In this document: positions 1-43,301 of the stretch, one piece after another
How the letters are laid out: the number at the start of each line of letters is the position of its first letter
How positions within the stretch are numbered: the first letter of the stretch is position 1
Origin: a bacterium
GTDB taxonomy: Bacteria; Patescibacteriota; Minisyncoccia; Minisyncoccales; CG1-02-41-26
Reading direction: 5' to 3'
DNA: 43,301 nt
NCBI GenBank assembly: GCA_018400675.1
Contig: JAGYMG010000001.1
Span: forward strand, 1 to 43,301
Position numbers and translations under genes: made by a program
The notes under the pieces: model-generated
Seen by the model: only the letters and a program-made list of their open reading frames with translations
The model's database searches: none
What the model was told of the DNA's origin: nothing

Positions 1-39
1 GGAGTAAGTTTAGTTTCAAGGAATATTATGATGTTTATT

Positions 40-963
40 TTAAATATTTAATAATAAATTTTCTAAAGCCAACCTTTGATTAACATTTGTTTTTGATATC
101 AAATATTTTATTCTTTCCCCTAAGGAAAGGATGTTACTTAATTCTTTTAAAGAATAGATATTATTTTTTTCTAATCCCTGTCTGAGCTTTCCCCTATAAC
201 CAGCCATAGCTCCGGTTTTAAAGATAAATAAGAGCCGAAAATAATTAAGAAAAATATTCAGGAATTGAAGAGATTCTTTATTTTTATTCTCTTTCTTGGA
301 AAAACGCTCTAGGTAACTAAAACGTTCTGGGAGGCTAAGCTGAATAATCTTTTCAACCTCTTCAAACATATGCCACCAATTCTCAAAACTATCTTTTTCC
401 TCCATTAACTTAACCGCTACACCCGGCCTACCCTGAGCAGCAAAAACCAATTTATCAAGATCAATATCTTCTCCTCCTTTTCTTTCTTTAATAAAGGTTC
501 TCATTTCTTCTCCGGATAAGGGGAAAAATTGAACTAACTGGGTACGGGATTTAATTGTCTTCAGTAAGCCTTCAGGATAAGAACTAATCAAGAAAATAAC
601 TGTTTTTCCTTTCGGTTCTTCCAGGGTTTTTAAGAGACGATTCTGGGCTACGGATGTCATTCTCTCAGCACCATTAATGACAACTGCTTTGAAAGGAGCT
701 GAAAAGGGTTGTAGGCCTAAAACCTTTTGCATCTCTTTAATTTGGTCTTTAATAATACTCTCCTCTGGTTCTATCCATAATAAGTCATGATTATCCTCAA
801 CCGGTCTCTCTTTTTCAAAACCATTAATAAGGTTAATGAACTCAAGAGCTAACGTAGCCTTACCTAATGATTCCGGGCCAGAAAACAAATAAGCATGGGA
901 GATGCTTGAATTCCTGAATGATTGTTCCAGAAATTCCTTTTGGATTGTATGTCCAAAAACCAT
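40..963 (-). CDS. holB: DNA polymerase III delta-prime subunit (AAA+ clamp-loader protein)
   Basis: 307-aa ORF. N-terminal AAA+-like SHAYLFSGPESLGKATLALEF and the clamp-loader box NRLLKTLEEP. Size is typical of delta-prime. Confidence 0.75.
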   Translation of the reverse strand: MVFGHTIQKEFLEQSFRNSSISHAYLFSGPESLGKATLALEFINLINGFEKERPVEDNHDLLWIEPEESIIKDQIKEMQKVLGLQPFSAPFKAVVINGAERMTSVAQNRLLKTLEEPKGKTVIFLISSYPEGLLKTIKSRTQLVQFFPLSGEEMRTFIKERKGGEDIDLDKLVFAAQGRPGVAVKLMEEKDSFENWWHMFEEVEKIIQLSLPERFSYLERFSKKENKNKESLQFLNIFLNYFRLLFIFKTGAMAGYRGKLRQGLEKNNIYSLKELSNILSLGERIKYLISKTNVNQRLALENLLLNI

Positions 964-966
964 AAC

Positions 967-1992
967 TTATTTTTTATTCATCAAACTCCGCTTATAGGTT
1001 TCCAAGTTTTCAACAACAATACCCGTTCCTTTCACTACACAGTACAATGGCTGGTCGGCTCGAAAACAAGGGACCCCGGTTGACTTAGCAATAACCTCAT
1101 CAATATTCCTTAATAACGATCCTCCACCAGCAGCAATCATACCCTTATTCATAATATCAGCCGAGAGCTCGGGCGGTGTATTCCTCAAAACATCCTTAAC
1201 TGCGCCGATAATATCCTTGATTACATCCTGGAGGGCTTCGGCTGTCTCGTTAGAAAAAATCTTAATATTCCTTGGCAAACCAGAAACAAGATCACGGCCT
1301 CTTATCTCTAAACTGTCTTCTTTCTTCTTTTGAACAGCTGTCCCAATTTTTATTTTTATCTCTTCTGCTGTCTGAGTACCAATAGCTAAATTATACTTAT
1401 TCTTAATGTATTCAGCTAGGGCCTCGTCCATCCTATCACCACCTACTCTAACCGAACTGACTGTGACTATCCCCCCTAAGGAGATTACAGCTATCTCAGA
1501 AGTCCCACCGCCAATATCTATAATCATATTACCCTCACAGGAATTGATAGGAATACCAGCGCCAATAGCTGAAAGGATTGGCTCTTTAGCTACAAAAGCT
1601 GATTTTGCTCCTGCGCTTAAGGCGGCCTCTATGACAGCTCGCCTCTCTGTAGAACTGCTGCCTGCCGGTACTGAAATAACAAGCTCTGGTTTAAAAAGAT
1701 TAAAACCTCCTTGAGCCTGCTGGATAAAATGCTTTATCATGGCCTGGGTAACCCGATAGTCTGAAATAACCCCGTCTTTTAAGGGACGATAAATCCTAAT
1801 AAAATCAGGCGTTCGGCCAATCATCGTTTTTGCTTTTAAGCCCACAGCTAAAATCTTATTCTCTTCCGGATCAATAGCTACTACCGAAGGCTCTTCTAAG
1901 ACTATCCCCTTCTTAGGGACAAAAACCAGGGAGTTACAGGTGCCTAAATCAATTGCTATTTTTTTAACAAACATATTTTTATTAATTATCAA
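967..1992 (-). CDS. mreB: Rod-shape determining actin homologue MreB
   Basis: 341 aa with actin-fold phosphate motifs IAIDLGTCNSLV and IIDIGGGTSEIAV, and MreB-like sequence throughout. An alternative start at the Met of MFVKKIAIDLG (1974) would remove the 11-nt overlap with murA. Confidence 0.9.
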   Translation of the reverse strand: MIINKNMFVKKIAIDLGTCNSLVFVPKKGIVLEEPSVVAIDPEENKILAVGLKAKTMIGRTPDFIRIYRPLKDGVISDYRVTQAMIKHFIQQAQGGFNLFKPELVISVPAGSSSTERRAVIEAALSAGAKSAFVAKEPILSAIGAGIPINSCEGNMIIDIGGGTSEIAVISLGGIVTVSSVRVGGDRMDEALAEYIKNKYNLAIGTQTAEEIKIKIGTAVQKKKEDSLEIRGRDLVSGLPRNIKIFSNETAEALQDVIKDIIGAVKDVLRNTPPELSADIMNKGMIAAGGGSLLRNIDEVIAKSTGVPCFRADQPLYCVVKGTGIVVENLETYKRSLMNKK

Positions 1993-3250
1993 CTGTTATT
2001 CTTTTAATATTAGCTCCCAGAGTCTGAAGGCGTTCTTCTATCTTTTCATAGCCTCTATCTATTTGACTGATATTACCAATTGTAGTCTTCCCCTCGGCTA
2101 TTAGTCCAGCCACGATCAGGCTAGCTCCGGCTCTGATATCCCAGGATTCAATCTTTACTCCTTTCAAAGGTGTCTGGCCAAAAACAAAAGCCCGGTGAGG
2201 ATCAACAATCTCAATATCAGCTCCCATCTTCCGTAACTCATGAATATAATTTAACCTGTTCTCATATAAAGGATCATGGACTAAACTCTTGCCCTGGGCT
2301 TGGGTCAAGAGAGGCACTATCAAAGGTAGAAGATCCGTCGGAAAACCAGGGTAGGGCAAAGACTGCACCTTGGAAGCTTTTAAGTTTGGAGAATAATCTA
2401 CTTGGAGCGAGCCATTTTGCTTCTCAAAGATTACGCCTATTTCTTTTAATTTTTCCAGAAAGAGATCTAATTCGTCTGATCTTACATTTTTAATCAAAAC
2501 ACGACCTGGTGTCAGAGCTGCTATAACAATAAAAGTGCCCGCCTCTATCCTGTCGGGAATAACATCTAAGGAACAGCCTCCTAATTTATCTACTCCTTCT
2601 ATCTCTAAAGTATGACTATCAAGAACTTTTATTGAAGCACCCATTTGCTTTAACATCTCAACCAGATTCTGGACCGAGGGATCTCCAGCTGCTCCTTTGA
2701 TGGTTGTTTTGCCTTGAGCTAAAACAGCGGCAATAATTATATTCTCTGTGGCTGTGGGGCTAAATTCCTGAAGAATAACCTCCCTACCCTTTAATTGGTC
2801 TCTCTTTAAATAATAAAAATCTCCTTCTTCTTTGATCTCAACCCCTAATGTTTCTAAGGCCTTAAGGTGAGTAGTGATAGGTCTTAACCCTATTCTATCT
2901 CCGCCCGGTCGGGAAAATTTAAATTCTTTAAACCGGGTAATTAATCCCCCTATTAAAAGTACCGAAACACGGGTTTTAGAAATTTTATCAAAATCTACTC
3001 TTTCCTGGCTAATATCCCGACAGCTTACTTTCACCTTTCGTTCATCCAGCCACTCTATATCGGCCCCCATCTCCTTCAGTATCTCTAAGAGATTAAATAT
3101 ATCAGCCACTAAGGGCAAGTTGCTGATAATACACTCTTCTTGAGTAAGCAGGGTCGCAGCTAATAAAGGACCGGCAGCATTCTTTGCTCCTCTAATAGCA
3201 ATTTCTCCTTCTATTTTGTTTTTCCCTGCTATAATAAATTTTTCTTCCAT
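1982..3250 (-). CDS. murA: UDP-N-acetylglucosamine 1-carboxyvinyltransferase (Asp variant at the catalytic Cys position)
   Basis: 422 aa. N-terminal IRGAKNAAGPLLAATLL. The active-site loop RPGGDRIGLRPITTHL aligns with E. coli PGGCTIGARPVDLH. C-terminal QIDRGYE motif. Confidence 0.9.
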   Translation of the reverse strand: MEEKFIIAGKNKIEGEIAIRGAKNAAGPLLAATLLTQEECIISNLPLVADIFNLLEILKEMGADIEWLDERKVKVSCRDISQERVDFDKISKTRVSVLLIGGLITRFKEFKFSRPGGDRIGLRPITTHLKALETLGVEIKEEGDFYYLKRDQLKGREVILQEFSPTATENIIIAAVLAQGKTTIKGAAGDPSVQNLVEMLKQMGASIKVLDSHTLEIEGVDKLGGCSLDVIPDRIEAGTFIVIAALTPGRVLIKNVRSDELDLFLEKLKEIGVIFEKQNGSLQVDYSPNLKASKVQSLPYPGFPTDLLPLIVPLLTQAQGKSLVHDPLYENRLNYIHELRKMGADIEIVDPHRAFVFGQTPLKGVKIESWDIRAGASLIVAGLIAEGKTTIGNISQIDRGYEKIEERLQTLGANIKRITVDN

Positions 3251-3280
3251 TGTCTTGTGCTCCCTTATCTTTTCTTCCTT

Positions 3281-3309
3281 ATTCTATCCTAAAAAATCCC
3301 CTTTATCAA
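3281..3309 (-). promoter_or_regulatory. Candidate sigma70-type promoter for murA (TTGATA-17-TAGAAT)
   Basis: Read on the minus strand: TTGATA (3304-3309), a 17-nt spacer, then TAGAAT (3281-3286). An AAGGGAG Shine-Dalgarno sits about 10 nt before the murA ATG. Confidence 0.5.
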
Positions 3310-3339
3310 GATCTCTTCTTTGACCTTATTTCTCTAAAT

Positions 3340-3359
3340 AAAAAAAAGAGGCCTCCCTC
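3340..3359 (-). terminator. Weak intrinsic terminator after the IspD-like gene
   Basis: The minus strand reads GAGG-GAGG-CCUC followed by U8. The stem is only 4 bp, so support is weak. Confidence 0.3.
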
Positions 3360-3369
3360 ATTTTTTGTC

Positions 3370-3380
3370 TTAACGCGGCT
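3370..3380. repeat. 11-nt direct repeat copy 1 (TTAACGCGGCT on the plus strand)
   Basis: Exact 11-mer shared with 4124-4134. It lies 16 nt beyond the IspD-like stop codon. Confidence 0.6.
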
Positions 3381-3396
3381 AAAGATTAACTGCTTT

Positions 3397-4101
3397 TTAT
3401 TTTCTGTCTGCCATAATCCCTTCCCCTATTGCAATATCAATGGGATAGGTTATTTTTATATTTTCTCTTTCTCCTTTAACTACATAAATATCAGCCAATC
3501 CGTATTTTAGGACCAGACCGCAATCATCGCTGATATTTTTAATACCTTTCTTGAGAGCCATATCATGAGCTTTTTTTATAACCGGAAAATGAAAGCCCTG
3601 GGGTGTCTGTTCTCTTAAAAGAGCAGCTCTTGCTGGTATATCCTTAATAATCATTCCTTTGTTAACCCTGACTAGGGTATCACTACTAGGAAAAGCAACG
3701 GTTACTGCAGAAAAGCCCTTTAATGTCTTTAAGACCTCAGAGATTATCCTGTGAGAGACAAATGGCCGCACCCCATCATGGAAAAGAATATTGTCAGACT
3801 TGCTGGCCAAGGATGCCGCTAAACCAATCCGGGCAGAAGCCTGCCTGGTCTCTCCTCCTGCTATTATTTTTGACACCTTCCTTAGTCCTTCCCCTGACAC
3901 TAAGTCCTTGAGTCTCTTAACCAATCCTTTTCTCACGACTACTATTATTTCATCTATAGCCCTATGTTTTTCAAACTTTTTCAGGGTATAACTAATTACC
4001 TCTTTACCAGCTATCTTGGCAAATATTTTTGGAGTTTTTTTGCCAAAACGAATGCCATCGCCAGCTCCTAAAACTATAACAATGTTCTTCTTTTTTCTCA
4101 T
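3397..4101 (-). CDS. IspD/TarI-family sugar-phosphate cytidylyltransferase
   Basis: 234 aa with VLGAGDGIRFG (the P-loop-like GxGxR motif), AGGETRQASARIGL and LFHDGVRPFV motifs of the IspD/TarI family. The sugar-phosphate substrate cannot be assigned from sequence. Confidence 0.8.
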   Translation of the reverse strand: MRKKKNIVIVLGAGDGIRFGKKTPKIFAKIAGKEVISYTLKKFEKHRAIDEIIVVVRKGLVKRLKDLVSGEGLRKVSKIIAGGETRQASARIGLAASLASKSDNILFHDGVRPFVSHRIISEVLKTLKGFSAVTVAFPSSDTLVRVNKGMIIKDIPARAALLREQTPQGFHFPVIKKAHDMALKKGIKNISDDCGLVLKYGLADIYVVKGERENIKITYPIDIAIGEGIMADRK

Positions 4102-4123
4102 TTAAAAATAAAGGTATTAAAAT

Positions 4124-4134
4124 TTAACGCGGCT
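4124..4134. repeat. 11-nt direct repeat copy 2 (TTAACGCGGCT on the plus strand)
   Basis: Exact copy of 3370-3380. It lies 22 nt upstream of the IspD-like start codon. Confidence 0.6.
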
Positions 4135-4297
4135 CTATGCCCATTTCCCGGGCAACATCTTTGTCTAAATCAGCTGTAATAATTTTCCGCCAAAAAACCG
4201 ACCAAACACCCTTAAAGGATAGATACAAAGTTCTCTTATTTCGTCTTGCACAATAACATTTTTGCTATAACAAAATATTATGCCTCTAACCTTTGAT

Positions 4298-5185
4298 TCA
4301 ATTTCTAAATCGTGTGCGATGAATCTTTTCAATTTTAGATTGTTGATGCCTTAATTTTTTTTCTGAACCGTAAACTAATTCTTTTTTATATTGTTCAACC
4401 CCTACAAGAAAATAGTTAAACAGATTAAGCCATTGTCCAAAATCTAAATCTCTGGGGGTCGCTAGTTTTCCAAAATTTAAATCTTTTGACAATCTATTAA
4501 ATTGTTTGTAGCTAAAAATTTTATTGAATGATTTTTTTAAATTTGGCTTTCGCTGGTGAAATCCATAAACAATGAAATCCTTATAGAGCTGAGATCTTTT
4601 TTTCTCAAGCAATATTTTATCTCTCTTTTTTATTCTTAGCAAAACAATATCAACTTTAGGAACAGGATAAAAATCAGTTCTCCTAAAATGATAAACTATT
4701 TCTAAATTAAACCAAGGTTTTAGAAGTACCGAATATTGACTCTCTTTGTCATAAGGCCGACCTACAAATTTTTTTGCCGCTTCTTTCTGAATAATTAGGT
4801 AACTTACCTTTGGTGAATTACTCAATGAAGTCAGCTTATTAATGACTTGTGCGGTAATTGAAAAAGGAATATTTGAAAAAATTTTATATTCCCCTTCTAG
4901 AGGTAACTTTTCTTCCAAGAAGTCTCCAAGCTTAATAACAACATTTTGATAATTAGAGAACGAATCTTTCAGTTTAGAATACAAAACTTTATCCTTCTCA
5001 ATCGCTGTTAGCCTCACTCCTGCATTTGCTAAGGCACATGTCAAAATACCCTTCCCAGGACCAATTTCATAGACAAGATCTCCTTTCTTAAAAGAGGCTT
5101 TTTTAATAAGCTTATCGGCCAGATTAGAGCTCTTCAGAAAATTCTGCGAATATTTTAGAGGAACATTATCTTTTTTAATTCTCAT
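4298..5185 (-). CDS. Erm-family 23S rRNA (adenine-N6)-methyltransferase; putative immunity gene of the RiPP operon
   Basis: 295 aa. Contains KYSQNFL (Erm-type, where KsgA has GQNFL), the SAM motif VYEIGPGKGILT, YKIFSNIPFSITAQVINK (NIPF catalytic motif) and FYPVPKVDIVLLRIKKR. The C-terminal domain resembles the ErmC/ErmB target-binding domain. Its start overlaps the upstream stop as ATGA (5182-5185). Confidence 0.8.
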   Translation of the reverse strand: MRIKKDNVPLKYSQNFLKSSNLADKLIKKASFKKGDLVYEIGPGKGILTCALANAGVRLTAIEKDKVLYSKLKDSFSNYQNVVIKLGDFLEEKLPLEGEYKIFSNIPFSITAQVINKLTSLSNSPKVSYLIIQKEAAKKFVGRPYDKESQYSVLLKPWFNLEIVYHFRRTDFYPVPKVDIVLLRIKKRDKILLEKKRSQLYKDFIVYGFHQRKPNLKKSFNKIFSYKQFNRLSKDLNFGKLATPRDLDFGQWLNLFNYFLVGVEQYKKELVYGSEKKLRHQQSKIEKIHRTRFRN

Positions 5186-5964
5186 TTTCCTAAAGCAATT
5201 AGGTAAAGTGGTGTTTCAGTTTTGTAATTCAGATCTAGCAAATCAACTATTTTTTTATCTAGAAAACCACCTATAGCACAAGATTTTATTTCAAGGGAAG
5301 TGCTAACTAAATGAATATTTTGACTTAAATGACCTGCTTCAAAAAGTATATATCGCCATCCCCTTTCCTTATATTTAATAATTGTTCTTGCGGAAACAGC
5401 AGTAATAATTATAACTAAACTACATTTTCTTATCCAGTTATGGTTAATAGTTTCTCTAAGGTTTTTTTTAAAATCACCTTTTGATAAAATCTCTAAACTG
5501 TTCCATTTTATATTATAATGATAAATCCCTGGTGATATTCCTTTTGCTTTTAACACAATAGGATAAACTTCAAGAGGGTATCTTGCACCAGCTGAGGGGT
5601 ACATTCGTCGGGATTCACTAAAGTCTTTTTTAATTTTATGAACGTCTTTTATCCCGGCAGAAAAATATAAAATTTTACTGATATTCTCTAATGTTAAAGC
5701 TTCCCCTTTAAAATCTCTTTCCGATTTCCTCTTCTCTAATAACGAAAATATAGGATTCTTTTCATTCCTGATCTTTCCAAAAAAGATTTGTTCTAAACGA
5801 GAGTATATTTTAAAATAAATTTTTAGCCAAGTTTTAGGGATTTTATTTTGAGACAGCTCTTTGGTAAATTCTTTTTGTATAGTATGTCTCAAAAAAATAA
5901 AACCTTTATCCTCGGAATTTTCTGACAATAAATCTTTATATAACTTTTTTGCATTACGAGTCAT
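5182..5964 (-). CDS. SagB-type (McbC-like) FMN-dependent azoline dehydrogenase
   Basis: 260 aa. Contains the nitroreductase-fold start LLEKRKSERDF and the SagB-type signature RRMYPSAGARYPLEVY. There is an extension of about 75 aa N-terminal to the fold. ATGA overlaps occur at both gene junctions. Confidence 0.8.
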   Translation of the reverse strand: MTRNAKKLYKDLLSENSEDKGFIFLRHTIQKEFTKELSQNKIPKTWLKIYFKIYSRLEQIFFGKIRNEKNPIFSLLEKRKSERDFKGEALTLENISKILYFSAGIKDVHKIKKDFSESRRMYPSAGARYPLEVYPIVLKAKGISPGIYHYNIKWNSLEILSKGDFKKNLRETINHNWIRKCSLVIIITAVSARTIIKYKERGWRYILFEAGHLSQNIHLVSTSLEIKSCAIGGFLDKKIVDLLDLNYKTETPLYLIALGK

Positions 5965-7250
5965 AAAAAAGGGTGAGGGAATGTATAAATATCTTTTATT
6001 GGTTTAAGCCCTATTCTTTGAGGAACCCTCCATAGTCTTTCTCCTTCCCAACATGGAAATCTGTCGTCTAAATAAAGTGGCTGAAGGCAAGGGACCAAAA
6101 CCTTTACTACCCTAAGGCCTTCTCTCTTTAAGCTTGGCAATGTTATATCAACATATATTACTTCCATCTTTTCTCTCTTAAACCATTTTAAAAGATTTTT
6201 TAAATTATTAGATTTCCGAGGAAAATCTCTTATTGGTTTTTTAGAACCTGCTAAAAAGAAGTCTATTTTTTTAATCATTTCAGGCGAAGACCACAGCAAA
6301 GCTCTGTTTTTTCTTTCATAGACAAGCCGATCTTTTTTAATCCGCTCTAAGTCTTTCTTTGACATTTTAATCATTAATTCTCTCACCCACGGACGAGGAT
6401 GGAAACATTCTTCTGTAGCTCCTATTATTGCATTCTTGATACTGGTGTCTGATTTAAGACCTACAGACACCGCAGGCCCCAAGCCAGTTCTATCTACTAC
6501 AATAGCCATGATAGAATAAACCGGAATATCTGTACTAATATCTAAGAGATAAAGTTCTAGGTTATATCTTTTAAGAGAGGATGCAATCTTCTTTAAGCTC
6601 TTATCCTTAGACTCAGTTATGCTGATAAGATTTCTGGTTAATTTGTTTAAATAGTTAACCATAAAAGCATCCCTTTCAATAACTTCTAAGAGTCCTGTTA
6701 AAATGGCTTTCTCTAAAGAATGATATAAAGCAGCACCAGTAGTAATAGGAAAATTAATAACTGACTCCTTTTTTTCAAATTTATAAGGTACAAAAACAAG
6801 CTGAGCCGGAACAAAAATCTTTTTACCTGTGATTAAAGAGGTTCCCCTAATCCAATTTAATTTTTCGTTATGGTCTTTATAACGATGAAAGTTTAGGACA
6901 GCTTCAGCTTTTGAAAAAGAAATAAATTGCCGGGGGTTAATTGCCTTATCTTTCAAGTTGCTATAACTTTCCCACAAAAGATCTTTTTTACGATAGACAG
7001 CTAAGTTGTATCTTTCCAACGTCTCAGCCACAGTTTTTAATAGCGCCCTCCTTTTAGAAAAAGACGCACATCTTCTGAATCTTTCCGTAACGAAGCCATC
7101 TGTTAAGTTGCTAATATCTTTTATCTTTATAATAAAAGAATGAACCCTAGGTTCATCGTTGTAATTAAATAATTCCCCTTCAATATTCTTAATAATTCTT
7201 TCCTTTTCCGCAACTTCTAATAATTTAATTATAGTTTTTCTAAGATTCAT
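5961..7250 (-). CDS. YcaO-family cyclodehydratase (TOMM D-protein type)
   Basis: 429 aa. The YcaO domain opens at KRRALLKTVAETLERYNL. It has the ATP/Mg-binding-type motif LLEVIERDAF and the Pro-rich C-terminus FPHPFL typical of azoline-forming YcaOs. Confidence 0.85.
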   Translation of the reverse strand: MNLRKTIIKLLEVAEKERIIKNIEGELFNYNDEPRVHSFIIKIKDISNLTDGFVTERFRRCASFSKRRALLKTVAETLERYNLAVYRKKDLLWESYSNLKDKAINPRQFISFSKAEAVLNFHRYKDHNEKLNWIRGTSLITGKKIFVPAQLVFVPYKFEKKESVINFPITTGAALYHSLEKAILTGLLEVIERDAFMVNYLNKLTRNLISITESKDKSLKKIASSLKRYNLELYLLDISTDIPVYSIMAIVVDRTGLGPAVSVGLKSDTSIKNAIIGATEECFHPRPWVRELMIKMSKKDLERIKKDRLVYERKNRALLWSSPEMIKKIDFFLAGSKKPIRDFPRKSNNLKNLLKWFKREKMEVIYVDITLPSLKREGLRVVKVLVPCLQPLYLDDRFPCWEGERLWRVPQRIGLKPIKDIYTFPHPFL

Positions 7251-7315
7251 TTATTAAAAAACAAAAACTAACACTTTATGTTGTCTTAAAAAAAGTTCTA
7301 TAATTTATTTTTTAT

Positions 7316-7495
7316 CTATCTCCGAGGCAAGCTAAATCCGCCGCCGCCTCCTCCTCCGCAACCTGTACCACAATTTCCACCGCCCGCTGAAGTACAACTA
7401 TTAGAGGGTTTTATGTCACTACTTTTTGAAAGTCTAGAAAGATGCTGTTCTTGAATATCTTCTAAAAATATTTTTTTATTGTTTTTATTTTTCAT
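7316..7495 (-). CDS. RiPP precursor peptide (linear azole-containing peptide / microcin B17-like), 59 aa; not in the ORF track
   Basis: Hand translation of the minus strand gives MKNKNNKKIFLEDIQEQHLSRLSKSSDIKPSNSCTSAGGGNCGTGCGGGGGGGFSLPRR, ending at a TAG stop (7316-7318). It has a hydrophilic leader with an F-x-x-x-I motif (FLEDI) and a core rich in Cys, Ser, Thr and Gly. It lies 65 nt upstream of ycaO and downstream of a good promoter. Confidence 0.8.
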   Translation of the reverse strand: MKNKNNKKIFLEDIQEQHLSRLSKSSDIKPSNSCTSAGGGNCGTGCGGGGGGGFSLPRR

Positions 7496-7538
7496 AAGTA
7501 TTAATCTTATTTTTTATAAATCAACCTTTATTGTTTTA

Positions 7539-7566
7539 ATGATAACACTGAGAATAGCATTGTCAA
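7539..7566 (-). promoter_or_regulatory. Candidate promoter of the RiPP operon (TTGACA-16-TGT-TATCAT, extended -10)
   Basis: Read on the minus strand: TTGACA (7561-7566), a 16-nt spacer ending in TGT, then TATCAT (7539-7544). It lies about 45 nt upstream of the precursor ATG. Confidence 0.55.
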
Positions 7567-7601
7567 GAAATAATCTTTATTTTTAAGAATAGCGTTGGTA
7601 G

Positions 7602-8333
7602 TCATTTCTTCTTTTCTAGCGGCAATATAAGGTGAAAGGTGCTGCCCTGGCCTGCCCCGGCTGATTCCGCCCAAATCCGGCCACCGTGGGCTTCAATAAT
7701 CTTGCTGGAGATATAGAGACCCACCCCCTTGCCCAGGGCATAGACCTCCTTGGCTTTTTCTCCTCGCTCAAAGATCTGATTGAATATTTGTTGGGACTGT
7801 GCTGGACTCATGCCAATACCTGTATCCCGGACAATAATCTCCAATGCTGAGTTCTTCTTTAGTTCTACTACTACCCCACCCTGCTGGGTGTATTGGATGC
7901 CATTATTGATAATGTTGTAAAGGGCTTCCTTGAATTTGGCTGGATCGACCTTAATCTGGGGCAGACTCCGGGGCTGCTGCAGTTCCAGGGAGAGCCCCTT
8001 CTCTGCAGCCTCAGGCCTTAACTCCTCGATCACTGACTGGACTAACTCTACTGGTTTCACCTTGGTTAGCTTAAGGATACTCTTACCCATCTGGAACTGG
8101 GAGATGTCGAGGAAGTCATTGACCAGACGAATCAGTTTTTCGGTGGACTCCCTGAAGAATCTGAGCTTGTCTTTAACCATTTGATTCACCCGACCATAAT
8201 CCCCTTCCAAGATCATAGAAACATAACCCTTCATAATGGTTAAGGGTGTCCTGAGGTGATGCTGGGTGGCCATAATAAACTGGCTCTTGGCTGCGTCTAA
8301 TTTCTTTAATTCCTGATGGGCTTGCTTTTCCAC
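7602..8333 (-). CDS. Sensor histidine kinase, C-terminal fragment (HisKA + HATPase_c)
   Basis: 243 aa read from a GTG start. H-box FIMATQHHLRTPLT, N-box NIINNGIQYT, G-boxes VRDTGIGM and GVGLYISSKIIEAHGGRIW. It is in the same reading frame as 8427-9824. Confidence 0.75.
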   Translation of the reverse strand: MEKQAHQELKKLDAAKSQFIMATQHHLRTPLTIMKGYVSMILEGDYGRVNQMVKDKLRFFRESTEKLIRLVNDFLDISQFQMGKSILKLTKVKPVELVQSVIEELRPEAAEKGLSLELQQPRSLPQIKVDPAKFKEALYNIINNGIQYTQQGGVVVELKKNSALEIIVRDTGIGMSPAQSQQIFNQIFERGEKAKEVYALGKGVGLYISSKIIEAHGGRIWAESAGAGQGSTFHLILPLEKKK

Positions 8334-8426
8334 CTGATAGGCTTGCTTGACCTGCTGGTAAGCTTCTCTTAGTTCCTTGGTCTGCTGAGCTACCTTCAGC
8401 TGGAGGTTCTCCGAGAGATCCTGGAC

Positions 8427-9824
8427 CTAGTCATAGAGCTTGGCATTCTCCAGGGCAATCGAGGCCTGGCTGGCTAAGGCAGTCAGGAGGTCGAGGTCTT
8501 CCTTGGAATAAGGATCGCCAGAGATCTTGCGACCGAGGACAATCATGCCGATGATATTGTCTTCCCGGAAGAGCGGTAGGCAGAGGGTGGCCTCAATTCG
8601 CTTCATGTTCTCCTGGAGCTGAGCCAGATTCTCTTTCTCCTCTCTCAAGACAGAGTCTTTCTTGATCAAGGAGAGTTCTTCATAGACCAGGGGTCGTCCT
8701 GTTTGCTGGAGATACTCGGTCAGGAAGTTGTCCTGGACCAGGGAGATACCATTCTCCTCCTTAAAGCCAATGTTCCTGAGGATGGTATAGTTGCCTGTCC
8801 CCTCTCTCAAGAGAATGACTGTTCTTTCTAATTTCATTGTCTCTATCAGGGTGTTAACAATGAGATGGCTGAGTTTCTTTAGGTCAAGGATCCGGGTCAG
8901 CTTGTTGGCCAGTTCGGTCAAGACCTGTTGGTAGGAATAAAAAGTATAGTAGAAGTACTTGGCAGCTATCTCCTCGTAGAAACGGAAGACGGGCTGGAAG
9001 AGGAGAACAGCCAGGACAATGGTTAAGGGACCAATGATGTTGAAGGAAAAACCGTTGCCCGGGAACAAGCCGTTGAGGAATATTGTGAGAAAACTGAAAC
9101 CAACCACTGATAAAAGAGACAAGAGATAGACAGCACTCTTACCGAGGACTAAGCGGATATCCATGAGACGGTAGCGGGTTACAGCATAACTTAATATAAG
9201 AGGATAAAGAAAGACTAAAAAATTACCATAAGGAAGAATGGGAATATCATACCAAAGAGGATAGTTAGTTGCTCCCCCACCAAAACCGACTAGAACAGCC
9301 AACAGTATGTATTTAATCTGTTCGTGCAAGAAACCCCGAGACTTAAAATAAACAAATAATAATTCATAAACTGCATAGCCTATTAATCCTATGTAGCTAA
9401 CAAAAATATAAATCGTATAAATTATGCCTGCTCTGGGCCACCATAAAAAAGAGGCTGTTGGCTCTAAGGATTTAATATAAAAAGGGTTAAAAACAAAAAA
9501 TAAGAAAAATATACTCAAGGAATATCCGAAGAAAATAATAGCTTTCTTTTTTTTATCCCTTTTCAGTAGAACGAGAACCCAGTGCAGAAAAGTTATAGGA
9601 ATAAAAATTGAACCAATTGTTAAAAGACGAACCCAAAAGAAGGCCAGCTCTTTTGTTTGACTAATTAGCCAAAATCCGTAAGAAAAAGACCAGAAACTAA
9701 AAGATAAGGTCAGTAGAGCAAATATTTTATTAACTAGTTTTTTAGGATTTTTTAGATAGACAAAAGCTCCAAAAATAATACCAACTAGCCCATTGATAAA
9801 ACCAGAAAGAGCGAAAATAGCCAT
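8427..9824 (-). CDS. Sensor histidine kinase, N-terminal fragment (multi-pass membrane sensor + GAF domain)
   Basis: 465 aa. About 250 aa of hydrophobic helices are followed by a GAF-like domain (CLPLFREDNIIGMIVLGRK...LASQASIALENAKLYD). It ends at TAG 8427-8429. Confidence 0.75.
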   Translation of the reverse strand: MAIFALSGFINGLVGIIFGAFVYLKNPKKLVNKIFALLTLSFSFWSFSYGFWLISQTKELAFFWVRLLTIGSIFIPITFLHWVLVLLKRDKKKKAIIFFGYSLSIFFLFFVFNPFYIKSLEPTASFLWWPRAGIIYTIYIFVSYIGLIGYAVYELLFVYFKSRGFLHEQIKYILLAVLVGFGGGATNYPLWYDIPILPYGNFLVFLYPLILSYAVTRYRLMDIRLVLGKSAVYLLSLLSVVGFSFLTIFLNGLFPGNGFSFNIIGPLTIVLAVLLFQPVFRFYEEIAAKYFYYTFYSYQQVLTELANKLTRILDLKKLSHLIVNTLIETMKLERTVILLREGTGNYTILRNIGFKEENGISLVQDNFLTEYLQQTGRPLVYEELSLIKKDSVLREEKENLAQLQENMKRIEATLCLPLFREDNIIGMIVLGRKISGDPYSKEDLDLLTALASQASIALENAKLYD

Positions 9825-9845
9825 AAAGAATAAAAATTAAAAGCT

Positions 9846-10757
9846 CTAGTTATTTATTGGTTTTTGAGACCTGTTAACCCAAACCTGCTTAGCAAAAGTT
9901 TTTTCCCAAACCATATTTTTAAAACCAATATCTTCTAAAATAGATTCTAGCTCTTCTTTGGGCAGAAAATGATATATGCCTAATTGTCCTTTTTTTTGTA
10001 TCTGAATCGCATGCTTGAGTATCCTCCAGCCCTGTGAAATACGAGTTATATCTTTATGGACTATATATTCATAGATATTAAGCATGTCCGGGATAGAGGC
10101 CAGAAAAACATATTCAAAACGAACATTTTTTTTAGGCGTTGACCAGATTAAATGACCGCCAGGTTTCAAAACTCTAAAGGTTTCCTCCAAAACTGCTTCA
10201 AGGGCCGCCTTCCCTGTTTTGCCTTCAAAATCAGTGACATAGCTGAGGCAGAGGTTCGCTACAATTCCATCAAAATAATTATCCGGGAAAGGAAATTTTT
10301 TTCCAATACTAGCTGCTTTTAGCTCTAAAGGCATTGGCTCTTTTAGTTTCTCTATCGTCTCCAGGGCTGGTTTTAAAACAATGTCTATCCCAATAATCTT
10401 AGATAATTTTTTTTCTGATTTTTTCCATATTAACTGGCTGATTTTTGCGGGGCCGCAACCCGCGTCTAACCAGACCTCACCTTTTTTCGGCTCTATCAAA
10501 TTACTGATCGTTCTTGTCAAAAAATAATAAGGTCGAGCCTTTTCAAGATTACAATATATCTTTGCGTATTCTTCCCAAAAAGCTGTTTCTTCTTCCCATT
10601 GCTTCAACCTTTCTGAACTAACAGGGTTTAACTCAGACCCTGACTGATATTCCCCGTAAAGGTTATCCTTATTATTTTTTTCTTCTCTTTCTTCTTGAGC
10701 CATTAATTCTAAACTTAATGAATTCTTTAATTTTATAATCATTATCGAAAAAATCAA
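9846..10757 (-). CDS. Class I SAM-dependent methyltransferase
   Basis: Motif I is LDAGCGPAKIS. Post-I is IIGIDIV, followed by FDGIVANLCLSYV and LKPGGHLIW. The track start at 10757 is a TTG codon and the first ATG is at 10742. About 80 aa precede the methyltransferase fold. Confidence 0.7.
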   Translation of the reverse strand: MIFSIMIIKLKNSLSLELMAQEEREEKNNKDNLYGEYQSGSELNPVSSERLKQWEEETAFWEEYAKIYCNLEKARPYYFLTRTISNLIEPKKGEVWLDAGCGPAKISQLIWKKSEKKLSKIIGIDIVLKPALETIEKLKEPMPLELKAASIGKKFPFPDNYFDGIVANLCLSYVTDFEGKTGKAALEAVLEETFRVLKPGGHLIWSTPKKNVRFEYVFLASIPDMLNIYEYIVHKDITRISQGWRILKHAIQIQKKGQLGIYHFLPKEELESILEDIGFKNMVWEKTFAKQVWVNRSQKPINN

Positions 10758-10766
10758 GGTGATAAA

Positions 10767-10795
10767 TTGGCAAAATAAGATTTTTATCCTATTAT
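10767..10795 (+). promoter_or_regulatory. Candidate promoter (TTGGCA-17-TATTAT) abutting the ATG of the PEGA-domain gene; possibly a leaderless mRNA
   Basis: TTGGCA at 10767-10772, a 17-nt spacer, and TATTAT at 10790-10795. Only 6 nt separate it from the ATG at 10802, and there is no Shine-Dalgarno. Confidence 0.4.
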
Positions 10796-10801
10796 TAGAA
10801 A

Positions 10802-12211
10802 ATGACTAAGAAAAAACGCTTATTCTTCTCAATAACCTGCATAATACTCTTTCTTCTGGTTGCCCCGATCCTTGCTCTCTATTCTCAAGGCTATAAGCTT
10901 GATCTAGAAAAAATGCGGTTTGTAGCAACCGGAGGTTTTTATGTCCAAACCGAAAATACATCAGCCCAAATATATCTGGACGGGCGGTTCGAAAGAAAAA
11001 CCGGCATTCTCCAAAATAGTGCCTTGGTAAAAAATCTTATTCCTGGCGATTACCAGGTCAAGATAGAGCAAGAAGGATTTTTGAGCTGGGAAAAAACATT
11101 GCCCATATACTCTCAAAAAATAACCGAGATAAAAAATATTTTCCTGCTGAGAAAAAGACTACGATTCAATCTCTTGGCAAAAAATATAAGAGAATATTTA
11201 ATATCTCCGGACGGAAAAGAGCTGCTCCTGACAATAGACAATGAAGAGAAATGGCTAATCAAAACAGTCTCTTTAGAAAATCAGGAGGAAAGAAAGATTA
11301 TAGGAGCGGAATATTTTGAGGAAAGAAACCCAATAGCAGCGCCCAGTCTTTCAAACTGGCACCCCGAAACTAAAAGAATATTGTTGTCTTATACTGAAAA
11401 TGGAAAAAATGAATATCTCTTGATAAAGGATTATGAGACTGAAGAAAATAAAAAAATCATTCCTTTGAATAATATCCCTGATCAGGCCGAAAAAATTACT
11501 CTTGATGCTTCAGACGCCAGAGCTTTATTTTTTTTCCAGGACAAGACGATCCTGAGGCTGGAGGAAGGAATAGCACAACCCTCTCCCCTGCTTAATAATG
11601 CCATCAGCTATCTAATCAAGGACGGGGAAATAATATGGCTTTCTAAATCTGGTTTTCTTTATCGCTCTGGGCTTAGTGGAGAAACAAGAGAAATTATCAA
11701 TAGGAAACCCTTCCCTGTCCAAGAAGACAGCAATTATCAAATAGATTTTTACCGTTCCGACGTAGTCTTCCTCAGAGAGAGTGAAACTCTTTATTACCTC
11801 TCGGCAGCAGGCACTTTTGACAAAATATCCCAGGGCATCAAAGGATTAGTCCTGGCGCCCGACCAAACACGCCTAGCCTTTTGGAGTAATAATGAAATTT
11901 GGATTTTAGATCTTATCCCTGACCAGAGAGAAAATTATTATGGAGAGGAGAATATTGATCAGGAATACAGAGAGATATTCTTAAGCAGATTTTCAAAAAA
12001 AATAGGAGATTGCTTTTGGCTCACTCCTTATCATCTCATCTTTAATGTTGAGGATGATATTAAGATTACCGAGATTGATACCCGCGACCGACTGAATGTC
12101 TTTGGCCTAAAAAGCTTTAAGCATCCTTCAATATTCTTTAACCGGGAAAGAGACTGGCTACTTGTCTTTGCTGAAAATAATCTTTTCCTCTTTGACTCTA
12201 TCCTTGATTAG
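10802..12211 (+). CDS. Membrane-anchored PEGA-domain protein with a probable beta-propeller-like C-terminal region
   Basis: 469 aa with an N-terminal TM helix (LFFSITCIILFLLVAPILALY) and a PEGA-like segment (AQIYLDGRF...LIPGDYQVKIEQEGFLSWEKTL). This is one of only two plus-strand CDSs in the window. Confidence 0.5.
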   Translation: MTKKKRLFFSITCIILFLLVAPILALYSQGYKLDLEKMRFVATGGFYVQTENTSAQIYLDGRFERKTGILQNSALVKNLIPGDYQVKIEQEGFLSWEKTLPIYSQKITEIKNIFLLRKRLRFNLLAKNIREYLISPDGKELLLTIDNEEKWLIKTVSLENQEERKIIGAEYFEERNPIAAPSLSNWHPETKRILLSYTENGKNEYLLIKDYETEENKKIIPLNNIPDQAEKITLDASDARALFFFQDKTILRLEEGIAQPSPLLNNAISYLIKDGEIIWLSKSGFLYRSGLSGETREIINRKPFPVQEDSNYQIDFYRSDVVFLRESETLYYLSAAGTFDKISQGIKGLVLAPDQTRLAFWSNNEIWILDLIPDQRENYYGEENIDQEYREIFLSRFSKKIGDCFWLTPYHLIFNVEDDIKITEIDTRDRLNVFGLKSFKHPSIFFNRERDWLLVFAENNLFLFDSILD

Positions 12212-12893
12212 ACCCCTCTTGATCTTTCATTTTTTTCTTAAAATCTTCCCAGGCTATTTCTTCTTCTCCAGCCAAACGGCAGACCTCTTTAAACTGACAA
12301 TAACGACACTGCCAATTCTTAGGCCAGCCAGCAAAACGCTTGGGGACTACATGCTCATCCAGTTTTTTCTTCAGTCTTCTGAAATCTTCTAAGAGCGATT
12401 CAGCCAATCCCTGATTATATTTCATATGGAACTCCCTAATATTCTGATCATCCTTATTAATATATAGAAGGATACCATTCTGAATCTGGAAATAGTGAAG
12501 ATAGACCTGCAGCTGATAAATATTTTCTTCTTTAGGCTGAACTAATTTCCTAAAAATCATACTATTCATACTCTTGATGTCCACTACATAATTCTTGCTT
12601 TCAATAGAGAGGATGGCATCAGCCCGTCCGGAAACTAGACCATCACTAGGCATAGGCACCTCAGTAACTACGCCAATTCTTAGACGATAAAGAACGTCGA
12701 ATATGTTTCTATGGAAATGCTCCCCTCTTTCAAATATTCTTAACATACGAGGCTCCATTTTTTTTCGAGGGGCATTCTTAAACTTAAAAAAGATTGCCCG
12801 GGGACACTTACCAGCATCGCTGACATAGAAATGATTTTGTTTTCTACTGGTTTGCTGATCCAAATAAAACTGATCAATTAATTCTTTAAGCAT
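12198..12893 (-). CDS. PD-(D/E)XK nuclease of the Cas4/RecB-like type with a 4-Cys cluster
   Basis: 231 aa. One N-terminal Cys (DAGKCPRAIF), the nuclease core GRADAIL...VVDIKS, and a C-terminal CRYCQFKEVC. This is the C-x(n)-CxxCx5C arrangement of Cas4/AddB-type Fe-S nucleases. Confidence 0.6.
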   Translation of the reverse strand: MLKELIDQFYLDQQTSRKQNHFYVSDAGKCPRAIFFKFKNAPRKKMEPRMLRIFERGEHFHRNIFDVLYRLRIGVVTEVPMPSDGLVSGRADAILSIESKNYVVDIKSMNSMIFRKLVQPKEENIYQLQVYLHYFQIQNGILLYINKDDQNIREFHMKYNQGLAESLLEDFRRLKKKLDEHVVPKRFAGWPKNWQCRYCQFKEVCRLAGEEEIAWEDFKKKMKDQEGSNQG

Positions 12894-12931
12894 AATTTAA
12901 ATCTCTCATCGCGGGGATAAGAGTTTGAGAA

Positions 12932-12953
12932 AGAGAGCCTGAGAAGGCTCTCT
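12932..12953 (-). terminator. Hairpin downstream of rpsI (AGAGAGCC-N6-GGCTCTCT)
   Basis: An 8-bp perfect stem lies just after the rpsI stop. The U-tract on the minus strand is weak (UUCUCAAAC). Confidence 0.4.
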
Positions 12954-12965
12954 TGTTATTTCTTT

Positions 12966-13592
12966 TTAACGCTTACTCCACTGAGGAGCTCGCCGGGCTC
13001 TCTTTAAGCCAAATTTCTTTCGCTCCCTTACTCGAGGATCTCTGGTTAGAAAACCAGCTTTTCTTAATTTCTTTTTAAAATAAGGGTTTAAAAGACAGAG
13101 AGCTCGAGCAACACCATGTCTCAAGGCTTCGGCCTGACTATGAGAACCGCCGCCCTTTAAACTAGCTGTCACCTTAAATTTACTTGAGGCCTTAATGGCT
13201 TCTAAAGGACTCTCAACAATTTTTTGGAGTTCTAATGTTTCAAAATAACTATTGTAGGGCTTGCCATTAACCTCAATCTTCTTTTCCCCTTGGGTATACA
13301 ACCTTACTCTTGCCCGAGAAGTTTTTCTCCGACCCACAGCTTCAAAATATTTCTTTGTCTTGGTTATAGCAAAATCCTCTAACTCCTTTTCTTCGGAGTC
13401 TTTCTTTTTTGTTTCTTTTTCAATTTTTTGAGGAGCCTTCTTCTTAACTGTTTCCTTCTTCTTAGGCCTTTTGGCTGCAGCTGTTTTAACTTTGTCTCCC
13501 TTCACCTTCTTAACAATTTTTTGGGCAGTCCTTTTTGATCCCTTGGGCTCCTTTTTCTCTTTTTCTTTGTTTTTATTGGTTTTCTTGTCCAT
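12966..13592 (-). CDS. rpsI: 30S ribosomal protein S9 with an ~80-aa Lys-rich N-terminal extension
   Basis: The C-terminal 125 aa are typical S9 and end in RERKKFGLKRARRAPQWSKR. Confidence 0.95.
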   Translation of the reverse strand: MDKKTNKNKEKEKKEPKGSKRTAQKIVKKVKGDKVKTAAAKRPKKKETVKKKAPQKIEKETKKKDSEEKELEDFAITKTKKYFEAVGRRKTSRARVRLYTQGEKKIEVNGKPYNSYFETLELQKIVESPLEAIKASSKFKVTASLKGGGSHSQAEALRHGVARALCLLNPYFKKKLRKAGFLTRDPRVRERKKFGLKRARRAPQWSKR

Positions 13593-13938
13593 GGAATTTT
13601 AATCGCTTAATTTGTATAGCTCTTAATTTATTTTTAGGTAACATGCCTTGGACAGTTCTTATCAGCACTTTTTCCGGGCTTTTATCAAAAGCTACTCTCA
13701 TCCTCTCCTTTTTAAGACCGCCGGGATAACCGCTATGTCTATAATAAATTTTTCTATCCATTTTCTTGCCACTTACACCTACCTGCTTAATGTTTTCAAC
13801 AATAACAAAATCACCCATATCTTTATAAGGAACAAAATCTACTTTGCTTTTGCCTCTTAAGATATTAGCAATCTCAACTGCTAATCGCCCTAAGGGCTTA
13901 TCACTGGCATCGATTGTATAAGTTTTTCTTTTTATCAT
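13573..13938 (-). CDS. rplM: 50S ribosomal protein L13
   Basis: DASDKPLGRLAVEIANILRGK and the YYRHSGYPGG motif. 121 aa, which is short. It overlaps rpsI by 20 nt. Confidence 0.9.
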   Translation of the reverse strand: MIKRKTYTIDASDKPLGRLAVEIANILRGKSKVDFVPYKDMGDFVIVENIKQVGVSGKKMDRKIYYRHSGYPGGLKKERMRVAFDKSPEKVLIRTVQGMLPKNKLRAIQIKRLKFHGQENQ

Positions 13939-13940
13939 AA

Positions 13941-14309
13941 TTATTGTTTAGGACTCTTTTTCGTCACTAATTCAATTATTGCCATTCTGGCGCTATCACT
14001 CTTCCGTGGCAACAATTTAAGTATTCTGGTGTAGCCACCTGGTCTTTCCTTAAAACGAGGTGCAATATCTTCAAACAGTTTTTTAACAATATCAGGGGAT
14101 AACTCTTTAGCGATCAATCTTCTCCGAGCAAGACTGTCTACCTTAGCTTTAGTAATCATTTTCTCTGCTCGCGGTCTTATTTCTTTAGCCTTTGCCTCTG
14201 TTGTTGTTATCCGTTCATGCAAAAACAGTTCCCTCAAAAGAGATTTCCTGAGAGCTTTTCTGGGCCCAGTTTTCCTTGAAAATTTTCTACCTGTTCTTTT
14301 TTTGCGCAT
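13941..14309 (-). CDS. rplQ: 50S ribosomal protein L17
   Basis: RKLSR-type N-terminus, [16 protein letters not shown], and GGYTRI. Confidence 0.95.
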
Positions 14310-14319
14310 AATTTAACAA

Positions 14320-15300
14320 TTATTCTAATTCAAGTCCTAATCGCTTAATTCCTTTTTTAATCTCTTTAATAGCTTTATCACCCAAACCCTCTAAATCTTT
14401 AATTCCCTCTTCTTTCTTTCTAAGAATGCCAGCAACTGTTTTAAGATTATTATTTAACAAAGCATTTTTAGTTCTTTCTGATATTTTTAAGTCCTCTACC
14501 TTGCTCTTTTTTTTGTCTTCGGCATCGCTAGATTCTTTTTTGCTTTTTCCTTTCTTCTCTTTTTTCTTTTCAGCCGGAGGGTTTAATTCTTTTGAAAAAA
14601 GACTAAAATGCTCTAAAAATATATCGCAGGCTCTTAAAAACGCATCCTCTGGGGAAACAGTCCCATCTGTTTCAATCTCAATTTTAAGACGGTCAAAATC
14701 TGTCCGCTTCCCCCGTCTCATATTCTCTGTTGAGAGAGAAACCCTCTTAACAGGGGTAAAAATTGCATCGATAGGGATCATACCTATTTCTTTTTTTTGT
14801 TCTTCTCTTTGTTCTGACGGCTGATAACCAACGCCTTTCTCTACCAATGCCTCCATCTCTAACTGGCTGTTCTTACCGGTAAGATTAGCAATGACTAAAT
14901 CCGCATTCTCTATTTCTATTTGAGAAGACACCTTAAAGTCTTTAGCCTTAACCACTTTTTCTCCTTTAGCCTTGAGACTAATCTTTTCAACTTCTTCGCC
15001 AAAAAACTTGAATCTCAGCTTCTTCAGATTAAGGATAATAGTAACCACGTCCTCTAAAACGCCAGGCACGGTTGAGAATTCATGCCCCACGCCCTTTATT
15101 TTAACTTGGGTAATAGCTGCCCCTTCTAAAGAGGACAACAGGACACGCCTGAGGCTATTGCCGATGGTCACTCCATAACCTGGGTATAAACCCTCTATCT
15201 CAAAAATAGCTGTATTATTTTCTTTTTTTATTATTTTAGGTGAATCTGGTAAAGGAATCATATAAATATATGGACAAGGCATTACCTGGATATCTCTCAT
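14320..15300 (-). CDS. rpoA: DNA-directed RNA polymerase alpha subunit
   Basis: N-terminal domain GYGVTIGNSLRRVLLSS. A K/E-rich linker leads to a C-terminal domain with an HhH-like ISERTKNALLNNNLKTVAGIL. The real start is probably the Met of MIPLPDSP (15261). Confidence 0.9.
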   Translation of the reverse strand: MRDIQVMPCPYIYMIPLPDSPKIIKKENNTAIFEIEGLYPGYGVTIGNSLRRVLLSSLEGAAITQVKIKGVGHEFSTVPGVLEDVVTIILNLKKLRFKFFGEEVEKISLKAKGEKVVKAKDFKVSSQIEIENADLVIANLTGKNSQLEMEALVEKGVGYQPSEQREEQKKEIGMIPIDAIFTPVKRVSLSTENMRRGKRTDFDRLKIEIETDGTVSPEDAFLRACDIFLEHFSLFSKELNPPAEKKKEKKGKSKKESSDAEDKKKSKVEDLKISERTKNALLNNNLKTVAGILRKKEEGIKDLEGLGDKAIKEIKKGIKRLGLELE

Positions 15301-15323
15301 ATCCAGTCCCGCCTATCCTTTTA

Positions 15324-15953
15324 TTATTTTGAATAGAATTCAAAAACCGTTAATATATCGGCCGGAGGCAAGACTTCCTCTAAGGAGGGTGTACCAATAA
15401 TTTCGGCCTCTAATTTTTTAACATCAAACTTAATCCATCCAGGAAACTGAGTTTTACCAATATTAGTTAGGGTATCTTTAAAAAGTCCTTTCTTTTTTTT
15501 GCTTTCTTTGACAGCGATACGGTCACCTTTTTTCACCTCAAAGGAAGGAATATTAACCGCTCGGCCATTAACTAAAAAATAACCATGAGAAACCATTTGT
15601 CTGGCCATCCTTCTAGAAAGAGAAAGATTCATCCTAAAAATAACATTGTCTAATCTCATTTCTAATTTCTTGATAAATTCTTCAGGGAGATTTTTTACTC
15701 TCCCTTTCTTAGCTAAGACCTCTTCAACATACTTTTTGAATTGATATTCCTTAAGATTGTACCAATTCTTAAGTTTCTGTTTTTCTCTTAATTCTAAGCC
15801 ATAATCCGAGACACCTCTTCGCCTTTGTTTCTTTTTCTCTCCCGGAGCGTAAGCTCTTTTAACCATAGAACATTTTGGAGAAGAACAACGTTCCCCTTTC
15901 AAAAAGAGCTTCTGGCCTAAACGTCTACAAATTTTACAGGTGTTTTTTTCCAT
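15324..15953 (-). CDS. rpsD: 30S ribosomal protein S4 (with N-terminal Cys4 knuckle)
   Basis: CKICRRLG...CSSPKC, followed by an S4 RNA-binding domain (RLDNVIFRMNLSLSRRMARQMVSHGYFLVNG). Confidence 0.95.
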   Translation of the reverse strand: MEKNTCKICRRLGQKLFLKGERCSSPKCSMVKRAYAPGEKKKQRRRGVSDYGLELREKQKLKNWYNLKEYQFKKYVEEVLAKKGRVKNLPEEFIKKLEMRLDNVIFRMNLSLSRRMARQMVSHGYFLVNGRAVNIPSFEVKKGDRIAVKESKKKKGLFKDTLTNIGKTQFPGWIKFDVKKLEAEIIGTPSLEEVLPPADILTVFEFYSK

Positions 15954-15963
15954 AATAATGATA

Positions 15964-16416
15964 TTAGGGTCTTCTCACTTTCTTTGGTCGACACCCATTA
16001 TGGGGAATAGGTGTGACATCGTGAATAGAAATAATATTTAGTTCCTGGCCGGACAAAGAACGGATAGCAGAATTGCGACCACTAGCAATACCTTTAACGT
16101 AAACCTGAATATCTCTAATCTTAGCTCTCCTGGCTACATCAATAATAGCTGCAGCAACCTTGGAAGCAGCAAAAGAAGTGCCTTTTTTTGTCCCCTTAAA
16201 GCCAACTGAACCAGCGCTCTTCCAGGCCAAGACATTGCCTGTTATGTCAGTCAGGGTAATAATAGTATTGTTATAGGTTGAACTAATATAAACCTTCCCC
16301 TCTTTCAAACTAGAGGATGCTTTTGTTTTTGACTCTTTCCTCAAAGCCTTTTCTACTTGCTCTCTTTCCTTTAATAATTCCTCCTCGGTTTTTTGAATAA
16401 TTCGTTTCTTACCCAT
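15964..16416 (-). CDS. rpsK: 30S ribosomal protein S11
   Basis: NNTIITLTDITGNVLAWKSAG and a PHNGCRPKKVRR C-terminus. Confidence 0.95.
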   Translation of the reverse strand: MGKKRIIQKTEEELLKEREQVEKALRKESKTKASSSLKEGKVYISSTYNNTIITLTDITGNVLAWKSAGSVGFKGTKKGTSFAASKVAAAIIDVARRAKIRDIQVYVKGIASGRNSAIRSLSGQELNIISIHDVTPIPHNGCRPKKVRRP

Positions 16417-16452
16417 AGTAATTTAGTTATCTATTTATATGATTGGTTAATA

Positions 16453-16842
16453 TTATTTTGGAGCGGGTGCGCCTTTCTTCCCAGAGCCAACAGTTTTTCT
16501 CACATTGCCTCGCACAGTACGAGAATTCTTTCTTGTTTTTTGGCCTCTTACTGGCAACCCCTTTTTATGCCTTGAACCTCTCCAACAACCGATGGCCTTC
16601 AATCTCTTGATATCCTTGAGCAAATCTTTCCTTAGATCTCCTTCGGTTTTACAATAAGCATCAATACCCTTTTTAATTTTTAAAACTTCCTCTTCGGTCA
16701 ACTGGGAGGCTTTCTTGTCAGGTTTAATTTTTGCTTCGCTTAAGATTTTTTTACTCGAAGAACGACCTATTCCATAAATATAGGTAAGAGCAATTAATAT
16801 TTGTTTGTTTTCGGGAATATCTATCCCGGCTATACGTGGCAT
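16453..16842 (-). CDS. rpsM: 30S ribosomal protein S13
   Basis: MPRIAGIDIPENK, ALTYIYGIG, and RGQKTRKNSRT. Confidence 0.95.
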   Translation of the reverse strand: MPRIAGIDIPENKQILIALTYIYGIGRSSSKKILSEAKIKPDKKASQLTEEEVLKIKKGIDAYCKTEGDLRKDLLKDIKRLKAIGCWRGSRHKKGLPVRGQKTRKNSRTVRGNVRKTVGSGKKGAPAPK

Positions 16843-16868
16843 AATTAATAAAGAAAATTAGGCCGCAC

Positions 16869-16982
16869 CTATCTTTGGCGCTGCTTATGTTTAGGATTCT
16901 CACAGATTACATATACCCTTCCTTTCCTTTTGACAATTTTGCATTTCTTGCAAATTTTTTTGACAGATGATTTTACCTTCAT
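16869..16982 (-). CDS. rpmJ: 50S ribosomal protein L36 (Zn-binding form), 37 aa; not in the ORF track
   Basis: Hand translation gives [37 protein letters not shown] with a TAG stop. It sits in the canonical position between infA and rpsM. Confidence 0.9.
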
Positions 16983-17048
16983 AGCTTACCCTCTGAAGTT
17001 ATTAGGAATAGACCCTCTTATTCTTACTTCTCTAAGATGGCGATTGCT

Positions 17049-17264
17049 TTATTTTAAACGGTAAACAATCCTCCCCCTATTTTCATCATAGGGACTCATC
17101 TCCACCAAAACTTTATCTCCGGCCAAAATTTTAATACGGAATCTTTTGAGTTTACCAGAGAGATAAGCTAATATCTCCTTGCCATCTTCTAACTCAACTC
17201 TAAAACTAAGACTGGGTAAAGATTCAATGACTCTTCCTTGCTTTCTTATAGCTTTATTTTTCAT
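17049..17264 (-). CDS. infA: Translation initiation factor IF-1
   Basis: 71-aa S1-like fold with GRVIESLPSLSFRVELEDGKEILAYLSGKLKRFRIKILAGDKV. Confidence 0.95.
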   Translation of the reverse strand: MKNKAIRKQGRVIESLPSLSFRVELEDGKEILAYLSGKLKRFRIKILAGDKVLVEMSPYDENRGRIVYRLK

Positions 17265-17285
17265 TATTCCTATAAACAGTTATCA

Positions 17286-17314
17286 AAGATAACAAATTTA
17301 TTCTCCAAAGTCAA
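17286..17314 (-). promoter_or_regulatory. Candidate promoter for infA-rpmJ-rpsM... (TTGACT-17-TATCTT with upstream TGT)
   Basis: On the minus strand: TTGACT at 17309-17314, a 17-nt spacer, and TATCTT at 17286-17291. The palindrome GTTATC-ttt-GATAAC overlaps the -10. Confidence 0.4.
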
Positions 17315-17349
17315 GTTTGGAGATAGTGAGAGTAGTATCCAAAAAAGTT

Positions 17350-18645
17350 TTATTTCTTTAATTGAATATTTATCTCTATTCTCTCAACATTATCCGGGAC
17401 AGACTTAATCCAAAAAGGCCAGAACTTAATCTTTACTTTCTCAACTTCGGAGAAACTCCTGAAAATAATTTCTTTTATTTCTTCTTCATTCTTCCCCTTG
17501 ATAGCTCCTTTTAATTTTCCCTTATTAATATCATCATAGACTGCAACGGATATGTCAAAATCTAGCCTCATTTCTTCTTCGGCTTGGTTGGGATAAGCAT
17601 TAAGATTGTCTATAATCAAAAGATCCTCAATTATTTTCTGGCTAGCAGAGACATCATCAAGAATAATATCTCTGGATAAATCCCGAAGCAAAGACTTTTT
17701 AAAAGCTAAAACAGTAATATTGGCCGTACCCTGACAATGAAAACTATCTTTCTTTTCAGCTACTGCTCCTGAGCAATTAGTTTCAATTGTTCTTTCAAAT
17801 ATAGCTGAAGATAAAAATATAAAATCTTCTCCCACGCTGGCCTCTAGTTCCTGACAGGCCTGACGGTCTAGTTGATCTTTTAGGGATTCTTTGGCTCTTT
17901 CAATGTCTTCTTCACTAATCTCTTTAACCTGGTTAGAAAAACCGCCGGTCATAGGACTATCTGATTCAGCATAGACTTGGTAATAGAGCGAGCTGCCGAC
18001 TAAACCAGGGAGAGAAAACGTGGCAGGACCTATATTATATTTCTCGCCAGCTTCCATAGCAATAACCTCTACTTCAGCCGTTCCGGGGACGCTTTTCCCA
18101 CCTTCCTGATGAGCCCCTGGCAAATAAACCCGGTCAGGCATTTGAAAATATTTTCCTTCTGTTGAAGAAAGAAAACGTGTCGTTGCTTTTAGATTAATAG
18201 ATTCCTCATAGTTATTATAAATTGTAATAGTGCCTTTGGCTCTGCCTTCTTCTTGAGAAAGACCAGTAGCTGCAAATTCTCGAGAGCCGGTTTTTTCTAT
18301 TTCAAAAAATTGGCCTGGCATAATCCCCTCTTCAATATTAACTGATTCAATCTGGCTGCTGACTATCGCTTTTTCTCCTTCAAAGATTTTTTCCTCCTGG
18401 AAGGGCTGAAGAGTTATTGCCGAATAAGCCTGAGAGTTAATAATTAAAAAAAGAAGAAAAAGAACAACAAAAATGGCAGCCAATTTCCAAACAAAATAAG
18501 GCTTCTTAGCAATAGGTCTTTGCTCTTTTTTTTCTAGTCTTGTCTTTTTCTCCCGCATTCTTTCTTTTATCCCTTTTCTCTCTTCTTTTTTTTCTTTCAG
18601 AGATTTATAGCCAGGAGGCAGAATATCAAATATTTTTTTAGACAT
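17350..18645 (-). CDS. Hypothetical membrane-anchored protein (K/E-rich cytoplasmic tail, one TM helix, large extracytoplasmic domain)
   Basis: 431 aa with a TM segment (FVWKLAAIFVVLFLLFLIINS) at about residues 51-71. I recognise no family motifs. Confidence 0.5.
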   Translation of the reverse strand: MSKKIFDILPPGYKSLKEKKEERKGIKERMREKKTRLEKKEQRPIAKKPYFVWKLAAIFVVLFLLFLIINSQAYSAITLQPFQEEKIFEGEKAIVSSQIESVNIEEGIMPGQFFEIEKTGSREFAATGLSQEEGRAKGTITIYNNYEESINLKATTRFLSSTEGKYFQMPDRVYLPGAHQEGGKSVPGTAEVEVIAMEAGEKYNIGPATFSLPGLVGSSLYYQVYAESDSPMTGGFSNQVKEISEEDIERAKESLKDQLDRQACQELEASVGEDFIFLSSAIFERTIETNCSGAVAEKKDSFHCQGTANITVLAFKKSLLRDLSRDIILDDVSASQKIIEDLLIIDNLNAYPNQAEEEMRLDFDISVAVYDDINKGKLKGAIKGKNEEEIKEIIFRSFSEVEKVKIKFWPFWIKSVPDNVERIEINIQLKK

Positions 18646-18655
18646 ATTAATTACT

Positions 18656-19840
18656 TTATTTTAAAGCCAAAGCCAGAAGACTAATACCTGTCTCTTGAGG
18701 ACCTTTAAGCAACCCGGTTTTATCTTTTATCGGCAAGTCGCAGGGAGAGAAAAAATTAACTCTAGGAGATTCCAGAATAGCCAGATGATCCCAGTCGCCT
18801 CCCCTTAGCATCTTTTTAATTATTGAGAGTAAGCTATCCTGGCCGAAAAGATATATTCCCTCCGGGAAAACAAAATGAAATTTATACTGGGACTGTTTCA
18901 GTTCTTTCTTTAAACGGCTGAACCAAGTAGTTAAGGGTTTTGAGAGTATCTCTTCTATAATCTTTTCTGTCCCCCGACTAAATTTTCTATTGCCAAATCT
19001 ATTCTTCAAATGCTCTGCCTCCCGTTCTGACAAACCCAATCGTTCCGACAAAGCCCTGTTAAAGATATTACCACCTAAGTCTAATTCTGTCATCCATTTA
19101 AGGATTCCTTTCTCTATCAAAAAAACTTGGCTAAAGTTGGGGCCGATTTCCACAAACATACCGGAAAAGTTGTTTTTGCTTGATAACCAAGAGACTAAAC
19201 CTTCAACCGGATGGACAATCATAAAATCCCGAGAGCCTAATATTTCTTCTAGATCATAGAGGATGCCTGAGATACTTTTGAATAAGAATAGGGTGAGGAC
19301 TCTGAACTCAAAAGCACCTCCTTTGTGACCAAGAATACCTTTGACGGGATAACCGGATATTTTTTCTTCAACTATCTTTCTTTCCAGGGTTTGAAATTCA
19401 TTAATAGGAAAACCAAGAAAGTTAGCGGCTTCTTCTTTAGCTTTTTTCTCGCCTTGATTCAAGACCGCCTTGAGAATAACTCTTTCTTCCTTTTGGCTGA
19501 TCTCTTTTTTGGCCCTTTTTCTCTGATAGTCAACCTTAGCTATCCTCCCCTTAAAGACGTCCGGACTGGGATTTAACAAAATCTTTGGCAATTTTCCTTT
19601 TTCCAAATCTAATCCCTTCAAGACTTTGTTAATAGTATTCTTTAGCAAGTCTTTTTCAAAATCACGGCTCTGGAAAACGCCAAAGCGGTCAAAATCTTCT
19701 GCAGCAAATTTAATAACAGAAAAATTATTGTCTGACTTTCTCAACACCAACCCTTGAACCTCAAAAGAGTTTATTCTCAATACTAAAAAATCATCTTGTC
19801 TGGTTTTCTTTTTTAAAAAAGATAAAAAACTAGAAAACAT
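18656..19840 (-). CDS. FtsA/PilM-like actin-fold ATPase
   Basis: 394 aa. The segment MFVEIGPNFSQVFLIEKG...LDLGGNIFNRALSERLGLSEREAEHLKNRFG matches the FtsA/PilM pattern (DxG...GG..f...i......AE.lK). Confidence 0.5.
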   Translation of the reverse strand: MFSSFLSFLKKKTRQDDFLVLRINSFEVQGLVLRKSDNNFSVIKFAAEDFDRFGVFQSRDFEKDLLKNTINKVLKGLDLEKGKLPKILLNPSPDVFKGRIAKVDYQRKRAKKEISQKEERVILKAVLNQGEKKAKEEAANFLGFPINEFQTLERKIVEEKISGYPVKGILGHKGGAFEFRVLTLFLFKSISGILYDLEEILGSRDFMIVHPVEGLVSWLSSKNNFSGMFVEIGPNFSQVFLIEKGILKWMTELDLGGNIFNRALSERLGLSEREAEHLKNRFGNRKFSRGTEKIIEEILSKPLTTWFSRLKKELKQSQYKFHFVFPEGIYLFGQDSLLSIIKKMLRGGDWDHLAILESPRVNFFSPCDLPIKDKTGLLKGPQETGISLLALALK

Positions 19841-19849
19841 TTTAAAAAA

Positions 19850-21694
19850 TTATTTTAGAGTTGCTTTAATTCTCCTTACACCAGCGCTGGAAGATTCTTC
19901 CTTGATAATCTTGAATACTCCTAGTTGTCCTGTTTCCTTTAAATGAGGACCTTTACAAATTTCTTTTGAAAAAACTTTTCCTGTCCTAGGATTAAAAACT
20001 TTATAGACATAAACCTCTGGAGGATATTCTTCCCGAAAGAAAGAAAGAGCACCTGAACGCAGGGCTGCCTCCAAAGACATTTTTTCTTTCTCCACTTTAA
20101 GGTTCTCTTTGATCGTTTGATTTACTAAATCCTCTACCTGTTTAATCTCTTCAGCGCTCATTTTGCGGGGAAAAGAAAAATCAAAACGTAATCTCTGGCT
20201 ATTAATATCAGAGCCCTTCTGTTCTACGGTAGGTCCTAAAACAAGCCTTAAAGCAGCCTGGAGAAGATGCGTGGCTGTGTGGAGCTGCTTAAGAATACTG
20301 TCATCTGATTCTTCTCCACTCAGCCCATGCCCCCCAAATTTTTTATCAGCTCCCTGGCGAGAAATCTTTTGGTGTTTTTCAAATTCTTCCTGGAATTTGT
20401 CTTTCTCAATTTCAAAACCGTTTTCTGCAGCTAACTCTTGGGTGAGCTCCAAGGGAAAGCCATAACTTTGATAAAGATCAAAAACTAATTTCCCTTTGAT
20501 TAATTTCTTTTCTCCCCTTTCTTCTGTCCCACTAATAATCTTTTTAAGCTGACTCAAGCCCTTGCTTAAAGTCTTTCCGAATTTATCTTCTTCTTTTTCT
20601 ATAACCGTAACAATCTCTGATTCCTTTCTTTTGATTGCTGGATAAATTTCTCCGTAGATTTTTATTAATTCTTTAATAAGTCCAAGATACCAATATTCCT
20701 TTAGATCTAAGATTTTAGCATATCGAATAGAGCGGCGGAGTAATCTTCTTAAGATATACCCTCGGCCAAGGTTATCTGGTAAAATACCATCACCAATCAG
20801 GAAAAGAGAGCCCCTTATATGGTCAGCAATAATACGAAAGGCTTTTTTATTCTCTTCGTATTTCTTATCAGTACTGGTTTCAATTGTTGCTATCAGGGGT
20901 TGGAAAAGATCGGTTTCATAGCTAGATTCTTTACCTGCTAGGATAGTCACTAAACGTTCAAAACCTATGCCTGTATCCACATTCTGCTGGGGTAGTTTAA
21001 GATATTTATATCCCCCCTTATTATCCTTCAACCGATTGTATTCCATAAAAACCAGATTCCATAATTCTACAAAGCGCTGACAGTGAGAACAATTGGGCCC
21101 ACACTCTTTATTATCACAGCCGAATGATTCTCCCCGATCATAATGAATCTCAGAACAGGGACCACACGGCCCTTCATCCAAAACAGGTCCCCAGAAGTTG
21201 TCGCTCATACCAAACTCTTTGATGTGATTATCGGGGATACCATGGTTCTGCCAAATAGCAAGCGCTTCCTGATCCCGCGGTATTTCTTTATTGCCCTTGA
21301 ATATAGTTACCCATAACTTATCTTTATCTAAGCCTAATTCCTTAACAAAGAAATCAAGCGCGTATTCAATTGCTTTTTCTTTAAAATAACCCCCTTCTTT
21401 TTCTCCTCCGATTGACCAATTGCCCAGCATTTCAAAAAAAGTATGGTGAGAAATATCACCTACTTCCTCAATATCATTAGTCCTAAAACACTTCTGGCAA
21501 GAAGTTAATAAGCGGGAGCCAAATTCTTCCAGCGGGTTTTTTTGCCCTGACAAAACATCGTTAAACTGTTGCATCCCCGCTGTTGTAAAGAGAACTGTCT
21601 CATCGTCAGGAACAAGCGAGTGTGATGGAACAATCTTATGCCCCTTTGCTTTAAAAAAATCTAAAAATTTTTGCCTTATTTCTTTTGATTCCAT
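19850..21694 (-). CDS. alaS: Alanine--tRNA ligase, short form (catalytic + editing domains, no C-Ala domain)
   Basis: N-terminal FLDFFKAKGHKIVPSHSLVP, FTTAGMQQF and WGPCGPCSEIHYD. Editing motifs are HTATHLLQAALR and CKGPH. It is 614 aa where about 870 is usual. Confidence 0.9.
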   Translation of the reverse strand: MESKEIRQKFLDFFKAKGHKIVPSHSLVPDDETVLFTTAGMQQFNDVLSGQKNPLEEFGSRLLTSCQKCFRTNDIEEVGDISHHTFFEMLGNWSIGGEKEGGYFKEKAIEYALDFFVKELGLDKDKLWVTIFKGNKEIPRDQEALAIWQNHGIPDNHIKEFGMSDNFWGPVLDEGPCGPCSEIHYDRGESFGCDNKECGPNCSHCQRFVELWNLVFMEYNRLKDNKGGYKYLKLPQQNVDTGIGFERLVTILAGKESSYETDLFQPLIATIETSTDKKYEENKKAFRIIADHIRGSLFLIGDGILPDNLGRGYILRRLLRRSIRYAKILDLKEYWYLGLIKELIKIYGEIYPAIKRKESEIVTVIEKEEDKFGKTLSKGLSQLKKIISGTEERGEKKLIKGKLVFDLYQSYGFPLELTQELAAENGFEIEKDKFQEEFEKHQKISRQGADKKFGGHGLSGEESDDSILKQLHTATHLLQAALRLVLGPTVEQKGSDINSQRLRFDFSFPRKMSAEEIKQVEDLVNQTIKENLKVEKEKMSLEAALRSGALSFFREEYPPEVYVYKVFNPRTGKVFSKEICKGPHLKETGQLGVFKIIKEESSSAGVRRIKATLK

Positions 21695-21705
21695 ACGTGT
21701 CTCTA

Positions 21706-22224
21706 TTAAGCAAACCTGTCAGCTACTATTGAGGCGGCGAAAGAATCCGGCTTTATTTTCGCCTCAAAGCCATTGCTCTTGATCAAGCTAATGACCTCTT
21801 TGATCATATCCCGGGTCTTACCTTTCTCACCGATATCCGCATGAATATAGCGACACTGATATTTGAGTTTGCTCTGTGAGTTATCCACCATAGTCTTTAG
21901 ACCATCCCTAAGCGAGAGAGCAAATTCACAGGAAATTAAAATCTCCTGGAGTATCCTTTGGTGAAGATTATAAAACTTCCTGGTTTCAGGATAACGGATC
22001 TTCTTAAAAAAGAAGCGTCCGCCATGACCTACCCTCAAAACGACTATAGCTACTGGAAAAGCAGGTCGCTCTTCAGAAGTAGAGTCGCAGCCAACAACAA
22101 TATCATAAAACTTCCCCGGATCATCGTTCATATAATCAAAAACCGCCCGCACTACTGCTTTAAAATCAAGTGCCCCCAGATGGGGATTAAAAAAATCTGT
22201 TATTGTAGTATCGTTATCACTCAT
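21706..22224 (-). CDS. YkuK/DUF458-like RNase H-fold protein
   Basis: 172 aa, the same size class as YkuK, with VVGCDS and later HADIGEKG motifs. Assigned from memory of the family only. Confidence 0.5.
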   Translation of the reverse strand: MSDNDTTITDFFNPHLGALDFKAVVRAVFDYMNDDPGKFYDIVVGCDSTSEERPAFPVAIVVLRVGHGGRFFFKKIRYPETRKFYNLHQRILQEILISCEFALSLRDGLKTMVDNSQSKLKYQCRYIHADIGEKGKTRDMIKEVISLIKSNGFEAKIKPDSFAASIVADRFA

Positions 22225-22245
22225 TATATCGTCTAGAGCTAATCA

Positions 22246-23001
22246 TTATAGCCCTTCTAGTATTTTTATCATCTTAGCAAATTCCTTGGGTCTTAAGGAG
22301 CTACCTCCGACTAAAAACCCGTCTAAGGCTAATCCTTTAGTATAATTCAATAGATTCTCACTGTCTACACTGCCTCCATAAAGAATCGCTATTTGCTCGG
22401 CAGTTTTTTTATTTGCCCAACGGGTTATTGTTTTTTTAATAAAGAGAGCCACTGTCATCACTTGGTTTTCCTCACAAGGAGTACCTTGGCCGATTGCCCA
22501 GACAGGCTCATAAGCAATAATTATCTTGGCTAAATCCTTTTTCTTAATATCTTTAAGATCTTCTCTTAGTTGCCTTTCTAAGACCTTAAAGGTCCTTCCC
22601 TTATGCTTATCTTCTTTTTCTTCTCCGATACAAAGAATTGGTCTCATTTTTGCTTCCAACACTTTTTTTATTTTTTTATTTATAACCCTATCTCCCTCCT
22701 CAAGGATATTCCTTCGTTCAGAGTGACCAATAATAACATAATGACAGCCCATGTCCTTTAACATCTTGGCTGAAATCTCTCCGGTATAACTGCCTTTATC
22801 CGCCCAAAAACAGTTCTGAGCCCCTTTCTTTGCTTTAGGTAGAACCTTGCCTAGTTGGGCAAGATAAACAAAAGGCGGCGCAATGACAACTTCAACTTTT
22901 CTCAACTGCTTGATATTTTTTTTAAGAGCAGAGAGAATAGCCTTAGACTCCTTCTGACTAGTAGGGTTACACTTCCAATTGGCAACGAGGAGTTTTTTCA
23001 T
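22246..23001 (-). CDS. tpiA: Triosephosphate isomerase
   Basis: ANWKCN, IIGHSERR, AYEPVWAIGQG, and LYGGSV. Confidence 0.95.
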   Translation of the reverse strand: MKKLLVANWKCNPTSQKESKAILSALKKNIKQLRKVEVVIAPPFVYLAQLGKVLPKAKKGAQNCFWADKGSYTGEISAKMLKDMGCHYVIIGHSERRNILEEGDRVINKKIKKVLEAKMRPILCIGEEKEDKHKGRTFKVLERQLREDLKDIKKKDLAKIIIAYEPVWAIGQGTPCEENQVMTVALFIKKTITRWANKKTAEQIAILYGGSVDSENLLNYTKGLALDGFLVGGSSLRPKEFAKMIKILEGL

Positions 23002-23003
23002 AA

Positions 23004-24044
23004 TTAATCCTTTAGTTTTATTTTTTCCCGCAGCATGCTAGCTGATCTCTCCGGTTCTATCACTGAAATCTCCATACGGGTACCAATCTCAAAACCAGCC
23101 CAGGTGGCTGTCTTAGGAAGAATTGTCCAGTGCCAATGATAATAATTAAACCGGCCGGCATCGCACGGAGCGCTGTGCAAATAAAAATTATAAGGAGGAT
23201 CGCCGAGAAGATGGTAGAGGGCACTAAAAGCAGCCTTAAACGCTTCGGCTAAAGACCATTTTTCTTTTTCTTTTATCTCTTCAAAATTAGACAAGTGCTC
23301 CTTGGGTGAAATAATCATCTGAAAAGCTGCCTTAGAAGCAAAAGGGCAGACAACTAAAAAATCTTTGTTTTCAAAAACTATTCTCTCTCGGACTTTTTGG
23401 TCCCACTTGTTCATTTCGCAATAAACACATTTTTTGTTTTTCTTATAATAGCTTTGAGCGTTCTCTAAGGCTCGAATAAGATCAACATCAATGAGAGGAG
23501 TGGTAATAATTTGAGAATGAGGGTGGCTCAAAGAAGCACCGGCCTCAGCCCCATGATTATGGAAAATAGAAATATAATTAACAAACTTTTTTTCCATTAA
23601 AGAGAGATAACGACCCTGATAGGTGTCTATTAATTCCTTAATCTCCTTAACCTCAAATTGAGCAATTTGTTTTTCGTGATCTCGGGTAACGACTACCTCG
23701 TGGTAACCAACCGAATTCATCTTCTTATAAAGATCCCCTTCCATGCTTTCGCCTAAATTATCGCTCGGGAAAACAGCCGGATACTTGTTGGGGATAACAA
23801 TTGTTGTCCAGTCTTTGGGGATCCCCTTTCCCAAAGGAACCCTGTCACCCTTGCGATATATCAAGGTTGGCTTTTTCTGGGTTTCAATATTACAAAAGGG
23901 GCAATCTTTTTTGGCTAATGTTAATTTCTTTCTCTTCTTGATCTTAAAAGATGTAGGTCTTTTCCCTCTGCCAGAAGCAATAATAACCCAATCCTTAGAA
24001 ACAATATCAAAACGTAATTCTGAAGAAAGTTTTTCCTTTTTCAT
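23004..24044 (-). CDS. galT: Galactose-1-phosphate uridylyltransferase (HIT-superfamily nucleotidyltransferase)
   Basis: Zn site CPFC, the active-site HPHSQI (HxHxQ), and a length of 346 aa. Confidence 0.8.
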   Translation of the reverse strand: MKKEKLSSELRFDIVSKDWVIIASGRGKRPTSFKIKKRKKLTLAKKDCPFCNIETQKKPTLIYRKGDRVPLGKGIPKDWTTIVIPNKYPAVFPSDNLGESMEGDLYKKMNSVGYHEVVVTRDHEKQIAQFEVKEIKELIDTYQGRYLSLMEKKFVNYISIFHNHGAEAGASLSHPHSQIITTPLIDVDLIRALENAQSYYKKNKKCVYCEMNKWDQKVRERIVFENKDFLVVCPFASKAAFQMIISPKEHLSNFEEIKEKEKWSLAEAFKAAFSALYHLLGDPPYNFYLHSAPCDAGRFNYYHWHWTILPKTATWAGFEIGTRMEISVIEPERSASMLREKIKLKD

Positions 24045-24772
24045 ATTTTTTTAAGATTATACTGCTGGGTGATAAGATTCCACCTTATCTTGAATAAGTC
24101 TACAGCCATACGTAGAGTATGTTTAAGCTTAACCTTACTCTGCAAGTCATTTTTCCAAAGGACTGGAATTTCCTTTATCTTATAACCTTTCTTCTTGGCA
24201 ATAATAAGCATCTCAGGATCAAAAGCCCAACGGTCAATTTTACATTCGGGCAAAATATCTTCAGCCAATGCTCTGGTCAGCCCCTTAAAACCACACTGGG
24301 TATCCCAGATACCCCAGAGACCAACAACTATCTGAACCATAAGATTAAAAATATCCCCTATTCTCTGACGCAGCCAGGGCTGAGGAGGGTCAAGCACAGC
24401 TCCTTTTATATCCCGGGAACCGATAACATAATCGTAGCCCTTCTCAAATGCGGGCAGCATTTTTTTTAAATGATTTATATGAGTAGAATTATCGGCATCA
24501 GTAAAAAGACGGTAATCACCGCTTGCTGCCAATAAGCCCTGTCTGACAACATAACCTTTACCATGATTGTCCTTGTTGTCAATAACTGTTAGGTTCTTAA
24601 CAATAGAATTGAGCGAGCGAGCCACCTCAACAGTTTTATCCTGAGAGCCATCACTAACTATAATAATCTCCCAACTATAATGCTGATCAGAAAGATATTT
24701 ATTGATAGATTTTATTGTCCCTGGTAATCTTTTTTCTTCATTATAGGCAGGGATAATCACTGAAAGATACAT
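24041..24772 (-). CDS. Family 2 glycosyltransferase (dolichyl/polyprenyl-phosphate glycosyltransferase-like)
   Basis: LSVIIPAYNEE, IIVSDGSQDKT, and the FTDADNS DxD motif. Confidence 0.8.
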   Translation of the reverse strand: MYLSVIIPAYNEEKRLPGTIKSINKYLSDQHYSWEIIIVSDGSQDKTVEVARSLNSIVKNLTVIDNKDNHGKGYVVRQGLLAASGDYRLFTDADNSTHINHLKKMLPAFEKGYDYVIGSRDIKGAVLDPPQPWLRQRIGDIFNLMVQIVVGLWGIWDTQCGFKGLTRALAEDILPECKIDRWAFDPEMLIIAKKKGYKIKEIPVLWKNDLQSKVKLKHTLRMAVDLFKIRWNLITQQYNLKKI

Positions 24773-24827
24773 ATTTACTAATATTATTGAACACCTTCTA
24801 ATATAATAACAAATTTTAGAGAAAACT

Positions 24828-24860
24828 AAAACGGCTCATTGCACTCTTGAGCCGTTTTTT
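24828..24860 (-). terminator. Intrinsic terminator after map (ACGGCTCA-N9-TGAGCCGT flanked by A/T runs; bidirectional form)
   Basis: An 8-bp perfect stem (24831-24838 with 24848-24855) has T-runs on both sides. It separates the spc-type operon from the glycosyltransferase block. Confidence 0.6.
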
Positions 24861-24871
24861 AGTATCAACCA

Positions 24872-25618
24872 TCATAACCGGGTGAGCACCTGGCAACCAT
24901 CCTCAGTCACAACAACCTCGTGCTCATAATGGCTAGAGAGCGTATTGTCAGCCGTCTGCCAGCCAAATCCATCAGGATTTTTTTCTATTCTCCAATCGCC
25001 AGCTGAAACCATCGGCTCAATACAAAAGACCATACCTTGTTCTAAAGGGGTCTTCTCCCCTTTCTCTCGGTAATTTAATACCTGGGGATCTTCATGCAAC
25101 TCTCTCCCAATACCATGACCGCATAACTCTCTGATAACACTGAAACCTCTTTTTTCAGCATATCTCTGTATTGTGGCTCCTATATCTTCAAAATAATTAC
25201 CTGGCTTAATAACTGCTAGGCTGGCTTCAAAGGCCCCCTCCGTAGTCCTAATTATTGTTTCCTTTTCCAGGCTGATTGTTCCTACCCCCATAGTCAGGGC
25301 CATATCAGCAAAAAACCCTTTACGATAAAGACCGATATCAAGGGAAAGCAAATCCCCTTCTCTTAACCTATATGCACTGGGCAGGCCGTGAACAATAACC
25401 TCATTGAGAGAAGTACAAAGAGTAGCAGGAAAACCCTGATAGCCCTTAAAAGCTGGTTTTGCCCCGTAATCAAAAATAAGGGCTTCAGCCAGCCCATTTA
25501 ATTCTTTAGTGGTTATGCCGGGACGTACACTGTTTTTAACCTGCTCCAAAATCTTGGCTAATATCTGTGCCCCTTCTCTCATAACCATTATCTCATTGTT
25601 GGTTTTTATCTTTATCAT
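24872..25618 (-). CDS. map: Methionine aminopeptidase type I
   Basis: Metal ligands lie in the contexts DIGLYRKGFFADMA, GHGIG and FCIEP, and the C-terminal HYEHEVVVT is present. Confidence 0.95.
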   Translation of the reverse strand: MIKIKTNNEIMVMREGAQILAKILEQVKNSVRPGITTKELNGLAEALIFDYGAKPAFKGYQGFPATLCTSLNEVIVHGLPSAYRLREGDLLSLDIGLYRKGFFADMALTMGVGTISLEKETIIRTTEGAFEASLAVIKPGNYFEDIGATIQRYAEKRGFSVIRELCGHGIGRELHEDPQVLNYREKGEKTPLEQGMVFCIEPMVSAGDWRIEKNPDGFGWQTADNTLSSHYEHEVVVTEDGCQVLTRL

Positions 25619-26319
25619 TCCTTTAGGCCAGATGTCTTCAGAATTCTTTCAAAGACCTTAGCAACAGAGCCTTCACCGTTCACCTTGTTTAAATTAAAAC
25701 TATTGGCCTTTAAGTAGTCTATAATCGGCAGCGTACGTTCCTGGTACTCCTTCCATCTTACCTTGATTACTGCAGGATCGTCTAAGCCTTCTCTTTTAAC
25801 CAAGGGTGAGCCATCTAAGGGACAATGACTGAGATCTTTTGTCTCTTGGTTATAAAGGATAGGGTGTCTCATGAGACTACAAATTCTTCTCTTGGAATTA
25901 CGAGCCAGGGATTCTTCAGGCGATATCTCAATCAACACTGTCTTTATATTCTCCTTGCCATATAGCTCTTCTAATAATGGCATAAGCTTTTTAGCCTCAT
26001 AGAGAGTCCGGGGAGAACCGGCTAAAACAATATCCTCACCTCTTTTTTCCAAATCCCTTAATTTTTCTTTAACCAGATAAGTGACAAAAGGCGGATCACA
26101 GAGAATCCCCTTTTTCCATTTATCGCTCTGGTCCTGAAAATAATATTGCTGGCCGTCTATCTCAATAGAGTCACTGCCTTTAAAGCTCTTAAATGATTGC
26201 TCCAAAATCTTACTGGTTTCAAAATAATAAAGGCTCAGTTTTTCTGAAAGCAAACTGGCTTGAGTACCTTTACCGGCTCCCGGTGGTCCTAGTAAAATAA
26301 CTACTTGTTTAGAACTCAT
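25615..26319 (-). CDS. adk: Adenylate kinase
   Basis: P-loop LLGPPGAGKGTQA. It sits in the canonical position between secY and map. Confidence 0.9.
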   Translation of the reverse strand: MSSKQVVILLGPPGAGKGTQASLLSEKLSLYYFETSKILEQSFKSFKGSDSIEIDGQQYYFQDQSDKWKKGILCDPPFVTYLVKEKLRDLEKRGEDIVLAGSPRTLYEAKKLMPLLEELYGKENIKTVLIEISPEESLARNSKRRICSLMRHPILYNQETKDLSHCPLDGSPLVKREGLDDPAVIKVRWKEYQERTLPIIDYLKANSFNLNKVNGEGSVAKVFERILKTSGLKE

Positions 26320-26344
26320 AAGTGGCCGATGATATATAATTTTC

Positions 26345-27628
26345 TTAAAAATTTTCGTATTCCCTCATCTCCATCTGAGCTTTGAGCTGCCTCCAGAAAT
26401 CAAGGATAACACTCACCATAATTAGTAATGCTGTACCACCAATAAGAAAGGTAAAAGATTGAATCCCTGTAAAACCTTGGATTATTGAAGGCATAACGGC
26501 GATAGTGCCTAAAAATGAGGCTCCAACAAACAATATCTTGTAGAGAATTTTCTGGAGGAATGCAGCTGTCGGTCGTCCCGGTCTTATCCCTGAAATAAAT
26601 CCCCCCATTTTTTGAAGATTATTAGAAACCGTTTCAGGGTTAAAAGTAACAGACGTATAGAAATAAGTGAAGAGAAATACCAGAACAAAATAAAGACCAC
26701 CGTATATCCAAGCGTTCTGGAGTAAATTGTTAACGCCCTGAGCTATATTAGCTAAAGACTCATTGGCGCTGCCAGACAGAAAATTAGCTATCATGCCAGG
26801 GAAAAGAAGAATACTCATAGCAAAAATAATCGGCAAAACACCGGCTGGATTAATATTAATTGGCAGATAAGTAGAAAAACCACCATACATCTTATTGCCC
26901 CTTACTCGCTTAGCATAAGATACTGGGATATTTCTTTTTCCTTCATTAACCACTACAACACCAGCAATAATTAGAAGGGCAATAACAAAAAATAAGATAT
27001 AGAAAGGGAGGTTAGAAGGATCCCAGGTATAAATTGCATTTCTAATTTCTATCGGGGTCCGAGCAATGATACCAGCAAATATCAATAAGGAAACACCATT
27101 GCCAATACCCCTCTCAGAGATTAGTTCGCCCAACCACATTAAGAAAACAGAGCCACAGGTGACAATAACGATTGAACTGAAGAGTGTCATCGGACCAAGG
27201 GAACCAATCAAGCCCTGATTCTGGAAAAGAACCAACATACCATAAGCCTGCAGGGAAGCCAAAGGAACTGTAGCTATCCGGCCATATTGATTAAATTTCT
27301 GCCGTCCCTGATCACCCTCTTCCTTATAGAGCTTTTCCAGGGCAGGAAAAATCATAGTCAACAGCTGAAGAATAATAACAGAGGTAATATAGGGACTCAT
27401 CCCAAGCATAATAATAGAAACATTGCTCAAAGCACCACCGCTAAAAAGATTCAAGAGTCCCAGGATTTGGCTTTCTCCAAAAAACTTCTGGAGGTCTTCA
27501 CTGGCTATCCCCGGGATAGGAATGTTAGCTGCCAAGCGAAAAACAGCAAAAGCGAAAAGAACAAAAAGTATTTTGTTCCTTAGTTGGCGATCTTTTAAAA
27601 TATAACCGATTTGTCCAAACCAATTCAT
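26345..27628 (-). CDS. secY: Preprotein translocase subunit SecY
   Basis: 427 aa with 10 hydrophobic segments, LGMSPYITSVIILQLL, and GIGNGVSLLIFAGI. Confidence 0.95.
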   Translation of the reverse strand: MNWFGQIGYILKDRQLRNKILFVLFAFAVFRLAANIPIPGIASEDLQKFFGESQILGLLNLFSGGALSNVSIIMLGMSPYITSVIILQLLTMIFPALEKLYKEEGDQGRQKFNQYGRIATVPLASLQAYGMLVLFQNQGLIGSLGPMTLFSSIVIVTCGSVFLMWLGELISERGIGNGVSLLIFAGIIARTPIEIRNAIYTWDPSNLPFYILFFVIALLIIAGVVVVNEGKRNIPVSYAKRVRGNKMYGGFSTYLPININPAGVLPIIFAMSILLFPGMIANFLSGSANESLANIAQGVNNLLQNAWIYGGLYFVLVFLFTYFYTSVTFNPETVSNNLQKMGGFISGIRPGRPTAAFLQKILYKILFVGASFLGTIAVMPSIIQGFTGIQSFTFLIGGTALLIMVSVILDFWRQLKAQMEMREYENF

Positions 27629-27633
27629 AAAGA

Positions 27634-28062
27634 TTATTCTATAATCTTAGAGCCCGATTGCTTAATTTTTTCTTCAGCTTTCTTAGAAAAAGTAAGGCCT
27701 TTGAAAGAAAGCTTCTTGGTTAATGATCCTTGGCTTAAGATTTTAATTCCTTTCTTCTCTATTGTACCAATTAAATCCTTTGCCAGTAAAGTCCTGGGCG
27801 TTACTGATGCGCCTACTTCAAAATTATTATTTATTAGGCCTAGATTAACCTCTTGACTCTTCTTATCCTTTGATTTAATACGATAACCTCTTAATTTAGG
27901 ATATTTTTTAATCAATTCCCTAATAAGAGGTTGTTTGTTATTGCCCGATCTTGATTTCTGCCCTTTCATGCCTCGGCCGGAGTATGTCCCCTTTCTGCCT
28001 CCTCGACCAACCCTTTTTCTTGGTTTTACTTTTTGTTTTGGTTCAAGCTGATGTATCTGCAT
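27634..28062 (-). CDS. rplO: 50S ribosomal protein L15
   Basis: KRVGRGGRKGTYSGRGMKGQKSRSG. It starts 2 nt after the S5 stop, so no L30 gene lies between them. Confidence 0.95.
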   Translation of the reverse strand: MQIHQLEPKQKVKPRKRVGRGGRKGTYSGRGMKGQKSRSGNNKQPLIRELIKKYPKLRGYRIKSKDKKSQEVNLGLINNNFEVGASVTPRTLLAKDLIGTIEKKGIKILSQGSLTKKLSFKGLTFSKKAEEKIKQSGSKIIE

Positions 28063-28063
28063 A

Positions 28064-28546
28064 TTATTTTTCTATTTTTAGTTTCTTTAAGGCAGCCATA
28101 GTCGCCATAGCATTGTTAATCTTGTTGCGCGATCTGGAAAGTATTTTAGCACAAATATTTTCTATACCGGCTAAATCGCAAATAACCCTTACCGGGCCAC
28201 CGGCGATAAGACCTATTCCGCTTATCTGGGGTTTTAAGATAACTGCCGAAGCTTCAAATTTAGCTTCTACTTCATGGGGAATAGTTTCTTCTTTTATGGG
28301 CACGGTAATAATATTCTTCCGAGCAACCTTTTCTGCCTTGGCGATTGCTTGAGAAACATCCTTCCCTTTAGCCAAACCAATACCCACTTTTCCTTTTTTA
28401 TCACCAATGACAACACAGGCCCGAAAACGCAGTTTCTTACCGCCACCAGTAACTCGGGTTACCCGATCTAAATCAAGAATCTTGGATTTAAAATCATCCT
28501 CTTTTTTTCCTCTATTCTCTTTTCTTGATAAATTTCTTTTTGGCAT
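28064..28546 (-). CDS. rpsE: 30S ribosomal protein S5
   Basis: VTRVTGGGKKLRFRACVVIGDKKGKVGIGLAKGKDV. Confidence 0.95.
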   Translation of the reverse strand: MPKRNLSRKENRGKKEDDFKSKILDLDRVTRVTGGGKKLRFRACVVIGDKKGKVGIGLAKGKDVSQAIAKAEKVARKNIITVPIKEETIPHEVEAKFEASAVILKPQISGIGLIAGGPVRVICDLAGIENICAKILSRSRNKINNAMATMAALKKLKIEK

Positions 28547-28579
28547 TGTTAACTATATAAATTAGTTTACTGCTTTCGC

Positions 28580-28960
28580 TTAAAAAACTAAACCACCCTC
28601 TCGAGCTCCTTCAGCTAAAGCTTGCACCCTGCCATGATATTTATAGCCACCTCGATCAAAGACTACCTCTTTAATGTCTTGTTTAACTGCGGCGGCGGCA
28701 ATATCTCTACCTACCTTATAAGCTAAAGCCTTTTTAGCTGCCAGTGTTTCTTTTTCTCTCTTAAGGCTGGTCTTTTTCATCTTAAGATCATTAACGCTTA
28801 ATATTGTTGTGCCTGTCTGGTCATCAATTATCTGGGCTTGAATATGCTTGTTAGACCTAAAAACGGATAAGCGCAAACGTTGAGCGCTACCCATCGTTTT
28901 AGCTCTTATTTTTTTCTTTCTTTTTATCCTTCTTATTTTTTTGTCTGGTTTTTTTGACAT
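28580..28960 (-). CDS. rplR: 50S ribosomal protein L18
   Basis: [42 protein letters not shown]. Confidence 0.95.
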
Positions 28961-28965
28961 AATGT

Positions 28966-29520
28966 TTAAGCTCCAGCCCCACCTCCGGTTGCTGCTTTTT
29001 TACCTTCTTTTCTTCTTATTATCTCATCACTGTATTTAATACCCTTGCCCTTATATGGTTCTGGCGGCCTCACCTTCCTTGCTTTAGCGGCAAATTCACC
29101 CACCTGTTGCTTGTCTGTCCCGGCAATGATGACAACATTTTTCTCAATGGTAACCGCTAAGCCTTCTGGAATGTTTAATCTTACTTTATTAGAATAACCG
29201 ACATCTAAGACAAGCTGGTTATTTTCTAAAGCAGCTCTATATCCTACACCTATTAATTCTAATTTCTTCTGGAACCCCTCTGTCAATCCTTTAATATAGT
29301 TGTAGAGTAGCGCTCTGGTCAACCCCCAGAGAGCTTTGCTCTTTTTTGTTTCTTTTTTAGGGCTCACCACAATCTCATTCTCACTAATAGTTATTTTAAT
29401 CTCTTTGGGAATTGGATGAGAAAACTCGCCCTTATCACCCTTGATAAGAATTTTCTGGTTTTTCTCCTCAACGTTTATGCCATCAGGAATAGTTATTGGT
29501 TTTTTGCCGATACGACTCAT
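28966..29520 (-). CDS. rplF: 50S ribosomal protein L6
   Basis: [12 protein letters not shown], and [11 protein letters not shown]. Confidence 0.95.
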
Positions 29521-29528
29521 AAATATAA

Positions 29529-29918
29529 TTACCAGACTTCACAAATTATTTCTCCGCTCAAGCTTTCTTTTTTTGCTTTCCTGTCGGTGATAATACCCTT
29601 AGAGCTGGAGATAATCAGTATGCCTGATTTCTTTTTAAGCTTATTTAAATCTTTTACTCCGGCGTAAATACGCTGGCCGGGTTTGGAAATTTTTCTTAAG
29701 CCAGCAATCACTCCTTTGTCATCTTTATACTTTAAAAAGAGCCTTAATAATTTTTTATTTTTTTGTCTTTTTAAATCAATCTTCTTCAGATAACCTTCTT
29801 CTTCCAATAGCCTGGCAATCTCTCCTTTAATCTTAGAAAAAGGAACGTCCACTGTTTCCCGAGAAACAGCTTGGCCATTGCGTATTCTATTTAACATGTC
29901 TGTTATTGGATCAGTCAT
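29529..29918 (-). CDS. rpsH: 30S ribosomal protein S8
   Basis: DPITDMLNRIRNG, and a GEIICEVW C-terminus. Confidence 0.95.
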   Translation of the reverse strand: MTDPITDMLNRIRNGQAVSRETVDVPFSKIKGEIARLLEEEGYLKKIDLKRQKNKKLLRLFLKYKDDKGVIAGLRKISKPGQRIYAGVKDLNKLKKKSGILIISSSKGIITDRKAKKESLSGEIICEVW

Positions 29919-29935
29919 ATATCTAAATTATATTA

Positions 29936-30121
29936 CTACCAGGAAGATTTTTTCACTCCTGGGATTTCGCCCCTATTAGCTAATTCTCTAAAGCAAATAC
30001 GGCACAAGCCAAATTTTCTTAAAACCCCTCTCGGCCGACCACATCTAAAACAACGCCTGGTGACTCGGGTTTTAAATTTTGGTTGTTTTTCTGACTTTAT
30101 TATTTGTGATTTCTTAGCCAT
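29936..30121 (-). CDS. rpsN: 30S ribosomal protein S14 type Z (Zn-binding, 61 aa)
   Basis: [38 protein letters not shown]. Confidence 0.95.
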
Positions 30122-30123
30122 AA

Positions 30124-30681
30124 TTATTCTTTGAAAGGAAAACCTAATAATTTAAATAAGGTTACAGCCTCCTCCCTTTCTCTGCTATCAGTAACAATAT
30201 TAACCTCTAAGCCAAAAATACTTCTTTCTTTTTCAGCTGAGATCTCTGGAAAGGAGGTGTGCTCCTTGAAGCCTATTGAGAGATTCCCATTTTTGTCAAC
30301 TAATTTTTTATCCAGCCCATTAAAATCTCTCGTCCGCGGTAGAGTAATATAAATTAATCTCTCTAAAAAATCGTACATCTTATCTCCCCTTAAGGTGACT
30401 GCCGCCCCTACTGCCGTACCAGCTCTTAGCTTGAAGCCAGAAACAGATTTACGCGCCTTCCTTAGGGCAGGCTGTTGACCAGCAACCAGGGCTAATTGTT
30501 TAAGAATATGCTCTTCCAGTTTTTTAGCTTCATCCCCTTTCTTGGTAATAATTTCTCGGCCAAAACCACTATTAATAACCACCTTCTCTATTCTGGGAAC
30601 AGACATAATATTCTTATAGCCAAGCTGCTGCTGCATAGACGGGATAATTTCCTTTTTATATTTTTCTTTTAATTTCAACAT
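30124..30681 (-). CDS. rplE: 50S ribosomal protein L5
   Basis: [14 protein letters not shown], and [22 protein letters not shown]. Confidence 0.95.
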
Positions 30682-30693
30682 TTAACTTAATTT

Positions 30694-31047
30694 TTAAATC
30701 TCTTTTTGGCAATGCTTACATATCCTCACTTTAATCTTTTTCTCAGCCTTATCGCCTTTATTCTCTTTTCCCTCCTCTCCTTTCTTTGTCTTGACACTAT
30801 AACCAACCTTACTCGGCTTACCACAGTTAGGACAAATTAGTTTCACATTGGCGATGCTAACAGGAAAGGCCAATTCAACCACCTGCCCTTTCTCGCCTGA
30901 TTTTTTGGGTCTTTTATGAATTTTTTTAAGATTAATATTCTCAACCAAAATCTGGTTTTTCTCTGGAAAACCTCTCAAGACTTTACCTTTCTTGCCCTTG
31001 TCTTTGCCTTTGATTATTATTACCTGGTCGTTTTTTCTAATCTTCAT
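30694..31047 (-). CDS. rplX: 50S ribosomal protein L24 with a CxxC...CxxC (zinc-ribbon-like) C-terminal elaboration
   Basis: KOW motif IRKNDQVIIIKGKDKGKKGKV, followed by CPNCGK...CKHCQ. Confidence 0.9.
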   Translation of the reverse strand: MKIRKNDQVIIIKGKDKGKKGKVLRGFPEKNQILVENINLKKIHKRPKKSGEKGQVVELAFPVSIANVKLICPNCGKPSKVGYSVKTKKGEEGKENKGDKAEKKIKVRICKHCQKEI

Positions 31048-31053
31048 AATAGC

Positions 31054-31422
31054 CTAAACAACTTCTTTGGAAAGAGTGGTTATTTTTTCAAATCCTTTAT
31101 CTTTTAATTCTCGTGGTATCGGACCCAGTATTCTGTTGCCTTTAGGATTTTTATTATCGTCTATAATCACACAAGCGTTCTCGCTAAACCTGATATAAGA
31201 ACCGTCCTCACGCCTAAAGGGATTTTTCTGTCTCACTATTACCGCCTTAACGATACTATGGGTTTTTACTTGCCGGCGGGGTTCTGCTTTTTTTACCGAA
31301 GCGACAACAATGTCACCAATGCGGGCATAACGTCTACGAGTACCACCCAAAACTTTAAAACATTTAACTAACTTAGCTCCAGTGTTGTCAGCGACTTTTA
31401 ATTTTGTTTCTGGTTGAATCAT
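31054..31422 (-). CDS. rplN: 50S ribosomal protein L14
   Basis: [17 protein letters not shown], and a 122-aa length. Confidence 0.95.
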
Positions 31423-31426
31423 ATTT

Positions 31427-31783
31427 TTATTTATTCTCTACCTGCTTTGTCTCTTTTACGTCTTCTCCTTTATCCGCCTCCCGCTCTTCTTCTTTATCCG
31501 CTGCTTTATCTGCTGCTTTAGCTGCTACCTCAGTTTTCGGTTGGCTCATTATTTTTTCAATTACCCTCCATCCCTTCTCCTTGCTCTGGGGTTTTGTTTC
31601 CTCAATAATGACCTTCTCGCCCAGATTAAAGGTTCGGCTATCTTTAACATTTACCTTATATCTCCTGGTTGACTTATACCTCTTCTTATACTTCGGATGT
31701 TCTTTAAATTTATCCACCGTAACAATTATAGTTTTCTCCATTTTATTAGCAGCTACGGTTCCTTTTAATTTTCTCTTTGGCAT
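31427..31783 (-). CDS. rpsQ: 30S ribosomal protein S17 with an acidic/Lys-rich C-terminal tail
   Basis: [20 protein letters not shown]...HPKYKKRY. Confidence 0.95.
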
Positions 31784-31787
31784 AATA

Positions 31788-32009
31788 TTATTGCTTTGGT
31801 TCTTTGTTATTTAAAAGTCTTTCACTGATAATCGTTTTCAGTCTGGCTATATTCTTTCTTCTCTTCCTTATTTCAGCCACATTCTTACCCTTCCCAGCGG
31901 CTAAATTAAAACGTAATTGTTCTAATTTTTCTTTGTTCTCTTCTAAGAGATTATTCAACTCTTTATCAGGCAATCTTAAGTATTCTTTTATTTGTTCTGT
32001 TTTTTTCAT
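31788..32009 (-). CDS. rpmC: 50S ribosomal protein L29
   Basis: It has the L29 position and a coiled-coil sequence (LEQLRFNLAAGKGKNVAEIRKRRKNIARLKT). Confidence 0.9.
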   Translation of the reverse strand: MKKTEQIKEYLRLPDKELNNLLEENKEKLEQLRFNLAAGKGKNVAEIRKRRKNIARLKTIISERLLNNKEPKQ

Positions 32010-32416
32010 ACAATCTTTTTAACAAATTTTGTCTTTATTGGCAATTTATCAGTTGTTTTTTTGAATATTTCTTTGGCTGTTTTTTCTTCTACTCCGTCCA
32101 ATTCAAAGATTATTTTACCCGGTCTAATAGGAAATACATAATGGGAGGGAGAGCCTTTGCCACCGCCCATAGGAACTTCATTACCCTTACTGGTGACCGG
32201 CTTATCAGGGAATATCCTTATCCAGAATTTACCTTTCTTTTTCAAATATCTAATGATCACTCGCCGGGCTGCTTCCAGCTGAGCTGAAGAAATCCATTTT
32301 GTAGAAAGGGACTTTAAACCAAAACTGCCAAAGGATAATTGAGCACCCTTCCTATCTATCCCCTTCGAAGTTCCCTTCTGCCATTTTCTATGTTTTACTT
32401 TTTTTGGTTCTAACAT
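32006..32416 (-). CDS. rplP: 50S ribosomal protein L16
   Basis: MLEPKKVKHRKWQKG, and MGGGKGSPSHYV. Confidence 0.95.
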   Translation of the reverse strand: MLEPKKVKHRKWQKGTSKGIDRKGAQLSFGSFGLKSLSTKWISSAQLEAARRVIIRYLKKKGKFWIRIFPDKPVTSKGNEVPMGGGKGSPSHYVFPIRPGKIIFELDGVEEKTAKEIFKKTTDKLPIKTKFVKKIV

Positions 32417-32425
32417 ACTATATTA

Positions 32426-33091
32426 TTAGAATTTTTCTCCTTTATATATCCATATCTTTACTCCTATCACCCCATAGGTACAAAAAGCCAAACTAGTGCC
32501 ATAGTCTATATCAGCTCTTAAGCTATGACGGGGTAATTTTCCTTCCTTTATCCACTCGGTACGGGAAATCTCAACTCCATTCAAACGGCCAGCAACTTCC
32601 ACTCGGGCTCCCTCAACTTCTTTATTGGCCATAATCTTAGAGAGAACCATTTTCATTGCTCGTCTAAATTTAACCCTCCTTCTTATTTGCTGGGCCACCC
32701 ACTGAGCGCAGATATCGCCTGAGAGCCAAGGATTTCTCACCTCTTGGACTTCAATCTTTATCGCCTTCTTTTTGCCTTTTTCGTCCTTGTCTCTTTCCTT
32801 CTTGCCCTTTATCACCGTGCTTAAGTCTTTCTTTAACTTTTCAACAGCTTCTCCGCCACGGCCAATTACCAGAGCTGGCCGGGAAGTTTTTATGATTATC
32901 TTCACTTCCGAGACAGACCGTTCAATCTCTATTGCCTCAACATTCGCCTCAGCTAATCTTTTGTCTAAAAATTTCCTGATGATATAATCCTCCTTAAGAT
33001 ACCCAACTGGTTTATCACCATAAAAACCGCGGGATAACCAATCCTTCATTTCTTTTATCCTATAAACTTTTGGGTGGACTTTATGACTCAT
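32426..33091 (-). CDS. rpsC: 30S ribosomal protein S3
   Basis: MSHKVHPKVYRI, a KH domain (VIGRGGEAVEKL), and GRLNGVEISRTEW. Confidence 0.95.
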   Translation of the reverse strand: MSHKVHPKVYRIKEMKDWLSRGFYGDKPVGYLKEDYIIRKFLDKRLAEANVEAIEIERSVSEVKIIIKTSRPALVIGRGGEAVEKLKKDLSTVIKGKKERDKDEKGKKKAIKIEVQEVRNPWLSGDICAQWVAQQIRRRVKFRRAMKMVLSKIMANKEVEGARVEVAGRLNGVEISRTEWIKEGKLPRHSLRADIDYGTSLAFCTYGVIGVKIWIYKGEKF

Positions 33092-33112
33092 ACAAAATAT
33101 TGGTAAATAATT

Positions 33113-33661
33113 TTAAAACGCTTTTCTTCTAAAATCTTTTTTGGTCATACCTTTTTTAAATTTTAATTCCTTGGTCTGGTCTTTATCGCCCCGTAAAAAC
33201 TTAGATTTCATTTTCTTTTTCTCTTTTTCTTTTGCTGTCTCGTTGTCTTTAGCCTTGGATCCTTTTTCTGCTGGTTGAACAGCTTTCTTTTCTTCAGGAC
33301 TTTTCCCTTTCTTCTGTTTCACTGTTTTACCGCCAGTAACCACCAGGCTAATATGAGATGTTTTTTTCTGGATTTCGGCTGCCCGGCCGTGGGCACGAGC
33401 TCGCCATCTTTTTAACTTCGGGCCTTCATTAACAAAGATTTCAGATATATAGAGAGCCTCTTCGTTCTCTAAGCTAAGATTGTTTTTGGCGTTAGCCAGA
33501 GCTTGTTCCAACAGTTTCTTGAGAGGCAGACTCCCTTTCTTATAGCTAAAATCGAGCAAACTAATTGCTTCTTTCAATTTCTTACCCCTAATCAAATCTG
33601 CCAAGAGTCTTGTCTTCCGTGGACTAATCCTTAAATAATTTAATTGTGCTTTTACTGCCAT
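33113..33661 (-). CDS. rplV: 50S ribosomal protein L22 with a ~70-aa Lys-rich C-terminal extension
   Basis: RISPRKTRLLADLIRGK, RARAHGRAAEIQKKTSHI. Confidence 0.95.
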   Translation of the reverse strand: MAVKAQLNYLRISPRKTRLLADLIRGKKLKEAISLLDFSYKKGSLPLKKLLEQALANAKNNLSLENEEALYISEIFVNEGPKLKRWRARAHGRAAEIQKKTSHISLVVTGGKTVKQKKGKSPEEKKAVQPAEKGSKAKDNETAKEKEKKKMKSKFLRGDKDQTKELKFKKGMTKKDFRRKAF

Positions 33662-33685
33662 AAGAATAATACTTAACTAAAAAGT

Positions 33686-33979
33686 TTATTTCCCTGACGC
33701 TTTTCCTTCAAGTTCTTTCTGCATCTTACCACCGTGCCGAACAAATTTAGTAGTTGGAGAAAATTCGCCCAATTTATGACCGACCATATCCTCAACTATC
33801 TGGATAGGAACATGTTCTTTTCCGTTATAAACACCAAAAATAAAGCCAACCATTTCCGGAGTAATGATAGCTGAACGAGACCATGTTTTGATAATAGTCT
33901 TGTCACCTTTCTTAAGCTTTGCCACCTTTTTAAGTAATCTGTCATCTATATAAGGACCTTTTTTCAAGCTACGAGACAT
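33686..33979 (-). CDS. rpsS: 30S ribosomal protein S19
   Basis: [29 protein letters not shown]. Confidence 0.95.
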
Positions 33980-34000
33980 ATTTTCTTCTTTTTATTTTTT

Positions 34001-34837
34001 TTATTTTCTCTTTTTCTTTTTTCTTCTTTTAACTATTAACTTATTAGTCCACTTCTTCTTATTCCGCGTTCTCACCCCCAAGGCATGTTTGCCCCAAGGA
34101 GTCTTCGGATATTTCAAGCCTATAGAAGTTTTTCCTTCTCCACCACCATGGGGATGATCAACAACAGCCATTGCCGAACCTCTGACAGATGGTCTCTTGC
34201 CTAGCCAGCGTGATTTACCAGCCTTACCTTTTTTAACAAATCTGTGCTCTGGATTAGACACTTCCCCTATAGAAGCAAAACATCTTGCCAGGACTTTCCT
34301 TGTCTCCCCAGAGGGCATTCTTAAGAGGGTATACTTATCTTCCTGGGCCATAATCTGAGCCGCTGTGCCAGCTGATCTGATTAGTTTGCCTCCTCTTTCT
34401 GGCTCTATCTCAACATTATAAATCATTGTCCCAACGGGTATATTCTCTAATTTCATTCTATTGCCCGAGACAATCGGTGTTTTCTCCCCAGCGATTACCT
34501 CATCACCGACTCTCAGCCCTTTCGGGGCTAAGAGATAACCTTTTTTCTTATTATCATATTCTAATAAGGCGATAAAAGCCGTCCGATAAGGATCATATTC
34601 TAAGGCTATCACTTTGGCCGGGATATCTAAATATGCTTGGCCAAAATTAACCATACGGTAGAGTCTTTTATTGCCTCCTCCTTTGTGGCGTACTGTGATC
34701 CGTCCATTGCTAGCCCGCCCAGCTTTTTTCTTGATTACTCTGACTAATTTCTTCTCTGGCTTTTTTTTAGTCAATGCAGAAAAATCACTACTGGTCATAC
34801 CTCTTCTCGATGGAGTTGTTGGTTTATATTTCTTCAT
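34001..34837 (-). CDS. rplB: 50S ribosomal protein L2
   Basis: RHKGGGNKRLYR, VVDHPHGGGEGK. Confidence 0.95.
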   Translation of the reverse strand: MKKYKPTTPSRRGMTSSDFSALTKKKPEKKLVRVIKKKAGRASNGRITVRHKGGGNKRLYRMVNFGQAYLDIPAKVIALEYDPYRTAFIALLEYDNKKKGYLLAPKGLRVGDEVIAGEKTPIVSGNRMKLENIPVGTMIYNVEIEPERGGKLIRSAGTAAQIMAQEDKYTLLRMPSGETRKVLARCFASIGEVSNPEHRFVKKGKAGKSRWLGKRPSVRGSAMAVVDHPHGGGEGKTSIGLKYPKTPWGKHALGVRTRNKKKWTNKLIVKRRKKKKRK

Positions 34838-34843
34838 AAATCA

Positions 34844-35302
34844 TTATCGAGGTAATAATTCAATTTTTTGGCCTTCTTTTATCTTGACTATTGCTTTCTT
34901 GTAGCCTCTCTTAACACCCTTTGTTCTGCCTAATCTTCTTTCCCGATCAGGCACATTTACTATATTAACCCCCAAGACATCAACATTATATATATCTGCA
35001 ACTGCTTTCCTAATTTCTATTTTATTGGCTCGAGCTGGTACTTTAAAAAGATACTGGTTCAGCTTACTCAAGCTGGTTGCTTTTTCAGTAATATGAGCAG
35101 ACTTTAAGAAACGGTAGGGATTATTCACCCTCTTCCTCTGACGGATAGTTTTTTTCTCTTTTACACTTTCTTTCTTTTTCTCTTTTTCTTTTTCAGGCTT
35201 AAATGCCGGCTGTTTAACCGGTTGAGTTAATATCTCTTCTTTCTTTTTCTCTGCTGGTTTTTCTTCCTTTCTTTTCTTTTTAAAAATATCAAAGATTGGC
35301 AT
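34844..35302 (-). CDS. rplW: 50S ribosomal protein L23 with a ~60-aa K/E-rich N-terminal extension
   Basis: The C-terminal 90 aa are L23-like (ITEKATSL...FKVPARANKIEIRKAV...VNIVNV). Confidence 0.9.
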   Translation of the reverse strand: MPIFDIFKKKRKEEKPAEKKKEEILTQPVKQPAFKPEKEKEKKKESVKEKKTIRQRKRVNNPYRFLKSAHITEKATSLSKLNQYLFKVPARANKIEIRKAVADIYNVDVLGVNIVNVPDRERRLGRTKGVKRGYKKAIVKIKEGQKIELLPR

Positions 35303-35304
35303 GA

Positions 35305-35940
35305 TTAGTCTTTAGTTAGAAAACTATCTTTAATCACCTTGAGAGCAGCTTTAGGCATTATTAGGTATTGGACATTAACTAGATCCAGACTATTTAAATT
35401 TCTGGCTTCAATCACTGCTAGCAAAGGTATGTTTCTAGCTGACAAAATAATATTATCATCTTTCTTGTCTAAAGCAACCAGACAGCTTTTTTCTCCGACC
35501 GGTAGTTTATTAATAATAGTGGCCAATTGTTTTGTTTTTATTTTCTCAAGAGACAACTCATCCAATAATATAATTGCTTTATCTTGTGCTTTAGCTGACA
35601 GAATCATGAAGAGCGCTTTCTTACGCATCTTCTTTGGGATAGCTTTTTTATAATTCCTTTCTTTTGTCGGGCCAAAAGTCACTCCTCCTCCTATCCAAAT
35701 AGGAGAACGGTTTGAGCCAGCTCGAGCTCGTCCAGTCCCCTTCTGTCTCCAGGGTTTCCTACCTCCTCCTCGCACGGCTGACCTGTCTTTTGTTTGGGCC
35801 GTTCCCTGACGTCTATTATTCCTTTGAGCTAAAATAACCTGATGGATGAGATCAGGATTCACCTTTAAACCAAAAATCTCCTTGTCTAAGCTAACCTCTT
35901 CCGTCTTTTCTCCTTTTATATTGTAAACAGGATATTTCAT
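35305..35940 (-). CDS. rplD: 50S ribosomal protein L4
   Basis: RQGTAQTKDRSAVRGGGRKPWRQKGTGRARAGS. Confidence 0.95.
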   Translation of the reverse strand: MKYPVYNIKGEKTEEVSLDKEIFGLKVNPDLIHQVILAQRNNRRQGTAQTKDRSAVRGGGRKPWRQKGTGRARAGSNRSPIWIGGGVTFGPTKERNYKKAIPKKMRKKALFMILSAKAQDKAIILLDELSLEKIKTKQLATIINKLPVGEKSCLVALDKKDDNIILSARNIPLLAVIEARNLNSLDLVNVQYLIMPKAALKVIKDSFLTKD

Positions 35941-36617
35941 ATTGAGGATATCTCAAGGAGAGTTCCCTTTGGCCCAGGGACTGCTCCTTTAACAACTAAA
36001 ATATTGTTCTCAGGATTAACGTCAATAATCTCTAAATTCTTAATAGTATTTTTAGTATGACCCATCCGACCGGGCATTTTTTTGCCTTTGAAAACTCTGG
36101 CTGCATCAGTACTGCCAACAGAGCCTAAGGTGCGATGCTCATGTTTTACACCATGCGTAGCATTCCTACCGGAAAACCCCCACTTCTTAACTGCTCCCTG
36201 AAAGCCCTTCCCTTTAGAAAAACCACTAATCTTTATTGTATCTCCTTTGCTAAAAAGAGAGACATTAATCTCGCTGCCTTTCTTAATTTTTTCAGGTTCA
36301 GCTTCCTTGGTTTCTTTCTCAGGCTTTTCTTTACTATCTCCTCCCTCGTCTTTTTTTTCTTCTGACTGGGGTGCTTCTTTATTCTCAATGATGCCTCGGC
36401 ACTCTCTCAGATAACGATAGCCTTTTTTATTCTCTGTCTTCTTTAATTGCTTCTTTTTTAAAAAGCCGATTTGAGTTGCCTCATAACCGTCCTTTCCTTC
36501 TGTTTTTATCTGAGTAACCAAACAAGGGCCTGCCTCAATCAGGGTAACTGGTAAAACATTCCCTTTCTCGTCAAAAATCTGAGTCATATTCATTTTTCGG
36601 CCTAATATAAACTTCAT
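35937..36617 (-). CDS. rplC: 50S ribosomal protein L3 (with an internal K/E-rich insertion)
   Basis: GRKMNMTQIFDEKGNVLPVTLIE, FKGKKMPGRMG. An insertion of about 40 aa reads ENKEAPQSEEKKDEGGDSKEKPEKETKEAEPEK. Confidence 0.95.
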   Translation of the reverse strand: MKFILGRKMNMTQIFDEKGNVLPVTLIEAGPCLVTQIKTEGKDGYEATQIGFLKKKQLKKTENKKGYRYLRECRGIIENKEAPQSEEKKDEGGDSKEKPEKETKEAEPEKIKKGSEINVSLFSKGDTIKISGFSKGKGFQGAVKKWGFSGRNATHGVKHEHRTLGSVGSTDAARVFKGKKMPGRMGHTKNTIKNLEIIDVNPENNILVVKGAVPGPKGTLLEISSI

Positions 36618-36640
36618 ATAATCAATCTCTAAGACTAATT

Positions 36641-36661
36641 AAAAACTGGGCAATTGCCCAG
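36641..36661 (-). terminator. Intrinsic-terminator-like hairpin between rpsJ and rplC (CUGGGC-AAUU-GCCCAG + U5)
   Basis: The perfect 16-nt palindrome CTGGGCAATTGCCCAG (36646-36661) is followed on the minus strand by TTTTT. Confidence 0.5.
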
Positions 36662-36694
36662 CCTGAGAAGGCAAATTGATATTCGGGTATATCT

Positions 36695-37027
36695 TCAAAC
36701 AGTCTTGATCTCAATCTCTACTCCGGATGGCAGGGTTAAATCCCTAAGGGCGTCAATAAACTTTTGGTTAGGATTAAGGATTTCTATCAGTCTCTTATGA
36801 ATTCTCATTTCAAACTGTTCCCGAGAATCCTTATGAACAAATGTGGAGCGATTAACAGTATACTTGTGAATATCAGTCGGCAGCGGCACAGGCCCCACTA
36901 TTGTCACACCAGCCCTGAAAGCAATCTCTGTGATGTGACGAATGCTATTATCAATAAGTTTATTGTCGTAAGACTTAAGTTTAACCCTGAGTTTGGATTT
37001 TATTTCCTCTCTCTGTTTCGTGGGCAT
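36695..37027 (-). CDS. rpsJ: 30S ribosomal protein S10
   Basis: KLRVKLKSYDNKLIDNS, FEMRIHKRLIEI. Confidence 0.95.
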   Translation of the reverse strand: MPTKQREEIKSKLRVKLKSYDNKLIDNSIRHITEIAFRAGVTIVGPVPLPTDIHKYTVNRSTFVHKDSREQFEMRIHKRLIEILNPNQKFIDALRDLTLPSGVEIEIKTV

Positions 37028-37056
37028 CTTTTTTAAGTTTTATTTCCTGAAAAATA

Positions 37057-38253
37057 CTATTTAATTATCTTTGAAACAACTCCTGCACCAACAGTCTTTC
37101 CACCTTCTCTTATGGCAAACTTTTGTTTTTCTTCAAGAGCAACCGGAGCCATCAGTTTAACTGTCAAGTTTGTTGTGTCGCCCGGCATAACCATTTCTGT
37201 CCCTTCAGGCAATGTTGATTCGCCAGTCACGTCAGCAGTTCTAATATAGAATTGAGGTTTATAACCGGAGAAGAATGGCGTATGGCGACCTCCCTCTTCT
37301 TTGCTCAAGACATATACCTCAGTTTCAAATTCAGTATGAGGAGTCACTGTCCCTGGTTTGGCAATGGCTTGACCTCTTTCCACATCCTCTTTCTTCAAAC
37401 CTCTTAAGAGAATACCAACATTATCACCAGCTCGTCCTTCATCCAGTTCCTTATTAAACATTTCAACACTGACAGCTGTTGTCTTTTGGGTGTTCTTGAT
37501 GCCCAGTATCTCTATCTCGTCACCCGGATGCACTACCCCTCTTTCTATTCTACCGGTGCAAACAGTGCCTCGTCCTTCGATGGAAAAAACATCTTCAATG
37601 GCCATTAAGAAAGGCTGATCATCTAATCTTTCTGGTTCTGGAATATATTCGTCAACCTTCTCTAATAATTCAACTATGGGTTTCATGGCCTCATCGTCTA
37701 AAGAGCCTGCCTCTAAAGCCTTCAGGGCAGAGCCTTTAATGATTGGTATTTCGTCACCAGGGAAATCGTATTTCTTTAATAATTCCCTTACCTCTGACTC
37801 TACTAAATCAATCATTTCTTTATCTTTCACCTGATCTGTTTTGTTCATAAAGACGATCAAAGAAGGTAACCCCACCTGTCCGGCTAACAAGAGATGCTCT
37901 TTGGTTTGAGGCATAGGGCCGTCAGTGGCTGAAACAACTAGGATACCACCGTCCATTTGAGCAGCTCCAGTAATCATATTCTTAATGTAATCGGCGTGAC
38001 CAGGGCAATCAATCAAAGCATAGTGACGCTTCTCTGTCTCAAACTCAGTATGACAAATATTAATTGTCAAACCTCTTGTTTTTTCCTCTGGGGCAGAGTC
38101 AATGTCATCAATTGACTTCTCAGATGCCTTTAGGTTTTTTAATTTAGTGGCTTTTAAAATAGCCGCCGTCAAAGTGGTTTTACCATGATCCACATGACCA
38201 ATAGTACCAATATTAAGATGTGTTTTTGTCCTTTCAAATTTTTCTTTAGCCAT
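37057..38253 (-). CDS. tuf: Elongation factor Tu
   Basis: [25 protein letters not shown], and a 398-aa length. Confidence 0.97.
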
Positions 38254-38330
38254 ATTTTTTATTTTGATTTTTTTGTTTTATTAAAATTATTTATTTTTAG
38301 AATTACTCGGTCAGTGACAGTTATATAAAC

Positions 38331-38358
38331 ATTATATTAATTTAATCAAGAAAGTCAA
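38331..38358 (-). promoter_or_regulatory. Candidate promoter for tuf (TTGACT-16-TATAAT)
   Basis: On the minus strand: TTGACT at 38353-38358, a 16-nt spacer, and TATAAT at 38331-38336. It lies about 78 nt upstream of the tuf ATG. Confidence 0.5.
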
Positions 38359-38401
38359 GCTAAAGAACCTGTTGATTAAATTAATCCTTAGTCCCAAGCC
38401 C

Positions 38402-38638
38402 CTAAAAGGGCAGATCCTCTACCGTTAATTCCCCCTTTATTCTACTATTTCCTTGAGAATTATCAACCTTTTTTTCTTCAATCTGATGGGCTTGGCTTGG
38501 TAAGGGATTTTTCTTGCCCTCTAGTATTTTCCCATAACTCTGGAAAGACATCAGGACAGCTAATGGTTCCCCGTTTTCCACGATAATAACTTTTTCGTCA
38601 CCATCCAATAATAATTTTTTGATATTATCTAATTCCAT
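38402..38638 (-). CDS. Small Phd/YefM-antitoxin-like protein (no toxin partner) between fusA and tuf
   Basis: 78 aa. The N-terminal KVIIVENGEPLAVLMSFQSYGKILE matches the Phd/YefM pattern (gkPvAVl.s.eeYe.l.e). The C-terminus is disordered and charged. Confidence 0.45.
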   Translation of the reverse strand: MELDNIKKLLLDGDEKVIIVENGEPLAVLMSFQSYGKILEGKKNPLPSQAHQIEEKKVDNSQGNSRIKGELTVEDLPF

Positions 38639-38643
38639 AATTA

Positions 38644-40719
38644 TTAACTCCTCTTACCGTCAATGATCTCCTGGGCTATGTTTTCCGGCACCTTATCATA
38701 GTGGTCAAACTCCATAGTGAAGGTACCCCTTCCCTGGGTCAAAGACCTTAAGCTAGTAGCATAGCCGAACATTTCCGCTAAAGGAATTTTTGTATCAATA
38801 ACTTTAAGATTAACTCGATCATTTGTTTTTTCAATAATTCCTCTCCTCCTGTTAAGGTCCCCTATGACATCACCAAAAAATTCTGAAGGGATAACTACTT
38901 CTGATTTCATTATGGGCTCCAGAATAATAGCTGTCGCTTTCTTAGCTGCTTCTTGGAAACATTGGGAGGCAGCAATCTTAAAGGCTATCTCTGAGGAGTC
39001 CACATCGTGGAAGGAGCCGTCATAAAGAGTGACAGTCAAGTCAATCATAGGATAGCCAGCAACAACACCTTTATCCATTGCCTCCTTAACTCCTTTTTCT
39101 ACGGCTGGAATAAATTCCTGAGGTATAACGCCCCCTTTGATAGCATTGACAAATTCAAACCCTTCACCTCTTTCCTTAGGCTCCAGCCTAAGAAGAACAT
39201 GGCCATATTGTCCCCGACCTCCGGATTGACGAATATATTTTCCTTCCGCGGCCGCTTCCTGACAAATCGTTTCTTTATAGGCTACCTGGGGACGGCCTAC
39301 ATTAGCTTCAACGTTAAATTCTCTCTTCATCCTATCCACTAAAACATCCAAGTGGAGCTCGCCCATTCCAGAAATAATTGTCTCTCCAGTTTCCAAATCC
39401 TCCTTCTGGCGGAAGGTAGGGTCTTCGTCAGCCAAGCGATTAAGAGCAGTAAATAATTTTTCCTGATCGTCCTTGGTCTTAGGCTCAATCCTGATAGAAA
39501 TAACCGGTTCTGGGAAGGTTATTTCCTCAAGGACAATAGGCTTGCTTTCGTCGCAGAGGGTGTGACCGGTAGAACTGTTCTTTAAACCAACAACTGCTGC
39601 AATATCACCGGCAAAGACCTCTTCAATCTCCTTCCTGGTATTGGAATGCATCCTTAGCATTCTACCCACCCGCTCTCTCTCACCAGAAACAGGATTCCAC
39701 ACATAGGAACTTTTATTTAGCGTGCCAGAATAAACACGGAAATAACTAAGCGTACCAACATAAGGATCAGCAGCTACTTTAAAAACCAAAGCTGCAAAGG
39801 GCTCATTATCGTCCGCTTTTCTTTCCATAGCTGCACCCGTCTTAGGATCGACCCCTTTCACTGGAGGTACCTCGGTAGGATTAGGCAGATATTGGATAAC
39901 AGCGTTTAAGAGTGGTTGGACACCTTTGTTCTTTAAGGCAGAGCCACAAAAGACAGGAACTAGATTATATTTTAGAGTAGCTGACCTTAAAACCTTAACC
40001 CATTCTTCTTCTTTAATTTCTTCCTCGGCTAGGAATTTTTCCAAGAGGGATTCATCTTCAGCCGCAATTTTTTCTAAGGTTCTTTTTCTGACCGCTGCAG
40101 CCTGTTCTTTAAGGTTTTCTGGTATCTCTGCCTCCCTCACCTGCTCACCAAAATCTCCTTCAAAATAGAGAGCTTTCATCTTAATAATATCAACCACTCC
40201 CTCGAGATTACTCTCTTTGCCAATAGGTATCTGTACAGCTACAGCATTGGGCGACAGTTTATCTAATATTGATTGAAAGCTTTGATCAAAGTCTGCCCCC
40301 ATTCTATCCATTTTATTAATAAAACAAATACGAGGGATGTTAAACTTGTCAGCTTGGCGCCAGACGGTTTCCGACTGAGGCTCCACGCCGGCAACACCAT
40401 CGAAAACAACTACTGCCCCGTCTAAGACTCTCAGAGACCGCTGGACCTCTACCGTAAAATCAATATGTCCTGGCGTATCAATGATATTTATCCAATTATC
40501 GCCCCACTTACAAGTAGTAGCAGCTGAGGTGATGGTAATTCCTCTCTCTCTTTCCTGGACCATCCAATCCATAATTGCTTCACCATTATGTACCTCGCCT
40601 ATTTTATGGCTAAGACCGGTATAAAATAAAATACGCTCGGAAACTGTTGTTTTTCCGGCATCTATATGGGCAATAATACCTATATTCCTTGTTTTTTCAA
40701 TTGGGCACAATCTCGGCAT
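38644..40719 (-). CDS. fusA: Elongation factor G
   Basis: [21 protein letters not shown], and a 691-aa length. Confidence 0.97.
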
Positions 40720-40745
40720 AATTTTTATAATTGTCTAATGAATGA

Positions 40746-41210
40746 TTAATGGGCAAAATGAGCAAAAGCACGATTTGCTTCAGCCATTCTGTGCATATTA
40801 CTTTTTTTCTTAACAGCTTCTCCTTCGTTATTATAAGCATTGACAATCTCTTCAGCTAATCTTTTCTCCATTGTCTTCCCTGACTTTGAGTTGGCTATAT
40901 TAATAATCCAGCGCATAGCCAAGCTTTCTCTCCTCTCCCCCTTTACTTCCTTGGGCACCTGATAAGTAGCTCCGCCTACCCGTTGGGGCTTCACCTCTAC
41001 TAAAGGAGAAACGTTTTCTATGGCTCGCTCTAACACTTCCAAGGGTTCTTTCTTAGATTTTTCCTTTATAATTTCCATTGTCTGATAGAGAATCTTCCGG
41101 GCCACTGATTTTTTCCCGCCTTTCATTATTTTATTAATAAACCTCGAGACGAGAACACTTTCATAATTAAAATCAGGGATAACTTCTCTTTTTTTAAATT
41201 TTTTAGCCAT
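40746..41210 (-). CDS. rpsG: 30S ribosomal protein S7
   Basis: KIMKGGKKSVARKILY, and a MAEANRAFAHF C-terminus. Confidence 0.95.
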   Translation of the reverse strand: MAKKFKKREVIPDFNYESVLVSRFINKIMKGGKKSVARKILYQTMEIIKEKSKKEPLEVLERAIENVSPLVEVKPQRVGGATYQVPKEVKGERRESLAMRWIINIANSKSGKTMEKRLAEEIVNAYNNEGEAVKKKSNMHRMAEANRAFAHFAH

Positions 41211-41216
41211 AGATTA

Positions 41217-41630
41217 TTATTTTTTTTCTTTCTTGGTCCCGTACTTTGAACGTTGTTGTTTCCTGCCCTCTACGCCCCCAGCGTCAAGATTACCTCTAAC
41301 AACATGATATCTTACACCAGCTAGATCCTTTACCCTGCCCCCTCTGATCAGCACCATTGAATGCTCCTGCAAGACATGACCTTCACCGGGAACATAGGCA
41401 GTAACCTCCATGCCATTACTTAACTTCACCCTAGCCACTTTTCTTAATGCAGAGTTAGGTTTCTTGGGAGTAACAGTATAAACCTTCAAACAGATACCTC
41501 TTTTGAAAGGAGAATAATACTTACTGGGACGATTCTTCTTAGCGTTAAAACCAAAACTCAAGGCTCTCATCTTGACCTTTTTCTTAGGCTGCTGTCTGGG
41601 CTTCTTTACAAGTTGTCTAATTGTAGGCAT
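41217..41630 (-). CDS. rpsL: 30S ribosomal protein S12
   Basis: [42 protein letters not shown]. Confidence 0.95.
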
Positions 41631-41680
41631 GTCTTTATATTATAAACAAAAAATTAAAACGCATTCAGCGTCTGCCATAT

Positions 41681-41709
41681 AAATTAGCAGACAAAAATTA
41701 ATATGTCAA
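41681..41709 (-). promoter_or_regulatory. Weak candidate promoter upstream of rpsL (TTGACA-17-TAATTT)
   Basis: The -35 is consensus (41704-41709) and the -10 is poor (41681-41686). The GTCTGC-N11-GCAGAC hairpin overlaps it. Confidence 0.3.
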
Positions 41710-41721
41710 TATTATTTATTC

Positions 41722-42351
41722 TCAAAAACCAACACCGGTTATTAAAGAATAAATTATGCTAACTAAAGGGATAATCAAAGGGATAAGAAAAAAGATAAAA
41801 AACAATAAAATGAATAACTGATACTGAATTAAAAATCTTTTAAGGTTATCCAGCGTCCTGGGCAAAAAAGCAAAAAGGATATGGGAACCATCCAAGGGCG
41901 GAATAGGCATAAGGTTAAAAACAGCTAACAGCACATTAATCCAAACAATATAGCTGAAAAATATTGACAGATTGCTGGCTAAAACAGGGTTAGGCAATAA
42001 AGGCAGTAAACGCATAAGGATGCCGAAAAAACCGGCTACTAAAAAATTACTCACTGGCCCGGCGGCAGCCACTTTGGCATTGCCATAAGCCTTATCTTTG
42101 AGATTCAAAGGATTAACCGGCACCGGCTTTGCCCAGCCAATGACAAAACCCGTATTGGCCAGAATCAACATCACCGGAACTAAAAAAGAACCAATCGGAT
42201 CTAGGTGCTTGATAGGATTAAGAGTTAAACGGCCAGCCATCCGAGCAGTGGAGTCTCCTAAATAGTCTGCCATCAGACCATGAGATACCTCATGGATGAC
42301 AATAGAGAAAAGAAGTACCAGTATTGAAAAAATAATAATTATTAATTCCAT
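41722..42351 (-). CDS. Site-2 protease family (M50) membrane metalloprotease
   Basis: HEVSHG (HExxH) lies in TM1 and NLMPIPPLDGSHIL is the second metal motif. 209 aa and polytopic. Confidence 0.8.
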   Translation of the reverse strand: MELIIIIFSILVLLFSIVIHEVSHGLMADYLGDSTARMAGRLTLNPIKHLDPIGSFLVPVMLILANTGFVIGWAKPVPVNPLNLKDKAYGNAKVAAAGPVSNFLVAGFFGILMRLLPLLPNPVLASNLSIFFSYIVWINVLLAVFNLMPIPPLDGSHILFAFLPRTLDNLKRFLIQYQLFILLFFIFFLIPLIIPLVSIIYSLITGVGF

Positions 42352-42408
42352 TGCAATTTTTCAGAAAATATATTAGTATAACTCTGTAATTAAAATAACT
42401 TTAAGAGC

Positions 42409-42744
42409 ATGTCTAAAGTGTGCCAAATCTGCGGTAAAAAATCAATAGTGGCCAGAAAGAGAAACAAGCTGAGAGGAAAATATAATCCTACTCCTAAAAA
42501 AAGAAAATATCCCAATCTCCAATGGGTCCGTTTGCCATGGGGCAAAAGAGTCTTAGCTTGCACCCGCTGTATAAAGACTCTCTCCAAAACAAAGAGAAAA
42601 GAATCAGCTATCTCTCAACAAGAAGAAATTATTACCCAGGAAGAAGAGCCCAAAAAAGAAAAAGAGGAAGTGGCTGTAGCTAAAAAAACCACTAAAAAAA
42701 AGGCTCCTTCAAAGAAAGAGACAAAGAAGAAAAAGAATAAATAA
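42409..42744 (+). CDS. rpmB: 50S ribosomal protein L28 (Cys4 form) with a Lys/Glu-rich C-terminal extension
   Basis: MSKVCQICGKK...NLQ...CTRC matches the L28 N-terminal pattern. The tail from about residue 60 is low-complexity K/E. Confidence 0.65.
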   Translation: MSKVCQICGKKSIVARKRNKLRGKYNPTPKKRKYPNLQWVRLPWGKRVLACTRCIKTLSKTKRKESAISQQEEIITQEEEPKKEKEEVAVAKKTTKKKAPSKKETKKKKNK

Positions 42745-42753
42745 TTTCTTCTC

Positions 42754-42825
42754 CGGGATGTTGTATAGTGGTTATTATACAGGGCTGGGGGTCCTGTGAC
42801 CTGGGTTCGATTCCCAGCATCCCGA
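42754..42825 (+). tRNA. tRNA-Pro (anticodon GGG), no encoded CCA
   Basis: Hand fold. The 7-bp acceptor pairs CGGGATG with CATCCCG and has C1:G72 plus A73. The D-loop contains GG. The anticodon stem pairs CAGGG with TCCTG and the loop is CT-GGG-GG. The T-arm is CTGGG-TTCGATT-CCCAG. Confidence 0.8.
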
Positions 42826-42833
42826 AAGAAAAA

Positions 42834-42857
42834 CTGCCTTTCCCAAGGCAGCTTTTT
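42834..42857 (+). terminator. Intrinsic terminator after tRNA-Pro (CTGCCTT-TCCC-AAGGCAG + T5)
   Basis: A perfect 7-bp stem, a 4-nt loop, and a T-run at 42853-42857. Confidence 0.7.
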
Positions 42858-42861
42858 ATTA

Positions 42862-43005
42862 GAAACAAAAGCCCCATTCTTGCTCTCAATATATCCTAGA
42901 ATAAATGCAATGGCGGGACTCGCACGCCAGACCCGATGAGCCTGACAAATATTGAATCCCTGCTAAGATATTTTGTCTAGAAATTTAATTGAGAAGAACG
43001 GGGCT
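42862..43005 (-). ncRNA. Candidate ~140-nt rod-shaped small RNA of unknown family
   Basis: A promoter places +1 at the first base of an 18-bp interrupted helix that pairs the 5' end (AGCCCCGUUCUUCUCAAU) with the 3' end (AUUGAGAGCAAGAAUGGGGCU). The helix is followed by UUUUGUUUCU. Two base pairs are G-U on the minus strand but A/C mismatches on the plus strand. Confidence 0.45.
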
Positions 43006-43012
43006 ATTATTA

Positions 43013-43042
43013 ATTGTAGATAAGACGAACAGACATTGTCAA
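43013..43042 (-). promoter_or_regulatory. Candidate promoter of the small RNA (TTGACA-18-TACAAT)
   Basis: On the minus strand: TTGACA at 43037-43042, an 18-nt spacer, and TACAAT at 43013-43018. Seven nt further on is the A at 43005. The -35 begins 8 nt after the ndk stop. Confidence 0.5.
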
Positions 43043-43050
43043 GCTAAGAA

Positions 43051-43301
43051 CTAGAACATTATCTCTTCTTCGTTTCTCTTATAATGGAAGATATCTTCAG
43101 CCGCAAACCAAAAACCTAATTCATGCTCTACTTCTTCTGGGCTCTCTGAAGCATGGACAATATTATGGATAGATCGCTTTTCCCGATTAGCTGCTGTAGC
43201 ATCATCTACTGAAAAATCACCCCTAATTGTCCCCATCTCTGCTTTGGATGGCATCGTATCACCGGTTACCTTCCTCACCATCTCGATAGCATGCACACCC
43301 T
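43051..43301 (-). CDS. ndk: Nucleoside diphosphate kinase, C-terminal part (gene runs off the window)
   Basis: GTIRGDF, the active-site context NIVHASES (usually N.vHGSDS), and an E.E..FWF-type tail. Confidence 0.85.
   Translation of the reverse strand, partial: GVHAIEMVRKVTGDTMPSKAEMGTIRGDFSVDDATAANREKRSIHNIVHASESPEEVEHELGFWFAAEDIFHYKRNEEEIMF

Follow-up and report, generated by a model that had tools for sequence, protein, structure and literature searches.

The interval 4298-7566 of the window (the whole stretch of 43,301 nucleotides analysed here) encodes on its minus strand a precursor peptide, a YcaO cyclodehydratase, a SagB-type dehydrogenase, and an Erm-type methyltransferase, preceded by a sigma-70-like promoter (Table 1). 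The start codon of SagB overlaps the stop codon of YcaO as ATGA (...TTTTTATGACTCGT...), and that of Erm overlaps the stop codon of SagB in the same way (...GGAAAATGAGAATT...); both overlaps had been pointed out in an earlier note on this DNA and were read directly in the sequence. According to the ORF list, the plus strand of the interval contains no open reading frame longer than 48 aa. The named relatives of the SecY protein belong to Nealsonbacteria, Gribaldobacteria, Pacebacteria, and Parcubacteria, and the uS5 gene in the window adjoins uL15 with no uL30 gene between them, which bears out the earlier description of the genome as CPR-type. It also holds for the window that C-protein, exporter, and protease genes are absent. 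A 7TM-GAF-HisKA-HATPase sensor kinase gene lies directly upstream, and whether it belongs to the cluster is uncertain. It is interrupted by one in-frame TAG (8427-8429), followed by a coiled-coil linker, and homologues of this kinase are found next to the related clusters of L102 and L168 as well as beside the Erm-linked loci L165 and L172.

Table 1. Features of the operon and of the adjoining upstream gene.
Feature	Positions	Strand	Basis
Sigma-70-like promoter with extended -10 (TTGACA, 16 nt, TG-n-TATCAT)	7539..7566	-	11/12 matches plus TG
Precursor peptide gene, 59 aa, MKNKNNKKIFLEDIQEQHLSRLSKSSDIKPSNSCTSAGGGNCGTGCGGGGGGGFSLPRR	7316-7495	-	ORF call
Leader motif LEDIQEQ, residues 11-17	7445..7465	-	Alignment of 13 precursors
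Predicted core, about residues 31-59, SNSCTSAGGGNCGTGCGGGGGGGFSLPRR	7319..7405	-	Boundaries inferred
YcaO cyclodehydratase (SagD/TOMM type), 429 aa, C-terminus FPHPFL	5961-7250	-	TIGR03604
SagB-type FMN-dependent azoline dehydrogenase, 260 aa, contains RMYPSAGARYPLEVY	5182-5964	-	TIGR03605
Erm-type 23S rRNA adenine N6-methyltransferase, 295 aa, proposed self-immunity	4298-5185	-	NF000499
Sensor kinase (7TM-GAF-HisKA-HATPase), possible accessory gene, membership uncertain	7602..9824	-	Domain matches

The near-consensus extended -10 promoter proposed earlier was recovered, with 43 nt between the end of the -10 hexamer and the ATG of the precursor. It is a putative promoter, called from its match to the consensus only. 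The interval 3900-8000 contains 14 promoter-like matches, among which this one ranks first, but their number does not exceed what shuffled sequence would give (13.2), and a match to the consensus is therefore weak evidence by itself. A site with at least 10/12 matches is found upstream of the precursor ATG in 4/12 related clusters, at a distance of 41-50 nt in L084, L094 (12/12 match), and L001, and of 69 nt in L092.

The 59-aa Cys/Ser/Thr/Gly-rich ORF recognised by the earlier note is a member of a conserved family, since small homologous ORFs are located directly upstream of YcaO in all close relatives, and an identical precursor sequence has already been recorded as a called gene. The peptide consists of a Lys/Asn-rich N-terminus, the leader, a Gly/Cys/Ser/Thr-rich core, and a final FSLPRR; three Cys and six Ser/Thr in the predicted core are potentially cyclisable. 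LEDI(R/Q/K)E(Q/H) or a near variant occupies the leader position in most of the 13 aligned precursors, whereas the core is hypervariable, which is the usual pattern of RiPPs. A LEDI(R/Q)EQ leader combined with a hypervariable Cys/Ser/Gly core is shared by about ten distinct clusters whose YcaO falls in the closest clade (at least 43% identity). Judging from these sequences, LEDIQEQ is probably the recognition sequence for the maturase. The pattern [LIM]E[DN][IVM]x[EA][QH], when required to precede a tail that contains Cys and is rich in Cys/Ser/Thr/Gly, gave a single match in the window and one per locus in 14 related loci, always just upstream of YcaO, which shows that the precursor is more than a chance ORF.

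Profile searches assigned all three enzymes to the families named in the earlier note, each above the curated cut-off of its family-specific model. The YcaO protein matched PF02624 (182 bits) and scored 262.4 with TIGR03604 (cut-off 219.25), the dehydrogenase matched PF00881 (70 bits) and scored 154.7 with TIGR03605 (cut-off 78.4), and the methyltransferase matched PF00398 (172 bits). In line with the ExxERD motif and the FPHPFL C-terminus reported before, the YcaO protein retains its ATP/Mg motifs (ExxER) and, at the C-terminus, a PxP motif of the kind typical for azoline-forming YcaOs (PMC7136475); residues E76, E79, R80, E189, E192, R193, and P425-H426-P427 are invariant or near-invariant among its relatives. 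Its AlphaFold2 model (pLDDT 92.4) has LynD as the best fold match (TM-score 0.77-0.79), and the profile aligns to MusD, TruD, and LynD solely across their YcaO domains (residues ~414-781); no fused E1-like or RRE domain was detected on the window YcaO. The sequence matches of SagB in the PDB include the cyanobactin oxidase CyaGox, a SagB-type dehydrogenase (8pz5), McbC, and BmdC, and SagB follows YcaO in 132 of the 158 related loci.

Seven distinct clusters of the YcaO clade with at least 43% identity, the window included, carry an Erm gene passing NF000499. This gene may precede the precursor, separate YcaO from SagB, or come after SagB, and it either overlaps the adjacent genes or is set off from them by short gaps. 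The order precursor-YcaO-SagB-Erm is also present in L084, L094/95, and L168 (43-57% YcaO identity), and Erm is found elsewhere in the cluster in L087-89, L091, and L092/93. Because the clusters share ancestry, these seven occurrences are not seven independent events. In the sister clusters L081-83/L102, L001, and L085, Erm is replaced by ABC-F, and the ABC-F passes NF000355 ('ribosomal protection-like') in two to three distinct clusters of the close clade. The YcaO tree interleaves both types: L084 (Erm) and L085 (ABC-F), whose cores are almost identical, form one sister pair, and L087 (Erm) and L081 (ABC-F) form another. ABC-F is also located directly after SagB in a more distant sub-clade (L009, L010, and L140/141). 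Across the 158 loci, the only recurrent genes beside YcaO are SagB, M16 peptidase (22 loci), ABC-F, and Erm. The antibiotic-plus-immunity module, which had been inferred from one locus, now has independent support from sequence comparison.

The alternation of two unrelated ribosome-protecting genes in one cluster family is the main evidence on the target; it points to the 50S exit tunnel/peptidyl-transferase region. The exit tunnel is also where the azole peptides phazolicin and klebsazolicin bind, and their site there overlaps those of macrolides and streptogramin B (PMC6783444). Resistance to klebsazolicin maps to U2584C, not A2058 (PMC11484942), so the sensitivity of an azole peptide to Erm is without experimental precedent.

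In the proposed pathway, the precursor would be recognised via the conserved LEDIQEQ motif, Cys and Ser/Thr in the Gly-rich core would be cyclodehydrated to azolines by YcaO with ATP, and the azolines would be oxidised to thiazoles and oxazoles by the SagB-type flavoprotein. The window operon encodes neither a leader peptidase nor an exporter; the leader would be cut off by a protease encoded outside the operon, and the export route is likewise presumed. The mature peptide would then bind the large ribosomal subunit in the exit-tunnel/peptidyl-transferase region, overlapping the macrolide-lincosamide-streptogramin B site. The co-translated Erm-type enzyme is proposed to N6-methylate 23S rRNA (at A2058 by homology), so that the ribosomes of the producer would escape peptide binding. 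The reading as a whole, in which the interval is a single operon of a Parcubacteria-type CPR bacterium, whose product is most likely a linear azole-containing peptide against which the producer's ribosome is protected, has in our estimate a probability of roughly 0.68. In short, this tiny bacterium most likely uses four genes to make a thiazole/oxazole peptide antibiotic and to methylate its own ribosome for protection, and such methylation suggests that the peptide acts on the ribosome where macrolides bind.

The methyltransferase scores 220.5 with the Erm model NF000499 (cut-off 212) and 167.6 with the KsgA model TIGR00755 (cut-off 171), both margins being narrow (8.5 bits above and 3.4 bits below, respectively). 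It carries EIGPGKG and NIPF, and its best full-length sequence matches in the PDB are ErmAM, ErmC', and ErmE, ahead of KsgA, in agreement with the earlier designation as Erm-like. The azole peptide might nevertheless be real while this gene is a housekeeping 16S dimethyltransferase (KsgA/RsmA) or a general macrolide-resistance gene in the same variable region. The KsgA score lies barely under its cut-off, no YcaO adjoins the Erm homologue with the highest identity (65%, in L165), and other close homologues are likewise encoded at a distance from any YcaO, such as the one among housekeeping genes in L171; moreover, a dual or housekeeping role may apply because no second RrnaAD gene was found in the 43 kb window. 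We regard such a non-cognate gene as improbable, since the six cluster-embedded homologues (6/6), like the window copy, all exceed the cut-off for Erm and score less with the KsgA model, while the true CPR KsgA of L105 shows the reverse (KsgA 252.6, Erm 194.7). Furthermore, Erm is kept within the cluster across three gene orders, including between YcaO and SagB (L092/93), is translationally coupled in the window, and is substituted in sister clusters by ribosomal-protection ABC-F, contrary to what chance adjacency of a housekeeping gene predicts. Less probable still is a tailoring role for the Erm-like protein, which would then methylate the peptide (e.g., an N-terminal or side-chain amine) instead of rRNA. 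Some azole peptides, such as plantazolicin, are N-methylated by a cluster-encoded SAM enzyme (cited in PMC7136475), and further methyltransferases are encoded close by, at 9846-10757 in the window and among the neighbours of the related clusters in L102 and L168. However, the protein aligns over its full length, the C-terminal RNA-binding domain included, to Erm(42), ErmAM, ErmC', and ErmE; it is interchangeable with ABC-F, which is no tailoring enzyme; and the same Erm clade also adjoins RiPP genes of unrelated chemistry (radical SAM, ATP-grasp), and the peptides concerned have no obvious common methyl-acceptor feature.

In the proposed pathway, the window YcaO would recognise the leader independently of a partner. 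An HMM built from ThiF-like genes found no E1-like/ThiF-like partner in the six frames of the window or in close-clade loci (E up to 0.01), and about 110 loci, mostly from CPR and DPANN, lack a ThiF-like partner within 6 kb. A ThiF-like gene is located immediately upstream of YcaO in 47 of the 158 related loci, so the partnerless state is a trait of the close clade and not of the whole family; the earlier idea of a minimal module therefore stands for the former and not for the distant relatives. Azoline-forming YcaOs in most cases require such a partner (PMC7136475), and the operon could be non-functional alone, its partner being encoded elsewhere or lost with the cluster decaying; the in-frame stop in the neighbouring kinase makes some regional decay conceivable. 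This is unlikely, albeit the least unlikely of the alternatives, considering that the partnerless loci keep intact YcaO, SagB, and precursor with invariant catalytic residues, that all four ORFs of the window (4/4) are intact and translationally coupled, and that partner-independent YcaOs are known, including the bottromycin enzymes (PMC7136475) and the M. jannaschii YcaO, crystallised with its peptide (PDB 6PEU). The target itself can also be questioned: rich in Gly and with its Cys and Ser isolated, the core GGGNCGTGCGGGGGGG is as similar to microcin B17, a gyrase poison, as it is to ribosome-targeting azole peptides. CPR bacteria live attached to hosts. Such hosts may produce macrolide-type compounds. 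Rather than inhibiting the ribosome, the product might poison gyrase like microcin B17, bind metal, or serve in signalling, with Erm/ABC-F guarding against antibiotics of the host or neighbours. We hold this to be rather unlikely, for no gyrase-protecting pentapeptide-repeat protein or exporter is present in the four-gene operon or recurrent near the 158 related loci, and the recurrent non-biosynthetic neighbours other than the peptidase both act on the 50S subunit. In-operon immunity genes also generally predict the target better than core composition does, as in the practice of self-resistance-guided mining (PMC7136475).

With respect to known systems, the earlier note had not recognised the architecture from any characterised LAP cluster. 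CPR clusters with YcaO and nitroreductase have been mined previously, yielding 110 clusters in 93 genomes; in Microgenomates and Parcubacteria, YcaO adjoins the nitroreductase and a small Cys/Ser-rich ORF, which agrees with the window in both locus type and lineage (Sharrar et al. 2020, PMC7298704). The example given there has a peptidase, matching the M16 peptidase of the present loci, and phazolicin is used as an analogy; the available portion of that report covers only YcaO, nitroreductase, and peptidase, and mentions no immunity gene, Erm/ABC-F sub-clade, conserved leader motif, or missing partner (PMC7298704). We found no literature report of an Erm/ABC-F link to such clusters, and, as far as that portion goes, only this link and the missing partner protein look undescribed.

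Klebsazolicin and phazolicin (Klebsiella, Rhizobium) likewise derive from a ribosomal precursor modified by YcaO and a SagB/McbC-type dehydrogenase, and the Erm and ABC-F genes of the window family protect the same region that these products occupy in the exit tunnel; however, their clusters have an E1-like C protein and immunity by an exporter (PhzE; PMC6783444), whereas the window cluster has neither and encodes a target-modifying methyltransferase instead. The F-protein (Ocin-ThiF-like) TOMM clusters, such as those of heterocycloanthracin and the thiopeptide cyclodehydratases, are comparable to the 47 ThiF-like loci of the wider YcaO family, but differ from the window and its close clade, where the ThiF-like HMM matches nothing. 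Microcin B17 also has a Gly-rich core with scattered Cys/Ser, converted to thiazoles and oxazoles by McbD (YcaO) and McbC, both of which are detectable matches to the window enzymes, McbD being much weaker (26 bits) than LynD/MusD (114-125 bits). Microcin B17 targets gyrase, and immunity is provided by McbG and McbEF. Its synthetase requires McbB (PMC6395948), and none of McbB, McbG, and McbEF is present in the window operon. Finally, while macrolide producers possess actinomycete polyketide clusters, unlike this ribosomal-peptide cluster of an ultra-small bacterium, in which the target nucleotide is predicted only by homology, the same two families guard the producer's 50S subunit in their self-resistance (ErmE; the ABC-Fs OleB, CarA, and TlrC).

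The four consecutive minus-strand ORFs that the earlier note had claimed between 4298 and 7566 were all recovered by ORF reading and make up a 3.3 kb, four-gene operon, opposite which the plus strand carries no ORF longer than 48 aa. Both ATGA stop/start overlaps proposed between the enzyme genes were also confirmed by direct reading, and transporter genes are absent both from the operon and from its immediate flanks. The promoter-like site reads TTGACA-16 nt-TG-n-TATCAT as claimed, agreeing with the consensus at 11/12 positions and carrying the extended -10 TG. The region as a whole, however, holds 14 promoter-like matches against 13.2 expected from shuffles, so the match is by itself weak proof. 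Sites matching at least 10/12 positions precede the precursor in four of 12 related clusters, one of them a perfect 12/12, at 41-50 nt from the precursor ATG in three and 69 nt in one. Within the 25 nt ahead of the ATG, none of 13 precursor genes (the window and its equivalents in L084-L168) shows a recognisable Shine-Dalgarno sequence, and the stretches before these ATGs are almost pure A+T.

Features of the window and of related loci (L numbers, from other genomes or metagenome contigs)
Feature	Location	Strand	Size	Remark
Precursor ORF	window 7316-7495	minus	59 aa	65 nt upstream of YcaO
YcaO ORF	window 5961-7250	minus	429 aa	
SagB-type dehydrogenase ORF	window 5182-5964	minus	260 aa	
Erm-type methyltransferase ORF	window 4298-5185	minus	295 aa	
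Promoter-like site	window 7566-7539			
Stretch before precursor ATG	window 7496-7538			
HisKA-HATPase ORF	window 7602-8333	minus		
7TM-GAF ORF	window 8427-9824	minus		same frame as HisKA-HATPase ORF
Single TAG parting these two ORFs	window 8427-8429			
HisKA_7TM kinase region	window 7602-10757			
HisKA_7TM kinase region	L102:3511-5862			
HisKA_7TM kinase region	L168:7079-9830			response regulator also present
HisKA_7TM kinase region	L165:3822-5342			
HisKA_7TM kinase region	L172:8299-9924			response regulator also present
uL15 gene	window 27634-28062	minus		
uS5 gene	window 28064-28546	minus		
ThiF-like gene	L098:1404-2048			directly upstream of YcaO
GNAT acetyltransferase	L096:8057-8554	plus		overlaps SagB stop by 4 nt
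GNAT acetyltransferase	L087:8311-8766	minus		
GNAT acetyltransferase	L085:8172-8558	plus		
M16 peptidase	L122:5501-6766			after SagB
Two radical-SAM genes	L085:2594-4340			between ABC-F and NAD synthase, upstream of precursor
Erm with RiPP-like module	L165:6001-8263			
Erm with RiPP-like module	L170:1975-6109			
Erm with RiPP-like module	L172:3454-5894			

The two modifying enzymes belong to the families to which the earlier note had assigned them. The YcaO matches PF02624 at 182.3 bits (cut-off 25.7) and also passes the TOMM-specific SagD-family cyclodehydratase model TIGR03604 (262.4 vs 219.25 bits). Across an alignment of 39 homologues, E76, E79, R80, E189, E192 and R193 are kept and P425-H426-P427 is nearly invariant; a PxP motif was described as characteristic of azoline-forming YcaOs (PMC7136475). 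The AlphaFold2 model of the protein (pLDDT 92.4, pTM 0.93) has its closest fold in the azoline-forming heterocyclase LynD (TM-score 0.77-0.79), followed by MusD and the YcaO of M. jannaschii. The dehydrogenase scores 70.0 bits on the nitroreductase family PF00881 (cut-off 23.5) and 154.7 bits on the SagB-family model TIGR03605 (cut-off 78.4), and its PDB sequence matches are the cyanobactin oxidase CyaGox, a SagB-type dehydrogenase (8pz5), McbC and BmdC. It is thus an FMN-dependent dehydrogenase of the SagB/McbC type that TOMM clusters carry.

The Cys/Ser/Thr/Gly-rich ORF, proposed earlier as the precursor, shows the organisation of a TOMM precursor, with a leader, a core and adjoining modifying enzymes. 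Searching with tblastn gave no precursor matches in the related loci because the peptide is short and of low complexity, and ORF extraction and a motif search were used instead. ORF extraction identified one small ORF upstream of YcaO per related locus, and in 13 relatives the leader motif LEDI(R/Q/K)E(Q/H) is conserved ahead of a hypervariable Cys/Ser/Gly-rich tail. A six-frame search places the combination of motif and tail at a single site in the window, the 59-aa ORF, and at a single site in each of 14 related loci, there always just upstream of YcaO. Judged by this conservation, the ORF is a real precursor gene. The window core SNSCTSAGGGNCGTGCGGGGGGGFSLPRR contains 3 Cys and 6 Ser/Thr, and another core type, ADSSSCSDPGGGGTGGGGA, is common to L084, L085, L086, L094 and L168.

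The last gene of the operon was confirmed as a member of the RrnaAD family (PF00398, 172.1 bits; cut-off 24.0). The Erm identity suggested earlier holds on NF000499, where the window protein passes by a small margin (220.5 bits; cut-off 212), and its score on the KsgA model TIGR00755 stays below the cut-off (167.6 against 171). All six cluster-embedded Erm homologues tested pass NF000499 (223-247 bits), each with a lower value for the KsgA model, while an off-cluster RrnaAD gene in L105, taken as control, is a clear KsgA (252.6 on KsgA vs 194.7 on Erm). The top PDB sequence matches of the window protein are ErmAM (1yub), ErmC' (1qam) and ErmE (6nvm), in full-length alignment (residues 3-261), and Erm entries outrank every KsgA entry. 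It also aligns with Erm(42) over residues 2-295 and has both Erm domains, the Rossmann methyltransferase and the C-terminal RNA-binding domain. The sequence contains EIGPGKG, which corresponds to the GxGxG motif for SAM binding, and NIPF, which corresponds to the catalytic motif N(I/L)P(Y/F). No second RrnaAD gene was found within the 43 kb window.

The nearest homologues of the window Erm (56-65% identity) adjoin other RiPP-like modules. In L165-167 the neighbours are an MvdD/RimK-like ATP-grasp enzyme and a 43-aa Thr/Asp-rich ORF; in L170 and L172 they are a radical-SAM (SPASM) enzyme and homologous 54-56-aa ORFs (..KKIS.KE..ESGCCF.SCGG.P..QQ..), and L170 has a divergent ABC-F as well. Given its position beside both ATP-grasp and radical-SAM modules, this Erm clade may provide immunity for several peptide chemistries.

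Related clusters were collected from species-representative genomes, metagenome contigs and exact-protein look-ups, giving 158 loci in which a primary YcaO ORF is present. Within about 3.5 kb of YcaO, SagB was found in 132 loci, an M16 peptidase in 22, ABC-F in 14 and an Erm-type gene in 12, although these clusters are of common ancestry and the counts overstate independent events. A tblastn search of 80 loci from genome contigs with the window Erm returned none, and the gene had seemed unique to the window until a metagenome scan with alignment of the close clade overturned this. The close-clade clusters (YcaO at least 43% identical to that of the window) with enough flanking sequence are listed below.

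Proposed immunity genes in close-clade clusters
Gene	Position	Clusters
Erm	after SagB	window, L084, L094/95, L168
Erm	upstream of precursor	L087-89, L091
Erm	between YcaO and SagB	L092/93
ABC-F	between YcaO and SagB	L081-83/L102
ABC-F	immediately upstream	L001
ABC-F	3.8 kb upstream	L085
Neither Erm nor ABC-F		L096/97; L086 (locus truncated)

L098, whose YcaO lies just under the clade threshold (42% identity), likewise carries neither gene. The ABC-Fs exceed the cut-off of 380 bits of NF000355, 'ribosomal protection-like ABC-F' (L081 451.5, L085 425.0 and L010 394.3 bits), and fall far below the cut-offs for the housekeeping proteins EttA and Uup. In a neighbour-joining tree of YcaO, Erm and ABC-F clusters are interleaved, and two sister pairs each join one of either kind (L084 with Erm and L085 with ABC-F; L087 with Erm and L081 with ABC-F); the core peptides of L084 and L085 are almost the same. 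Linkage that persists through changes of gene order, together with the exchange of one 50S-protecting gene for an unrelated one, is expected of cognate immunity.

Other genes also recur in these clusters. Several close clusters have a GNAT acetyltransferase gene after SagB, among them L096, which is without Erm and ABC-F; this gene could be an alternative immunity gene or a tailoring gene. In 22 loci (e.g. L122, L004 and L093), in another sub-clade, an M16 (insulinase-type) peptidase stands after SagB and is probably the leader peptidase there. No ABC-F, GNAT or M16 peptidase gene was found anywhere in the 43 kb window.

According to a previous review, a leader-binding partner, E1-like C or ThiF-like F, separate or fused to YcaO, is present 'in most cases' (PMC7136475). 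The absence of a C protein pointed out in the earlier note was borne out, as neither the window nor the close clade showed such a gene. Nor is an E1-like/RRE domain fused to the enzyme, the YcaO profile aligning only to the YcaO domains (~414-781) of LynD, TruD and MusD. All-against-all clustering of neighbours gave no recurrent third gene of partner kind, a method that missed divergent ThiF-like genes. One such gene, directly upstream of the L098 YcaO, was found from a Pfam match, and an HMM built from 26 ThiF-like genes located them in 47 loci, immediately upstream of YcaO (e.g. L098, L018, L016, L060 and L053). These loci are mostly from non-CPR bacteria and haloarchaea, including Streptosporangium, Paenibacillus, Nitrospinaceae, Acidobacteria and cyanobacteria, with a few DPANN/CPR members. 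The same HMM had no match in the six frames of the 43 kb window or in the close clade, and about 110 loci, mostly CPR/DPANN, are without a local F protein. The window clade therefore belongs to an F-protein-type YcaO family but has no local F protein of its own, and from this absence most CPR lineages have probably lost the partner.

The N-terminal 60 residues of the window YcaO were considered as a candidate stand-in for the partner. They are modelled as one helix and three strands that run on into the YcaO fold, and seem to be an ordinary piece of it; the YcaO of M. jannaschii aligns from residue 21 onward, and N-terminal lengths are similar whether or not a ThiF-like gene adjoins. YcaOs that work without a partner have been described in bottromycin biosynthesis (PMC7136475) and in thioamidation (PDB 6PEU).

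The CPR-type origin suggested for the genome was supported by the named relatives of its SecY, which are Nealsonbacteria, Gribaldobacteria, Pacebacteria and Parcubacteria. Genes for uS5 and uL15 lie one base apart with no uL30 gene between them, which is the pattern known from CPR bacteria. The G+C content of the cluster (window 4001-7000) is 0.30-0.34, vs 0.38-0.42 in its flanks. These flanks vary among relatives, with IspD and a kinase in the window and NAD synthase in L084, L085, L094/95 and L168, and one close YcaO, P0010 (54% identity), is labelled as from a Methanocellales archaeon. Taken together, low G+C, differing flanks and the archaeal label are consistent with a mobile cassette that was horizontally transferred.

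Several of the related azole-peptide or Erm-linked loci have a neighbouring HisKA_7TM sensor kinase, at one or the other side of the cluster and often accompanied by a SAM methyltransferase; this kinase could be a cluster regulator or mere conserved synteny. In the window its two ORFs are parted by a single TAG, past which the coiled-coil linker resumes (..KLYD, the stop, then VQDLSENLQLKVAQQTKELREAYQQ..), indicating a sensor kinase interrupted by a nonsense codon, an error of sequencing, or read-through. The G+C content at 8-9 kb of the window is unusually high (0.485).

Based on established YcaO/SagB enzymology, the YcaO would catalyze ATP-dependent cyclodehydration of Cys, Ser and Thr in the core, and SagB would oxidise the resulting azolines to azoles. 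The leader would then be removed by a protease encoded elsewhere, some relatives having the M16 peptidase. The mature product would act as an inhibitor of the large ribosomal subunit, in or close to the macrolide-lincosamide-streptogramin B site, and the Erm-type enzyme would methylate the producer's 23S rRNA, at A2058 by homology. According to previous studies, the azole peptides phazolicin and klebsazolicin block the exit tunnel from a site that overlaps those of macrolides and streptogramin B (PMC6783444); klebsazolicin resistance is known at U2584C, not A2058 (PMC11484942), and phazolicin immunity is an exporter (PMC6783444). The Erm/ABC-F linkage gives indirect support to exit-tunnel binding by the predicted product, and the alternation of two unlike ribosome-protecting genes in one cluster family makes a concrete prediction that can be tested, namely that the target is the macrolide site of the 50S subunit.

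The mode of action of an azole peptide can rarely be read from a genome, and here the alternating ribosome-protecting genes point to a candidate target; the small operon is a minimal system suited to direct expression. If the prediction holds, it would give a role to one class of CPR secondary metabolites, bearing on epibiont competition or host control, and an azole-forming YcaO would be working without a leader-binding partner. It would likewise connect the environmental history of erm/ABC-F resistance genes with peptide antibiotics besides macrolides. A much broader generalization, which we regard as rather unlikely, is that CPR/DPANN possess partner-free azole-peptide synthetases whose products are inhibitors of the exit tunnel or peptidyl-transferase centre sensitive to A2058 methylation, with Erm and ABC-F serving mainly as immunity for ribosomally made peptides (YcaO/SagB, radical-SAM and ATP-grasp). 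Were it true, two clinically important resistance families would have an unrecognised natural role and reservoir.

Sharrar et al. (2020) reported 110 YcaO clusters in 93 CPR genomes, most with a nitroreductase beside YcaO and a pictured example with a peptidase, and drew the analogy to phazolicin (PMC7298704). A 2020 mining review on translation-targeting azole peptides excluded standalone-YcaO clusters by design (PMC7136475), and a 2025 survey interpreted CPR YcaOs as thioamidation factors of methyl-coenzyme M reductase (PMC12153355). In the literature covered, largely outside the subscription journals, no publication was found that places an Erm or ABC-F gene within a YcaO cluster. Microcin B17-type clusters encode the gyrase-protecting McbG, the export/immunity genes McbEF and the scaffold protein McbB, none of which is present in the four-gene operon or recurrent among the neighbours of the 158 loci. 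Klebsazolicin/phazolicin-type clusters have a three-component synthetase (E1-like C, YcaO D and dehydrogenase B) with a dedicated immunity exporter, whereas the window operon has neither C protein nor transporter. The cluster type itself was already known; the embedded ribosome-protecting immunity genes, the implied target and the absent partner appear to be undescribed.

What the first reader, a model, noticed from the sequence alone, without database searches (positions are those of the whole stretch)
4298..5185. Erm-type 23S rRNA methyltransferase translationally coupled to the maturases: predicted target-modification immunity, implying a ribosome-targeting product
**Seen in sequence.**
- The last gene of the operon has KYSQNFL, VYEIGPGKGILT, YKIFSNIPF and FYPVPKVD motifs, plus a C-terminal domain that tracks ErmC/ErmB closely.
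- The housekeeping KsgA/RsmA family typically has GQNFL instead.
- Its ATG overlaps the dehydrogenase stop (ATGA).

**Established knowledge.**
- Erm enzymes methylate A2058 in the nascent-peptide exit tunnel.
- The LAPs klebsazolicin and phazolicin bind in that tunnel.
- Microcin B17 instead poisons DNA gyrase.

**Inference.** The peptide is more likely an exit-tunnel ribosome inhibitor, and the producer protects itself by rRNA methylation rather than by efflux. That would be an unusual immunity logic for a LAP. It would also be a natural context for an erm-type resistance gene.
Basis: partly seen in the sequence, partly recalled or inferred. Interest (0 to 1): 0.8.

Follow-up and report, generated by a model that had tools for sequence, protein, structure and literature searches.

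The report
Erm methyltransferase inside azole-peptide gene cluster
A tiny uncultured (CPR) bacterium carries a four-gene operon for a thiazole/oxazole-modified peptide whose last gene is a genuine Erm-type ribosomal RNA methyltransferase, and sister clusters carry either the same Erm or a ribosome-protection ABC-F protein, which points to a new group of peptide antibiotics that hit the large ribosomal subunit and to a natural home for erm-type resistance genes.

Summary
Window 4298-5185 (- strand) encodes a 295-aa protein with every quoted motif, and its ATG overlaps the SagB-dehydrogenase stop (ATGA).

It is an Erm, not a KsgA:
- It passes NCBIfam's Erm model (220.5 bits, cutoff 212) and fails the KsgA model (167.6, cutoff 171).
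- It groups with Erm(42)/Erm(53) at 99% bootstrap; all Erms separate from KsgA at 100%.
- Its AlphaFold model fits ErmE and ErmC' best.
- It shares a C-terminal KIHRxR extension with Erm(42)/(53), its closest characterised relatives (39-40% identity). ErmB/C are only ~29-30% identical.

The link to the peptide genes recurs. Among 15 lineages of the nearest YcaO relatives, 8 carry this Erm type beside the cluster, in three different gene orders. None of 50 more distant lineages does. Two Erm-less sisters instead carry an ABC-F scoring above the cutoff of NCBIfam's ribosomal-protection-like model, one between YcaO and SagB.

Outside these clusters the Erm clade is an accessory gene, often beside recombinases.

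Best reading (0.7): cluster-encoded self-immunity by 23S rRNA methylation against an azole peptide that targets the 50S exit tunnel or peptidyl-transferase region. The biochemistry is untested. I found no published precedent for linear azole peptides.

The parts
7539..7566 (-). Promoter-like site (TTGACA, 16-nt spacer, TG-extended TATCAT; 11 of 12 matches) whose second hexamer ends 43 nt upstream of the precursor ATG. Candidate operon promoter.
   Evidence: This is a consensus match only; the number of such sites in the region is not above the shuffled expectation.
7316..7495 (-). Precursor peptide, 59 aa. It has a basic N-terminus, a leader motif FLEDIQEQHL, and the core ...SNSCTSAGGGNCGTGCGGGGGGGFSLPRR.
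   Evidence: ORF. It is homologous to the small ORFs upstream of YcaO in sister clusters, with a shared LEDIxEQxL leader and an (S/N)SSC core start. It has no Pfam or NCBIfam hit.
5961..7250 (-). YcaO / SagD-type azoline-forming cyclodehydratase, 429 aa.
   Evidence: Pfam YcaO 182.3 bits. NCBIfam TIGR03604 TOMM_cyclo_SagD 262.4 bits against a cutoff of 219.25.
5182..5964 (-). SagB-type FMN dehydrogenase (azoline to azole), 260 aa. Its start overlaps the YcaO stop by 4 nt.
   Evidence: Pfam Nitroreductase 70 bits. NCBIfam TIGR03605 antibiot_sagB 154.7 bits against a cutoff of 78.4.
4298..5185 (-). Erm-type rRNA adenine N6-methyltransferase, 295 aa, Erm(42)/(53)-like subfamily. It has motif I EIGPGKG, E63, D88, motif IV N105-IPF, and a C-terminal extension ending ...QQSKIEKIHRTRFRN.
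5182..5185 (-). ATGA overlap of the SagB stop codon (TGA) and the Erm start codon (ATG). This indicates translational coupling.
   Evidence: Sequence read.
4298..7601 (.). Compositionally distinct island. GC is 0.29-0.335 in the three enzyme genes (GC3 0.20-0.28), against 0.382 for the window and 0.39-0.48 in both flanking genes. The erm gene shares the island's composition.

Best explanation
**What it is.** The gene encodes a functional Erm-family 23S rRNA adenine-N6 methyltransferase of the Erm(42)/(53)-like subfamily. It is the last, translationally coupled cistron of a minimal linear azole-peptide (LAP) operon: precursor, YcaO cyclodehydratase, SagB dehydrogenase, Erm. The host is a Parcubacteria-type CPR bacterium.

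**How it most likely works.**
1. Whenever the precursor and its maturases are made, the Erm is made with them.
2. The Erm methylates the producer's own 23S rRNA at the macrolide-site adenine (A2058 in E. coli numbering, the only target known for characterised Erms).
3. This lowers the affinity of the producer's ribosomes for the matured azole peptide.
4. The peptide is therefore predicted to bind the 50S nascent-peptide exit tunnel or peptidyl-transferase region, as klebsazolicin and phazolicin do.

**Shown here.** Family membership, operon architecture, and recurrent genetic linkage with interchangeable Erm or ABC-F genes.

**Inferred.** The methylated nucleotide, protection against the product, and the product's target.
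For: **1. Erm identity**
- NF000499 Erm23S_rRNA_broad scores 220.5 bits (cutoff 212). KsgA TIGR00755 scores 167.6, below its cutoff of 171.
- The best solved-structure sequence matches are ErmAM/B, ErmC' and ErmE, ahead of KsgA.
- In an NJ tree of 131 sequences, all Erms separate from 3 KsgA at 100% bootstrap, and the environmental clade plus Erm(42)/(53) groups at 99%.
- The AlphaFold model (pLDDT 89.5) matches ErmE best (TM 0.91, rmsd 2.0) and ErmC' next (0.89-0.90). KsgA/Dim1 give 0.62-0.81.
- SAM-binding and catalytic motifs are intact, the KsgA insertion is absent, and the KIHRxR tail is shared with Erm(42)/(53).

**2. Operon**
- ATGA overlap with SagB.
- Shared low GC and GC3 across the island.
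- One strong promoter-like site upstream of the precursor.

**3. Recurrent linkage**
- The same Erm type sits beside the closest YcaO-SagB clusters in L085, L086, L087, L090-92, L094, L095/96 and L097/98.
- It lies after SagB, before the precursor, or between YcaO and SagB, in different genomic contexts.
- Dereplicated, 8 of 15 lineages with YcaO at 42% identity or more carry it, against 0 of 50 more distant lineages (Fisher p = 1.3e-6).

**4. Functional substitution**
- Sister clusters without Erm carry an ABC-F that scores above the NF000355 cutoff (380) for a ribosomal-protection-like ABC-F.
- L105 has it between YcaO and SagB (450.7 bits). L088 has it 3.5 kb upstream on the same strand (425 bits). 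The more distant L143/L144 cluster has it overlapping the SagB stop (409.3 bits).
- L088's core (SSSCSDPGGGGTGGGGA) is the same type as the cores of the Erm-linked L086, L087 and L097.

**5. No alternative immunity gene**
- The window operon has no exporter, pentapeptide-repeat protein or other immunity candidate.

**6. Established knowledge**
- Klebsazolicin binds the exit tunnel at a site overlapping the macrolide and streptogramin B sites (PMC5960728).
- From my own knowledge: Erm and ABC-F genes are the classic cluster-encoded self-resistance pair of macrolide and lincosamide producers.
Against: - No biochemical data exist. No member of this environmental clade has had its target nucleotide mapped, and the nearest characterised enzymes are only about 39-40% identical.
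- The window core peptide is Gly/Cys/Ser-rich. In composition it resembles microcin B17, a gyrase poison, more than klebsazolicin.
[quoted passage not shown] Methylation is therefore not automatically protective against tunnel-binding LAPs.
- The window Erm's closest homolog (P0002, 65% identity, bootstrap 87) is not next to a LAP cluster.
- 84 other Erm-clade loci lack YcaO within 8 kb, so the enzyme is not specific to LAP clusters.
- Four or five sister lineages have neither Erm nor ABC-F within reach.
- The lineages used in the Fisher test are phylogenetically related, so the p value is optimistic.
Confidence: 0.7

Rival explanations
1. Hitch-hiking resistance gene. The Erm is a general, horizontally mobile macrolide-lincosamide resistance gene. 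It protects the CPR cell against antibiotics made by neighbours and merely landed beside, or travels with, the LAP island. It has no relation to the LAP's target.
For: - Outside LAP clusters the clade is an accessory gene. Its commonest neighbours are large serine recombinases (11 loci) and tyrosine integrases (5 loci).
- The closest homolog is not LAP-linked.
- LAP-linked Erms are scattered in a poorly resolved tree.
Against: - Linkage recurs in 8 lineages with three gene orders, including insertion between YcaO and SagB (L095/96), and across unrelated contexts.
- The start codon overlaps the SagB stop.
- A ribosomal-protection-like ABC-F occupies the same intra-cluster slot in L105 and abuts SagB in L144.
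- None of 50 more distant LAP lineages carries it, so simple proximity by chance is unlikely.
Confidence: 0.13
2. Immunity by methylation, but at a different rRNA nucleotide. The enzyme is Erm-derived and protects the producer, yet this environmental clade modifies a 23S (or 16S) position other than A2058. The LAP would then bind another ribosomal site.
For: - Only 39-40% identity to the nearest characterised Erms.
- The score is only 8.5 bits above the broad Erm cutoff.
- The clade has a distinctive conserved basic C-terminal helix, residues 274-291.
Against: - The C-terminal extension is shared with Erm(42) and Erm(53), which NCBIfam and AMRFinder name as A2058 methyltransferases.
- From my own knowledge, every characterised Erm targets A2058.
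- Antibiotic-resistance ABC-F proteins also act at the peptidyl-transferase and exit-tunnel region.
Confidence: 0.08
3. Tailoring enzyme. The Erm-like protein N-methylates the peptide, by analogy with the plantazolicin N-methyltransferase or with NPPY-motif amide methyltransferases, rather than methylating rRNA.
For: - LAP clusters can encode methyltransferases for peptide tailoring; plantazolicin N-methylation is cited in PMC7136475.
- The gene is co-translated with the maturases.
Against: - The whole two-domain Erm architecture is conserved, including the C-terminal RNA-recognition domain and basic tail.
- It is 45-65% identical to family members that have no peptide genes nearby.
- Substitution by ABC-F, which has no tailoring role, argues for a resistance slot.
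- The cores of Erm-linked clusters are very diverse.
Confidence: 0.04
4. Housekeeping KsgA/RsmA. The gene is the genome's ordinary 16S A1518/A1519 dimethyltransferase that happens to lie downstream of the LAP genes.
For: - KsgA TIGR00755 scores 167.6 bits, just below its cutoff of 171.
- No second RrnaAD gene occurs in the 43-kb window.
- The rest of the genome could not be inspected.
Against: - The protein fails the KsgA cutoff and passes the Erm cutoff.
- All Erms separate from KsgA at 100% bootstrap.
- It has SQNFL rather than GQNFL and lacks the KsgA insertion.
- The structure is closer to Erms.
- The clade is patchily distributed and sits beside recombinases.
- Its composition matches the island, not the genome.
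Confidence: 0.03

Closest known systems
Erm(42) and Erm(53), mobile 23S rRNA A2058 N6-methyltransferases of Pasteurellaceae, Enterobacterales and Psychrobacter
   Same: - Same two-domain Erm fold and the same motifs.
- The same ~35-aa C-terminal extension with the KIHRxR motif.
- They group with the window's clade at 99% bootstrap.
   Different: - Only 38.7% and 39.6% identity.
- The specific Erm(42) model scores 184 bits against a cutoff of 600, so this is a different Erm class.
- It is found in an uncultured CPR bacterium inside a peptide-antibiotic operon, not on an ICE or plasmid of a pathogen.
Cluster-encoded Erm and ABC-F self-resistance of macrolide, lincosamide and streptogramin producers (for example ErmE, TlrA/TlrD, LmrB; OleB, CarA, SrmB, TlrC, LmrC). 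Recalled from established knowledge.
   Same: - The logic is the same: the producer methylates its own 23S rRNA and/or uses an ABC-F.
- The resistance gene sits inside the biosynthetic cluster.
- Erm and ABC-F appear as alternative or complementary determinants.
   Different: - Those products are polyketides or lincosamides of actinomycetes.
- Here the product is a ribosomally made azole peptide in a CPR bacterium.
- The resistance gene is translationally coupled to the maturases rather than separately regulated.
Klebsazolicin and phazolicin, ribosome exit-tunnel-binding LAPs
   Same: - Compact precursor plus YcaO plus dehydrogenase clusters.
- The predicted target region is the same one, and klebsazolicin's site overlaps the macrolide site (PMC5960728).
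   Different: - Phazolicin immunity is the cluster's PhzE exporter, shown experimentally (PMC6783444); klebsazolicin's is likewise an exporter from my recollection. Neither uses target modification.
- Their cyclodehydratases have E1-like partners (from my own knowledge); the window operon has no such gene and no exporter.
- The core peptides show no obvious similarity to the window core.
Microcin B17
   Same: A Gly-rich core with Cys/Ser that becomes thiazoles and oxazoles, plus a YcaO and FMN-dehydrogenase maturation system.
   Different: - MccB17 targets DNA gyrase. Its immunity is McbG (a pentapeptide-repeat protein) and the McbEF pump (from my own knowledge).
- No such genes are in the window operon.
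Thiopeptide producers' Tsr/NshR 23S rRNA A1067 2'-O-methyltransferases
   Same: A RiPP antibiotic whose producer protects itself by methylating 23S rRNA.
   Different: Different enzyme superfamily (SpoU/TrmD), different chemistry (ribose 2'-O rather than base N6), different site (the GTPase-associated centre), and a different RiPP class.

Membership tests
Erm (23S rRNA adenine-2058 N6-methyltransferase) | RrnaAD methyltransferase domain scoring above the curated Erm model cutoff and below the KsgA cutoff | tested here: met
   - Pfam PF00398 scores 172.1 bits.
- NF000499 scores 220.5 bits against a cutoff of 212.
- TIGR00755 (KsgA) scores 167.6 bits against a cutoff of 171.
- The margin over the Erm cutoff is small, 8.5 bits.
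Erm (23S rRNA adenine-2058 N6-methyltransferase) | SAM-binding motif I and catalytic motif IV ((N/D)(I/L)P(Y/F)) intact | tested here: met
   EIGPGKG, E63, D88 and N105-I-P-F are present in alignment A3. Seven of 8 LAP-linked homologs keep NIPF; L095 has AIPY.
Erm (23S rRNA adenine-2058 N6-methyltransferase) | Phylogenetic placement inside Erm, outside KsgA/Dim1 | tested here: met
   NJ tree with 100 bootstraps: Erm against 3 KsgA at 100%, and with Erm(42)/(53) at 99%. Limits: only four Erm and three KsgA references, and a distance method.
Erm (23S rRNA adenine-2058 N6-methyltransferase) | Erm-type structure with a short C-terminal RNA-binding domain and no KsgA insertion | tested here: met
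   Foldseek: ErmE TM 0.91 and rmsd 2.0, ErmC' 0.89-0.90, KsgA/Dim1 0.62-0.81. The KsgA insertion is absent.
Erm (23S rRNA adenine-2058 N6-methyltransferase) | Mono- or dimethylates A2058 of 23S rRNA and confers MLS-B resistance | not testable with these tools
   This needs expression, MIC testing, and primer extension or MS.
KsgA/RsmA (16S A1518/A1519 dimethyltransferase) | GQNFL motif, score above the TIGR00755 cutoff, and a universal housekeeping distribution | tested here: not met
   - The motif is SQNFL, not GQNFL.
- The score of 167.6 is below the cutoff of 171.
- The clade is patchy across phyla and often lies next to recombinases.
KsgA/RsmA (16S A1518/A1519 dimethyltransferase) | It is the only family member in the genome | not testable with these tools
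   Only this 43-kb contig is available. It has no second RrnaAD gene, but the rest of the MAG could not be fetched.
Linear azol(in)e peptide (LAP/TOMM) biosynthetic cluster | YcaO cyclodehydratase, SagB-type dehydrogenase, and a precursor with a Cys/Ser/Thr-rich core | tested here: met
   TIGR03604 scores 262.4 (cutoff 219.25) and TIGR03605 scores 154.7 (cutoff 78.4). The precursor is homologous across sister clusters.
Linear azol(in)e peptide (LAP/TOMM) biosynthetic cluster | E1-like (C) or Ocin-ThiF-like (F) partner carrying the leader-recognition element | tested here: not met
   - The operon has only four ORFs, and none has a ThiF or E1 domain.
- A ThiF-like gene is seen only in the more distant L101.
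- A cryptic recognition element fused to YcaO or SagB was not tested.
Cluster-encoded target-modification self-resistance | Resistance gene inside and co-expressed with the biosynthetic genes, with the linkage conserved among homologous clusters | tested here: met
   ATGA overlap. Eight of 15 near lineages carry it against 0 of 50 distant ones, in three gene orders.
Cluster-encoded target-modification self-resistance | The gene protects against the cluster's own product | not testable with these tools
   This needs the matured peptide and sensitivity assays.

The most novel reading that the evidence does not exclude
**Main claim.** A previously undescribed family of minimal LAP clusters exists in CPR/Patescibacteria and neighbouring uncultured lineages.
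- Each cluster is a peptide, a YcaO and a SagB, with no E1/ThiF partner, exporter or protease.
- The clusters make small azole peptides that bind the 50S exit tunnel or peptidyl-transferase centre.
- Producers protect themselves with interchangeable cluster-embedded Erm methyltransferases or ABC-F ribosome-protection proteins. This immunity logic is so far known for polyketide macrolides but not for RiPPs of the LAP class.

**Corollary.** Such clusters are a natural reservoir, and possibly an evolutionary source, of the Erm(42)/(53)-type mobile resistance genes now found in animal pathogens.
Probability: 0.4. Interest if true: 0.85.

Novelty: new variant of a known kind. Interest (0 to 1): 0.72.

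Why it matters
- **A resistance-guided pointer to new antibiotics.** Two independent 50S-directed resistance mechanisms flag the same family of very small, easily synthesised azole peptides. Some predicted cores are about 17-19 residues, for example SSSCSDPGGGGTGGGGA. This makes the mode of action directly testable by co-expressing three genes in E. coli.
- **A selective context for erm-type genes.** It would give erm-type genes a selective context outside actinomycete macrolide producers, and it links the Erm(42)/(53) branch to a large environmental clade.
- **Active chemistry in CPR bacteria.** It suggests that ultra-small, host-dependent CPR bacteria wage ribosome-targeted chemical warfare. 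This is relevant to how they interact with their bacterial hosts.
- **A question about YcaO enzymology.** The clusters lack a recognisable leader-binding partner protein, which raises the question of how this YcaO recognises its substrate.

Tried and rejected
**Look-ups that returned nothing**
- Exact-sequence look-ups of the window Erm, L36 and IF-1 were meant to find the same or a sister contig and test presence or absence of the island. None is on record.
- P0130, a YcaO in a MAG labelled Methanocellales, is also not on record.

**Checks that could not be completed**
- A close relative exists: EF-G is 91% identical on a 463-kb JGI contig (P0253). The cluster lies about 31 kb from EF-G, beyond the 10-kb flank, so island presence there could not be checked.
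- Whether the genome has a separate ksgA could not be assessed. Only the window is available, and it has no second RrnaAD gene.

**Literature**
- Searches for Erm- or ABC-F-linked YcaO, LAP or RiPP clusters returned no precedent.
- The library is open-access only, so absence is not proof.

**Phylogeny limits**
- The NJ tree does not resolve relationships inside the environmental Erm clade (clade bootstrap 24; the group of four LAP-linked Erms scores 9).
- A single capture cannot be distinguished from multiple captures of Erm by LAP clusters.

**Ideas rejected**
- Erm is linked to LAP clusters in general: rejected, because 0 of 50 more distant YcaO-SagB lineages have it.
- The Erm clade is generally LAP-associated: rejected, because 84 clade loci lack YcaO and SagB within 8 kb.
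- GNAT is an alternative to Erm: rejected as a simple swap, because L090-93 carry both.

**Minor**
- One family search failed on wrong ORF coordinates and was repeated.
Full report
**Observation**

The ORF at 4298..5185 on the - strand encodes 295 aa and contains all four quoted motifs: KYSQNFL, VYEIGPGKGILT, YKIFSNIPF and FYPVPKVD. Its ATG overlaps the TGA of the upstream ORF 5182..5964 as ATGA. That ORF in turn overlaps the stop of ORF 5961..7250 by 4 nt. A 59-aa ORF lies upstream at 7316..7495, with the sequence MKNKNNKKIFLEDIQEQHLSRLSKSSDIKPSNSCTSAGGGNCGTGCGGGGGGGFSLPRR. The best promoter-like match in the region (TTGACA, 16 nt, TG-TATCAT; 11 of 12) ends 43 nt upstream of that ORF's start. 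So there are four cistrons on one strand, tightly packed or overlapping.

**What the four genes are**

| Gene (window, - strand) | Assignment | Key scores |
|---|---|---|
| 5961..7250 | YcaO / SagD-type cyclodehydratase | TIGR03604 262.4 bits, cutoff 219.25 |
| 5182..5964 | SagB-type dehydrogenase | TIGR03605 154.7 bits, cutoff 78.4 |
| 4298..5185 | RrnaAD methyltransferase | Pfam E = 1.6e-50 |
| 7316..7495 | Precursor peptide | no family hit |

For the methyltransferase:
- The broad Erm equivalog NF000499 is passed (220.5 bits, cutoff 212).
- The KsgA equivalog TIGR00755 is just failed (167.6 bits, cutoff 171).
- The best specific model is Erm(42), full length at 184 bits but far below its cutoff of 600. 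This is therefore a different Erm class.

**Erm or KsgA?**

Four further tests agree with the HMM cutoffs.
1. Sequence search of solved structures ranks ErmAM/B (1yub, E = 1.7e-24), ErmC' and ErmE above every KsgA.
2. Against plasmids, the best named relatives are Erm(53) at 39.6% and Erm(42) at 38.7%, over 96-97% of the length. ErmB/C are 29-30% identical. RsmA aligns only over part of the length (56-73% of the query).
3. I built an NJ tree of the window protein, 7 LAP-linked homologs, 116 environmental hits, Erm(42), Erm(53), ErmB, ErmC, two RsmA and one metagenomic KsgA-like protein. All Erms separate from KsgA at 100% bootstrap. The environmental clade joins Erm(42)/(53) at 99%.
4. An AlphaFold model (pLDDT 89.5) matches ErmE best (TM 0.91, rmsd 2.0), then Erm38 and ErmC' (0.89-0.90). 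KsgA/Dim1/TFB1M reach only 0.62-0.81.

The alignment adds more.
- Motif I (EIGPGKG), E63, D88 and motif IV (N105-IPF) are intact.
- The insertion seen in the two RsmA references is absent.
- A ~35-aa C-terminal extension ending QQSKxxKIHRxR is shared with Erm(42)/(53) and the whole environmental clade. ErmB/C lack it. It is predicted to be a long helix, residues 274-291.

**Host and island**

EF-G in the window is most similar to proteins named Minisyncoccales (76%) and to Parcubacteria, Nealsonbacteria and Pacebacteria proteins (73-75%). The window also carries the ribosomal-protein operon, MreB, MurA and IspD. The host is a Parcubacteria-type CPR bacterium.

The three enzyme genes have GC 0.29-0.335 and GC3 0.20-0.28. 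The window mean is 0.382, and the genes on either side have 0.39-0.48. The erm gene shares the island's composition, not the genome's.

The flanks are a class-I methyltransferase, a two-ORF 7TM/GAF/HisKA sensor kinase, and ispD. Neither the flanks nor the operon encode an exporter, a pentapeptide-repeat protein or an E1/ThiF partner.

**Is the Erm-LAP link more than an accident?**

I tested both directions.

*From the Erm side.* The Erm belongs to a large environmental clade: 672 hits, with the best 120 at 46-65% identity. In 80 GTDB species representatives plus 4 metagenome loci, no clade member has a YcaO or SagB homolog within 8 kb. These genomes span Saccharibacteria, WWE3, Dojkabacteria, other CPR groups, Chloroflexota and Bacillota.

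*From the YcaO side.* The picture reverses. Contigs carrying the closest YcaO relatives also carry an Erm of this clade.

| Loci | Erm position | Erm identity to window |
|---|---|---|
| L085, L086, L087, L097/98 | after SagB, as in the window | 45-61% |
| L090-92, L094 | upstream of the precursor | 53-56% |
| L095/96 | between YcaO and SagB | 56% |

The surrounding genes differ between loci; L085, for example, has CARDB and Por-secretion-tail proteins nearby.

After dereplication at 90% YcaO identity, 8 of 15 lineages with YcaO at 42% identity or more are Erm-positive. None of 50 lineages below that threshold is (Fisher p = 1.3e-6). The lineages are related, so this p value is optimistic.

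The precursors of these clusters are homologous. They share a basic N-terminus, a conserved LEDIxEQxL leader and a core starting (S/N)SSC. The cores themselves diverge:
- a short SSSCSxPGGGG(V/T)GGGGA type in L086-89 and L097;
- poly-Cys/Gly types in the window, L085, L090, L094 and L095.

**Independent support from a second resistance class**

In L105 (YcaO 54% and SagB 61% identical to the window) a 528-aa ABC-F occupies the space between YcaO and SagB. It passes NF000355, ribosomal protection-like ABC-F (450.7 bits, cutoff 380), and fails the EttA models.

L088 has the closest YcaO of all (59%), and its core is of the same type as the Erm-linked L086, L087 and L097. It carries a 59%-identical ABC-F 3.5 kb upstream on the same strand (425 bits). 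The more distant L143/L144 cluster has an ABC-F overlapping the SagB stop (409.3 bits).

From established knowledge, Erm methylation and antibiotic-resistance ABC-F proteins both counter drugs bound at the 50S peptidyl-transferase and exit-tunnel region. They are the classic self-resistance pair of macrolide and lincosamide producers. Finding them as alternatives in one slot of one cluster family is the strongest computational argument that the products act there.

**The Erm clade outside LAP clusters**

The most recurrent neighbours are large serine recombinases (11 loci: Resolvase, Recombinase and Zn-ribbon domains) and tyrosine integrases (5 loci). This is the signature of a mobile accessory gene, not a housekeeping one.

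The window Erm's nearest homolog (P0002, 65% identity, sister at 87% bootstrap) is not LAP-linked. It follows a HisKA_7TM kinase and a NUDIX gene, and it precedes an MvdD-like ATP-grasp plus a 43-aa ORF.

The same contigs also carry homologs of the window's methyltransferase and kinase at 64-65% identity. The two organisms are therefore probably related, and Erm genes have moved in or out of LAP clusters on a short evolutionary scale.

**Mechanism proposed (confidence 0.7)**

Transcription from a promoter upstream of the precursor yields one mRNA. Translational coupling makes Erm whenever the maturases are made. Erm N6-methylates the macrolide-site adenine of the producer's 23S rRNA. The matured azole peptide, which would otherwise plug the exit tunnel or peptidyl-transferase region, no longer binds the producer's own ribosomes.

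- Shown: gene identities, coupling, recurrent linkage and ABC-F substitution.
- Inferred: the target nucleotide, protection, and the peptide's target.

Klebsazolicin's site overlaps the macrolide and streptogramin B site (PMC5960728). Phazolicin self-immunity is the PhzE exporter (PMC6783444).

**Evidence against, and rivals**

- The window core is compositionally like microcin B17, a gyrase poison.
- Several sister lineages have neither Erm nor ABC-F. Some have only a GNAT after SagB (L099, L174); others have nothing recognisable (L175, L101).

| Rival | Confidence | Main reason it ranks lower |
|---|---|---|
| Hitch-hiking general resistance gene | 0.13 | Three gene orders, intra-cluster insertion and ABC-F substitution argue against it |
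| Immunity, but at another rRNA nucleotide | 0.08 | The extension is shared with Erm(42)/(53), both named as A2058 enzymes |
| Peptide-tailoring methyltransferase | 0.04 | Intact RNA-binding domain and near-identical non-LAP homologs |
| Housekeeping KsgA | 0.03 | Fails every test run here |

**Novelty**

The gene itself is a new member of the Erm family. The system is a LAP cluster family with embedded Erm or ABC-F self-resistance, in CPR bacteria, lacking both an exporter and an E1/ThiF partner. Five literature searches of the held library found no description of it, and the 2020 review of translation-targeting RiPPs does not mention it.

rRNA-methylation immunity is known for thiopeptide RiPPs (Tsr/NshR, a different enzyme family and site) and for macrolide producers. 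I therefore rate it a new variant of a known kind.

**Limits**

- There is no biochemistry.
- Only a 43-kb contig is available, so ksgA and the 23S rRNA are unseen.
- The phylogeny uses a distance method with few references.
- The internal branching of the Erm clade is unresolved.
- The literature library is open-access only.

Noticed in passing
L105:716-2302 (+); L088:624-2177 (+); L144:2372-4060 (+): ABC-F genes sit inside or beside sister LAP clusters that lack Erm. All three pass NCBIfam NF000355, ribosomal-protection-like ABC-F (450.7, 425 and 409.3 bits; cutoff 380). In L105 the gene lies between YcaO and SagB.
   Followed up: yes
L088:4804-5634, L089:166-936, L086:3565-4347, L087:126-926, L097:2442-3200: A NAD-synthase-family (NadE-like, PF02540) gene is adjacent in all five clusters whose core is of the SSSCSxPGGGG(V/T)GGGGA type. 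It is absent from the window and from the poly-Cys core clusters. It could be a core-type-specific tailoring enzyme, for example an amidotransferase.
   Followed up: partly
L088:8124-8558, L099:8057-8554, L174:9085-9621, L090:8383-8808 (-): A GNAT acetyltransferase lies directly after SagB in several sister clusters. In L090-93 it occurs together with an upstream Erm, so it is not a simple alternative to Erm. It could be a tailoring enzyme or a second immunity enzyme.
   Followed up: partly
L001:8001-10263 (also L002-L004): The closest homolog of the window Erm (P0002, 65% identity) is followed by a 333-aa ATP-grasp with MvdD pre-ATP-grasp and RimK domains, and then a 43-aa ORF. This looks like a graspetide-type RiPP pair next to an Erm.
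   Followed up: no
window 7602-8333 and 8427-9824 (- strand); 9846-10757 (- strand): - A sensor kinase is encoded as two ORFs (a 7TM+GAF part and a HisKA+HATPase part). Their GC is 0.41 and 0.48, well above the window mean of 0.38.
- A class-I methyltransferase precedes them.
- L001/L002 contain a homologous methyltransferase and 7TM kinase N-terminal part at 64-65% identity; the HisKA/HATPase part matches more weakly (57% to a second L001 kinase; 72% over 60 aa at the L002 contig end).
- L105 has a methyltransferase plus 7TM kinase just downstream of its LAP cluster (36-44% identity).
- This may be conserved neighbourhood or cluster regulation.
   Followed up: partly
window 5182-7495 (whole operon): The LAP operon has no recognisable E1-like or Ocin-ThiF partner, no leader peptidase and no exporter. 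How the YcaO recognises the conserved LEDIxEQxL leader, and how the product leaves the cell, is open.
   Followed up: partly
L095:2630-3511 (= P0046, NCBI NCO32095.1, seen on 63 contigs): This is the most widespread LAP-linked Erm, inserted between YcaO and SagB. Its catalytic motif IV reads AIPY instead of NIPF. NIPF is found in 113 of the 120 best clade members.
   Followed up: no
L005-L084 (for example L015:6554-7915, L043:1728-2621): Erm-clade genes outside LAP clusters are most often flanked by large serine recombinases (11 loci) or tyrosine integrases (5 loci). This indicates carriage on mobile elements in CPR, Chloroflexota and Bacillota genomes.
   Followed up: partly
P0130/P0251 (NCBI MDD5485476.1 and others); L066: A YcaO 54% identical to the window's is annotated in MAGs labelled Methanocellales archaeon. 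An Erm-clade gene (42% identity) occurs in a MAG labelled Bathyarchaeia. This could be cross-domain transfer or a binning artefact. The context could not be fetched.
   Followed up: partly
window 10802-12211 (+ strand): A 469-aa ORF with no Pfam hit. It is one of the few long ORFs on the + strand in a window otherwise read almost entirely on the - strand.
   Followed up: no

Follow-up and report, generated by a model that had tools for sequence, protein, structure and literature searches.

6S RNA (SsrS; Rfam RF00013), best represented by Escherichia coli 6S and Bacillus subtilis 6S-1, mimics an open promoter and binds the RNA polymerase holoenzyme containing the primary sigma factor. It is also the template for a short product RNA that begins in the 5' strand of the central bubble; this product unwinds the helix next to the bubble, and the refolding that follows frees the enzyme (PMC8876501). 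The length of 6S RNA is usually quoted as 160-200 nt (PMC8414754). Truncated forms of B. subtilis 6S-1, of 78 and 82 nt, nevertheless bind polymerase, template product RNA and are released, with ~10-fold weaker binding (PMC8876501). A further reference system is Ms1 RNA of Actinobacteria, a 6S-like rod of ~300 nt from a lineage in which the Rfam 6S model fails; it replaces or complements 6S and binds core polymerase (PMC9130861). No paper linking 6S RNA with CPR, Patescibacteria or Parcubacteria was found in the literature searched.

The stretch of DNA analyzed here (the window; 43,301 nt) belongs to an 828-kb assembly of 189 contigs and 85% completeness from the Patescibacteria (Paceibacteria), whose nearest relatives, judged by the neighboring L28 protein, are MAGs of Paceibacterota, Nealsonbacteria and Parcubacteria. 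Positions 43005 to ~42866 of the minus strand are very probably the ssrS gene of this genome, encoding a miniature 6S RNA of ~136 nt that would act by promoter mimicry. The RNA is homologous to one that is very well known, shares its layout and involves no new principle. What it fills is an annotation gap in a very large, uncultured bacterial group: genomes of the order look 6S-less under the Rfam cut-off (0 of 40), yet keep a miniature version, one per genome.

Promoter and Transcription Unit

The RNA gene lies on the minus strand behind a near-consensus promoter, in which 11 of 12 positions match. The −35 hexamer TTGACA (43037..43042) is located 9 nt after the ndk stop codon and is separated by an 18-nt spacer from the −10 hexamer TACAAT (43013..43018). 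Seven bases (TAATAAT) follow before the A at 43005, which opens the first helix and near which the minimum-free-energy (MFE) fold places the predicted 5' end of the RNA. Promoter, spacer and distance to the first helix are all as described, at the same coordinates, in the original prediction. At the other end, the U-tract UUUUGUUUCU (42860..42869, minus strand) directly follows the closing stem P1, and stem and tract together resemble an intrinsic terminator. A second terminator hairpin, CTGCCTT-GGGA-AAGGCAG (42825..42851; hairpin 42851-42834), lies 10 nt beyond the U-tract, between the RNA gene and the convergent gene for tRNA-Pro(GGG) (42754..42825, plus strand); it has T-runs on both strands, is bidirectional and was scored on the plus strand. 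Transcription is predicted to start from the RNA's own sigma-70 promoter and would end either at the U-tract or at this hairpin.

The same arrangement recurs in homologues from other genomes. A sigma-70-type promoter (TTGACA-like −35 and TAnAAT −10, with at least 9 of 12 positions matching) precedes 57 of the 64 homologues, and in 41 of these 57 a distance of 5-7 nt separates the end of the −10 hexamer from the first model position or helix. In most homologues P1 is immediately followed by a U-run; the remainder carry a separate hairpin terminator. Sequence and comparison together support the interpretation of the flagged stretch as a real, separately transcribed RNA gene; the conserved promoter, the single copy and the strong covariation described below all agree with its having been predicted as a stand-alone structured RNA.

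Fold and Anatomy of the RNA

The MFE fold of positions 43005-42862 (minus strand, 144 nt) is a single unbranched rod of −56.8 kcal/mol. Dinucleotide shuffles reach −32.6 ± 3.6 kcal/mol (z −6.8), and none of 200 folds as well. The plus strand folds much worse (−40.5 kcal/mol, z −4.0), which, together with the orientation of the promoter, supports a minus-strand RNA, as had been proposed. All features described below are given on that strand.

The closing helix P1 pairs nt 1-18 with nt 116-122 and 126-136, giving 18 bp that include one G-U pair and are interrupted by a GCA bulge. Its 5' strand is AGCCCCGUUCUUCUCAAU (42988..43005) and its 3' strand AUUGAGA-GCA bulge-AGAAUGGGGCU (42870..42890), the latter placed by the MFE fold and covariation; all seven modeled outer P1 pairs covary in the family. 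The helix had been described with the same length, G-U pair and 3-nt bulge and with the U-tract directly after it, and the MFE fold matches that description. P2, which adjoins the bubble and is equivalent to the "downstream" helix of 6S RNA, is formed by UUCUAGA (42976..42982) and UCUAGGA (42894..42900); changes on both sides occur at 7 of 7 pairs, and 88.5% of cells are paired in an alignment of 64 sequences.

The central bubble consists of a 15-nt 5' strand, CAAAAUAUCUUAGCA (42961..42975), and a 14-nt 3' strand, GCCAUUGCAUUUAU (42901..42914), and is therefore larger than the opposed unpaired stretches of ~12 and 9 nt originally described. The 5' strand begins with the family-conserved ACAAA and is the predicted template of the product RNA. 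The 3' strand, which is the "−10-like" one, has diverged from the motif CACUUGGAUU shared by the family and 6S RNA. Bubble size is nearly constant among the 64 homologues (15.7 ± 1.0 and 14.0 ± 0.7 nt), and consensus structures of the family alignments contain no conserved pairing between the two bubble strands.

Beyond the bubble, P3 pairs GGGAUUC (42954..42960), whose GG is invariant in the family and has its counterpart in GGGAG of the Rfam 6S consensus, with GAGUCCC (42915..42921), where the family has GAGCACCC. Its first two pairs are GC in 64/64 and 63/64 sequences. An internal loop follows, with AAUAUU on the 5' side (42948..42953), a conserved (A/U)AUAUUU block in the family alignments, and UGC on the 3' side (42922..42924), where the family has GUGA/UUGC. 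The rod is capped by the apical hairpin P4, UGUCAGGCUC-AUC-GGGUCUGGCG (42925..42947), which in the window copy is a continuous 10-bp helix with the loop AUC. P4 is variable in sequence and conserved in pairing: 7 of 7 modeled pairs covary, and pairing is found in 96.1% of cells. Both the apical hairpin and the GGGA/UCCC helix had been recognized from the single sequence; they are confirmed and covary in relatives.

Closing stem, central bubble and apical stem make up the layout common to all members, which range from ~130 to 145 nt. At ~136 nt the window RNA is below the usual 6S length, and its apical arm, of ~20 bp-equivalents, may stop short of the −35-mimicking region.

Distribution and Covariation of the Family

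The source genome contains one copy of the element; the only other BLAST match is 19 nt long (E 1.3), so that the search for further genomic copies suggested in the original prediction returned none. A BLAST-type DNA search of 60 relatives gave short chance matches only. Applied to syntenic loci, nhmmer recovered three full-length homologues from other genera. In each of the resulting four sequences, the first helix is immediately preceded by a TTGACA-N16-18-TAnAAT promoter and the last is immediately followed by a U-run; all four form the same rod despite differing stem sequences, with 14 of 29 pairs compensated in a four-sequence MAFFT alignment.

A covariance model built from these four sequences (R1) detected the RNA in 30 of the 39 genomes of the family. 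Each of the 30 has a single orthologous copy, and two genomes gave an additional weak match. A second model, R2, built from 33 sequences and run with strict filters on a sample of 301 genomes from across the class, gave a single match in each of 53; the window copy scores 112.7 bits with R2. One genome (G006) has a second copy that is identical in sequence to a copy from a genome of another family (L119 = L122). A paralogue of the 6S-1/6S-2 type was considered for this copy, and a mis-binned contig is more likely given that identity.

Covariation was assessed in 64 distinct sequences, aligned by fitting to the model, which favors the modeled structure: 90.4% of cells form standard pairs, versus 34-54% after the partners are shifted by 1-3 columns, and compensatory changes on both sides occur at 28 of 29 modeled pairs, with none of 500 shuffles reaching the observed values. 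A separate RNAalifold run on the same alignment recovered P1, P3 and P4 and predicted no pairing across the bubble. Fold energy and covariation in relatives had been named as checks on the candidate, and both speak for it. The conserved sequence blocks border the bubble or lie in the internal loop: (G)GA-CAAA, GGGAG, AAUAUUUG, GUGA and ACACCCACUUGGAUU. The window copy belongs to a small diverged subgroup, together with L090, L092 and L093, characterized by a fully paired P3 and a degraded CACUUGG motif.

Relationship to 6S RNA

The gathering threshold of RF00013 (46.4 bits) is a curated annotation cut-off and not a biological feature. A scan of the whole window with Rfam 15 at the gathering threshold found the tRNA and nothing on the element. 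Over positions 42700-43150 at E ≤ 10, only the tRNA and noise were returned; the Rfam scan that had been proposed as a check, with RF00013 and RF00169, thus gave no match on the window copy even at this level. Among 40 relatives, none had an RF00013 match above the cut-off. There was one strong sub-threshold match (42.4 bits, E 7.7e-8), which coincides with a match to the family model, and these genomes yielded no other 6S candidate: RF00013 matches fall only on the present RNA family.

With permissive filters, RF00013 aligns over its full length (model positions 1-187) to 12 family loci, at identical coordinates and on the same strand. Because L119 and L122 share one sequence, these represent 11 distinct members, with scores of 42.4, 41.6, 40.2, 37.4, 37.3, 33.4, 30.7, 29.1, 27.4, 25.7 and 23.5 bits and E-values from 1.4e-5 to 1; no family member reaches 46.4 bits. 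No other Rfam family recurs on the family loci. In the alignment, which deletes ~30 positions of the apical stem, GGGAG of the family falls on GGGag of the 6S consensus and CACCCACUUGGAUU on CCCACCUggaA, the two flanking the central bubble. The 6S signature that was tested consists of GGGAG 5' of the apical stem and CACCCACCUGGA running into the 3' bubble strand. Most family members carry it beside the bubble as GGGAG…CACCCACUUGGA (also written GGGAG…ACACCCACUUGGA), as does 6S RNA (GGGAG…CACCCAC(C/U)UGGA). The window copy keeps GGGA…UCCC but has GCCAUUGCA where CACUUGGA is expected; it lacks most of the CACCCACUUGG motif and reads UCCCGCCAUUGCA.

The comparison also holds in the opposite direction. 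RF00013 has matches above the cut-off in 8 of 251 genomes from other classes of the phylum, marking 6S RNAs of 145-195 nt, and R2 recognizes several of these Rfam-positive RNAs over their full length, with E-values from 5.6e-6 to 6e-3. The RNAs concerned include L152 (RF00013, 58.4 bits; R2, 42.3 bits, E 5.6e-6), L151 (59.4 and 40.3 bits, respectively), L154 (48.9 and 31.6 bits) and L149 (73.2 and 27.1 bits). These four short 6S RNAs (153-158 nt) come from the same phylum and have the same layout. They are 10-20 nt longer than the Paceibacteria family, and with RF00013 scores of 49-73 bits they are picked up by standard annotation. Because the window copy has no direct RF00013 match, its assignment to 6S RNA is transitive, through the family model; it is nevertheless supported by model similarity in both directions. 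The suggestion of a reduced 6S-like RNA is supported by the sub-threshold full-length matches on homologues and by the R2 matches to Rfam-positive 6S RNAs. The alternative wording, an undescribed small RNA, stands only in the narrow sense that the Rfam cut-off misses the clade and that no paper was found; as a 6S orthologue, the RNA belongs to a described class.

The family shares with E. coli 6S and B. subtilis 6S-1 a closing stem, a bubble of ~15/14 nt and an apical stem, and it is likewise a single gene per genome behind a strong sigma-70 promoter. It differs from textbook 6S RNA in size (~136 versus 160-200 nt), both arms being about one-third shorter, and in the conserved internal loop (AAUAUUUG/GUGA) that lies 7 bp from the bubble. 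Like Ms1, it is a 6S-like rod that the Rfam model fails to recognize in its lineage; the two RNAs have no sequence homology, and nothing in the sequence of the miniature 6S RNA suggests that it would bind the core enzyme rather than the holoenzyme. Standard annotation misses the gene, and adding the family to the Rfam seed would recover it.

Alternative Explanations

The features that set the family apart from textbook 6S RNA are also those that could indicate another function. A structured RNA that descends from or resembles 6S RNA might do a different job, as a conformational switch or as part of another ribonucleoprotein, and not sequester polymerase. The missing RF00013 match of the window copy, the shortness of both arms, the strongly conserved internal loop, which is not a described 6S element, and the possibility of mutually exclusive helices would all be compatible with such a role. 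It is nevertheless judged unlikely, given the two-way model similarity to bona fide 6S RNAs, a bubble whose size and flanking signature match those of 6S, the restriction of RF00013 matches in 40 relatives to this one family, with no alternative 6S candidate, and the presence of one copy per genome behind a strong housekeeping promoter. A related and similarly improbable variant keeps the descent from 6S and alters the contact: the miniature 6S RNA may engage polymerase differently (lacking a −35 mimic, cycling faster or making another contact) or, in these host-dependent bacteria, serve another partner. It was considered because the apical arm is short for sigma region 4 and because the internal loop is conserved.

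Readings that involve no relationship to 6S RNA fare worse. The 3' part of ndk (nucleoside diphosphate kinase; Pfam PF00334, E 4.6e-14) occupies 43051..43301 of the minus strand, where it is cut by the window end. From its stop codon (43053-43051) to the start of the element there are 45 nt and no terminator, and in 21 of 60 homologous loci ndk is the gene directly upstream, on the same strand and 20-150 nt away. Hairpin and U-tract could on this basis be a 3'-UTR or terminator element that ends ndk transcription or stabilizes the mRNA. The upstream gene is a different one in the other 39 of 60 loci, yet RNA and promoter are kept there; this variation of upstream genes and the conservation of the RNA's own promoter, 5-7 nt before the helix and near consensus, argue that the RNA is not simply an ndk 3' element. 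The conserved size and sequence of the internal loops and bubble, needless for a terminator, make this explanation very unlikely. An origin as a MITE or other mobile element, originally named as the main alternative, would account for the imperfect inverted repeats of ~18-20 bp at both ends. It is rejected as extremely improbable, as the element is present in a single genomic copy, and in one per genome at partly conserved positions in relatives, and as the "repeats" covary as an RNA helix, G-U pairs included. No more credible is a divergent SRP (4.5S) RNA, for which a single rod-like hairpin would be of about the right size and for which these genomes offer no other detectable candidate. The apical hairpin varies in both its sequence and its loop and has neither a GNRA tetraloop nor an AGG/AGCA symmetric loop, in line with the original observation that the SRP GNRA/AGCA motifs are missing. 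The element gives no RF00169 or RF01854 signal, and a protein partner is also lacking, the genomes being without the Ffh M domain and SRP-type GTPases. A reading as a miniature 6S RNA is hence strongly preferred over all of these.

SRP Components in the Order

Searches for components of the SRP pathway covered 31-41 genomes of the order. RF00169 had no match in the source genome or in 40 relatives, and RF01854 had none in 30 relatives. None of 31 genomes of the order has a match to the Ffh M domain (PF02978), versus 14 of 14 controls. For the SRP54-type GTPase domain, again positive in 14 of 14 controls, genomes of the order gave only short P-loop matches of ≤23.6 bits, which cover model positions 2-81 of 196 and mostly 3-50. 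No real open reading frame (ORF) of the source genome contains a DTAGR or TKLDG motif. A regular-expression search for genomic domain IV hairpins returned two candidates with a GNRA loop, on contigs C146 and C114, and both were discarded as lying inside long ORFs of the opposite strand. Ffh, FtsY and SRP RNA thus all seem absent from the order, and, from these sequence searches, the whole SRP pathway may be missing from the lineage.

Predicted Mechanism and Refolding

By homology with 6S RNA, the open bubble between two helical arms would imitate a melted promoter, and the miniature 6S RNA would fill the active-site cleft of the RNA polymerase holoenzyme carrying the primary sigma factor, keeping the enzyme from promoters under nucleotide scarcity. 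When NTPs return, polymerase would synthesize a short product RNA on the template of the 5' bubble strand and of P2; this product would unwind P2, the freed 3' strand of P2 would form an alternative helix, and the enzyme would be released. A primary-type sigma-70 with regions 1.1, 1.2, 2 and 3 is encoded on contig C112 of the genome, in an ORF that is cut at the contig end. As a guess, the product RNA may start at the conserved C in GA-CAAA, which has an A on its 3' side; a conserved C followed by A fits the start rule noted in PMC8414754.

The refolding step is plausible but not established. Like 6S RNA, the family has potential alternative helices that use the 3' strand of the bubble-proximal helix. 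In the window copy, AUAUCUUAG (42971-42963) of the distal 5' bubble can pair with CUAGGAUAU (42899-42891), which includes the 3' strand of P2. The original prediction had taken this pairing for the second helix of the rod; that place is held by the conserved UUCUAGA/UCUAGGA, and the proposed pairing survives as a possible alternative helix. Its duplex energy of −8.6 kcal/mol (z −3.7) is better than that of 200/200 shuffles, and it resembles the "central bubble collapse helix" of B. subtilis. Across the family, collapse-type helices are significant in 2 of 64 sequences, which is the chance level. A hairpin of the 3' bubble strand with P2, resembling the E. coli type, is better than in shuffled sequences (p ≤ 0.05) for 18 of 64 relatives, versus ~3 expected, and is absent from the window copy. 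Because the 3'-bubble hairpin is absent here and the collapse helix is at chance level in the family, no conserved release helix is claimed.

The truncated 6S-1 RNAs of B. subtilis run the whole cycle in vitro, which makes a natural version of 136 nt credible. The engineered 6S78 and 6S82cp show that a bubble with short arms suffices for binding, product RNA synthesis and release (PMC8876501). These constructs are artificial and lack the whole "−35-like" arm, whereas the natural miniature 6S RNA keeps an apical arm of ~20 bp-equivalents. The family complements the truncations (PMC8876501) with natural examples of minimal 6S size (~130-145 nt), and its distribution suggests that a global regulator of RNA polymerase is retained even in genomes of 0.5-0.8 Mb.

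Distribution of 6S RNA and SRP genes

Only 8 of the 251 Patescibacteria genomes in a phylum-wide sample carried a match to the Rfam 6S RNA family (RF00013) above the Rfam cut-off, and 26 of 251 did so at an E value of ≤0.001. 6S RNA is probably underannotated throughout Patescibacteria, beyond Paceibacteria alone. One genome of the family (G006) apparently contained a second 6S-like gene (locus L119, G006:C6:3316-3472), raising the possibility of paralogues of the 6S-1/6S-2 type. This interpretation is probably incorrect, as L119 matches locus L122 (G115:C7:1096-1250), the copy carried by a member of another family within the class, in score, GC content, and Rfam score, and the contig carrying L119 was probably misbinned in G006.

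Both the SRP RNA, a rival rod-shaped RNA rejected for this locus, and the protein components of the pathway were searched for. The small SRP RNA (RF00169) was found in none of 41 genomes of the order, including that of the window, and neither the large SRP RNA (RF01854) nor the Ffh M domain (PF02978) was found in any of 31. For the GTPase domain shared by Ffh and FtsY (PF00448), the only matches were low-scoring fragments of the P-loop, present in 8 of 40 genomes of the order, and PF02978 and PF00448 were each detected in all 14 control genomes. DTAGR and TKLDG motifs were absent from real open reading frames of the window's own genome. Completeness was ≥90% for 35 of the 40 genomes surveyed. 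On these homology and motif searches, the complete SRP targeting pathway seems to be absent from this genome and from 30 to 40 genomes of the same order; a literature search found no report of such an absence in this order.

Genomic context of the 6S RNA gene

A hairpin (CTGCCTT-GGGA-AAGGCAG, positions 42825 to 42851) with T-runs on both strands lies between the 6S RNA gene and the convergent unit encoding ribosomal protein L28 and tRNA-Pro and is probably a terminator common to both. L28 (42409 to 42744, plus strand) is of the Cys4 zinc-ribbon form and scores 25.9 bits, slightly below the Pfam cut-off of 27; the 111-amino-acid protein has a C-terminal extension of ~50 residues rich in lysine and glutamate. 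Outside the window, contig C112 encodes the primary sigma-70, with which the 6S RNA presumably interacts; in this protein, an extremely lysine-rich N-terminal extension of ~90 residues precedes region 1.1.

In one relative (locus L118), the 6S gene is followed after ~1.3 kb by a perfect-looking 129-nt hairpin (L118:2615-2743). It consists of inverted arrays of a 7-nt repeat of the CTAAAYY type, and its Rfam matches to plant microRNAs are spurious.
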